Shown: positions 1-32,000 of the stretch, piece by piece
Layout: each line of letters begins with the position of its first letter
How positions within the stretch are numbered: the first letter of the stretch is position 1
The notes under the pieces: generated by a model
The model's input: the letters and a program-made list of their open reading frames with translations, nothing else
Told to the model about the DNA's origin: nothing
Databases searched by the model: none
Source of the DNA: Deinococcus radiodurans R1 = ATCC 13939 = DSM 20539
GTDB lineage: Bacteria > Deinococcota > Deinococci > Deinococcales > Deinococcaceae
Reading direction: 5' to 3'
Length of the DNA: 32,000 bases
Assembly: GCF_000008565.1 (NCBI RefSeq)
Contig: NC_001263.1
Span: 40,906 to 72,905, forward strand
Made by a program: the position numbers and the translations under genes

Positions 1-131
1 AGCTTCTCGAGCAGCTCAAGGCGGCGGGCAAGGGCGGCGAGGCGACCCGCATCCTGATGCGCGGTTACGGCGAAACGGTGGACGAGAGCCGGGCGCTGTA
101 CAAGCAGCTCAAGGCCATTCTCGACCAGTAA
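1..131 (+). CDS. 3' end of an upstream CDS; function not assignable
   Basis: Frame 3 is open from the window edge to TAA at 129-131 (...RILMRGYGETVDESRALYKQLKAILDQ*). Third codon positions are GC-rich. No recognisable motif. Confidence 0.5.
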   Translation, partial: LLEQLKAAGKGGEATRILMRGYGETVDESRALYKQLKAILDQ

Positions 132-144
132 CGCGGAGCCGGGG

Positions 145-918
145 ATGCACAAGTTTATTGCCATCGGGGACGTGCACGCCGAGTGGGACACCTTCTGGGA
201 GGCGCTGCGGGCGGCGAGCTGTGTGGACGCGGACGGCCTGCCCACGCCGCCAGTGCGTCTGGGACGCTATCAGGTAGTCGTCATCGGCGACCTCGTGCAT
301 CCCAAGTCGCCCGAGGCCTATACCCGGCTGACCGGCTGCGACCCTTTCGACATGAACGACGAGGACCACCGCCTGATTGCCGCGCGTGAGCAGGTGCGGC
401 AGCTCGAAAAGTTGCAGCGTTATCAGGCCGCCGCGCCGCACGCGGTGCATGTCATCCTCGGCAACCACGACGACGCTGTGCTCGACCCCCGTTTCGTACT
501 GGGCACGAGCGGTGGCCTCAAGCACGTCGAGTTCGACCCGGAGCACGGGGGCCTGCTGCTGCCGCCCCCCCTGCACGGCTGGATGAGCCACTTTCCACGG
601 GAGCTGCGGGTGGGCCGCCTGCAATTTGCCCACGTCTCGCCGCTGCCCGCCCACCTGTACTACGACGACCTGTTTTACAGCGACCGCAGCGCCAAAACCT
701 GGTTTCGTGATACGCCGGACTATGTGGACATGGCCGGGCTGGTCTTTGGGGTCTACGGCCACACCAAAACGGACGGCGGCGTCCTGCTGCACCACGCGCC
801 CACTGGGCAGCCGCTCTTCGCCATCATTGACGCCCTGACTGAGCGCGAGTATCTGGAAGTGCTGTACGACGCCGCCGCCGAAGTGCCTCTGCGTGGGGTC
901 AGTGTGGTGCCGTTCTGA
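145..918 (+). CDS. Metallophosphoesterase (calcineurin-like phosphoesterase family)
   Basis: 257-aa ORF with the ordered motifs GDVH (N-terminus), GDLVH, GNHD and GHT. GGAG lies about 8 nt upstream of the ATG. Confidence 0.75.
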   Translation: MHKFIAIGDVHAEWDTFWEALRAASCVDADGLPTPPVRLGRYQVVVIGDLVHPKSPEAYTRLTGCDPFDMNDEDHRLIAAREQVRQLEKLQRYQAAAPHAVHVILGNHDDAVLDPRFVLGTSGGLKHVEFDPEHGGLLLPPPLHGWMSHFPRELRVGRLQFAHVSPLPAHLYYDDLFYSDRSAKTWFRDTPDYVDMAGLVFGVYGHTKTDGGVLLHHAPTGQPLFAIIDALTEREYLEVLYDAAAEVPLRGVSVVPF

Positions 919-935
919 ATCTCTACTGTGTGGGC

Positions 936-964
936 TTGACAGAAGAGGGAACCGCCGTTAGACT
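936..964 (+). promoter_or_regulatory. Sigma70-like promoter for tRNA-Lys
   Basis: TTGACA (936-941), 17-nt spacer, TAGACT (959-964). It ends 12 nt upstream of the mature tRNA 5' end. Confidence 0.55.
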
Positions 965-974
965 TCTTTCCGCC

Positions 975-1053
<79 letters not shown>

Positions 1054-1060
1054 GAAAAGC

Positions 1061-1086
1061 CCCCCGCCACGTGCGGGGGATTTTTT
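1061..1086. terminator. Bidirectional intrinsic terminator (tRNA-Lys and the convergent GNAT gene)
   Basis: CCCCCGC-cacgt-GCGGGGG hairpin followed by A-TTTTTT on the plus strand. A T-run (CTTTTCC) follows it on the minus strand. Confidence 0.75.
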
Positions 1087-1870
1087 ATTGTCCTTCGGGG
1101 TGGCGCTTCAGCACGTAAAACGCCCGCTCGCTTTCCCGTGCCAGGTCGGTCACGCGGTAGCCGCGCCCCAGGTAAGCCGTCAGCGTGTCGCGTAGGGCGA
1201 GGCGCCAGGGGGCGCGCTCCTCGTCGGAGACGGCCAGCGGCACTTCTGCCAGCACGGTGGGCGCGTCGGCGGAGAGGTCCGGCGTGCCAGGGCGTGCCCC
1301 GACGCCACGCAGGACCACGGTGCCCAGCGGGGGCGAGGCGGGCGCAGGAACGTGGGGCCGGGTCAGGTCCCACTCCACCAGCAGGCGGTCGGCGTGTGGG
1401 GCGTACCAGTCGGGGAGGTAGGTGCTCGCCGTCACTCCCAGCTTGCCGAAGTTGAGCCGGGCGTTGCGGGCCACCAGCGGGTCGAAGGTCCAGGTCATGC
1501 GCGTCAGGCCCTGCGCCAGCGCCCGCCCGCGCTGCGCGAGTTTGAGGGCCACCGCCAGCCCGCTGCCGCGCACCTCGGGCCGCAGCGCCAGAAAGTGCGA
1601 GTGGTGCCAGAGGTCGTGGCCCCGGCCCGGCAGCTCCCTCCCCAGCAGCCCGCCCAGCGCCGGGAACCCGTAGGCCAGCCCCACCGCCGGGCCGCCCTCC
1701 GCGCGGTAGGCCGCCAGCACGATGCCCCCGGTGGCTGCGCTGATGCGGAACATGGTGGCGGGTAGCACCTCGCGGTCCTCAAAGCCCCAGGCCGCTGCCT
1801 GCACGTCTTCCAGTTCACGCATCGCCTGCGGGTCGGTCACGTCGCGGATGACGTAGCCGGGGACCGTCAC
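1085..1870 (-). CDS. GNAT-fold acyltransferase-like protein (COG3375-like), translationally coupled to the racemase
   Basis: 261-aa ORF. The segment [25 protein letters not shown]...[19 protein letters not shown] is typical of this GNAT subgroup. Its GTG start (1868-1870) overlaps the upstream TGA (1867-1869) as GTGA. Confidence 0.6.
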
Positions 1871-2994
1871 GCCCGGTGTTCCTCCTGCGCCTCGGTGACG
1901 GTCGCCAGGAACTCGCGGTCAAGGGTCACGCCCGTGCCCGGCCCCTGCGGCACTGGCATCAGGCCGTCCACGGCTTCGAGCGGCTCCTGAATCAGGTCGC
2001 GCTCCCAGTAGCGGCTGGCCGAACTGGTGTCGCCCGGCAAGCGGAAGTTGGGCAGCGTCGAGAGGTGGATGTTGTGCGCCCGCCCGATGCCGCTCTCCAA
2101 CATCCCGCCGCACCACACCGGGGCGCCGAAGCTCTGGGCCACGTCATGCACGCGCCGCGATTCGGCGTGTCCGCCCACGCGGGCCACCTTGAGGTTGATG
2201 ACGCCGCCCGCGCCCAGTGCCAGCGCCTTGCGGGCGTCCGCCGCCGACGCCACCGACTCGTCGAGGCACAGCGGCGTGCGGATGCGCCGGGCGAGTTCGG
2301 CGTGGTCTACGAGGTCGTCCCAGGCGAGCGGCTGCTCGATGTAGGTCAGGTCGTACTCGTCGAGTTGCCGCAGCCGCCCGGCGTCGGCCAGGGTGTAGGC
2401 GCTGTTGGCGTCCACCGTCAGGCGAATGTCGGGAAAGGCTTCACGGGTCGCCCGTACCGGCTGCACGTCCCAGCCGGGCTTGATCTTGAGCTTGATGCGG
2501 CGGTAGCCCTGCTCGACATGCTTTCGCACGAGGTCCACCGTCGCCTGCTCGCCCGCCTGAATGCCGAGGCTGACCCCCACCTCGACCTGCTCCTTGTGGC
2601 CGCCGAGCAGTGTCCCGAGCGGCACCCCCAGCGTGCGCGCCCACAGGTCCCAGGCCGCCATCTCGACCATCGCCCGTGCCATGCGGTTGCCCCGGTAGCT
2701 GCCGAGCGCGTCCGCCACCGCTTCGGGGTTGGCGAAGGTCTGCCCCAGGATGGCGGGCAAAAAGGTGCCGCGCAGCAGGTCCAGTGCCCCGGCAATCGTT
2801 TCCTCGCGGTACATGGGCCGCGCTTCCATGGTGCCCTCGGCGACGCCCTGCACGCCCTCACCGTGCAGAATCAGCAGCGGCACCACCTTGTGGGTTTGCA
2901 CCCCGAAACTCGTTTCAAAGCGGAACTTGAGCGGCAGCCGCGCCACGACGATTTCAGCAGCTTCAATTTTGAACATACGGCCAGTATGCGCCAT
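1867..2994 (-). CDS. N-acyl/N-succinyl amino acid racemase (NSAR/OSBS subgroup, enolase superfamily)
   Basis: The 375-aa product ([32 protein letters not shown]...KLKIKPGWD...DANSAY...IEQPL...LDES...KVARVGG) matches my memory of the crystallised D. radiodurans NAAAR almost residue for residue. The MR/MLE metal and KxK motifs are present. Confidence 0.92.
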
Positions 2995-3024
2995 CCGGCG
3001 GAGGCACCCCAGCTTTTATCCGGG

Positions 3025-3030
3025 TAAAAT
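3025..3030 (+). promoter_or_regulatory. -10 box (TAAAAT) placed for a leaderless transcript
   Basis: TAAAAT lies 6 nt upstream of the ATG at 3037. No Shine-Dalgarno sequence lies between them. Confidence 0.5.
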
Positions 3031-3036
3031 CTGGAC

Positions 3037-3615
3037 ATGACGGAACCCACTCTGACGGTTTTTGCCGGAGAAAAGCGGCTGCTGACCGGCTCCCTGCGCG
3101 AGGTGCTGACCTATCTCAAGGTGCAGGAGCCTGCGCAGGTGCTGATTTTCGATGACCAGACGGGCCGGCCGCGCGACTTCGACCTGTCGGGCTCGCTGGA
3201 GGACGTGCTGGCGCGCGAATTGCCGGGCGCGCCCGCCGGCTCGCTGAAACCGGGGCGCCCGAAGCTGGGCGTGGTCGCCCGCGAAATCACGCTGCTGCCC
3301 CGGCACTGGGCCTGGCTGGAAGCGCAGCCGGGCGGGGCGTCGGCGGCCCTGCGGAGATTGATCGACGAGGAGCGGCGCCGCCACCCCGGAGCCGAGGCCG
3401 CGTCGCAGGCTCAGGCCGCCGCCGACCGCTTTCTGAGCGCGGGCTGGGGTGACCTGCCCGGTTACGAGGACGCAAGCCGCGCCCTGTACGCCCGCGACGA
3501 GGCGCGGTTCCTGGCGCTGAGCGAAGGCTGGCCTGCCGATGTCCGTGCCCACGCGCTCGGGCTGGCGGCACCGGCCTTTGCGCCGCAGGGGACTGTGGCG
3601 GATGATGAGGCTTAG
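3037..3615 (+). CDS. Conserved hypothetical protein, DUF2239-like
   Basis: 192 aa. The block GRPKLGVVAREITLLPRHWAWLEAQPGGASAALRRLIDE matches the DUF2239 signature as I remember it. Confidence 0.6.
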   Translation: MTEPTLTVFAGEKRLLTGSLREVLTYLKVQEPAQVLIFDDQTGRPRDFDLSGSLEDVLARELPGAPAGSLKPGRPKLGVVAREITLLPRHWAWLEAQPGGASAALRRLIDEERRRHPGAEAASQAQAAADRFLSAGWGDLPGYEDASRALYARDEARFLALSEGWPADVRAHALGLAAPAFAPQGTVADDEA

Positions 3616-4197
3616 ATGACTGGCCCTGCGACCCCCGCTGCCGAGCTGACCCGGCTGGCGCACTCGCCCGACCCGGCGCTGCGGGCAGCGGTGGCCGGGC
3701 ACCCCAACACACCGCCAGAGACCCTGGCCGCGCTGGGGGCCGAGTTTCCCGCCGAGGTGCTGGGCAACCCGGCGCTGCCGCTGCTGCGCCTCGCCCAGCC
3801 GGGGTTGCTGGCCCGCTGGCCTGTGCGGACGCTCGAAGCTCTGGCCGCGGCCCCGGCAGCCCCCGTCTGGTTGCTGCGGCTCGCGGCGGCGCACGAGAAG
3901 ATTGACGTGCAACTCGCCGCCGTGACCCGCCCTGACCTGCCGGGCGACGTGCTGTTAAAGCTCTCGCACTCGCCCTTCTGGACCATCCGCGAGGCGGTGG
4001 CGCGCAAACCGCAGTTGCCGCCGGGCGTGCTGGGGCAGCTCGGGCACGACCTCGACTACGGCGTGCGGCTGTCGGTGGCGAACCGCAGCGACCTGTCCCG
4101 CGAATTGCGCGGGGCGCTGCGCCGTGACCCGCATCCGCTGGTGCGGGCGGTGGTCATTCTGGGTGAGCCGCAGGTCAGCGAACTCAGTCTCTCTTGA
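3616..4197 (+). CDS. Leucine-rich-repeat-variant (LRV/HEAT-like) repeat protein
   Basis: 193 aa with repeated units of the type L..SPDP.LR.AVA.HPNTPPE.L..L. The ATG abuts the upstream TAG (TAGATG), indicating translational coupling. Confidence 0.55.
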   Translation: MTGPATPAAELTRLAHSPDPALRAAVAGHPNTPPETLAALGAEFPAEVLGNPALPLLRLAQPGLLARWPVRTLEALAAAPAAPVWLLRLAAAHEKIDVQLAAVTRPDLPGDVLLKLSHSPFWTIREAVARKPQLPPGVLGQLGHDLDYGVRLSVANRSDLSRELRGALRRDPHPLVRAVVILGEPQVSELSLS

Positions 4198-4218
4198 TGG
4201 GTTTACCTTGAGGGCCGC

Positions 4219-4416
4219 ATGACTCCTGAGTTTCTCCGCCGCCGCAACGCCCTGTGGGCGAAACTGCGCTCGCTGCCGCCCGGCTCGCCCGAGTTCGAGA
4301 CGGTGCTCGGCGACCTCGCGCAGCTCATCGGCTGGGACCGGCCACGAATTCTGGCGGGGCTCGGTCTAAACGAGCCGGACAGTGAGTCGAATATGTCCCC
4401 CGGAGAGCGGCCATGA
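4219..4416 (+). CDS. Small hypothetical protein (65 aa)
   Basis: GAGGG lies 4 nt upstream of the ATG. GC3 is high over most of the ORF. Its stop overlaps the next gene's start (ATGA at 4413-4416). Confidence 0.45.
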   Translation: MTPEFLRRRNALWAKLRSLPPGSPEFETVLGDLAQLIGWDRPRILAGLGLNEPDSESNMSPGERP

Positions 4417-5177
4417 GCAGCGGGGGCGGCGCGCAGGCGGTGCAGTCGCTCGACTGGCAGCGGATGTTCCTCGGCGATTACGATCTGCTGTTTTACGTCG
4501 AAATCGTCATTCGGACGCTCATCATTCTGGTGTGGCTGCTGGCGCTGCTGCGGGTGGCGGGCAAACGCGGGGTCTCACAGCTCAGCCCGCTCGAACTCGC
4601 CATCGTCATCGGGCTGGGCTCGGCGGTGGGCGACGCGATGTTCTACGCCGAGGTGCCGCTGGTGCACGCCATGCTGGTGATGGCGCTGGTGGTCGGGTTT
4701 CAGCGGCTGGTCGCGCACCTCATCATCTCGCAGGAAAAGGTCGAGACGTTTCTGGAAGGCACGCCCGTCGAACTCGTCCGCGACGGTGTGATGCAGCTCG
4801 GTGGCCTGAAGCGTTCGGCGCTGAGCTACGAGGACCTCTTCGAGCGCCTGCGACCCGAGGGTGTGCGGCAGCTCGGGCAGGTGCAGCGCGCCTATTTCGA
4901 GCAAGACGGGCAGCTCTCGGTGTTCTGCCATCCAGATGGCAAGGCCCCGCCCGGCCTGCCTATCGTGCCGCCGTGGGACCTGGAAGTGCCGGCCCCGCCA
5001 CCCGACCACTACGCCGGCCTGCTGGCTTGCCTGCGTTGTGGCCGCATCCACGAGCAGTCAGCGGAGGAGTTACCCGTGCCCTGCGGCTGCGGCGGGACCG
5101 CCTGGACACCCGCTGTGCTCGACAGCCTGAGCGGCGACGCGGGCCAGGATAAGAGCCGAGACAAGAGGGGAGACTAA
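4413..5177 (+). CDS. DUF421 (YetF-like) membrane protein with a C-terminal Cys-rich ribbon
   Basis: 254 aa. N-terminal transmembrane segments and the [29 protein letters not shown] motif are typical of DUF421. The C-terminus carries CLRC-x15-CGC. Confidence 0.65.
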
Positions 5178-5205
5178 AACTCCACTTCCCGGCGCCCCGG
5201 CGGGC

Positions 5206-5211
5206 TATCTT
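5206..5211 (+). promoter_or_regulatory. -10 box (TATCTT) placed for a leaderless transcript
   Basis: TATCTT lies 6 nt upstream of the ATG at 5218, with no SD sequence. Confidence 0.45.
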
Positions 5212-5217
5212 CGCCCC

Positions 5218-6444
<1,227 letters not shown>

Positions 6445-6464
6445 TATTTTTCAGGGTGGTTTGA

Positions 6465-6986
6465 TTACTCGCGCCAGATGGCCCAGTGGTCGTCGAGCGC
6501 GTCCATCTGTTCGGGCGTGCGTCCGCCGAGGCGCAGCAGGCTCAAGACCTGCCCCCGGTGGTGGCTGTCGTGGACGATGATGTGCTGCAAAAAGTGAGCA
6601 GGGTTGGACTGGTAGGTGCCCTCGCTGTGCGGGTCGGGAAACGTGCGGCCCTCCGCCAGCGCCGACTGCACGGCCCGCAGCGCCGCCTCGTCGCCCAGAC
6701 GAAACGCCTCGGCCAGCTTGGAAAGGTCGCGCTCGGAGAGGTCGAACTTTTGCCAGGTGCCCTCGATGACATCGGGGATTCCCTCGGCGTCGGCGGGCGA
6801 AATGGCACTCAGCCAGCCGGGGCGAAAGTGGGCGAGGTGGCCGAGGTGCTGGCCCACCGTCCAGCCGCCGCGCCCGTCGGACAGGTCGAGGTCGGCGGGG
6901 GTCAGGGCGGCGAGCAAGGTGTCGTTGACGCGGCCATTGCGGCGGAAGGATTCGAGCAGGAGGTCGATGTTCGTATTGTTTGGCAT
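6465..6986 (-). CDS. DinB-family (DinB_2/YfiT-fold) protein
   Basis: The real start is the internal ATG at 6984-6986, with GGAGG 6 nt upstream. This gives 173 aa (MPNNTNIDLL...). Conserved His residues (GQHLGHLAHF, HDSHHRGQ) are typical of the four-helix DinB fold. The 309-aa track ORF is an artefactual 5' extension across the next gene. Confidence 0.75.
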   Translation of the reverse strand: MPNNTNIDLLLESFRRNGRVNDTLLAALTPADLDLSDGRGGWTVGQHLGHLAHFRPGWLSAISPADAEGIPDVIEGTWQKFDLSERDLSKLAEAFRLGDEAALRAVQSALAEGRTFPDPHSEGTYQSNPAHFLQHIIVHDSHHRGQVLSLLRLGGRTPEQMDALDDHWAIWRE

Positions 6987-7006
6987 GGATTCCTCCAGGG
7001 GAGCGG

Positions 7007-7363
7007 TCAGGGGCGGGCTTTCCACGGCATCGGACAGGAGGCGCGGCAGTCCGGAGTGGCCCTGCCGGGAAATGGTTGGCCGAACGAGCGGTTGCAGGCG
7101 CAGCGCAGCGGGGTGTTGGGATTGTTCAGGACGCGAAAACGCGGAGGCTTGAGCCGGTCGCCATAGTCCAGGGTCGCGCCGTACAGGACGCTTGCTGCCT
7201 CCGGAGAAAATCTTAACTCCACGCTCTCCTCGCTGAACACCATGTCGTTTTCCTGCCGTGTCAGGGCGAAAGCGTAGGCCGTGCCACAACACCCGCCCGG
7301 TTCCAGCGAGATTCGCAGCACCCCACCTAGAGCACAAATCTGCTCCCGTGCCGCTGGTGTCAC
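7007..7363 (-). CDS. IscA/HesB-family iron-sulfur cluster carrier-like protein; the true start is possibly ATT at 7373-7375
   Basis: Aligns by eye along its length with E. coli IscA: LRISLEPGGCCGTAY corresponds to LRLGVRTSGCSGMAY, and CACNRSF to CGCGESF. The three Cys ligand positions are conserved. Confidence 0.7.
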   Translation of the reverse strand: MTPAAREQICALGGVLRISLEPGGCCGTAYAFALTRQENDMVFSEESVELRFSPEAASVLYGATLDYGDRLKPPRFRVLNNPNTPLRCACNRSFGQPFPGRATPDCRASCPMPWKARP

Positions 7364-7390
7364 ACGTATCCGAATGAGCTATCACCTCCA

Positions 7391-8146
7391 TCAAGTTCGG
7401 TGGTGGGCCAGTCGGGATGCCTCTGCTTCTCCTGCTCTCATCAAACGCCGTCCGGCCTGGTACAGGTCCAGATTTCCGGCGGGTGTGGACTGGTCCGGCA
7501 GGGTCAGCACGTCCTCGAAACCGATGCGGCTCTCAAAGCCCAGAGCGGCGGCGCGGCGCAGAAGCGGCCAGGTCGCGTCGTCGATTCCATGCGCCAGCCG
7601 GGGCAGGTCGGGGCGGAAGTCATTCAGGGCGCCTAGCAGGATAGTCAATTCGGCGTGGGCCGTGTCGGGGTCGCCAGAGAGCGGTTCCAGCAGGACGCGC
7701 CGCCAGCTCAGGTGCTGGAGCGTGCGGAACTTCTGCACGTCAGCGGGCGTCCACAGCCCCGCTTCCAGGGCGACGCCCCGTGCCTCCGCCAGCGCCAGCA
7801 CGTCGTCTATGCCGGTTTCGGACAGGTTGACGCAGAGGGTGTCGGGCCACGCTGTCCATCCGGCAACCAGTCGGGCACGTTCGGCAGGCGTGGCGGCTAT
7901 GCCCTCGGCGGTGCTGATGGCGAGTTCCGCGTCGGGACAGACCGCACGAATGGCGTGCAGCGTGTCGGCCACCGCTTCCGGCGCCAGGGTCTGCTGGCCG
8001 CCCCGGTAGACGTGCAGGTGAAAGGCCCGCGCCCCCGCCGCGAACAGTTGCGCCACGTCGCGGGTGAGTTCGGCGGGGGTGTGGGGCACCGCCGGGTGCT
8101 CGGCCTGGCTGCGCGCCCCGTTGAGGCAGACTTGCAAAGAAGGCAC
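7391..8146 (-). CDS. Beta-keto acid cleavage enzyme family protein (BKACE/DUF849, 3-keto-5-aminohexanoate cleavage-like)
   Basis: 251 aa. The N-terminal LNGARSQAEHPAVPHTPAEL plus the HLHVY motif is characteristic of DUF849 TIM-barrel enzymes. The GTG start lies 2 nt after the upstream TAA. Confidence 0.65.
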   Translation of the reverse strand: MPSLQVCLNGARSQAEHPAVPHTPAELTRDVAQLFAAGARAFHLHVYRGGQQTLAPEAVADTLHAIRAVCPDAELAISTAEGIAATPAERARLVAGWTAWPDTLCVNLSETGIDDVLALAEARGVALEAGLWTPADVQKFRTLQHLSWRRVLLEPLSGDPDTAHAELTILLGALNDFRPDLPRLAHGIDDATWPLLRRAAALGFESRIGFEDVLTLPDQSTPAGNLDLYQAGRRLMRAGEAEASRLAHHRT

Positions 8147-8148
8147 GC

Positions 8149-8643
8149 TTACCCCAGCGGCGGCAGGTTGCGGCGTTCGTAGAAGGCGGGCGGGGTCACG
8201 CCGAGTTCGCGCAGGTACACGTAGCCCTGGCCCCGGTGGTGGACCTCGTTGTCAATCAAATACATCACGCTCATCAGCGGCGACATCTTCCCGAAGGGGG
8301 TGGTGGCCGGGGTCGCCCACATCTCAGTGCTTACCTGCGGCACTTCGGCGCCCAGCTCGGCAGTCAACTTGTCCCACCACGCGAGCAGCTCGGCGCGGCC
8401 CGGCAGCTCCTTTTTCTGGTCGTTCTCGTCCCAGGTCGGCTGACCCCGCCGGAACCAGTCGAGCTGGTACTCCACCATGCCCGCCAGTTCGCAGGCCATC
8501 GCCTGAAAGGGGCGCATGTCGGGGGCGTGGTGGGCGGCAAAGCCCTCCTCCGGGAAAGCCTCGATGACCCGGCGGGTCAGGTCGCGGTGGCCCTGCCAGT
8601 GGGCGAGCAGTTCGGCGGGAGACAGCAGCAGTTTGTCGCTCAT
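8149..8643 (-). CDS. DinB-family protein, first gene of the four-gene operon (possibly the radiation-induced ddrR)
   Basis: 164 aa with LAHWQGHRD...LIDNEVHHRGQ, typical of the DinB superfamily. GGAGG lies 7 nt upstream of the ATG. Counting genes between the racemase and ddrB places it at the locus I recall as ddrR. That assignment is from memory and unverified. Confidence 0.75.
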   Translation of the reverse strand: MSDKLLLSPAELLAHWQGHRDLTRRVIEAFPEEGFAAHHAPDMRPFQAMACELAGMVEYQLDWFRRGQPTWDENDQKKELPGRAELLAWWDKLTAELGAEVPQVSTEMWATPATTPFGKMSPLMSVMYLIDNEVHHRGQGYVYLRELGVTPPAFYERRNLPPLG

Positions 8644-8656
8644 TTCCTTTTCCTCC

Positions 8657-8673
8657 TGATGGACTCAGCGTAA
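8657..8673 (-). promoter_or_regulatory. Weak RDRM-like 17-mer upstream of the DinB operon
   Basis: The minus strand reads TTACGCTGAGTCCATCA. The left half (TTACGC) fits the RDRM half-site. The right half (CCATCA) fits ACRTAA at 4 of 6 positions. It matches the ddrB site at 9 of 17 positions. Confidence 0.25.
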
Positions 8674-8740
8674 AAGCGATTCCCGACAGGACATGACGTA
8701 TTTCGCAATGGGGTCGGCTCCCTCCCCGGTTCAACGTCCT

Positions 8741-8746
8741 TAGACT
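8741..8746 (+). promoter_or_regulatory. -10 box (TAGACT) placed for a leaderless transcript
   Basis: TAGACT lies 5 nt upstream of the ATG at 8752, with no SD sequence. Confidence 0.45.
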
Positions 8747-8751
8747 GGGGC

Positions 8752-9087
8752 ATGTCCGACCTGAAACTGGTGCTGCATGTCTCCGAAGCCGACCGCTGGC
8801 ACGCCGTGCTGAGCAACCTCGTCAACCTGACCGCGTTGGAGGACCGGCCCGAGGTGCGCGTGGTGGTCAACGGCTCGGCGGTGTACGTGCTGCAAGGCGA
8901 ACACGACCAGCTCGCGCAGATGGCGAAAGCGGCAGCGGCGGGCGTGACCTTTCAGATTTGCAATAACTCGCTCAGGGCGCACGACATCCCGGCGGCCAAC
9001 CTGCCGAACTGGGCGCAGACGGTCCCGGCGGGCGTGCTGGCGCTGGCGGAGGCGCAGCGGGGCGGCTTTGCGTACATCAAGCCGTGA
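8752..9087 (+). CDS. DsrE/DsrF-like family protein (COG1416-like)
   Basis: 111 aa. The pattern LKLVLHVSEAD...VVVNGSAV...FQICNNSL...VPAGVLALAE...GFAYIKP is typical of the small DsrE-like fold. Confidence 0.6.
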   Translation: MSDLKLVLHVSEADRWHAVLSNLVNLTALEDRPEVRVVVNGSAVYVLQGEHDQLAQMAKAAAAGVTFQICNNSLRAHDIPAANLPNWAQTVPAGVLALAEAQRGGFAYIKP

Positions 9088-10034
9088 CCTACGACCCCTC
9101 GCTGCGGGTGCTGACCGTGCTGGAGCTGCTTCAGGCGCGCGAGGAAGTCACGGGCGCCGAGCTCGCGCGGCGGCTGGAGGTCAGCCCGCGCACCGTGCAG
9201 CGCTACGTGGCCCGCTTGCAGGACCTGGGGATTCCGGTGGAGGGCCGCCGGGGAGTGGGCGGCGCGTACCGCCTGAAACCCGGCTTTCGCCTGCCGCCGC
9301 TGATGTTTACCGGCGAGGAGGCACTTGCGCTCGCGCTGGGGCTGCGTGCGCTGCAACACCTCGGCCTGAGCGACCTGCTGCCCGCCGCCGAGGTGGCCGG
9401 CGCCAAGCTCTCGCGCACGCTGCCGCCGGAACTGCGCGACACAGTGGCGGCGCTGGAGCAGGTCGCGCAGCTCAGCGTCTCGCCCTGGGTGACGAGCACC
9501 GACGCCCGGCTGCTGACCACGCTGTTTCAGGCAGCGCGTGAGGGGCAGCGGGCCGAGCTGACCTACCGCTCCGGCGCGGCGCAGCACACCGAGCGCGAGG
9601 TGGAGGTCTACCGCGTGGTGCACGTGGACGGACGCTGGTACGCGGTGGGCCACTGCCGACTGCGCGGGGCGCTGCGCTGTTTCCGGCTCGACCGCATCGA
9701 AACGTGTCGGCTGCGCGAAGAAACGTTCACGCCGCCCGCCGACTTCGACGCGCTCGCCTTTTTGCAGCAGGAACTGCCCGCCGCCCATCCTTACGAAATC
9801 AGCGTGTGGCTCGCGGCGCCGCCTGAGCACCTGCGCGGCGCGGTGTCCGTCTGGCACACCGACCTTCGTGCCGAGGAGGACGGCACCCGCATGACCTGTC
9901 AGCGTGAGAACCTGCACAGCTTCGCCGCCTTTTTGCTCGGCGTGGGCGTGGACTTCCGGGTGGACTCGCCGCCCGAACTGCGCGAGGTGCTGCGGACCCT
10001 GGCCGGGCGCTGCCAGCAGGCGGGGGAGGGGTGA
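9084..10034 (+). CDS. WYL-domain transcriptional regulator (wHTH-WYL-WCX; YafY/PafBC/DriD-type architecture)
   Basis: 316 aa. N-terminal HTH (LRVLTVLELLQAREEVTGAELARRLEVSPRTVQRYVARLQDLGIPV) and a central WYL core (VYRVVHVDGRWYAVGHCRLRGALRCFRLDRI). Its GTG overlaps the DsrE-like TGA (GTGA). Confidence 0.85.
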   Translation: MTYDPSLRVLTVLELLQAREEVTGAELARRLEVSPRTVQRYVARLQDLGIPVEGRRGVGGAYRLKPGFRLPPLMFTGEEALALALGLRALQHLGLSDLLPAAEVAGAKLSRTLPPELRDTVAALEQVAQLSVSPWVTSTDARLLTTLFQAAREGQRAELTYRSGAAQHTEREVEVYRVVHVDGRWYAVGHCRLRGALRCFRLDRIETCRLREETFTPPADFDALAFLQQELPAAHPYEISVWLAAPPEHLRGAVSVWHTDLRAEEDGTRMTCQRENLHSFAAFLLGVGVDFRVDSPPELREVLRTLAGRCQQAGEG

Positions 10035-10078
10035 GCCCTTCTCCTGGAGGAGCGGTCTGTCCGTGCGGGTGGGCCTTT

Positions 10079-10187
10079 CTAGAGCATTTGACAAAATGAG
10101 GCGTTCTGGTTTTGACCCTCTACCTTGATGGGAGAGGGCCTCGCGCAGCGAGGGGTGAGGGTGTCTTTTTCTGTCAAATGCTCTAGG
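10079..10187 (+). repeat. MITE-like small noncoding repeat, copy A
   Basis: 15-bp perfect terminal inverted repeats: CTAGAGCATTTGACA ... TGTCAAATGCTCTAG. The core GACCCTCTACC..GGGAGAGGGCCTCGCGCAGCGAGGGGTGAGGG forms two hairpins. The same family occurs at 22322-22439 and 25772-25877. Confidence 0.85.
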
Positions 10188-10232
10188 CAGGCGGCCAAAA
10201 GTTCAGACTGTGAGAGGCGCACACTCGGAAAC

Positions 10233-11456
10233 ATGACGACGTTGTCCCCCGCCCGACGCTCCTTCTGGCAAGACACCCACCCGAGCGCGGTGCTGGCGGG
10301 ACTGATTGCCGTCGTCATCGGCTGGGCGGGGCCGAACGTGCTGATCTACTCGGTGCAGCAGGCCGGGCACCTCAGCGACGCGGCGGCGATGTCGTGGCTG
10401 TGGGGCCACGCGGTGATTACGGGCATCGTCGGGATTTACCTCAGCCTGCGGACCCGGATGCCGATTCTTTCCACCTGGTCCACGCCGGGCATCGCGCTGC
10501 TCGTCACCGCCCTGCCGGGGATGCCCTTTGCCGAGGCGGTGGGGGCTTTTCTGGTGTCGGCGGCGCTCGTCTTTTTGCTCGGCACCTTCGCGCCGCTCAC
10601 CCGCGCGGTGCAGGCGATTCCCACCCACCTCGCCGCCGCGCTCAACGCCGCTATTTTGCTGCCCTTCGCGTTCAAGGCGGTGCAGGCGTTCGGCACCCAG
10701 CCGCTGCTGGTGGGGCTGATGGTCGTGACCTATTTCCTGGGCCGGCAGTTCGCCCCGCGCTGGGCGGTGGCGCTGGTGCTGCTGGTGGGGGTGGCGGCGA
10801 GTGCGCTGCTGGGTGCCTGGCACCCGGCGCCGGTGCCGCTCGCGCCCACCGTGCCGCAGGTGGTGGCCCCCGCATTCAGCGTGCGCGCCATGCTCAACCT
10901 CGCGCTGCCGCTCACGCTGCTCGCCTTTACCGGGCAGTTCGTGCCGGGCTTCGGGGTGCTCAAGGCCAACGGCTACGAGCCCGCGCCGGGGCCGATTCTG
11001 CGCGCCTGCGGCGTGGCGAGCGCGGCAGCGGCGCTGGTCGGCTGCCACAACCTGACGCTCGGGGCACTCCTCGCCAACATCGTCAGCGGCCCGGAAGCCC
11101 ACCCCGACGCGGCGCGGCGTTACACGGCGGCCATCTGGGCGGGGATCTTCAACATCCTGTTCGGCCTGTTCGCCGGCACGTTCCTGCACCTGATGGGCAT
11201 TTTGCCCGCCGAGGCGCTGGCGGCCCTGGCGGGACTGGCACTGCTGGCGGCCACCGGGGGCAGCTTGCAAGCGGCCTTCACACCGGGACAGAGTGCTTCG
11301 GGACGGGGCGCGGCGCAGCCTGGCAGCCTCGCCGCCGCCGTCATCATCGCCGTGACGCTCTCGGGCGTGTCCTTTTTCGGCATCGGGGCGGCCTTCTGGG
11401 GCATCCTGGCGGGCTTGGCGGTGCATGGGCTGGAAGGCGTGCGGCGGGCGGGCTAA
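10233..11456 (+). CDS. benE: BenE/YdcO-family benzoate:H+ symporter-type membrane transporter
   Basis: Starting at the ATG at 10233 gives 407 aa. It aligns by eye with E. coli YdcO: LSTWSTPGIALLVT, SGPEAHPDAARRYTAAIWAGIFNILFGLFAG, LAGLALLAATGGSL, GIGAAFWGILAGL. The 10125 start in the track lies inside the repeat and is rejected. Confidence 0.85.
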   Translation: MTTLSPARRSFWQDTHPSAVLAGLIAVVIGWAGPNVLIYSVQQAGHLSDAAAMSWLWGHAVITGIVGIYLSLRTRMPILSTWSTPGIALLVTALPGMPFAEAVGAFLVSAALVFLLGTFAPLTRAVQAIPTHLAAALNAAILLPFAFKAVQAFGTQPLLVGLMVVTYFLGRQFAPRWAVALVLLVGVAASALLGAWHPAPVPLAPTVPQVVAPAFSVRAMLNLALPLTLLAFTGQFVPGFGVLKANGYEPAPGPILRACGVASAAAALVGCHNLTLGALLANIVSGPEAHPDAARRYTAAIWAGIFNILFGLFAGTFLHLMGILPAEALAALAGLALLAATGGSLQAAFTPGQSASGRGAAQPGSLAAAVIIAVTLSGVSFFGIGAAFWGILAGLAVHGLEGVRRAG

Positions 11457-11464
11457 CTTCCCCT

Positions 11465-11719
11465 TCAGGCCTCCTGTTCGCGCAGCAGCCGCAGCTTGAG
11501 CGTGCTCAGGCGCGAGCGGCTCAGCACACCGCGCAGCAGCACCCGGTCCCCCAGCGCCAGCACCGGAATGTGGTCGCCGTGCCGGGCAGTCAGTGCCGCG
11601 TCACCGCTGATGTCGTGCAGCTGGTAAGCAAAGCCGAGTTCGTCCAGATGCGTCTGCGCCTGCTCGCACAGGTGGCAGCCGGGGCGGTGGTAGAGGGTGA
11701 GGGTGGGGAGGGGGGTCAT
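11465..11719 (-). CDS. Glutaredoxin-like protein (DUF836/Grx2-like, thioredoxin fold)
   Basis: 84 aa. CHLC redox motif at the end of the first strand (LTLYHRPGCHLCEQA) and a later IPVL element. Confidence 0.65.
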   Translation of the reverse strand: MTPLPTLTLYHRPGCHLCEQAQTHLDELGFAYQLHDISGDAALTARHGDHIPVLALGDRVLLRGVLSRSRLSTLKLRLLREQEA

Positions 11720-11740
11720 AGGGGAACTCGGTGAAAAAGC

Positions 11741-13516
<1,776 letters not shown>

Positions 13517-14174
13517 GCCGCCGCCGCTGCGCGGTCCGGCCCCGCGCCGTGCGCAGCGTGCCCCCCGAGCCGGTGCCGGTGCGGGTCACGCCCGTGCGCC
13601 GCCGCGCCGTGACCGTGCGCCGGGTGCGCTTGCGGTTAAGCTGCGGCAGTTTCATCTCGCTCAGGGCGCCCCGCAGGCCGCCGTCCTTGCCGTCCTTGCG
13701 CCCGGCAGTGTTGCGGACACCGGCAGAGCTGACGCGGGTGCCTGCCTGGGCGACGATTCGCGGACTGGGGCGGGCGGGCGCGGCGCGGCGAAACTTGGCG
13801 AGTTTGTCGTCCTGCTGCGTTCCGGGCCGCAAGAGCAGCGACAGCACCGAGCCGCCCAGCAGCGCGGCGCTGACCGTCAGCAGACCCTGCATCCGGGCGG
13901 GCGCGCCCGCGTCGGCACCGTTGACATGCACGTTCATCACCAGCACCAGCAGGCACAGCGCGGCCACCGACAGCACCGTGATGCCACTCAGCACCCGCTC
14001 GCTCAGCCGCCCGAGCAGCAGCAAGAGCAGCGACACCACGAACAGTGCCAGCAACAACAGCAGGCTCACAGCGCCCGTCTCCAGCAACGTTCCCGGAAGT
14101 CCGCTGGTACTGGGCAGCAGTGGGGAAGGGAACGCGGCAACATCGGTTCCCAGTGTACCTGCCCGGCCTTGCAA
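13517..14174 (-). CDS. Membrane-anchor ORF (3 predicted TM helices plus a basic linker) in a different frame from the kinase; probably the frame-disrupted 5' part of the kinase gene
   Basis: Strong coding GC3. TM segments AVSLLLLLALFVVSLLLLLLG, ITVLSVAALCLLVLVMNV and LLTVSAALLGGSVLSLLL. The frame has no stop until 13077, 440 nt inside the kinase. The start is uncertain (TTG 14174 or an internal TTG/GTG). Confidence 0.45.
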
Positions 14175-14246
14175 CTCACTTACACTCTGACAGTGTTTAC
14201 CTCACGGTGACGGGAGAGGGAGGACGCGTGCCAGACTGTCCGCAGC

Positions 14247-14675
14247 GTGCCGACTTCCGAACCGCCCAGCGACCTCGCCCTGGCCTGGCTGCTCGAACTT
14301 TTCGAGTATCAGGTCGGCGATCTGCTGGCCGGACGCGAGCCGCGCGGCGGCGAACGCAGCGTCCGCGAACTGCGTGGGCACCTGCGGCAAAGCGCCTGTC
14401 CGCCCCCGCTGCGCCGCCGGCTCATTCAGGCCGACCGTCAGTACAGCGCGTGGTGGCAGGCCCGGTCTCAGGCACAGGCAGGGGCGCCGCACCACCCCCC
14501 CGCTCCCGACTGGTCCGCCCCGGCCACCCACAACGCCGAGGAAGCCGCCGCCTGGGCCGAGCTGCGGCAACTCGCCTGGCACGCCGACCTGATGGCCGAA
14601 CTGCACGCCGTGGACCCAGCGGCTGCGCCAGGAGCCCGGGCAGCCCACCCTGCGCGTGCTGTACGCGGTGACTGA
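14247..14675 (+). CDS. Hypothetical protein (orphan), divergent from the kinase locus
   Basis: 142-aa ORF with a GTG start. GC3 is high up to about 14610 and then drops, suggesting the true frame changes there. Confidence 0.45.
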   Translation: MPTSEPPSDLALAWLLELFEYQVGDLLAGREPRGGERSVRELRGHLRQSACPPPLRRRLIQADRQYSAWWQARSQAQAGAPHHPPAPDWSAPATHNAEEAAAWAELRQLAWHADLMAELHAVDPAAAPGARAAHPARAVRGD

Positions 14676-16104
14676 GAACGCCGAGCGGGCGCAGCGCCGC
14701 CTGCCCACGCCTTTTCCGGTGCCGGGGGCGGGCGACGTGCTGGTGTCGCTGGGCAACAGCGAGGTGGTGCGGCAACTCGCCCGCACGCTGGGCGACCTGT
14801 TGCTGCTTCCCGGCGGGGCAGCGCAGGTGTGGCAAGCGCTCGACCGGGTGGAGGACGACCCTTTTCCCCCGCAGCCCGGCGACGACGCCCTGTTCGCGCA
14901 GCTCGCGGCCATCCGGCAGCGCGGCGGCAGCCCCCATGAGCGCGCGCAGTTGGAAGAAGTGCTGCGGGCGGGTGCCGGGCCGCAGTCCGCGCTGCGGGCC
15001 GACCCGCGTGAGCGTCCGCTGCTGCGGGAGGCGGCGCAGCGCATCCGGCGCTGGCTGGCGCGGCGGCTCGCGCGGGCGCCTGGGCAGCTCCCGGGAACGG
15101 TGCCGGCCCACTCGGTGCTCTACGCCCAGGAAGAGGCCAGCGCCCTGAGCGCCCCCGCAGCGGGCGACGGCCTGACGCTGCACCTCGGTGGACCGGACCG
15201 CCTGGCGCACTGGCAGGGCCTGCGGCTGTCGTGGCGCTCGCTCGGCCCCAACTGGCAACTGCTGGTGCAGGATGAAACGAGTCAGCCGGTCAGCGGCGGG
15301 CAACTCGCGCTGCTGCGGCCCGACCTGCCCGCCAGCGAGCGCCAGCTGTTTCTGACGGTGGGCGGCCAGCAACTCCAGGTGCTGTTCAGCGGCGACTACG
15401 TGCTGTTGCGGCGCCGGGCCGACGCGGCGCAGACCCGGCACCTCGCCCGGCTGGCCGCGCTGGGCCGCGCCTGCGCCCTGCTGCTGCTGCCTGCCGAGCA
15501 GCATGGCCGCCTGCGGCTGGCCCGCACCCTGGCCCGGCGTCTGCGTGGAGACCCGCCGCGTGCCGATGACCCCGCTTCCGGTCAAGTCGCCTTCGCTCAA
15601 ACGCCCGCCGAGTGCCTGGCCGCCGCCCGGCGCAGCTTGCAACGGCTGGAGCCTTTGCTGGGGCGCTTTTCTCCGGCGCAGGTCGCGCACGAGGCGCAGG
15701 TCGCCCAGGCCCTCTTACACTTGCCGCCGCACTACGCCGCGCAGGTGCAGCAGGCCGCCGAGCACGCCGCTTCCGCTGCCGAGCCTCTGCGCGAAGCTGC
15801 CACCGACCCACTTGTCGGGCGGGAGGCCGGCCCCCCCGTCCTGCCCGCCACCGGCCACTTCATCGTCTTTCCCCTGGGCCCCGACCCGCTGGAGGTGCGG
15901 CTGCCCGGCGACCGCCTGCTCACCCTGCGCCCCGACTACCGCGCCGAACTCGTGGCGGTGCTGCCCGGTCAGGCGGCGGTGACGGTGGGCGACCTGCTGG
16001 TGCTGCCGCTGCACGACCTGAGCGTGGTCATCGCGCGAGAAGGGTCGCAGGTCGCGCTGTGTGCGCTGTTGCCGAGAATGCTGGAAGCGGCGGCGCAGGC
16101 CTAA
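14656..16104 (+). CDS. Hypothetical Ala/Leu/Arg-rich protein (orphan)
   Basis: 482-aa ORF with consistently high GC3. This frame is already open and codon-biased from 14593/14611, upstream of the GTG at 14656. No recognisable catalytic motif. Confidence 0.6.
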   Translation: MLYAVTENAERAQRRLPTPFPVPGAGDVLVSLGNSEVVRQLARTLGDLLLLPGGAAQVWQALDRVEDDPFPPQPGDDALFAQLAAIRQRGGSPHERAQLEEVLRAGAGPQSALRADPRERPLLREAAQRIRRWLARRLARAPGQLPGTVPAHSVLYAQEEASALSAPAAGDGLTLHLGGPDRLAHWQGLRLSWRSLGPNWQLLVQDETSQPVSGGQLALLRPDLPASERQLFLTVGGQQLQVLFSGDYVLLRRRADAAQTRHLARLAALGRACALLLLPAEQHGRLRLARTLARRLRGDPPRADDPASGQVAFAQTPAECLAAARRSLQRLEPLLGRFSPAQVAHEAQVAQALLHLPPHYAAQVQQAAEHAASAAEPLREAATDPLVGREAGPPVLPATGHFIVFPLGPDPLEVRLPGDRLLTLRPDYRAELVAVLPGQAAVTVGDLLVLPLHDLSVVIAREGSQVALCALLPRMLEAAAQA

Positions 16105-16130
16105 CCGCAACAAAGGCCAGAGAGTCCATC

Positions 16131-16170
16131 AAAAAACCGGCCTCCTTCTTACTGGAGACCGGCTCTTTTT
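16131..16170. terminator. Bidirectional intrinsic terminator (orphan gene and tRNA-Gln)
   Basis: AAAAAA-CCGGCCTCC-ttcttact-GGAGACCGG-CTCTTTTT. The stem is 9 bp with one mismatch. An A-run and a T-run flank it, so it can act in both directions. Confidence 0.75.
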
Positions 16171-16175
16171 GCTGC

Positions 16176-16249
16176 TGGCAGGGATACAAGGATTCGAACC
16201 TAGACAAACAGAACCAAAATCTGTTGTGCTACCATTACACCATATCCCT
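16176..16249 (-). tRNA. tRNA-Gln (anticodon TTG)
   Basis: The reverse complement folds as acceptor AGGGATA/TATCCCT, anticodon stem ACAGA/TCTGT with loop TTTTGGT, T-loop TTCGAAT and an encoded CCA. Confidence 0.88.
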
Positions 16250-16269
16250 TCACAGGCAAAGCGAAGAAC

Positions 16270-16299
16270 ATTTTAGCGGGCCGGGGCGGTCAGCGTCAA
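16270..16299 (-). promoter_or_regulatory. Sigma70-like promoter for tRNA-Gln
   Basis: On the minus strand: TTGACG (16299-16294), 18-nt spacer, TAAAAT (16275-16270). It lies about 20 nt upstream of the mature tRNA 5' end. Confidence 0.55.
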
Positions 16300-16325
16300 G
16301 CTCCCCAGGCAGTGAACTCCGTTCG

Positions 16326-17312
16326 TCAGCCTTCGCGGTCGTCGGGCACTTGCAAGAGCGCCGCGCTCGGCACGGTCAGGCGCAGCTCGTCGCCGCTGGC
16401 CGCCGCTGCCTCACGGGGGCTGAGGGACAGGGTGAGTGGCCCCAGCGGGTGCGCCAGCGTGACCGTTTCGCCCGTCTCGCTGCGCTGTCTGGAGAGCACC
16501 CTCAGAAGCTCGCCCCCGGCACCCAGTTGCACGGCGCTCTCAGGAACGAGCAGGGCCTGACCGCTGACCTGCGGATGCGCGAAAACGTTGGTCCAGCCCA
16601 GAAACTCGGCCACCCACGCCGTTGCGGGCCGGGCGAAGAGGTCCGCTGCCGCGCCTTCCTGCACCACGTGCCCGGCACGCATCACCGCGACCCGGTGGGC
16701 CAGCGCCAACGCCTCGCGCTGGTCGTGGGTGACGAGCAGCACCCCCGCGCCGAGTTGCCCGAACAGCCCGCGCAGGTCGTGCCTCAGTTCCGAGCGCAGT
16801 TTCTCGTCGAGGTTGCTCAGCGGTTCGTCGAGCAGCAGCAGCGGCGAGCGGGTCGCCAGAGCGCGGGCCAGCGCCACCCGCTGCTGTTGCCCGCCCGAAA
16901 GTTGCGCGGGCAGGCGGCGCTCGTGCTCGCTCAGGCCGACCAGCGCCAGCGCCTCACGCGCCTGCTGCGCGGCGTCCGGGCGACTTGACCCTCGCCGGCG
17001 CGGTCCATACGCCACGTTGTCGAGCACGCTCAGGTGCGGAAACAGCGCGTAGTCCTGAAACACCAGCCCGAGGTGCCGGGCTTCCGGCGGCAGCGCCGTC
17101 ACGTCCCGCCCGCCGACCAGCACCTGCCCGGCGTCGGGGCGTTCCAGGCCCGCCACACTCCGCAGCACGGTGCTTTTGCCGCAGCCCGACGGTCCCAGCA
17201 GCGCCAATGTTTCCCCGGCCTGCACTTCCAACGACACGTCCCCCACCGCCTGCACCGCGCCGAACGCCTTGCTCAAACCACGCAGGGAGAGGGCGGGCGC
17301 GGCGGCGGTCAT
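16326..17312 (-). CDS. ABC transporter ATP-binding protein (PotA/FbpC/CysA-like importer ATPase with a C-terminal TOBE-like domain)
   Basis: Walker A GPSGCGKST, Q-loop, signature LSGGQQQRVALARAL, Walker B LLLDEP, H-loop VTHD. No permease or binding-protein gene is adjacent. Confidence 0.88.
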   Translation of the reverse strand: MTAAAPALSLRGLSKAFGAVQAVGDVSLEVQAGETLALLGPSGCGKSTVLRSVAGLERPDAGQVLVGGRDVTALPPEARHLGLVFQDYALFPHLSVLDNVAYGPRRRGSSRPDAAQQAREALALVGLSEHERRLPAQLSGGQQQRVALARALATRSPLLLLDEPLSNLDEKLRSELRHDLRGLFGQLGAGVLLVTHDQREALALAHRVAVMRAGHVVQEGAAADLFARPATAWVAEFLGWTNVFAHPQVSGQALLVPESAVQLGAGGELLRVLSRQRSETGETVTLAHPLGPLTLSLSPREAAAASGDELRLTVPSAALLQVPDDREG

Positions 17313-17319
17313 GCCCAGA

Positions 17320-17325
17320 ACTGTA
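17320..17325 (-). promoter_or_regulatory. -10 box (TACAGT on the minus strand) placed for a leaderless transcript
   Basis: TACAGT lies 7 nt upstream of the ATG at 17312, with no SD sequence. Confidence 0.4.
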
Positions 17326-17366
17326 CCCCGGATGAATGGGTCCCCACACGCCTTGACCAGAGGGAA

Positions 17367-18248
17367 TTACAGCGGCTCGGCCACCACGCCCGTCGCCCGG
17401 GGGCCGGTGACTGCCAGCAGGTGATTGCCGATGCTGCGGGTGCCGGCGTCCTCGTAGGTCAGCCCGCTGGCACTCAGCAGCGTGCGCAGTCGCTCGGCGC
17501 CCTCCTCACCGCCGGGCGAGTGGAGAAAGGCGACGCGGGCGCCCTCCGGCAGCGTCTCGGTCACGAATTTCGTCACGCTGCGGGCGAGCTGCCGCATTGC
17601 CGCCTCATGATCCGGCGCGCGGGCGGTAAGTTCGACCAGTCCGTGGTGATAACGGAAAATCGGCTGCACGTCGTGGCTGCGTTCCAGCGGCGCGGTGACC
17701 GGCGTAATGCGCCCGCTGAGGTGCATGAAGCGCACGTCGCTCACCGTGAAATGCATCAGTTGCCGCGCTTGCACCGCGCGCAGGGCGCTGACGATGGCGG
17801 CGGCGTTGTGGCCCCCCGCCGCCAGCCGCGCGGCGCGCAACGCCTGCAACCCCAGCGCGTAGCTCCCCGCCGGGCTGTCGAGCACCCGCACCCGTGAGCC
17901 GAAAGCGCGGGCGGCCTCCTGTCCGCAGGCGAAAGACACCGACAGCCGCGACGAGAGGTGCAGGCTCAGCACCTCGTCCGACTGCGCGAGCGCCTGACGG
18001 AAGACCTGCTCGTAGGCGTCCACACTCGGCGGCTCGATGACCGGCGCGGCCCCCTGCGCCTCAATGAGCGCGAGCAGCCGCTCGGGGCTCAGCTCAGTGC
18101 TCGAATAACTCTGCCCCCCCACCCGCACCACCGACGCGAGTTGCCACACGCCGCTGCGCGCGAGGTCCGCCTCCGAGAGGTCGGCAGTCGCGTCGACAAT
18201 CACCTTTAGAGAAGGCGGTGGGGCGGCGGCTCGGCGGCGCAGGAGCAT
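17367..18248 (-). CDS. DegV-family (fatty-acid-binding) protein, divergent member
   Basis: 293 aa with the DegV layout: IVDATADLS near the N-terminus, PSVDAYEQVF, LSLHLSSRLSVSF, VLDSPAGSYALGLQ, and F.V.D..F...SGRI. GGAGAA lies 4 nt upstream of the ATG. Confidence 0.6.
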   Translation of the reverse strand: MLLRRRAAAPPPSLKVIVDATADLSEADLARSGVWQLASVVRVGGQSYSSTELSPERLLALIEAQGAAPVIEPPSVDAYEQVFRQALAQSDEVLSLHLSSRLSVSFACGQEAARAFGSRVRVLDSPAGSYALGLQALRAARLAAGGHNAAAIVSALRAVQARQLMHFTVSDVRFMHLSGRITPVTAPLERSHDVQPIFRYHHGLVELTARAPDHEAAMRQLARSVTKFVTETLPEGARVAFLHSPGGEEGAERLRTLLSASGLTYEDAGTRSIGNHLLAVTGPRATGVVAEPL

Positions 18249-18337
18249 GGGCTTCTCCAGGGGCGGGTCGGCAGGAACAAGTCAGGAGGAGGGCGCCGGG
18301 TTCCGGGGGTGGGCCGGGGTTTTAGCTCGCGATGGTG

Positions 18338-19528
18338 TTAGTTCGCGCCCACCCCGCGCTCGGCCTCGGGGTTGGCGGCGAGGCGGCCCAGCGCTGCGTC
18401 CACGTCGGGGTAGGACAGAATCTCGAAGCGGCTGTTGCGAATGGCGGGAGTAAAGCCCGCGTCCACCGCGATGCGAATCAGTTCGCGCACGGTCGCCGCG
18501 TGCCGGTCGTGGCCCGCCGCCGCCGAAACCACGTTTTCTTCGAGCATGGTCGAGCCGAGGTCGTTGGCGCCGTAGTACAGCGCGGCCTGCCCGACTTTGA
18601 ACCCCTGCGCGGGCCACGACGCCTGCAAGTTGGGCAGGTTGTCGAGCGCGATGCGGGCGACGGCGAGCTGCTGCAAATACTCGTGCGCGGTGGCGCCGGG
18701 GGCCTTGCCGTGCAGGCGGGTGTGCTCGGTTTGCAGCGTCCACAGCGCGAAGCCGAAAAAGCCGTTGCCGCCGTACTCGCGCTGCGCTTTGTCCTGCTGG
18801 GCGCGAATCTTGAGCAGGTGGCTCACGCGCTGGGCGTAGGTTTCACCGAAGCCGATGACCATCGTTGCAATGGTGTAGAGCCCCTTGCGCTGCGCCGCGT
18901 CGATGATGCGGAACCAGTCGCCCGAGCGGATGCGGGCGGGCGCGGCCTTTTGCCGCACGTCGTCTTCCAGAATCTCGCCGCCCGCGCCGGGCAGCCCGTC
19001 GAGCCCCGCGTCCATCAGGGTGTCGAGCAGGTCGTCGAGGCTCAGCCCGAACGACTTTTCCATGAACAGCACTTCTTCGGGCGAAAACGCGTCGATCTGA
19101 ATGGTCGGGTGATGCGCTTTGACGTGCCGCAGCATCCCGGTGTAGTAGTCGAGCCCGAGTTCGGGGTTCACGCCGCCTTGCAGCAGGATGCGGGTGCCCC
19201 CCACCGCTTCGAGTTCCCGAATCTTGGCCGAAATCTGCTCGTAATCCAGCGTGTAGCTGTCGCTCTGGCGCCGGGTGCGGTAAAAGGCGCAGAAGTTGCA
19301 GCCCACGTTGCAGATATTGGTGTAGTTGATGTTGCGGTCAATCAGGAAGCTGACCACGTCCGGGTCGCGCCGCTGCATCCGCAGGTCGTGGGCGACGGCA
19401 GCCACCGCCGGGAGCGGCAGGTGATACAGGCTCTCGAGTTCGTCGGCGCCGAGGCGCTCGCCCTGCGCTGCCCGGTCCAGCGCCAGTTGACCGAGTTCGG
19501 GGGAAAGGGGCGGAAAGGCAGCCGTCAT
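18338..19528 (-). CDS. Radical SAM enzyme of the futalosine menaquinone pathway (MqnC/MqnE family, MqnC-like)
   Basis: 396 aa. DRNINYTNICNVGCNFCAFYR carries the CxxxCxxC cluster. Also ILLQGGVNP, GLPGAGGEIL, the ATMVIGFGET block, and C-terminal GANDLGSTMLEENV. I cannot separate MqnC from MqnE without a profile search. Confidence 0.75.
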   Translation of the reverse strand: MTAAFPPLSPELGQLALDRAAQGERLGADELESLYHLPLPAVAAVAHDLRMQRRDPDVVSFLIDRNINYTNICNVGCNFCAFYRTRRQSDSYTLDYEQISAKIRELEAVGGTRILLQGGVNPELGLDYYTGMLRHVKAHHPTIQIDAFSPEEVLFMEKSFGLSLDDLLDTLMDAGLDGLPGAGGEILEDDVRQKAAPARIRSGDWFRIIDAAQRKGLYTIATMVIGFGETYAQRVSHLLKIRAQQDKAQREYGGNGFFGFALWTLQTEHTRLHGKAPGATAHEYLQQLAVARIALDNLPNLQASWPAQGFKVGQAALYYGANDLGSTMLEENVVSAAAGHDRHAATVRELIRIAVDAGFTPAIRNSRFEILSYPDVDAALGRLAANPEAERGVGAN

Positions 19529-19534
19529 GCGGCG

Positions 19535-19540
19535 AGGGTA
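19535..19540 (-). promoter_or_regulatory. -10 box (TACCCT on the minus strand) placed for a leaderless transcript
   Basis: TACCCT lies 6 nt upstream of the ATG at 19528. Confidence 0.4.
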
Positions 19541-19650
19541 GCACCGGGGGCCAGCGGCATTTGTGGAGTGTCGGTCAAAGGCGCGGGCCAGTCCGGCGGG
19601 TCCCGGCAGGCAAACCCGTCTCAGTTCCCCTTTGCTCGCGTGGGCCGCCC

Positions 19651-19656
19651 TACACT
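19651..19656 (+). promoter_or_regulatory. -10 box (TACACT) placed for a leaderless transcript
   Basis: TACACT lies 6 nt upstream of the ATG at 19663. Confidence 0.45.
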
Positions 19657-19662
19657 GTCCTG

Positions 19663-22281
19663 ATGCTGCCCGCCCGCTCCCCCTACGCCCGCCTGGAACT
19701 GTTTTTGCGGGACATCCTGGGGGCGGGGGCCACGCTGCTGCACGAGGAAGAAGTGCGCGAGGCGCAGACGGTGAGTGCGGCGAGCCTCGGCTGGTCGCAG
19801 GCCGTGCAGCGCGGCTTCGGCTTTTCCGAAGTCTACGCCCACCAGGCCGACACCTACCGGCTGATGCACGCGGGCAAAAACGTCATCATCACCACGCCGA
19901 CGGCGAGCGGCAAGACGGGCGCCTTTTTCCCCGCAGTGTTCGAGCGGCTGGAGCAAAAGCCCGAGGCCACCGCCCTGTTCGTCTATCCCCTCGTGGCGCT
20001 CGGGCAGGACCAGCGCGACAAACTGCGGGCCTTCCGGGAAAAGGGTGGCTTCGGCTGGGACATCGCCGCCTTTCATGGCTCGGCGCAACCGGGCGACGTA
20101 TTTACCGGCAACGTGCGGATGGTGACCGCCACGCCCGACAAGCTCCACTGGGCGCTCGACAAGCCCGCCGTACGCGACTTTCTGCGGCGGCTGGAATTTA
20201 TCGTGCTCGACGAGGCGCACACCTACCGGGGCGGCTTCGGCTCGGAGGTGGCGGGGATGCTGCGGCGCCTCCTTGACCTCGCGCGCGCACTAGGGGCGAA
20301 CCCGCAGGTCGTGCTGTCCACCGCCACCATCGGCAACCCCGCCGAATTTGCCCGCGAACTCGTGGGGGTGGAGGCCGAGCAGGTCGGCGAGTCGGGCGCG
20401 GCGCGGCACGGCAAGCGCTATTACCTCGCCGACCACCGGGGGCAGCCCCGCCGCTTCTGGGACAGCGTGGTGAGCGCCAGCATTCATCACGACCTCAAGG
20501 TGCTCGCCTTTTTCCGGGGCCGCTCACGGGCGGCGCGGCTGTACTCCACCTACCGCTCGCAGTCGCGCTACGCCCCGCACGTTCACCTCTATATGGCCGG
20601 CACGAGTGACCGCGAGGGGCGCCTCAGCGAGTTTCGCCGAACGAAAAGTGGTGTGATGTTCGCCACCAACGCGCTCGAAGCCGGGGTGGACATCGGCGAC
20701 CTCGAGGTGGTCATCATCGACGGCTACCCCGGCTCGCGCATGGCCTTCCGGCAGATGGCGGGGCGGGCGGGCCGCGTGGCGCCGGGGCTGGTGCTCTACC
20801 TCCCGGCGCTGAACGAACAGGGCGTGCCGCAGCCGGTAGACGCCTTTTATTCCAACCTCGGCAACTTCCGCGAACTGCTCACCGGGCCGCTGGAAAAGGC
20901 GGTGGTGGAGGCGGGCAACCCCTACCTGTCCCCCCGCCATCAAGCGCGGCGCAACGCCGAATTCCGTGCGGCGGGATTGCCCGCGCTGCCGCGGCCGGGG
21001 CCGAGCTACTGGAACCTGCGCGGCGAGGGGAGCGCGACCTTCGCCGTCATTGAGGAAAAAGACTGGCAGGAGCGCGGGCTGCGGGCCTTCGACGCGCCGC
21101 TCGAATCGCCGAGCCAGCACTACGCCCTGACCGAGAAGCACGAGGGTGCGGTGTTCACGCTTGACGGTCAGGGCTACAAGGTGCTGCGCTGGGAGGACAC
21201 AGCGCGCGGGACGGCCATCATCGTGGAGAAGCATCTGGCGGCGGACCTTTTCACGCGGGGGCTGTATTCCACCCAGGTCCGCCCGGTGAAAATGGGCGAG
21301 TGGGTGCGGCGCGGGCCGCTCGCCTACCGGCACGGCGAAGTCGTGGTGCAGCGCATCTATACCGGCTACACGGTGATGCGGCAGGTCTTCGAGCGCGTCT
21401 GCACCGGCTGCGACCGCGACCCGGCCCCCTTAGAGCGGGTGTGCGCGAACTGCGGCGGGCGCATTCAGGACCGGATGCAGGACCAGAAACTCGCTGAGCA
21501 GCTCTACGACGACCCCATCGAGCTGCCGCCCTTTCGCACCTCGGCGCTGGAAGTCGGCATTGACCCGGCCCGCACCGAGCGGCCCACCGCCGTGGCGCAC
21601 ACGCTCAAGCACCTGCTGATGAAACTCATCCCCGAGCGGGTGGCCTGCGACGAGGGCGACCTCGCCGGGGCCTTTCGCGAGGGCCACGACGCTTATTTCT
21701 TCCTTTACGACGACTGGCGCGGCGGGCTGGGCGTCTCGCGCCGCGCCTTTGAGCAGATGGACGACCTGCTGCGGCGGGCGCACGTGCTGGCGACCAAAAC
21801 GTGCTGCACGTCTCCGCACGGCTGCTTTGAGTGCATCGCGGTCAGCCGCTGTTTTTCACCCCTGCTCCCGAGCGGCGAGCGGCGCCCCACCGACAAGCAG
21901 GCGACGGCGCTGTTCTTGCAGGAGCTGCTCGGCCTGCAACCCGCCCCCGCCGAGGCCGAGGTCATCCCCGACGTGGCGCCCGCCCTGCCCGGCGACTGGC
22001 CGCAGCAAGCGCGCGAACTGCTGGACCTGCACGGCCTTTCACTTCCCGAGGTCAGCGCCCGCCTCGGCATTCCCAGCCGCGAGTTGCAGCGGGCGGTCAA
22101 CACAACGGCGCCCCTGCGCCTCGCCCACGCCAAATTCGGCGAAGGCATCCTGACCCAGGGCTCGGGCAGCGGCGACGCCCGCGAGGTGCTGGTGTACTTT
22201 CCGGGCCACGGCTACAAGCGCCTGCTCGTCAAATACGCCGGGCTGAGCGTGGTGCAGGGGCAGGCGGCGGGACGACGGTAG
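19663..22281 (+). CDS. DEAH-box superfamily-2 helicase with DUF1998/MZB domain (MrfA/YprA-like), plus a C-terminal HTH-like segment and a UvrD/PcrA-type Tudor-like domain
   Basis: 872 aa from the ATG at 19663. Helicase motifs TPTASGKT (I), DEAH (II), STAT (III), QMAGRAGR (VI). Zinc ribbon CTGC-x12-CANC. DUF1998-type Cys cluster CCTSPHGCFECIAVSRC. The C-terminal LAHAKFGEGILTQGSGSGDAREVLVYFPGHGYKRLLVKYAGLSVV closely resembles the E. coli UvrD C-terminus (RHAKFGEGTIV...LQVAFQGQGIKWLVAAYARLESV, from memory). Confidence 0.8.
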   Translation: MLPARSPYARLELFLRDILGAGATLLHEEEVREAQTVSAASLGWSQAVQRGFGFSEVYAHQADTYRLMHAGKNVIITTPTASGKTGAFFPAVFERLEQKPEATALFVYPLVALGQDQRDKLRAFREKGGFGWDIAAFHGSAQPGDVFTGNVRMVTATPDKLHWALDKPAVRDFLRRLEFIVLDEAHTYRGGFGSEVAGMLRRLLDLARALGANPQVVLSTATIGNPAEFARELVGVEAEQVGESGAARHGKRYYLADHRGQPRRFWDSVVSASIHHDLKVLAFFRGRSRAARLYSTYRSQSRYAPHVHLYMAGTSDREGRLSEFRRTKSGVMFATNALEAGVDIGDLEVVIIDGYPGSRMAFRQMAGRAGRVAPGLVLYLPALNEQGVPQPVDAFYSNLGNFRELLTGPLEKAVVEAGNPYLSPRHQARRNAEFRAAGLPALPRPGPSYWNLRGEGSATFAVIEEKDWQERGLRAFDAPLESPSQHYALTEKHEGAVFTLDGQGYKVLRWEDTARGTAIIVEKHLAADLFTRGLYSTQVRPVKMGEWVRRGPLAYRHGEVVVQRIYTGYTVMRQVFERVCTGCDRDPAPLERVCANCGGRIQDRMQDQKLAEQLYDDPIELPPFRTSALEVGIDPARTERPTAVAHTLKHLLMKLIPERVACDEGDLAGAFREGHDAYFFLYDDWRGGLGVSRRAFEQMDDLLRRAHVLATKTCCTSPHGCFECIAVSRCFSPLLPSGERRPTDKQATALFLQELLGLQPAPAEAEVIPDVAPALPGDWPQQARELLDLHGLSLPEVSARLGIPSRELQRAVNTTAPLRLAHAKFGEGILTQGSGSGDAREVLVYFPGHGYKRLLVKYAGLSVVQGQAAGRR

Positions 22282-22290
22282 AAATCTTGC

Positions 22291-22313
22291 GAGCATCCTT
22301 TATAAGGACGCTC
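22291..22313 (+). terminator. Hairpin 10 nt after the helicase stop (putative terminator without a U-tract)
   Basis: GAGCATCCTT-tat-AAGGACGCTC. The stem is 10 bp with one mismatch. Confidence 0.4.
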
Positions 22314-22321
22314 CGTGGACG

Positions 22322-22439
22322 CCCCCTCACCCTTCCGCCGCGTTGCGGCTCCCTCCCTCTCCCGCCAGGGGCGAGGGACAACAGCGCAGTTTGACCCTCT
22401 ACCAGGGGGAGAGGGCCTGCCGAAGGCAGGGGTGAGGGG
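22322..22439. repeat. Small noncoding repeat, copy B: two cores head-to-head, without the terminal inverted repeats
   Basis: The forward core at 22390-22439 (TTTGACCCTCTACCAGGGGGAGAGGGCCTGCCGAAGGCAGGGGTGAGGGG) matches copies A and C. A degenerate core in inverse orientation lies at 22322-22384 (CCCCCTCACCC...CCCTCTCCC...). Confidence 0.7.
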
Positions 22440-22450
22440 TCATAACTCCC

Positions 22451-23242
22451 CTAAAACAGCTCGTCCAGCAACTGGTAATACGCCAGCTTCCCCTCATCCA
22501 CCAGCTCGCGCCCGTAGAGGTCGAGCAGCATCCCCGCGTAGGTGGCCCCCAGATTGCGGCGGGTGCTGCGCCACGCCAGCGCGAGGTCCATGTGCCGGTC
22601 CGCGATGCCCGCGCGGCCCAGGTCAATCAGGCCCTCCACGTACTCGCCCTGCACGATGACATTGGGCAAGCAGGCGTCACCGTGCGTCACCACCAGGTCT
22701 TCCTCCGCCGGGCGGGTGCGGGCGAGCTGGTTGAAGACCTGCACGGCGCTCTGGCCCTGCCGCTCCTCGTCGAAGTCGCTCTCGTCCACCACGCCCGCCG
22801 CCACCCGCTCACGGGCGAGCTTGAGGCGCACGCCGAGACTCATGTTGAAGGGGCAGTCGCGCACCGGCAGGGCGTGCAGTTCGCGCAGGGCGCGGGCGAG
22901 CAGGTTCACCATCCGCTCGGGGTGCAGCGCGGCGTCGGGGTGGCTCATGGCAATGCCCGGCAGCCGCGTCATGGCGAGGTATTCCTGCTCGCCGTCGTCT
23001 TCGTAAGCGACCACCTGCGGCACCGGCAGCCGCCCGGCGAACCAGCGCAGCCGCTCACGCTCTTGCAGCAGGGTGGACGCGGGGTAGAGCGTGCGCGACT
23101 GCACCTTGACCACGAAGCGGGTGCTGCGCCACACCCCGGCCCCGCTTTCGCCCTCCGTGACCCGTTCCCAGCGGGCGGCGGGCAGGACGCGGCGCAGGGC
23201 GGGAGGTAGGGTCAGGGCGGGCAAAGAGGCGTCGGACATCAC
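22451..23242 (-). CDS. Aminoglycoside 3'-phosphotransferase family protein (APH(3')-like kinase)
   Basis: 263 aa. [18 protein letters not shown], the catalytic/Brenner-type [14 protein letters not shown], and [18 protein letters not shown]. The start is GTG 23242 or ATG 23239. Confidence 0.82.
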
Positions 23243-23247
23243 GCGGC

Positions 23248-23253
23248 AGGATA
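23248..23253 (-). promoter_or_regulatory. -10 box (TATCCT on the minus strand) for the APH gene
   Basis: TATCCT lies 5 nt upstream of the GTG at 23242 (8 nt from the ATG at 23239). Confidence 0.35.
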
Positions 23254-23265
23254 AAGCAGGGGCGG

Positions 23266-23271
23266 TACACT
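23266..23271 (+). promoter_or_regulatory. -10 box (TACACT) placed for a leaderless transcript
   Basis: TACACT lies 7 nt upstream of the ATG at 23279. It is back-to-back with the APH -10 box inside a 36-bp divergent intergenic region. Confidence 0.45.
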
Positions 23272-23278
23272 ACCCAGA

Positions 23279-24208
23279 ATGAAGGTTGGACTCCTGAACT
23301 CCCCCGCCGCGCCGCTCACGCCCTACTGGGCGGCGTACCTCAAGGAACTGGGCGTGCCGACCCAGACCCCGGCGCTGGGTGACGCCGAGGCGCTGGCGCT
23401 GGGGGCGCAGAGCCTGCCCGGCGAGTCGCCGGTGGTGCAACTCGCGCTGGGGCGGATTCTGGCGCTCGACCGGGTGGACGCCGCCCTGCTCCCCGAGTGG
23501 CCGGCGGTGGCGGGCGACGCCTGGGGCGAAGCGCTGAGCGAACTGCTGCCCCGCCGCATCAGCGGGCTGCCCATCCTGCTCCCGGTGCCCGAACGGACCG
23601 GCGAACTCGACGCGCTCGAAGCCCAGGCGGCGGCGCTCGGCCTGCGCCTCTCGCAGAATCCCGGCGGCGTGCGCCTCGCGCTGGAGCGGGTGCGCCTGCT
23701 CGCCCAACCCGCCCGCACCGACCTGCCGGCTCTGTCGCGGGCGTCGCGCACCACCGTCGCCGTCATCGGCCCGCGCCCACTGCTGCAAGAGCCAGTGCTG
23801 GCGGCGGGCCTGCGCCCGGCCCTCGAAGCGCTGGACTTCTACCCGGTGTTCAGCTACGAAGTGCCCCATGCCGACGCCCTGCGCCGCGCCGAGCGCATGG
23901 AGCAGGCACACAAAGTTCCCGCTGGCGAACGCGAACTGTTCGGCGCCGCCTCGCTGCTCGCCGGCAAGGGCGCGGTCACGGGGCTGGTCTTCGTGGCCCC
24001 GGCCCGCGACGGCGCGACCCAGGCGGCGCTCCAGCGCATCGCCGACAAACTGCACAAGCCCGCGCTGCACCTCACCCTCGACACGCCCGGCGCGGACGGG
24101 CCGCAGGCCGCCTGGCCCGAACTCGACGCTTTCGCCGAGCGTCTGGCCTCCGGGGGCCGCGTTCGCCCAGCGAACAGCCCGGCCAGTGATGGGGAGAGCG
24201 GCGCATGA
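23279..24208 (+). CDS. Hypothetical protein, possibly a degenerate DUF2229 / acyl-CoA dehydratase activase-related domain
   Basis: 309 aa with good GC3. The N-terminal MKVGLLNSP...[11 protein letters not shown] and the second-half [10 protein letters not shown]...FVAPARDG...LHLTLD follow the spacing I remember for DUF2229. The assignment is weak and needs a profile search. Confidence 0.4.
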
Positions 24209-24579
24209 ATTTCTGGCGCTGGCTGACCACGCCGGACCCCCATCCCGGCTTCACCCGCCCCAAGCTGCTCAAGCTGGCGGTGCGGCTGTTTTTGTTCGTG
24301 CTGCTGGCGACCGTTCTGAGCAGCCTGCTCAACCTCACGCCGCTGCGGCCTTACCTCAACACCTTCTGGGGCAGCCTGCTTTTCGTGCTGCTGCTCTACA
24401 TCCCGGCGGCGCGGTTTCTCAACATAGATACCTTCATGCCCCGGCGCTTTCAGACGCCTCCCCCCCAGCCCGGCGCCAGAGCGGGGCAACCCGCAACCAA
24501 CACGCTGGACAAGCGGCGCGAGAAAAACCGTTATGCGGGCGTTCGCAAGTCGCCGCCGCGCATGGGCGGGCGCCGCTAA
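24205..24579 (+). CDS. Small membrane protein (2 predicted TM helices, basic C-terminal tail)
   Basis: 124 aa. Start and stop overlap as ATGA at 24205-24208. TM segments [22 protein letters not shown] and [16 protein letters not shown]. Confidence 0.55.
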
Positions 24580-24680
24580 GACCACCTGCCCCGAGCGCCC
24601 GCAACATCTGGGCTAGGGGAAAACCTGAAGGTTCGGCCAGGGTCATAACCCTGTGAGAACAGCTTTGCTCTCGTGCGCGC

Positions 24681-25043
24681 ATGAAATGGCACGGCGCCTC
24701 GCAGCGTAAAGGCACCTTCCGCCGTGTTGAGCCCGACGGCAAGGACGTCAAGCCCGTCACGACCTATACGCACACCTTCGTCCTCATCGAAGATGGCCGC
24801 GCCGACGAGCAAAAGCAGCCCTTCTACACGGCGGAGGCGGGCACCCCGGAGGAAGCCGAAGCCCGCGCCTACGCCGCCTACTGCCGCGCAAGCGATTGCC
24901 TGCACCAGATGACCAGCAAAGGCCCCACGCTTATCGAGTGCGTGCACTGCGGCTTGCAGCGCCGGGTGACCATGCCCAGCCTCCCTGCTCCAGCGCCCGC
25001 CCGCAAACCCGAGCGGCGGCTGTTCGGGCTCTTGCGAATCTGA
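24681..25043 (+). CDS. Hypothetical protein with a C-x5-C...C-x2-C motif
   Basis: 120 aa with good GC3. Contains YCRASDC and ECVHCG. No family recognised. Confidence 0.5.
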   Translation: MKWHGASQRKGTFRRVEPDGKDVKPVTTYTHTFVLIEDGRADEQKQPFYTAEAGTPEEAEARAYAAYCRASDCLHQMTSKGPTLIECVHCGLQRRVTMPSLPAPAPARKPERRLFGLLRI

Positions 25044-25103
25044 AGGTCTTGGTGCCCGGCCTCTGCTGGGAGGCGGGACACTGGCACCGGCTTCCCCGAT
25101 GTG

Positions 25104-25120
25104 TTATGTTATTTACGTAA
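25104..25120 (+). promoter_or_regulatory. RDRM (radiation/desiccation response motif; DdrO operator) of ddrB
   Basis: TTATGTTATTTACGTAA is a 17-bp palindromic-type site fitting the RDRM consensus (TTATGT-N5-ACGTAA). It sits immediately upstream of the GGAGGAGG SD and the ATG at 25132. Confidence 0.9.
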
Positions 25121-25131
25121 GGAGGAGGCAG

Positions 25132-25698
25132 ATGTTGCAGATTGAATTTATCACCGACCTGGGTGCGCGGGTCACGGTGAACGTGGAGCATGAAAGCCGG
25201 TTGCTGGACGTACAGCGCCACTATGGCCGCCTGGGCTGGACCAGCGGCGAGATTCCGTCCGGGGGCTACCAGTTTCCCATCGAGAACGAGGCCGACTTCG
25301 ACTGGTCGCTGATCGGCGCCCGCAAGTGGAAGAGCCCCGAGGGCGAAGAACTCGTCATTCACCGGGGCCACGCCTACCGCCGCCGCGAACTCGAAGCCGT
25401 GGACAGCCGCAAGCTCAAGCTGCCTGCCGCCATCAAGTACAGCCGCGGCGCCAAGGTCAGCGACCCGCAGCACGTGCGCGAAAAGGCCGATGGCGACATC
25501 GAATACGTCAGCCTCGCCATCTTCCGCGGTGGCAAGCGGCAGGAGCGCTACGCGGTGCCCGGCGGCGCGGCGGGGAACGGTCAGGGTCGCCCGGCGCCCC
25601 AGGGACAGCCCGCCCAGGCCCGTCCCCAGGCCACTGCCGCTCGCCCCGCCGCTCGGCCCCCGGTGCAGCCCGGTCAGGAAGAAGAAACGCCGTTCTGA
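25132..25698 (+). CDS. ddrB: DdrB, the Deinococcus-specific single-stranded DNA-binding / annealing protein
   Basis: MLQIEFITDLGARVTVNVEHESRLLDVQRHYGRLGWTSGEIPSGGYQFPIENEADFDW... matches my memory of D. radiodurans DdrB. It has a low-complexity Pro/Gln/Ala tail ending in an acidic tip (EEETPF). The 25099 start in the track is rejected because SD spacing fits 25132. Confidence 0.93.
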   Translation: MLQIEFITDLGARVTVNVEHESRLLDVQRHYGRLGWTSGEIPSGGYQFPIENEADFDWSLIGARKWKSPEGEELVIHRGHAYRRRELEAVDSRKLKLPAAIKYSRGAKVSDPQHVREKADGDIEYVSLAIFRGGKRQERYAVPGGAAGNGQGRPAPQGQPAQARPQATAARPAARPPVQPGQEEETPF

Positions 25699-25719
25699 GC
25701 GGCGAAACGTGACGCAAAA

Positions 25720-25757
25720 AGCAGGCCGCCCCGGTGAAGGAAGGCGGCCTGCTTTCG
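25720..25757 (+). terminator. Intrinsic terminator of ddrB
   Basis: AGCAGGCCGCC-ccggtgaaggaa-GGCGGCCTGCT (11-bp perfect stem) followed by TTCGTGTT. Confidence 0.7.
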
Positions 25758-25771
25758 TGTTGCGTATTTCT

Positions 25772-25877
25772 TAGAGCATTTGCCGTAAAAAAGACCCCTC
25801 ACCCCTAGCTTCGCTAGGCCCTCTCCCCTCGGTAGAGGGTCAACAGAGGCAAGTTATTTTTCTGGCAAATGCTCTAG
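25772..25877 (-). repeat. MITE-like small noncoding repeat, copy C (inverse orientation relative to copy A)
   Basis: Terminal inverted repeats TAGAGCATTTGCC ... GGCAAATGCTCTA. The core is the reverse complement of copy A's core, with compensatory stem changes. Confidence 0.85.
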
Positions 25878-27815
25878 CTCAGGGGTTGGCGGGTGCCGAC
25901 TCTGCTGGGGTTTGGTTGGCCGGCGCCGTTTCGGTGGGCTTGGTCTGTGCCGGGGCAGTGCTGCTTCCCGCCGCATCTGGGGTGGTCGTCGTTCCCGGCG
26001 CCGTCGTCTTGGGCGTTTCGGTTTTGGGAGCCGACGCCGCGACGGTTTGGCCTGGGCCTCGAGCACCTGGTCGAGGTTGTTCTTGGGGCTCAGGGCGCTG
26101 ACCTGCTTGTCGAGGAAGGCTTGCCCGGCTTCGGCCTGCTTGCTGCTCAGCAGGCCCTGGCGGATTTCGTCGCCGACTTCGCTCAGCGGGCGGGTGGTCG
26201 GGCGCACGAGGTCGCGCACGTAGCCCACCGAGAAGCGGTCACCGACCGGCACCACCGGGGTCAAGCTGCCCGCGCCTACGCTGCGCAGGTTCTGGCCGAA
26301 GGCGGCGGCGGTCAGGGGAGACACCGCGCCGGTGGTCTGGTCGGCGGTGGGGCTCACCTGCCCGCGCTCGCTGACGGTGCCCCCGGCCTTGCTCGCGGCG
26401 GTCACGAAGTCACCCTGGCCGTTCCAGTCGGCGCGGAAGGCGGCGGCCTGGTTCTTGTCCTTGAAGCTCGCCTCGTCGAGGGTCGCGCTGGCGGGCACCT
26501 CGTACTGCTTGACGTTCTCGCGGTAGTACTTCTGCACGTCGGCGTCGCTGACCTTCACGTCGCGCGCCCCGTAGGCGGCGAGCTGCTGGGCGATTTCCTG
26601 GCGCGAGCCGCTGAGCGACAGCCCCAGCTTCTGGGCGATGTTGGGCGCGGCGTAGCCCTGAATGAGTTGCTGCACGACCTGCGGCTTGAAGGTCTTGTTG
26701 AGCAGCGTGGGCAGTTGCTCGGCGGGCAGCTGGCCGATCAACCCGGCAATCTGCTGGTTGTTCATGACCTGCGCGACCACGTCCGAGTAGGGGATGTTGT
26801 GGCCGGCGACGCTCGCCACGGTGGGGTTTTCGACCTTCCAGGTGGGGTCCACGTACTCGACCTGGGCGTTTTTCCGCAGGTCGTCGGACCATTTTTCGAG
26901 CGCGGCGTTCTGCTTTTGCTGACGCACGGCGCTGACGACATCGGTCTTGGCCTGCTCGAAGGTCTTGGGCTGGCCGGGCAAGAACTTCTCGACCTTGACG
27001 ATGTAGAACTTGCCGCCCGATTCGATCACGTCGGTCAGGCCACCGTTTTTCAGTCGGAAGGCGGCTTCGCCCACGGCGGTCGGCAGCGCGGCTTGCAGCA
27101 CCGGGCGCGGCTGGTTGCCGTCGAGCGGCGCAAGGGCGCCGCCCCGGTCCTTGTTCTCGGTGCTGTTGGCGCTCGCCAGCACGGCGAAGTCGGCCCCGCC
27201 ACGCGCCTGGGCGAGCAGCGACTGTGCCTTGGCCTTGTCGGTCACCACGATCTGGCGCCCCACGATCTGCGGCTCGGCCTGATACTTGCTCTTGTTCAGG
27301 TCGTAATAGGCCTTGAGTTCGGCGTCGGTGGGGGCGGGCACGGCCTTGCGCAGCTCGTCGGTTTTGCGCTGGTAGGCAAGTTGCTGGCGCACCTGGGTGC
27401 GGAAGCTCGCGTCGGTCAGGCCGTTGCTTTGCAGGGCGTCGGTCCAGGCCTTGTTGTCGGTGAGCTTGTTGGACTCGCGGACCTTCTGCACCTCGGCGTT
27501 CACGTCGGCGCGGCTGACCTGCACGTCTTTCAGGCCGCTGAGCACGGCTCCCCGGTCAATGGCCTGCGACACCAGATACACCTTGGCGTCGTCGGCGAGC
27601 ACGCTGCCGGGTTCGTCGGCGAGCAGTGGGCTGGCGCGCCGGGCGCTTTCGAGCTGCTCGGCGGTCACGGCGTCGCCATTGACCTTGATGACTGGGGTGC
27701 CTTCCTGACGGTTAAAGAGGCTGCCCACATTGGGCGTGAACTGGTAGGCCATGCCGGCCACCAGCAGCACCGAAAGCCCGATCAGCAGGCCATTGACGGC
27801 TGTTTTCTTGTTCAC
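25854..27815 (-). CDS. PpiD/SurA-like membrane-anchored periplasmic chaperone with a parvulin-type PPIase domain; the 3' end appears frame-shifted
   Basis: The start is GTG 27813-27815 with GGGAG 5 nt upstream (VNKKTAVNGLLIGLSVLLVAG signal anchor). It has a SurA_N-like region and a parvulin-like segment (IVGRQIVVTDKAKAQSLLAQARGGADFAVLA...GKFYIVKVE). The last ~60 codons of the track ORF (Arg-rich, poor GC3) run into the repeat. An alternative frame ends at TGA 25879-25881. Confidence 0.7.
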   Translation of the reverse strand: MNKKTAVNGLLIGLSVLLVAGMAYQFTPNVGSLFNRQEGTPVIKVNGDAVTAEQLESARRASPLLADEPGSVLADDAKVYLVSQAIDRGAVLSGLKDVQVSRADVNAEVQKVRESNKLTDNKAWTDALQSNGLTDASFRTQVRQQLAYQRKTDELRKAVPAPTDAELKAYYDLNKSKYQAEPQIVGRQIVVTDKAKAQSLLAQARGGADFAVLASANSTENKDRGGALAPLDGNQPRPVLQAALPTAVGEAAFRLKNGGLTDVIESGGKFYIVKVEKFLPGQPKTFEQAKTDVVSAVRQQKQNAALEKWSDDLRKNAQVEYVDPTWKVENPTVASVAGHNIPYSDVVAQVMNNQQIAGLIGQLPAEQLPTLLNKTFKPQVVQQLIQGYAAPNIAQKLGLSLSGSRQEIAQQLAAYGARDVKVSDADVQKYYRENVKQYEVPASATLDEASFKDKNQAAAFRADWNGQGDFVTAASKAGGTVSERGQVSPTADQTTGAVSPLTAAAFGQNLRSVGAGSLTPVVPVGDRFSVGYVRDLVRPTTRPLSEVGDEIRQGLLSSKQAEAGQAFLDKQVSALSPKNNLDQVLEAQAKPSRRRLPKPKRPRRRRRERRPPQMRREAALPRHRPSPPKRRRPTKPQQSRHPPTPELEHLPEK

Positions 27816-27881
27816 TGATTCTCCCTGTTTCGCTTGTCGTCTCGCCCGGTTGCGCGCCCCGCAGCCCGCAGGCCGCCCGGC

Positions 27882-27910
27882 TTGCACAACCTGGGCCGAA
27901 GTGCTAGCTT
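27882..27910 (+). promoter_or_regulatory. Sigma70-like promoter for tRNA-Arg
   Basis: TTGCAC (27882-27887), 17-nt spacer, TAGCTT (27905-27910). It ends 11 nt upstream of the tRNA 5' end. Confidence 0.45.
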
Positions 27911-27921
27911 ACCCCAGCTCT

Positions 27922-27998
<77 letters not shown>

Positions 27999-28016
27999 CC
28001 CACAGCATCACTGCAA

Positions 28017-28046
28017 GCGACGCCGCCTTCACGGGCGGCGCTTCGC
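28017..28046 (+). terminator. Hairpin downstream of tRNA-Arg (putative terminator)
   Basis: GCGA-CGCCGCC-ttcacg-GGCGGCG-ct-TCGC bulged stem followed by ATTCTG. Confidence 0.4.
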
Positions 28047-28174
28047 ATTCTGGGCCTCGGCTCCGCGACAAGCACGCGCCGGATTGTAGCACGCGCCCCT
28101 GAGACACATGAGGGCAGTTTTGCCGTGTGGGCGCCAGTTTTTCTGTCCTTCCTTTCGTGGCCCGGCCAGAGGAC

Positions 28175-28180
28175 TACTAT
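28175..28180 (+). promoter_or_regulatory. -10 box (TACTAT) placed for a leaderless transcript
   Basis: TACTAT lies 6 nt upstream of the ATG at 28187. Confidence 0.45.
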
Positions 28181-28186
28181 GCCCGC

Positions 28187-28666
28187 ATGAAGCGAGTCCT
28201 TTCGGCCCTGGTGCTGGGCGCCGGCCTGCTCACGGCCTGCCGTTCTCCCTCAGCGGGCGCAGACGACCTGACCACCCGCGTGCTGTTTACCGCCAACGGT
28301 TCTTACGACGCCCAGGCCGACCAGCGCGGCAAGGTGCCGGGCACAGCGGGCCTGCGCCGGGTCGAGTGGCGCACCCGCCCCCCGCTCGGGGCCCAGGCGG
28401 TGACTGTCGAGTACGACGGCGAGCAGCGGCCCCAGGGCTGGCAGATGACGGTGCAGCAGCCGCCCTTCGCCCCCGCCGACCTCGCTGGACCGAACGGTCA
28501 GGCGGTTCAGACGAAGCAGGGCGCCGGCACGCTGGTTCGCAGTGGCCCCCTGGCGGGCGTGCTGCTGCTGCCGGGAAGCACGACCCCGCCTGCCCAACTG
28601 AGGCTGTTGACGCGGGGCTACGCCGTGCAGCATGAGCCGGAGCTGCTGCCGGCGTTCGGGCAATGA
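28187..28666 (+). CDS. Putative lipoprotein (hypothetical)
   Basis: The internal ATG at 28187 gives MKRVLSALVLGAGLLTAC, a signal peptide with lipobox L-T-A-C. 159 aa. No family recognised. Confidence 0.6.
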   Translation: MKRVLSALVLGAGLLTACRSPSAGADDLTTRVLFTANGSYDAQADQRGKVPGTAGLRRVEWRTRPPLGAQAVTVEYDGEQRPQGWQMTVQQPPFAPADLAGPNGQAVQTKQGAGTLVRSGPLAGVLLLPGSTTPPAQLRLLTRGYAVQHEPELLPAFGQ

Positions 28667-28704
28667 GCTGAGGTGTCGGTCTGAGGCGTACTGCGTCCGA
28701 TTCC

Positions 28705-28733
28705 CTGAAATCTAGAAAAGAACTGGATTTCAG
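28705..28733. other. AT-rich 11-bp stem-loop in the convergent intergenic region
   Basis: CTGAAATCTAG-aaaagaa-CTGGATTTCAG, with one T:G position. It is a locally AT-rich island in a 67% GC genome. Confidence 0.4.
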
Positions 28734-28782
28734 TCCATCTCCCGCAGCACGTTTCCATTGCTTCTCGCTCCGCTCGGGTTTC

Positions 28783-28801
28783 ATCGCTCAGTGTGAGCGA
28801 T
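28783..28801 (-). terminator. Perfect hairpin immediately after the pta stop (putative terminator without a U-tract)
   Basis: ATCGCTCA-gtg-TGAGCGAT abuts the TGA at 28802-28804. Confidence 0.4.
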
Positions 28802-30910
28802 TCAACCGCAATCCGCCGCGCTCTGGGTCGCCTGAATAGCCGTGAGGGCGATGGTGTACACGATGTCGTCCACCAGCGCCCCGCGCGAGAGGTCGTTGAC
28901 CGGCTTGCGCAGGCCCTGAAGCATCGGCCCCACGGCGACCACGCCCGCGCTGCGCTGCACGGCCTTGTAGGTGGTGTTGCCGGTGTTGAGGTCGGGGAAG
29001 ATGAAGACCGTGGCGCGCCCCGCCACCGGGCTGTCGGGGGCTTTGGAGCGGCCCACGCTCGGCACGCTGGCGGCGTCGTATTGCAGCGGGCCGTCCACCA
29101 GCAACTCGGGACGGCGCTCGCGGACCAGTTTGGTGGCTTCCTTGACCTTTTCCACGTCCTCGCCGCTGCCCGATTCGCCAGTGGAATAACTGAGCATCGC
29201 CACCCGCACCGGAATCCCGAAGGCGTGGGCGCTGTCTGCCGACTGAATGGCGATGTCGGCGAGTTCCTGCGCGTTGGGGTCGGGGTTGATGGCCGCGTCG
29301 CCGTAGACGAGCACCTGCTCGGGCATCAGCATGAAAAACACCGAGCTGACCAGTGAGCTGCCGGGCGCCGTCTTGATGAGTTGCAGCGCCGGGCGCACCG
29401 TGCTGGCGGTGGTGTGCACCGCGCCGGACACCAGTCCGTCCACCTCGCCGAGCGCCAGCATCATGGTGCCGAGCACCACGCTGTCTTCGAGTTGCGCCTC
29501 GGCCTGCGGCTCAGTCAGCCCCTTGCTCTTGCGGAGTTCCACCATCGGGGCGACGTACTTGCCGCGCACCGTTTCGGGGTCGATGATTTCCAGGCCCTCG
29601 GGCAGTTCGAGGCCCTGCCCCTGCGCCACCTGCCGCACTTTCTCGGGTGGGGCGAGCAGCACGCAGCGGGCAATCCCTTTTTCGGTGCAGCGGATGGCGG
29701 CCTTGACGGTGCGCGGCTCGTCGCCCTCGGGCAGCACGATGCGTTTATTCGCCGCCCGCGCGCGCTGAATGAGTTCGTAGCGAAAGGCGCTTGGGGGCAG
29801 CCGGCGCTCGCCTGCCACACCGGGAGCGCGCAGTCGGGCACCGAGCGGCACGGTGTCGAGGCGGTCGGCGATGTAGTCGAGCATCCGGTCCATGCGGCGC
29901 GGGTCATCGTGCGGCACACGGAAATCGAGGTGCACGAGGCGCGAGGCCGTCTCGAAGGAGTTGGTGGGCACCCGCAACACCGGCAGGCTGCTCGTCAGCG
30001 CCACCTCGCAGAGTTGCTGAATGGTGGCCTCGGGCGCGCTGCCGGAGGTGTACATCAGCCCGGCGAGCGGTGTGCCGCTGAGATGCGAGAGCGCCGCCGC
30101 CATAATCACGTCCTCGCGGTCGGCGGGGGTCACGATGAGCGCCCCGGAGGTAAAGAGGTTGGTCATCTGCGGCACACTGCGGGCAGTGACCACCGTGCTG
30201 CTCACGCGCCGGCTTTCGGCCTCGCCCGCGTTGATGATTTCGGCGTCCAGAGCGCGGGCCACGTCGAGCGTGCGCAGTTGTCGCAGCGCCGGGTCGAGCG
30301 ACACCACGCCGAGCAGCGGCAGTTCGCCCGAAGCCAGCACCCGGCTGCGCGAGCGCAACTCGGCCATCAGCGAGCCGAAATCCAGCTCACGCGGCGCGAA
30401 GTTGAGCACGAAACCCGCCAGCCCCGAGCCGTCGCTGCGGCGGTAGCCCTGTGCGGCGATTTCCAGTTCATCGGCGAGTTCGGCGGGCGTGACCCCGGCG
30501 AGGCTGCTCACCAGCACGGTGTCGGCCTCCAGGTTGCGGGCGAGCCGGGCGTTGAGGGTGCCCGCGTACACGTTGCGCTCGTTGAGTGCCAGCCCCTCGG
30601 CAATCAGCACGTCGCTGCCCTCGCCCGCCGCCTCGCGCGCCAGGGCAATCACCTGCTCCATCAGGTCTTCCTCGCCACCCTGACTGAGCAGCTCCTCGGC
30701 GCGGGTCAGTGGAATCGGGTCGGGCGTGGTCAGGTGCGCCACCGCGCGGGCAAAGTGCACGCTGTCGTCGGTGCGCGGTTCATACGTCTGGGCAATCGGC
30801 TTGAGAAAGGCGACTTTCAGGCTCTGGCGCTCCAGGGCGCGGGCGAGGCCGAGCGCCGTGCTCGACAGCCCCACACCGTTGCGGGTGGGTGCGAGAAACA
30901 GGGTTTTCAT
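28802..30910 (-). CDS. pta: Phosphate acetyltransferase, long form (N-terminal CobQ/DRTGG-type region plus PTA_PTB catalytic domain)
   Basis: The ATG at 30908-30910 has AAGGAG 6 nt upstream (MKTLFLAPTRNGVGLSS...). It is collinear with E. coli Pta, including RIVLPEGDEPRTVKAA, VDGLVSGAVHTTA.T.RP.LQLIKT, ATVFIFPDLNTGNTTYKAVQRSA and KPVNDLSRGALVDDIVYTIALTAIQ. The 30970 start in the track is rejected. Confidence 0.93.
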   Translation of the reverse strand: MKTLFLAPTRNGVGLSSTALGLARALERQSLKVAFLKPIAQTYEPRTDDSVHFARAVAHLTTPDPIPLTRAEELLSQGGEEDLMEQVIALAREAAGEGSDVLIAEGLALNERNVYAGTLNARLARNLEADTVLVSSLAGVTPAELADELEIAAQGYRRSDGSGLAGFVLNFAPRELDFGSLMAELRSRSRVLASGELPLLGVVSLDPALRQLRTLDVARALDAEIINAGEAESRRVSSTVVTARSVPQMTNLFTSGALIVTPADREDVIMAAALSHLSGTPLAGLMYTSGSAPEATIQQLCEVALTSSLPVLRVPTNSFETASRLVHLDFRVPHDDPRRMDRMLDYIADRLDTVPLGARLRAPGVAGERRLPPSAFRYELIQRARAANKRIVLPEGDEPRTVKAAIRCTEKGIARCVLLAPPEKVRQVAQGQGLELPEGLEIIDPETVRGKYVAPMVELRKSKGLTEPQAEAQLEDSVVLGTMMLALGEVDGLVSGAVHTTASTVRPALQLIKTAPGSSLVSSVFFMLMPEQVLVYGDAAINPDPNAQELADIAIQSADSAHAFGIPVRVAMLSYSTGESGSGEDVEKVKEATKLVRERRPELLVDGPLQYDAASVPSVGRSKAPDSPVAGRATVFIFPDLNTGNTTYKAVQRSAGVVAVGPMLQGLRKPVNDLSRGALVDDIVYTIALTAIQATQSAADCG

Positions 30911-31014
30911 GCGGGACTCCTTGGGAACGGGGGGAGACAGGGGCAGGAAAAAGGGGATGGGGCCTGCCAAAAGGCTACCCCACCCCCCGCGCTCCCCCGC
31001 GTCGTCAGTCCTGT

Positions 31015-31608
31015 TCAGCCCGCGCTGCGCCCTTCCCGCAGGGCCTGCGCTCCGCCCACCACGAAGGTGTTGAGGCTCTGAGACAGTTGCTCGGCGTCGA
31101 GGCTGGGGTCGGTGACGGCCCGGAAGGCGAGGCTGTCGAGCAGCGTGGTGAGCAGCAGCAGCAGCTCGGGGTCACGCCGGATGAGCAGTTCGGGCGACAG
31201 GGTCAGCCGCTCGCCGAGTTCGCTGAGGAATGCGTGGCGCCGGGCCTGAAAAGTGGGCGCCCCGCCGCTGTGCAGCAGCCGCAGCGTGTCGGCCTCGCCG
31301 AGGAGGAAGCGGAAGACCACCTCGATGACGTGGCTTTGCTGCTCGGTCAGACTCTCGGGCCGCAGCGAGGCGAGCAGCGGGTCGAGCCGTTGCAGCAGGC
31401 CGGCGAGCCGCTGTTGCAGAAGGGCGTCGAGAATCGCCTCGGTGGAGGGAAAATAGCTGTAGATGGTGGGGCGCGAGGTCTGGAGTTCGTGCGCCAGGTC
31501 GGCCACCGTCACGCTCTCGAACCCCCGCTCGACAAAGAGGCCGGCGGCCATGTCCAGGATTTGCTGGCGCCGTTCCTGAGCGCTCAGCCGGCGGGGTAAG
31601 ACGGTCAT
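31015..31608 (-). CDS. TetR/AcrR-family transcriptional regulator
   Basis: 197 aa. N-terminal HTH: RRQQILDMAAGLFVERGFESVTVADLAHELQTSRPTIYSYFPSTEAIL. Confidence 0.88.
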   Translation of the reverse strand: MTVLPRRLSAQERRQQILDMAAGLFVERGFESVTVADLAHELQTSRPTIYSYFPSTEAILDALLQQRLAGLLQRLDPLLASLRPESLTEQQSHVIEVVFRFLLGEADTLRLLHSGGAPTFQARRHAFLSELGERLTLSPELLIRRDPELLLLLTTLLDSLAFRAVTDPSLDAEQLSQSLNTFVVGGAQALREGRSAG

Positions 31609-31614
31609 GATATC

Positions 31615-31620
31615 AGTCTA
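31615..31620 (-). promoter_or_regulatory. -10 box (TAGACT on the minus strand) placed for a leaderless tetR transcript
   Basis: TAGACT lies 6 nt upstream of the ATG at 31608. Confidence 0.45.
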
Positions 31621-31632
31621 ACATTAAACATA

Positions 31633-31656
31633 ACGGTGCGTCACTTGACGGTGCGT
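31633..31656. promoter_or_regulatory. Candidate TetR operator I (two ACGGTGCGT direct repeats enclosing the palindrome CGTCA-ct-TGACG)
   Basis: ACGGTGCGT occurs at 31633-31641 and 31648-31656. The palindrome lies at 31639-31650, at about the -35 position of the tetR promoter. Confidence 0.5.
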
Positions 31657-31687
31657 AGGGCGTGGGAGAATAATACGTTTCCTTATG

Positions 31688-31702
31688 GTGACGGTGCGTC
31701 AC
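31688..31702. promoter_or_regulatory. Candidate TetR operator II (perfect palindrome GTGACG-gtg-CGTCAC)
   Basis: A 15-bp perfect inverted repeat holding the third ACGGTGCGT copy (31691-31699). It lies 74 nt upstream of the divergent YhgE/Pip-like gene. Confidence 0.5.
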
Positions 31703-31775
31703 TCTTGCTTCTCCGTCACCTGCCAGCTTCGCCGTTTTGTTCCGGTCCGGGCGCCCGGCGCCCCGAGGAGACTGA

Positions 31776-32000
31776 ATGTCTTTCATCCGTGATTTTCAAA
31801 CCCTGACCCCCCCAGAGCGCAGCTTGTGGCGGCACCCGATGATGTGGCTGGCATCGGCAGCCATCGCCATCGTGCCCACGCTGTACTCGACCATTTATCT
31901 GGGCAGCACCATTGACCCCTACGGCAACCTCGACCAGCTCCCGGTGGGCATCGTCAACCTCGACCGGGGCACCACCGAGCGCGGCAAGGACTATGACCTC
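31776..32000 (+). CDS. YhgE/Pip-domain membrane protein, 5' partial (runs off the window)
   Basis: GAGGAG lies 5 nt upstream of the ATG. MSFIRDF...WLASAAIAIVPTLYSTIYLGSTIDPYGNLDQLPVGIVNLDRG is the typical YhgE/Pip N-terminus (TM helix, then YL...DPYGN...LPVA.VN.D). The frame is open to the window end. Confidence 0.7.
   Translation, partial: MSFIRDFQTLTPPERSLWRHPMMWLASAAIAIVPTLYSTIYLGSTIDPYGNLDQLPVGIVNLDRGTTERGKDYDL

Follow-up and report, generated by a model that had tools for sequence, protein, structure and literature searches.

A WYL regulator, a shared promoter box and a DinB gene: a probable SiwR/PafBC-like activator of the ddrR operon in Deinococcus radiodurans

The locus around ddrR in Deinococcus radiodurans has a conserved core, which consists of a WYL-domain regulator, a shared promoter box and a DinB gene. 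The regulator DR0055 is probably a SiwR/PafBC-like activator of the ddrR operon that responds to ssDNA. The BKACE, IscA-like and DsrE-like genes nearby are strain-specific or lineage-variable passengers, and not a pathway. In what follows, the window is the whole stretch of 32,000 nucleotides that was analysed.

Genes and promoter features

The features of the locus are as follows.

6465..6986, minus strand: second DinB-family protein, DinB2 type (PF05163, 1e-42); often downstream of ddrR
7007..7363, minus strand: IscA/HesB-like A-type carrier with a Cys-containing C-terminal tail (TIGR00049); lineage-variable cargo
7391..8146, minus strand: short DUF849/BKACE-family enzyme (PF05853, 8e-26); lineage-variable operon cargo
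8149..8643, minus strand: ddrR / DR0053, DinB-family PF05163 (Pfam DinB 2.7e-45); would lead the regulated unit
8657..8673, no strand: weak RDRM-like site TGATGGACTCAGCGTAA; overlaps the -10 box and TSS
8667..8698, minus strand: putative full ddrR promoter element CGTCAtgtccTGTCGG-N10-TACGCT; palindrome, GGA triplet and -10 box
8684..8698, no strand: putative WYL operator, a 15-bp imperfect palindrome CGWCA-N5-TGWCG (plus strand CGACAggacaTGACG)
8708..8737, no strand: insertion of about 30 bp, limits approximate; moves the DsrE/WYL -10 box from 11 to 42 nt off the palindrome
8752..9087, plus strand: DsrE-like small protein with a single Cys70 (PF02635); between operator and WYL gene
9084..10034, plus strand: WYL-domain transcription factor DR0055 (wHTH, linker helices, WYL, WCX); proposed regulator

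The six open reading frames of the preliminary description are confirmed at their coordinates, with the start of the IscA-like gene taken as 7363, and all six family calls hold in profile searches (Pfam/NCBIfam). The minus-strand genes (8643-8149, 8146-7391, 7363-7007 and 6986-6465) are separated by gaps of 2, 27 and 20 nt. Beyond an intergenic region of 108 bp (8644-8751), the stop of the DsrE-like gene overlaps the GTG start of the WYL gene as GTGA on the plus strand. No internal terminator-like or sigma-70-like (-35/-10) promoter sites were found in 6300-10200. This is consistent with one transcription unit, in which the four minus-strand genes would be co-transcribed, but it is not proof.

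The first of these genes is ddrR, as the preliminary description had it: its product (8149-8643) is 100% identical to DR0053/DdrR (PDB 6IZ2). Gamma rays induce dr0053 more than 200-fold, and loss of the gene sensitises cells to gamma rays and MMC (PMC4338110). Both agents induce the gene strongly. Gamma-ray induction required RecA, PprI and DrtR/S. MMC still induces DdrR in a delta-irrE strain, and a DdrO ChIP-seq peak is absent at ddrR (PMC8533742). The induction of ddrR in D. deserti is IrrE-dependent.

Conservation of the locus

The survey took homologues of the WYL gene as anchors and covered 80 loci. A DdrR-type DinB gene is on the opposite strand in 64 of these, and divergent within 250 bp in 57. 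This last arrangement is found at all 45 loci where WYL identity is at least 54%. The WYL/DinB pair spans Deinococcus, Trueperaceae and Acidobacteriota MAGs. In 26 of the 80 loci the DdrR-type gene is followed downstream by a homologue of the second DinB gene (>50% identity). The counterpart of this second DinB in D. deserti, Deide_01100, is induced by radiation and lacks a separate TSS.

WYL and DinB genes lie side by side far more often than chance would give, which does not hold for the full set of six. Among the same 80 loci, a DsrE-like gene occurs 4 times, BKACE 3 times and an IscA-like gene once. All six genes recur in a 97%-identical strain (L087), and the orthologous locus of D. wulumuqiensis is without BKACE and the IscA-like gene. 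The module described earlier is not conserved: as a set of six it is shared by L087 only, and it is the WYL-DinB core that is syntenic.

The BKACE protein matches its Pfam family, yet it is far under every NCBIfam equivalog cut-off, and its identity as a Kce orthologue was rejected on that ground. At the ddrR/WYL locus it is present only in the window, L087, L003, L004, L077 and L083, with more distant homologues located elsewhere in unrelated contexts. The IscA/HesB call is due solely to TIGR00049 (60.5 bits versus a cut-off of 58.8), and a Pfam search of this protein gave no match. Its three carrier cysteines (C25/C26, C88 and C90) were seen by eye, and the gene is found at this locus only in the window, L087 and L003.

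The DsrE-like protein scores 26 bits against a PF02635 cut-off of 22.7. A -10-like TAGACT at 8741-8746 is 5 nt ahead of its ATG, and the gene is probably leaderless and the first one in the unit of the regulator. Its presence at this locus is limited to the D. radiodurans clade (window, L087, L001, L002, L004, L005 and L086, the last truncated by an IS). Homologues of 50-58% identity sit in Sox/sulfite-oxidation clusters. Other species have other cargo in the same slot, namely DUF3224, DUF1905, GyrI-like, TfoX_N and extra DinB genes.

The regulator

DR0055 has the Pfam domains HTH_11 (1.6e-16), WYL (4e-21) and WCX (3e-7). Its gene starts 441 bp upstream of dr0053, which matches dr0055 in PMC4338110. 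By sequence, the solved structures that match best are PafBC (2e-19) and PafB (2e-14), and the Foldseek matches are DriD (2e-15), PafB/C (1e-13) and CapW/BrxR (about 1e-9). DR0055 is closest to the activators PafB/PafC and DriD; the repressors CapW and BrxR come after them.

R36 and R40 align with R46 and R50 of PafB, the arginines that read DNA. R201 and R204 are within an FRxDR loop, comparable to R204/R207 of SiwR, which are essential there. All four DR0055 arginines are invariant across 18 orthologues.

The promoter box

The shared box has the form CGWCA-N5-TGWCG, then GGA, with a TAnnnT -10 at 11 nt from the palindrome. The composite pattern matches at 8667-8698 with zero mismatches, and the palindrome at 8684-8698 is the sole match in the window. 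Within 120 nt upstream of the WYL gene, a 10/10 box match is found in 50 of 80 loci, versus 0.3% of random 120-nt windows. At 9/10 or better, these numbers are 67 of 80 and 1%. Regex matches in 1.21 Mb are nearly all at the WYL/DinB intergenic position, with 4 strays.

TAnnnT is exactly 11 nt past the box in 62 of 63 loci. On the WYL side, most loci have (T/C)AnnnT at 11 nt from the box, followed by ATG. In most species the box is thus 11 nt from the -10 of a leaderless regulator on the opposite strand, which makes autocontrol probable. In loci where other DNA has come between WYL and DinB (window, L058, L061, L062), the DinB promoter keeps the box or has a second copy of it. At paralogue loci without DinB, it goes with the WYL gene.

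The window's TGTCGG-N10-TACGCT is exactly the published PafBC motif, tGTCgg(N10)tA(N3)T (PMC8635444). The induced TSS of dr0053 was published at -20 (8663), just downstream of the promoter element (PMC4338110), and the published TSS in D. deserti (-25) is 7 nt after an identical TACGCT. Both fit TACGCT as the -10 box. Many Deinococcus promoters are missing a clear -35 box, so its absence here is weak evidence.

The insertion of about 30 bp follows from aligning the window with L001, L002, L004 and L005; L087 has it too. It moves the promoter of the regulator itself away from the box, which may make R1 atypical.

The RDRM-like site at 8657-8673 matches 10 of 12 specified positions, half of which the -10 region of the WYL-type promoter accounts for. 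It is the one that Blanchard 2017 put forward as 'starting at -30'. Full 12/12 RDRMs are in the same place in four WYL-anchored species (L001, L004, L005, L009). The first three have the DsrE-like gene like the window. No RDRM-like overlap of the -10 was seen in the Trueperaceae/Acidobacteriota loci (scores 3-9 of 12). Elsewhere in the window, ddrB has a perfect RDRM (25104-25120).

Proposed mechanism

We favour the following mechanism with moderate confidence. A DR0055 homodimer would bind the palindrome through its winged HTH, where R36 and R40 would read the G(T/A)C core, like the two PafB arginines. In the ddrR promoter, which has a -10 (TACGCT) without a -35, the box would occupy about -38 to -24, at the spacing of the PafBC-dependent type. 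Upon DNA damage, the WYL domain would bind a nucleic-acid signal, most likely ssDNA. The activated regulator would then recruit or adapt RNA polymerase and so activate, rather than repress, ddrR and the genes behind it, which in the window strain are BKACE, IscA-like and the second DinB. It probably controls itself too.

The -10/TSS would in Deinococcus be overlaid by a DdrO operator (RDRM) whose quality varies. That of D. radiodurans is weak and unbound, so the WYL system is the likely driver of DdrO/IrrE-independent induction. As the preliminary description suggested, the WYL protein is a strong candidate for a regulator that responds to damage independently of DdrO and acts on the divergent DinB unit, based on the pairing, the PafBC/SiwR-type promoter and the relatives.

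Relation to known systems

WYL-DinB cores are not new. SiwR of Mycobacterium smegmatis has been published as a WYL protein that activates DinB genes divergent from its own (Keller et al. 2023, PMC10693628), which makes the core described here one of a known kind. According to its published description, SiwR is likewise a single-gene HTH-WYL-WCX regulator divergent from a DinB-superfamily operon, with an imperfect palindrome directly upstream of the -10, a GGA at about -26, and target genes induced by genotoxic stress. The arginine spacing is equal (R38/R42 and R204/R207 in SiwR, R36/R40 and R201/R204 in DR0055). The extra genes are variable there as well, with a glyoxalase-like gene upstream of siwR in some Actinobacteria. 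The phyla differ however (Deinococcota/Acidobacteriota versus Actinobacteria), as do the DinB partners (PF05163 here, DinB_2/DUF664 for SiwR). The palindrome here is 15 bp and symmetric between two back-to-back promoters, in Deinococcus a DdrO operator is overlaid, and activation here is a prediction.

Mycobacterial PafBC (Muller et al. 2021, PMC8635444; 2025, PMC11804915) shares the exact motif, the element at about -26 without a -35 box and the DNA-reading arginines, and is the best solved-structure sequence match of DR0055. Its activating signal is ssDNA (PMC8635444, PMC11804915). In PafBC, however, two paralogous chains form a heterodimer or are fused. One HTH sits on DNA and the other on sigma domain 4, and DNA binding requires RNA polymerase. 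The single gene and two-half-site palindrome here suggest a homodimer with both HTHs on DNA. PafBC also has a large regulon including recA, versus one site within the 32-kb window.

DriD of Caulobacter crescentus (PMC12041258, PMC13004042) is a homodimeric, ssDNA-switched activator with wHTH, 3-helix-bundle, WYL and WCX, and is the top full-length Foldseek match. Its sequence similarity is low though (phmmer E 0.008), it touches RNA polymerase alpha-CTD and beta from sites further upstream, and its targets are didA, bapE and recA, not DinB genes. As for DdrO/IrrE, ddrR was placed in that regulon by motif search, and there is an RDRM-like 17-mer over the -10/TSS, but this site is only 10/12, published ChIP-seq has no DdrO binding, and induction persists without IrrE.

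Alternative explanations

Some published data argue against activation. Appukuttan 2015 deleted dr0055, tested as a repressor, and reported only a 'marginal change' in dr0053 expression, data not shown (PMC4338110). If induced levels were measured in this deletion, DR0055 is dispensable in strain R1. Deletion of siwR leaves basal DinB levels as they were and abolishes induction alone (PMC10693628), a pattern that would also read as a 'marginal change' if only basal expression was looked at. The preliminary description had expected a WYL deletion to alter expression of the divergent units; the published result partly contradicts this, ambiguously. In plasmid fusions, radiation responsiveness mapped to -133..-266, inside the DsrE-like gene (PMC4338110), and the box, at -41..-55, is in every fusion, one constitutive construct included. 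The dependence on RecA, PprI and DrtR/S is not predicted by a simple ssDNA-sensing activator. DR0055 might instead be a CapW/BrxR-type repressor on the -35 of both divergent promoters, released by damage so that ddrR is derepressed, but we consider this unlikely. The -35 position is also a classic place for a repressor, and a box common to two back-to-back promoters is a typical repressor or autoregulator layout. CapW and BrxR are WYL repressors of the same fold, several genomes annotate the WYL protein as 'repressor', and a published plasmid fusion turned constitutive once upstream DNA was removed. Against this, the dr0055 deletion did not derepress dr0053, the effect that experiment was designed to detect. 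Repression needs neither the strict 11-nt spacing on both sides nor identity with the PafBC activator motif, and DR0055 is nearer in sequence and fold to PafBC and DriD than to CapW and BrxR.

That ddrR is mainly under DdrO (through the weak RDRM), DrtR/S or RecA-dependent signalling, with a box that only autoregulates the WYL gene and a merely historical adjacency, strikes us as unlikely. The published dependences, the marginal deletion effect, the RDRM-like sites over the -10 box in many Deinococcus (four of them full) and IrrE-dependent induction in D. deserti all favour it. Yet the box is kept or duplicated at the DinB promoter when WYL and DinB separate, pair and box exist in Trueperaceae/Acidobacteriota loci without a -10-overlapping RDRM, and in D. 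radiodurans ddrR has no DdrO peak and is induced in delta-irrE. The preliminary description saw the six genes as a thiol/sulfur or small-molecule damage-repair pathway under the WYL protein, made up of DinB thiol transferases, BKACE beta-keto-acid cleavage, and carriers of Fe-S clusters (IscA) and persulfide (DsrE). The tight packing without an internal terminator-like site, the full set in L087, the recurrence of BKACE in WYL-linked DinB operons of Deinococcus (L003, L004, L077, L083) and the genuine sulfur-oxidation clusters of the DsrE-like family fit this. It is nevertheless improbable, given the low counts among the 80 loci, the D. wulumuqiensis locus, the unrelated small genes that fill the slot in other species and the distant BKACE and DsrE homologues in unrelated contexts. 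Moreover, thiol-transferase activity is shown for the DinB_2/YfiT type, not for PF05163 proteins. As a coherent, conserved pathway the proposal is not supported: BKACE, IscA-like and DsrE-like genes are present at this locus in a few close relatives only. That the WYL protein gates an anti-phage defence system, like BrxR and CapW, is exceedingly improbable. PADLOC matches it to generic defence-associated WYL models, but matches none of the five neighbouring proteins. On the flanks are genes for an rRNA methyltransferase, BenE, a glutaredoxin-like protein and a Ser/Thr kinase. DinB is what is conserved as the partner, and no conserved defence operon was seen beside WYL orthologues in the 80 loci.

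DR0055, as the activator favoured here, could explain the published DdrO/IrrE-independent induction of DdrR. A regulator with a likely site inside the ddrR promoter is a testable candidate for the switch that turns on ddrR without DdrO/IrrE.

The locus and its genes

DdrR ranks among the proteins that radiation induces most strongly in D. radiodurans, and a ddrR mutant shows sensitivity to gamma rays and mitomycin C (PMC4338110). A review gives its function as unknown. The six open reading frames proposed for this locus in a preliminary description are all present:

6465-6986, minus strand, second DinB gene (DinB2)
7007-7363, minus strand, IscA-like gene
7391-8146, minus strand, BKACE gene
8149-8643, minus strand, ddrR (DR0053), first DinB gene
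8752-9087, plus strand, DsrE-like gene (dr0054)
9084-10034, plus strand, WYL gene (dr0055)

The gaps between the four minus-strand genes are 2, 27 and 20 nt. Between the two strands lies a 108-bp intergenic region (8644-8751), and the DsrE-like and WYL genes overlap by GTGA. No internal promoters or terminators were found within the four-gene minus-strand unit. From the spacing and the absence of terminator-like sites, we infer that these four genes are co-transcribed.

The identification of the first gene as ddrR in the preliminary description is right: its product is 100% identical to PDB 6IZ2, which is DR0053/DdrR. The start of the WYL gene is 441 bp upstream of dr0053, the same distance that Appukuttan et al. 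(2015) give for dr0055. Together these place the window at the D. radiodurans ddrR locus.

Profile searches upheld the family calls of all six products, tentatively so for the IscA-like protein; this and the DsrE-like protein score barely above their cut-offs. Both DinB proteins score best with PF05163 (155 and 146 bits); DinB_2 scores lower (47 and 52 bits), and in the Pfam profile search the MST match is below its cut-off. DinB_2 and MST are the subfamilies in which bacillithiol or mycothiol transferases (YfiT/BstA, MST) are known. The BKACE is a short PF05853 protein (91.4 bits, against a gathering score of 24.8) in which H43-x-H45 and a GFED motif were recognised by eye; the family binds Zn through an HxH and a Glu. 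With the NCBIfam equivalogs it scores at most 41 bits, where the cut-offs are at least 350, so it is the orthologue of no characterised BKACE. The DsrE-like protein reaches 26.0 bits with PF02635 (cut-off 22.7) and has, by eye, a single Cys70 within an ICNNS motif.

The IscA-like protein found no match in the Pfam profile search. It scores 60.5 bits with TIGR00049 (cut-off 58.8), matching model positions 23-105 only, and C25/26, C88 and C90 are present, again judged by eye, where A-type carriers have the pattern C-Xn-C-X-C. Its C-terminal tail of 24 residues has two extra cysteines. Its start is ambiguous (7007-7375): the distance to a GGAGG is 20 nt for a GTG at 7363 and 8 nt for an in-frame ATT at 7375.

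Some observations stand apart. A 2020 paper (PMC6952347), citing a patent, gives a gain of about 60% in exopolysaccharide yield when dr0054 and dr0055 are overexpressed together, which has no obvious tie to the ddrR model discussed below. A glutaredoxin-like gene (84 aa) at 11465-13516 precedes a minus-strand Ser/Thr kinase gene with NHL repeats (591 aa), and this pair is syntenic with the corresponding loci of D. wulumuqiensis (L086) and of a strain whose regulator is 97% identical (L087). In PADLOC, matches of the kinase domain are of the generic PD-T4-6 kind. Gating of a defence system by the WYL protein was considered and rejected: PADLOC, run on nine proteins, returned generic WYL and kinase-domain matches only.

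A conserved core with variable cargo

Conservation was surveyed in 80 loci from species-representative genomes, anchored on the WYL protein, with the window's proteins as tblastn queries. Among them are loci from Deinococcus, Deinococcales, Trueperaceae, and MAGs labelled Bryobacteraceae, Terriglobia and Acidobacteriaceae. In many Deinococcus species the WYL orthologues share 55-75% identity, and their N-terminal 100 residues are almost invariant.

Genes found at the 80 WYL-anchored loci
DdrR-type DinB, opposite strand, upstream of the WYL gene: 64
DdrR-type DinB, opposite strand, at most 250 bp from the WYL gene: 57
Second (DinB2-type) DinB farther downstream: 26
DsrE-like gene: 4
BKACE gene: 3
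IscA-like gene: 1

Where WYL identity is at least 54%, the DinB gene is present in 45 of 45 loci. From these counts, the conserved unit is the WYL gene plus the divergent DinB gene, and the BKACE, IscA-like and DsrE-like genes are lineage-specific cargo. The preliminary description had read the six genes as one coherent pathway, and this does not survive the counts. A synteny survey anchored on WYL, BKACE and DsrE found the full set outside the window only in L087. What remains of the proposal, as a candidate, is WYL-based and DdrO-independent control of the DinB unit.

The cargo varies between loci. L087 has all six genes. The orthologous locus of D. wulumuqiensis keeps the flanking genes, and of the four minus-strand genes it has the two DinB genes only. 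There, ddrR and the WYL gene are separated by a DDE transposase (L086 2974-4750), the DsrE-like gene is cut to an 80-aa remnant, and the ddrR promoter box is kept with one base changed. In other species the slot behind ddrR holds DUF3224, DUF1905, GyrI-like, TfoX_N or further DinB/MST-like genes. An extreme expansion of the unit is found in locus L083 (1271-7425), where the operon divergent from the WYL gene has ten genes, among them six DinB paralogues and a BKACE, in the order DinB, DUF3224, an unknown gene, DUF1905, BKACE and five more DinB/MST-like genes.

More distant BKACE homologues have unrelated genomic contexts. DsrE-like homologues (54-58% identity) are found in Sox/sulfite-oxidation clusters (L088 2427-4336; L089 1-5951). 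In these contexts, among others, a SorA-like molybdoenzyme gene accompanies cbb3 oxidase/cytochrome c genes, and SoxA/TsdA genes accompany those for a SoxB-like phosphoesterase and TauE. The copy in D. radiodurans, which sits between the WYL gene and the DinB gene, therefore looks like a relocated sulfur-carrier gene.

The promoter box

Upstream of the DinB gene, nearly every locus has an A/T-rich stretch and then the consensus CG(A/T)CA-N5-TG(A/T)CG-GGAAT-N6-TA(C)G(C)T. The first part of the consensus is a palindrome, CGWCA-N5-TGWCG, and it is directly followed by GGA. In D. radiodurans the element reads:

8667-8698, minus strand, ddrR promoter element, CGTCAtgtccTGTCGG-GAATCGCTTT-TACGCT

The palindrome matches at 9 or more of its 10 positions in 63 of 66 DinB-upstream regions, and in 62 of those 63 a TAnnnT follows at exactly 11 nt. 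A strict regular expression run over both strands of 1.21 Mb matched nearly always at the WYL/DinB position, with four stray matches. No other box with at most two mismatches was found in the 32-kb window. In 50 of the 80 loci the 120 nt before the WYL gene contain a perfect palindrome, compared with 0.3% of random windows.

The other strand has a similar layout. On the WYL side, (T/C)AnnnT is likewise found 11 nt from the palindrome in most loci, and the start codon comes 5-8 nt later, which would be the layout of a leaderless regulator mRNA. The window is an exception. An insertion of about 30 bp (about 8708-8737; L087 4625-4655), found only here and in L087, lies between the palindrome and the DsrE/WYL -10 box, and displaces that box from 11 to 42 nt. 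In L001, L002, L004 and L005 the DsrE-side -10 box still has the 11-nt distance to the palindrome.

Where the WYL and DinB genes are separated, as in the window and in L058, L061 and L062, the box is kept or duplicated at the DinB promoter. Conversely, distant WYL paralogues (43-53% identity) without a DinB gene keep the box, around 7950-7990 (L053, L059, L065, L068, L071, L074, L080), and there it faces NmrA-like, FAD-monooxygenase, MFS-transporter or glyoxalase genes. This hints at a regulator family with one operator type, in which cross-talk may occur.

A box linked both to the DinB promoter and to the WYL gene is what is expected of the regulator's own operator. Very probably, then, the palindrome is the operator of the WYL protein, a prediction made from its position and conservation.

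Published transcription start sites agree with the element. The radiation-induced start of dr0053 (-20, position 8663) comes shortly after TACGCT. In D. deserti the published start (-25) is 7 nt past an identical TACGCT, which puts the palindrome at -38 to -24.

The in vivo motif of PafBC, tGTCgg(N10)tA(N3)T, combines a '-26 element' with a -10 box and lacks a -35 box (PMC8635444). The ddrR promoter matches this bipartite motif exactly, as TGTCGG-GAATCGCTTT-TACGCT (8667-8688, minus strand). No match to a sigma-70 -35/-10 promoter was found at the ddrR promoter region.

DdrO at ddrR

A motif search has put ddrR in the DdrO regulon, by way of a weak RDRM 'starting at -30' (Blanchard 2017). This corresponds to 8657-8673, the only hit of a degenerate RDRM search near ddrR, with two mismatches (10 of 12 positions; consensus TTAyGy-N5-rCrTAA). 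Sites with two mismatches are no more frequent in the window than chance would have it (7 found, 7.3 expected), and six positions at 8657-8673 are the conserved -10 region, which across loci accounts for half of the score. ChIP-seq has no DdrO peak at ddrR, and MMC still induces DdrR in a delta-irrE strain (PMC8533742). On this evidence, control of ddrR through this RDRM was rejected. The idea that the R1 site has decayed relative to that of D. deserti was also dropped, as both score 10 of 12.

Elsewhere the score varies. A perfect RDRM is found at the same place in four WYL-anchored species (L001, L004, L005 and L009), three of which also have the DsrE-like gene. The best overlapping 17-mers of the Trueperaceae and Acidobacteriota loci match poorly, at 3-9 of 12 positions. 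DdrO control thus appears to have been added, specifically in Deinococcus, to an older WYL/DinB unit.

For contrast, the window does contain a genuine DdrO-type site. A perfect RDRM, TTATGTTATTTACGTAA, is found at 25104-25120, at the 5' end of the DdrB open reading frame (25099-25698; Pfam DdrB 1.8e-64). This serves as a control for the weak site at ddrR, and its place before ddrB is consistent with the ddrR-locus location. Since the mechanically called start of ddrB overlaps the RDRM, the true start is probably farther downstream.

The WYL protein and known WYL systems

DR0055 is encoded by a single gene of 316 aa with HTH_11 (1.6e-16), WYL (4.1e-21) and WCX (3.4e-7) domains in Pfam. Its AlphaFold model (pLDDT 81) gives full-length alignments with DriD, PafB/C, CapW and BrxR. 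DriD ranks best (2e-15), then PafB/C (1e-13), and then the repressors CapW and BrxR (about 1e-9). By sequence, the closest solved relatives are PafBC (E 2e-19) and PafB (E 2e-14).

The loop F200-R201-x-D203-R204 is unchanged in 18 orthologues and aligns with FRLSR/FRFDR of PafB/PafC. In WYL regulators, arginines of this beta4/beta5 loop contact the nucleic-acid ligand. R36 and R40 align with PafB R46 and R50, which are reported to recognise the guanines in the GTC triplet (PMC8635444). R36, R40, R201 and R204 are all invariant in the orthologue alignment. PafBC is a heterodimer, or a fusion of two paralogous WYL chains, whereas DR0055 is one gene, and no adjacent WYL paralogue is found in the window or in most loci. 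Given the palindromic site, a homodimer is implied.

Such a regulator has been described in M. smegmatis. SiwR (PMC10693628) is a WYL activator that acts as a homodimer, and its gene is divergent from two genes of the DinB superfamily. Its binding site, an imperfect palindrome, precedes the -10 box; SiwR also requires GGA at -26 and senses ssDNA via R204/R207. The spacing of these two arginines is that of R201/R204 in DR0055. The two modules share a regulator divergent from a DinB gene, a palindrome before the -10 box and GGA near -26. This likeness is one of described features; sequence relatedness is argued via PafB/PafC only. As judged from the DNA, the WYL-DinB core appears to be a SiwR/PafBC-type module in a new phylum, with unusually clear bidirectional promoter geometry.

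Proposed mechanism and alternatives

In the proposed mechanism, a DR0055 dimer would sit on the palindrome. On DNA damage, ssDNA would bind the WYL domains and turn DR0055 into an activator of the -35-less ddrR promoter. In most species the activated regulator would also drive its own promoter. The constant spacing to either side of the palindrome speaks for a direct contact with RNA polymerase. On balance we consider it probable that DR0055 activates ddrR on damage.

A literature search, with most subscription journals outside its reach, found no paper linking a WYL regulator to ddrR beyond one repressor test from 2015. There, Appukuttan et al. examined dr0055 by deletion as a possible repressor; expression of dr0053 showed a 'marginal change', for which neither the data nor the condition is given (PMC4338110). 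This speaks against simple repression. The deletion was scored for a repressor, and an activator would look negative when non-induced. In a delta-siwR strain the basal DinB level is unchanged and induction alone is lost (PMC10693628). The published negative is therefore open to re-reading under the activator model. If induction turned out to be normal in the delta-dr0055 strain, DR0055 would be dispensable in R1, and WYL paralogues that use the same box could explain this.

The activator model fits two published puzzles: the weak RDRM assignment, and IrrE-independent induction without a DdrO peak. It explains none of the following from the same 2015 work (PMC4338110). Plasmid fusions map radiation responsiveness to -133..-266, within the DsrE-like gene. 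Induction of dr0053 is 3-4.5-fold from plasmids versus more than 200-fold on the chromosome. This induction depends on RecA, PprI and DrtR/S.

More tentatively, and with the odds somewhat against it, the module may be an ancestral second damage switch, independent of DdrO/IrrE, in Deinococcus, Trueperaceae and some Acidobacteriota. A homodimeric, ssDNA-sensing, PafB-like WYL activator would then use one central palindrome to serve two -35-less promoters, its own and that of the ddrR/DinB operon, through a contact with RNA polymerase resembling sigma adaptation.

Significance

The BKACE, IscA-like and DsrE-like genes are interchangeable cargo, which is a caution against taking them for a pathway. 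Since ddrR was found to be unbound by DdrO and inducible in the absence of IrrE, no regulator has been named for it; the WYL gene, the box and the PafBC-type geometry now make for a concrete and cheap hypothesis. If the activator is confirmed, D. radiodurans runs two parallel ssDNA-triggered damage responses, one based on a protease and repressor and one on a WYL activator.

The ancestral switch, if true, would be the first such bidirectional WYL arrangement. It would also extend WYL-controlled damage responses for the first time beyond Actinobacteria, Caulobacter and Moraxellaceae (Acinetobacter), where WYL activators are published. The same-box paralogues would widen it to a small detoxification regulon of NmrA-like, monooxygenase, MFS and glyoxalase genes.

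Follow-up and report, generated by a model that had tools for sequence, protein, structure and literature searches.

Deinococcus radiodurans encodes a helicase of the MrfA/YprA/SftH family that ends in a Tudor domain of the type carried by UvrD and PcrA. The gene, DR_0065, was analysed within a window of 32,000 nucleotides of strain R1, and close relatives of its product were compared across the genus and beyond. We consider the chances about even that this MrfA-type helicase is recruited to UvrB in excision repair through its UvrD-type hook. None of the component parts is new, and automatic Pfam annotation already shows the fusion, so the architecture is a useful lead and not a new kind of system. 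The earlier note on this DNA, made from the sequence alone, was not aware of any description of the architecture, and in the searchable literature we likewise found no paper describing an MrfA-type helicase with a UvrD-type Tudor tail.

The open reading frame runs on the forward strand from the ATG at 19663 to the stop at 22281 and specifies a protein of 872 aa; the name DR_0065 was assigned by gene order. An alternative TTG start lies upstream at 19561, and the orthologues all begin at the ATG position. GC3 of the gene is 0.88. The identical-protein cluster is labelled 'DEAD/DEAH box helicase [Deinococcus radiodurans]', and the protein is also entered as a DEAD/DEAH box helicase in PMC11229311. 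A -10-like hexamer close to the ATG (Table 1) suggests that the mRNA may be leaderless. A consensus promoter scan upstream of the gene returned nothing, and a pattern search for the RDRM found no site in the 134-nt intergenic region upstream. The neighbours are housekeeping genes (MqnC-like, DegV, APH; in other species DnaB, NrdR and others), and DdrB (DR_0070) is encoded five genes downstream. No exonuclease domain, and so no MrfB-like gene, turned up next to DR_0065 in the window or at four related loci (L001-L004), which extends to these loci the absence of an adjacent MrfB-like gene that had been noted before.

Table 1. Features of DR_0065 and its upstream region (nucleotide positions are those of the window)
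Feature	Nucleotides	Strand	Residues	Basis or location
-10-like hexamer TACACT	19651..19656	+		6 nt before ATG; read directly from sequence
Whole gene: MrfA/YprA-family helicase + zinc ribbon + HTH + Tudor	19663..22281	+		ORF, translation
RecA1 domain with Walker A TPTASGKT and DEAH	19837..20340	+	59-226	Pfam DEAD, motif positions
RecA2 domain with motif VI QMAGRAGR	20482..20778	+	274-372	Pfam Helicase_C; MrfA 6znp alignment, aa 24-379
Divergent WH/OB/connector (CON) region	20857..21582	+	399-640	AlphaFold2 secondary structure; MrfA 6znp match
Clade-specific Cys4 zinc ribbon C580-x2-C583-x10-C594-x2-C597	21400..21453	+	580-597	CON hairpin tip
MZB/DUF1998 zinc-binding domain	21604..21930	+	648-756	Pfam MZB; aligned with MrfA 650-731
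Disordered linker	21931..21996	+	757-778	pLDDT <50 at aa 762-776; length varies among orthologues
Three-helix HTH, possibly sigma-70 region-4-like, highly conserved	21997..22104	+	779-814	AlphaFold2 helices; Sigma70_r4_2; Foldseek
PcrA/UvrD-type Tudor domain	22114..22254	+	818-864	Pfam PF21196; PDB sequence/profile matches; Foldseek

The body of the protein has the full family architecture, NTR-RecA1-RecA2-WH-OB-CON-MZB, with the domain limits of MrfA taken from PMC7797055. The SF2 motifs comprise Walker A (aa 78-85), DEAH (aa 183-186), SAT (aa 219-222) and motif VI (aa 364-371), and Pfam recognizes DEAD (82.8 bits, 3.1e-23), Helicase_C (47.6 bits, 2.2e-12) and MZB/DUF1998 (PF09369; 58.2 bits against a cut-off of 24.2, aa 648-725). 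A phmmer comparison with MrfA 6znp gave 2.7e-50 and covered the motor and MZB, and the full AlphaFold2 model (pLDDT 87.8, pTM 0.86) was matched to the same structure by Foldseek over 819 columns (E 1.5e-49, TM 0.66). The WH region is divergent, and PF22982, the model of the WH domain of MrfA, was undetected in the Deinococcus clade. The MZB cysteine cluster CCTSPHGCFECIAVSRC (aa 714-730, nt 21802-21852) contains C714, C715, C721 and C724, plus C730; these cysteines are kept in 80-83 of the 83 clade members, the first four of them in 82-83, and the first Cys sits one position away from its place in the outgroup C-x-C. Motifs, Pfam and MrfA matches thus agree with the earlier note, which had proposed an MrfA/YprA-like DEAH-DUF1998 helicase and had located this cluster correctly. 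Within the MrfA/YprA/SftH family, DR_0065 represents a branch specific to Deinococcales. By homology with MrfA and SftH, it is expected to contain zinc, to work as a 3'-to-5' ssDNA translocase/helicase and to form a closed ring about the loading strand.

Three elements were added to this body in the Deinococcales branch. One is a Cys4 zinc ribbon, which caps the connector sheet where the model has a long beta-hairpin (aa 553-620). The ribbon reads CTGC-x10-CANC, with a pLDDT of ~70; 82-83 of 83 clade members have each of the four cysteines, whereas B. subtilis MrfA and 12 outgroup YprA-like helicases show a gap across the whole stretch. A ribbon had been noticed here before with a CxxC-x12-CxxC spacing; the ribbon stands, and the spacing is x10. 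The other additions are the flexible linker and the two-part HTH-Tudor tail that it tethers. The HTH-like stretch first seen in the C-terminal extension (aa 792-812) is part of three confidently predicted helices (779-789, 794-801 and 805-814; pLDDT ~85-95). Among 23 orthologue tails, Sigma70_r4_2 matches 15, with E 8.8e-5 at best; on DR_0065 itself it reaches 13.4 bits, under its cut-off of 25.7. Foldseek matched the HTH to sigmaE region 4 (1or7; probability 0.94, E 0.73).

The Tudor assignment is drawn from several searches. Pfam PcrA_UvrD_tudor (PF21196; cut-off 23.9) scored 28.1 bits in the whole protein (aa 820-859) and 32.3 bits in the tail, and was detected in all 23 orthologue tails. 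Searching the tail against PDB sequences with phmmer retrieved the C-terminal domains (CTDs) of E. coli UvrD (1.7e-6), D. radiodurans UvrD (1.4e-5) and PcrA (2.7e-3), and a profile built from the 23 tails found D. radiodurans UvrD at residues 699-743 (2.2e-10). The tail model (AlphaFold2, pLDDT 88) shows a Tudor barrel of five strands that superimposes on CTDs of known structure. Its seven best Foldseek matches were UvrD/PcrA Tudor CTDs (rmsd 1.8-2.6 A, 26-42% identity), with TM scores of 0.81-0.84 for six of them, including 7egs_B, 9dqs, 5dma and 7egt_B; the seventh, 6yi2, is a longer NMR construct and scored 0.59. Mean BLOSUM scores of the 23 tails were 98.7 against the CTD of D. radiodurans UvrD, 81 against E. 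coli, 77 against Thermus and 65 against PcrA; known UvrD/PcrA CTDs score 60-97 among themselves. Judged by sequence, the tail Tudor resembles the Deinococcus UvrD CTD at least as much as UvrD/PcrA domains resemble one another. The earlier note had pointed to this likeness and named an HHpred or Foldseek search as the check: the tail does match UvrD/PcrA CTD structures, and Pfam, phmmer and profile results concur.

In PcrA, mutagenesis identified H681, W684, K712 and L714 as residues required for binding to RNA polymerase (RNAP) (PMC5397179). They align with H822, F825, K852 and L854 of DR_0065, and PcrA F705 aligns with F846. H822 is found in 80 of 80 orthologues, F825 in 76 (W in the other 4), K852 in 76 (R in 3) and L854 in 79; F846 is also among the binding residues conserved in 76-80 of the 80. 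On this alignment, the Tudor domain retains its partner-binding surface. The UvrD-type domain and its retained binding residues support recruitment through a docking domain borrowed from UvrD. Of the mechanism proposed earlier, in which the tail brings the helicase to stalled RNAP, the recruitment module stands and the polymerase is not favoured as the partner.

The tail could instead be mainly regulatory or DNA-binding, either inhibiting the motor until a partner or substrate frees it or adding a non-specific DNA contact, with the HTH on duplex and the aromatic face of the Tudor on ssDNA. [quoted passage not shown] However, the HTH is not basic (~4 Arg vs 5 Asp/Glu in aa 779-814), the invariant residues form the protein-binding face, and a TGE-type motif that the Tudor might bind in cis is absent from the helicase itself and from the whole window. 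We regard a mainly regulatory or DNA-binding tail as quite unlikely.

The clade comprises ~85 protein clusters at 47-92% identity, all from Deinococcus, Deinobacterium or Deinococcales, and the next matches outside it fall to 32% identity. On these matches, the helicase-HTH-Tudor architecture is restricted to Deinococcales. The gene is core-like: dozens of named Deinococcus species carry it, with identities of 65-92%. This distribution bears on whether DR_0065 is a YprA-family anti-phage defence helicase, and not a repair enzyme, whose tail senses or docks on a host or phage factor, a role that we consider highly improbable. DISARM, Dpd, Druantia and newer defence systems are built around helicases of this family, and extra zinc-binding OB/CON canopy inserts typify defence clades, not the YprA-only/MrfAB branches (PMC12458937). 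Moreover, the PF21196 Tudor is also fused to AbiJ-like and PIN domains, and a tail-less relative (P0084) has toxin-antitoxin genes around it. Yet PADLOC models gave only generic helicase-core matches (<=95 bits), the core-like presence across the genus speaks against a defence role, the housekeeping neighbours differ between species, and the adjacent genes include no defence partner such as a methylase or nuclease.

RpoB SI1 and UvrB share the hairpin motif that the CTD of PcrA binds, and they compete for it (PMC8318588). RNAP was the partner first proposed for the tail; docked there, the helicase would work on elongation complexes that have stalled or backtracked, either in transcription-coupled repair or to remove R-loops. 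The Tudor family is that of the RNAP binder in E. coli and B. subtilis, the four PcrA residues needed for the contact are conserved in the clade, and the best structural match (7egs_B) is a UvrD CTD solved in complex with the RNAP lobe of E. coli. In addition, the HTH next to the Tudor has a possible likeness to sigma region 4, which touches RNAP and promoter DNA. Against this, docking in E. coli and B. subtilis takes place on a TGE beta-hairpin that belongs to SI1, a lineage-specific insert of the RpoB lobe (PMC8318588; PDB 7egs). Thermus RpoB lacks SI1, being shorter there by ~128 residues than that of E. coli and by ~78 than that of B. subtilis, and has no TGE motif in residues 1-474. The RpoB lobe in genomes of Deinococcaceae, Deinococcales, Truepera and Meiothermus has the Thermus length, only 2-5 residues longer, and roughly the first 700-750 RpoB residues contain no TG[EQ]; the sequences compared are beta subunits from Deinococcaceae/Deinococcales metagenome-assembled genomes and relatives. 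The RpoB of some species is already described as having no recognizable motif (PMC8318588). On these sequences, recruitment to stalled RNAP is possible, not favoured, and in our estimate unlikely.

UvrB would be the likeliest provider of the hairpin in the Deinococcus-Thermus phylum. A complex of the Thermus UvrD CTD with the N-terminal domain of UvrB has been solved (PDB 7egt), and Thermus UvrB carries VHPVTGERL. The core HPVTGER is kept in 4 of 5 other Thermales UvrB examined (Meiothermus, Calidithermus and relatives), a comparison within the sister order, to which all of the best 120 UvrB matches belong. In the UvrB-directed mechanism that we propose, the tail would act as a tethered hook, as in UvrD/PcrA, gripping an exposed TGE-type beta-hairpin on the partner and concentrating the motor at the partner's position on DNA. 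The helicase would be brought to UvrB-marked lesions or to pre- or post-incision complexes, and might act beside or against UvrD, unwinding or stripping the damaged strand; the ribbon and HTH possibly make a second contact, to the partner or to DNA. Recruitment of MrfA may require "a yet to be identified factor" (PMC7797055). Lesion targeting, the step for which a factor is still sought in B. subtilis MrfA, would in this way be supplied without an operon-encoded MrfB exonuclease.

Several observations limit this reading. In B. subtilis, the action of MrfAB does not depend on UvrABC (bioRxiv 10.1101/426304), so a UvrB link would depart from the only genetically studied member of the family. Neither E. 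coli nor M. smegmatis needs the UvrD Tudor for excision repair (PMC11975281), and given this the docking may count for little in repair. The domain is also a promiscuous hub, with UvrB, RNAP, MutL, Ku and weak DNA binding among its contacts (PMC11975281; bioRxiv 10.1101/2020.07.06.189035). Only tentatively do we extend the UvrB reading to a Deinococcales-specific branch of excision repair, in which an MrfA-type helicase with a UvrD-copied Tudor would be loaded by UvrB or another TGE-hairpin protein and would alternate or compete with UvrD.

Deinococcales, an entire order of radiation-resistant bacteria, have hard-wired a well-characterised docking domain onto an MrfA-type helicase, which bears on how such helicases find damage. 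The UvrD/PcrA Tudor is seen here as a portable recruitment cassette, beyond SF1 helicases, and the repair inventory of D. radiodurans gains an uncharacterised helicase that is conserved genus-wide. If such a UvrB-loaded branch of excision repair exists, it would physically connect the MrfA family to UvrABC, a connection without known precedent, and would be the first targeting mechanism identified for any MrfA-type helicase; it could also aid the tolerance of the genus to bulky and crosslink damage.

Among known systems, B. subtilis MrfA (YprA; 6znp/6znq/6zns) shares with DR_0065 the SF2 DEAH/DExH motor, the ring-forming architecture and the DUF1998/MZB zinc domain. Identity in the structural alignment is ~21%, and MrfA is shorter (749 vs 872 aa), lacks both the connector zinc ribbon and the HTH-Tudor tail, and is encoded with the exonuclease MrfB, whereas DR_0065 has no adjacent MrfB. 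SftH of M. smegmatis, biochemically shown to be a monomeric 3'-5' DNA helicase with DUF1998, represents the best NCBIfam match (TIGR03817, DECH helicase; 231.5 bits); this score is far under the equivalog cut-off of 874.1 and covers only model positions 32-419 of 742, and SftH has no Tudor tail. Defence-type YprA helicases (DrmA/DrmB, DruE, DpdJ and related proteins) belong to the same superfamily and also have extra zinc-binding OB/CON inserts, but they match DR_0065 only in the generic core, and DR_0065 is core-like genus-wide, with no defence-gene neighbourhood. In Mfd/TRCF and CarD a Tudor-like domain likewise docks a repair or transcription factor; these are distant fold matches (6x2f, 4kbm), weak (E 0.05-0.35) and without sequence similarity, and they use another RpoB site (beta1). 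The closest counterpart of the tail is the UvrD/PcrA Tudor (PF21196; 5dma, 6yi2, 7egs, 7egt, 9dqs and 4c2t, the last being D. radiodurans UvrD), with a common fold, sequence family and set of binding residues and the same position at the extreme C-terminus past a flexible linker. The motors differ, SF1 in UvrD/PcrA and SF2 of the MrfA type in DR_0065, and only in DR_0065 is the Tudor preceded by an HTH.

The MrfA/YprA-type DEAH helicase carries the canonical SF2 motifs in its translated reading frame and the cysteine cluster of the DUF1998 zinc domain (MZB; CCTSPHGCFECIAVSRC at 21802-21852), both of which had been noticed earlier from the sequence alone. Pfam assigns DEAD, Helicase_C, MZB/DUF1998 (58.2 bits; cut-off 24.2) and PcrA_UvrD_tudor (28.1 bits; cut-off 23.9). 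A full-length AlphaFold2 model (pLDDT 87.8, pTM 0.86) matches the B. subtilis homologue MrfA (PDB 6znp) with an E-value of 1.5e-49 across 819 columns. The earlier note had also described a CxxC-x12-CxxC zinc ribbon; the ribbon is present (21400-21453), but its spacing is CxxC-x10-CxxC. By the MrfA domain map (PMC7797055), the model places this ribbon at the tip of the connector element's long beta-hairpin. Its cysteines are kept in 82-83 of 83 members of the Deinococcales clade, whereas the stretch is missing from MrfA and 12 outgroup YprA-like proteins.

The similarity of the tail to the C-terminal domain (CTD) of UvrD and PcrA, pointed out in the earlier note, is borne out at the sequence, family-profile and fold levels, including the Foldseek and profile comparisons that had been proposed as a check. 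Against the PDB, the tail sequence matched the E. coli UvrD CTD (1.7e-6), D. radiodurans UvrD (1.4e-5) and PcrA (2.7e-3), and a profile of 23 orthologue tails matched D. radiodurans UvrD 699-743 at 2.2e-10. The tail was modelled with a pLDDT of 88, and its top seven Foldseek matches are all UvrD/PcrA Tudor domains (rmsd 1.8-2.6 A; TM 0.81-0.84 in six, 0.59 for the longer 6yi2 construct); a Foldseek search against viral structures gave nothing significant. The Tudor domain of the helicase family is most similar to that of Deinococcus UvrD itself, which fits, but does not prove, copying from uvrD within the lineage. The HTH-like stretch of the earlier note corresponds to three helices with recurrent, below-threshold Pfam matches to Sigma70_r4_2 in 15 of 23 orthologues and weak Foldseek matches to sigma region 4, and we assign them with moderate confidence to an HTH of sigma-region-4 type. 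Because this HTH is not basic, it has no obvious role in DNA binding. Weak DNA binding has been reported for the E. coli UvrD CTD (bioRxiv 10.1101/2020.07.06.189035).

Features of the helicase, its upstream region and ddrB (nucleotide positions in the window or in the locus named; aa, helicase residues)
Feature	Position	Strand	Remarks
Helicase ORF	19663 (ATG) to stop 22281	+	872 aa
TACACT hexamer	6 nt upstream of helicase ATG	+	read directly from the sequence
Disordered linker	aa 757-778		after MZB domain; length variable between species
Three helices (HTH)	aa 779-814		after disordered linker
Tudor barrel	aa 818-864		after three helices
~325-aa upstream proteins	L002 4898-5869; L003 196-1176	that of helicase	hydrophobic N- and C-terminal segments
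ddrB RDRM	25104-25120		perfect 17-bp motif TTATGTTATTTACGTAA, preceding ddrB
AGGAGG	25121-25126		between RDRM and ddrB ATG
ddrB candidate start ATG	25133

Dozens of named Deinococcus species encode an orthologue (47-92% identity, about 870 aa), as do Deinobacterium and metagenome bins of Deinococcales. The next homologues, outside this clade, drop to 32% identity and have neither ribbon nor tail. The ribbon is probably the older addition, because it is kept in three clade members that lack the tail (P0084 and P0085, from a Deinococcales MAG, and P0082). The Tudor domain (PF21196) is a mobile module that also occurs in tandem repeats and in fusions with AbiJ-like and PIN domains. Pfam places PcrA/UvrD-type Tudor domains outside helicases as well, for example in P0183, P0157 and P0130, as two copies after AbiJ_NTD5+Abi_C, one after PIN_12, and three in tandem in a 387-aa protein. 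The domain looks like a general docking cassette, abortive-infection-type proteins included. Beyond the helicase family, the HTH-Tudor pair was seen in a single case, the metagenome singleton P0125 (206 aa, on a 1219-bp JGI metagenome contig), where a T5orf172/GIY-YIG-like domain (aa 8-88) is joined to an HTH-Tudor module that shares 60% identity with the tail of the helicase. P0125 can be read in two ways, as a mobile HTH-Tudor cassette at work in a small nuclease-like protein too or as the product of chimeric assembly of the contig.

PcrA needs H681, W684, K712 and L714 to bind RNA polymerase (RNAP) (PMC5397179). They align with H822, F825, K852 and L854 of the helicase, which show no or almost no variation among 80 tails; the partner-binding face is thus under selection. 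The corresponding face of the PcrA/UvrD Tudor domain binds a TGE beta-hairpin, [VIL]-D-x-x-T-G-E-[VIL]-[VILT]. RpoB carries this hairpin in its lineage-specific SI1 insert, UvrB has it as well, and the two proteins compete (PMC8318588). Neither the helicase nor any other part of the window contains a TGE-type motif in cis. Thermus RpoB is without the inserts of E. coli RpoB (about 128 aa) and B. subtilis RpoB (about 78 aa), and its residues 1-474 contain no TGE hairpin motif. The RpoB lobe is of Thermus length in Deinococcaceae, Deinococcales, Truepera and Meiothermus genomes, with no TG[EQ] tripeptide in about the first 700-750 residues, in a sample of Thermales, Trueperaceae and Deinococcaceae/Deinococcales MAGs that are relatives of D. 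radiodurans and include no named Deinococcus species. Thermus UvrB carries VHPVTGERL and has been co-crystallised with the Thermus UvrD CTD (PDB 7egt); the motif is kept in four of five other Thermales UvrB proteins inspected (Meiothermus, Calidithermus and relatives). This hairpin evidence comes from Thermales, to which all 120 proteins belong among the matches listed for the full-length Thermus UvrB query.

The earlier note had proposed that the Tudor domain may recruit the helicase to stalled RNAP. Its domain assignments are right and recruitment is plausible, but UvrB is a likelier partner than RNAP, since the TGE motif is absent from the RpoB sequences examined and present in Thermales UvrB, both compared in relatives of D. 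radiodurans. We propose that the tail would recruit the helicase to UvrB, with RNAP as another possible partner. In B. subtilis, MrfAB function does not depend on UvrABC (bioRxiv 10.1101/426304), and neither E. coli nor mycobacteria require the UvrD Tudor domain for excision repair; the mycobacterial domain binds Ku and may be auto-inhibitory (PMC11975281).

The genes adjoining the helicase vary from species to species in the window and in four related loci (L001-L004). None of these regions has an adjacent gene for an MrfB-like exonuclease, the operon partner of MrfA, as had been observed for the window, and none has an adjoining defence gene. A role in defence could be read from the extra canopy zinc-binding inserts, reported to be typical of YprA helicases of the defence type (PMC12458937), but the helicase is conserved like a core gene in a housekeeping context, which argues against it. 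PADLOC gave generic helicase-core matches only, and none for the four neighbours. The context of the tail-less, ribbon-bearing P0084 (L004) is more island-like than that of the helicase in Deinococcus, with PemK toxin, HicA/HicB toxin-antitoxin and AAA_15 ATPase genes as flanks. Immediately upstream of the helicase gene, D. peraridilitoris and Deinobacterium chartae both encode a two-TM protein of ~325 aa (47% identity between them, no Pfam match). It is unrelated to the 309-aa ORF of the window and to the upstream gene of L001, and was rejected as a functional partner because it is not beside the D. radiodurans gene.

An identical protein in the database bears the name "DEAD/DEAH box helicase [Deinococcus radiodurans]". 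From gene order, five genes before ddrB/DR_0070, we infer that the gene is DR_0065, a locus tag that PMC11229311 gives as a DEAD/DEAH box helicase. An alternative TTG start is available at 19561, but the ATG position is the start in every orthologue. The position of the TACACT hexamer suggests a leaderless transcript. Scans for sigma-70 consensus promoters and intrinsic terminators around the gene gave nothing above chance. The window is GC-rich (about 69%). The 134-nt intergenic region (19529-19662), common to the helicase and a divergent radical-SAM MqnC/CofH-like gene (18338-19528, -), has no inverted repeat of at least 8 nt and no consensus promoter. No radiation/desiccation response motif (RDRM; DdrO operator) was found upstream of the helicase; ddrB alone has one. 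The mechanically called ddrB ORF starts at 25099, just upstream of the operator, and so includes it; the downstream ATG is probably the true start. Between an APH gene and ddrB lie three consecutive + strand ORFs (23279-25043; 309, 124 and 120 aa; GC3 0.83-0.88). None of them matches Pfam or PADLOC, and the first and second overlap by 4 nt (24205-24208). The helicase is preceded, at a distance of about 10 kb, by genes for a DinB-family protein (8149-8643, -) and an HTH-WYL-WCX regulator of PafC/BrxR-like architecture (9084-10034, +). The DinB gene is closely preceded by an RDRM-like site with 2 mismatches (8657-8673); such matches are at chance level in the window.

All parts of the helicase-Tudor fusion are known, and the fusion is already visible in precomputed Pfam annotation. 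The architecture was not known to have been described, and in agreement with this no description of an MrfA-type helicase with an HTH/Tudor tail was found in the searchable literature; a YprA family survey published in 2025 contains no mention of Tudor domains or of Deinococcus (PMC12458937). How an MrfA-type helicase is targeted is stated as unknown for MrfA (PMC7797055), and the Deinococcales fusion offers a concrete, testable answer.
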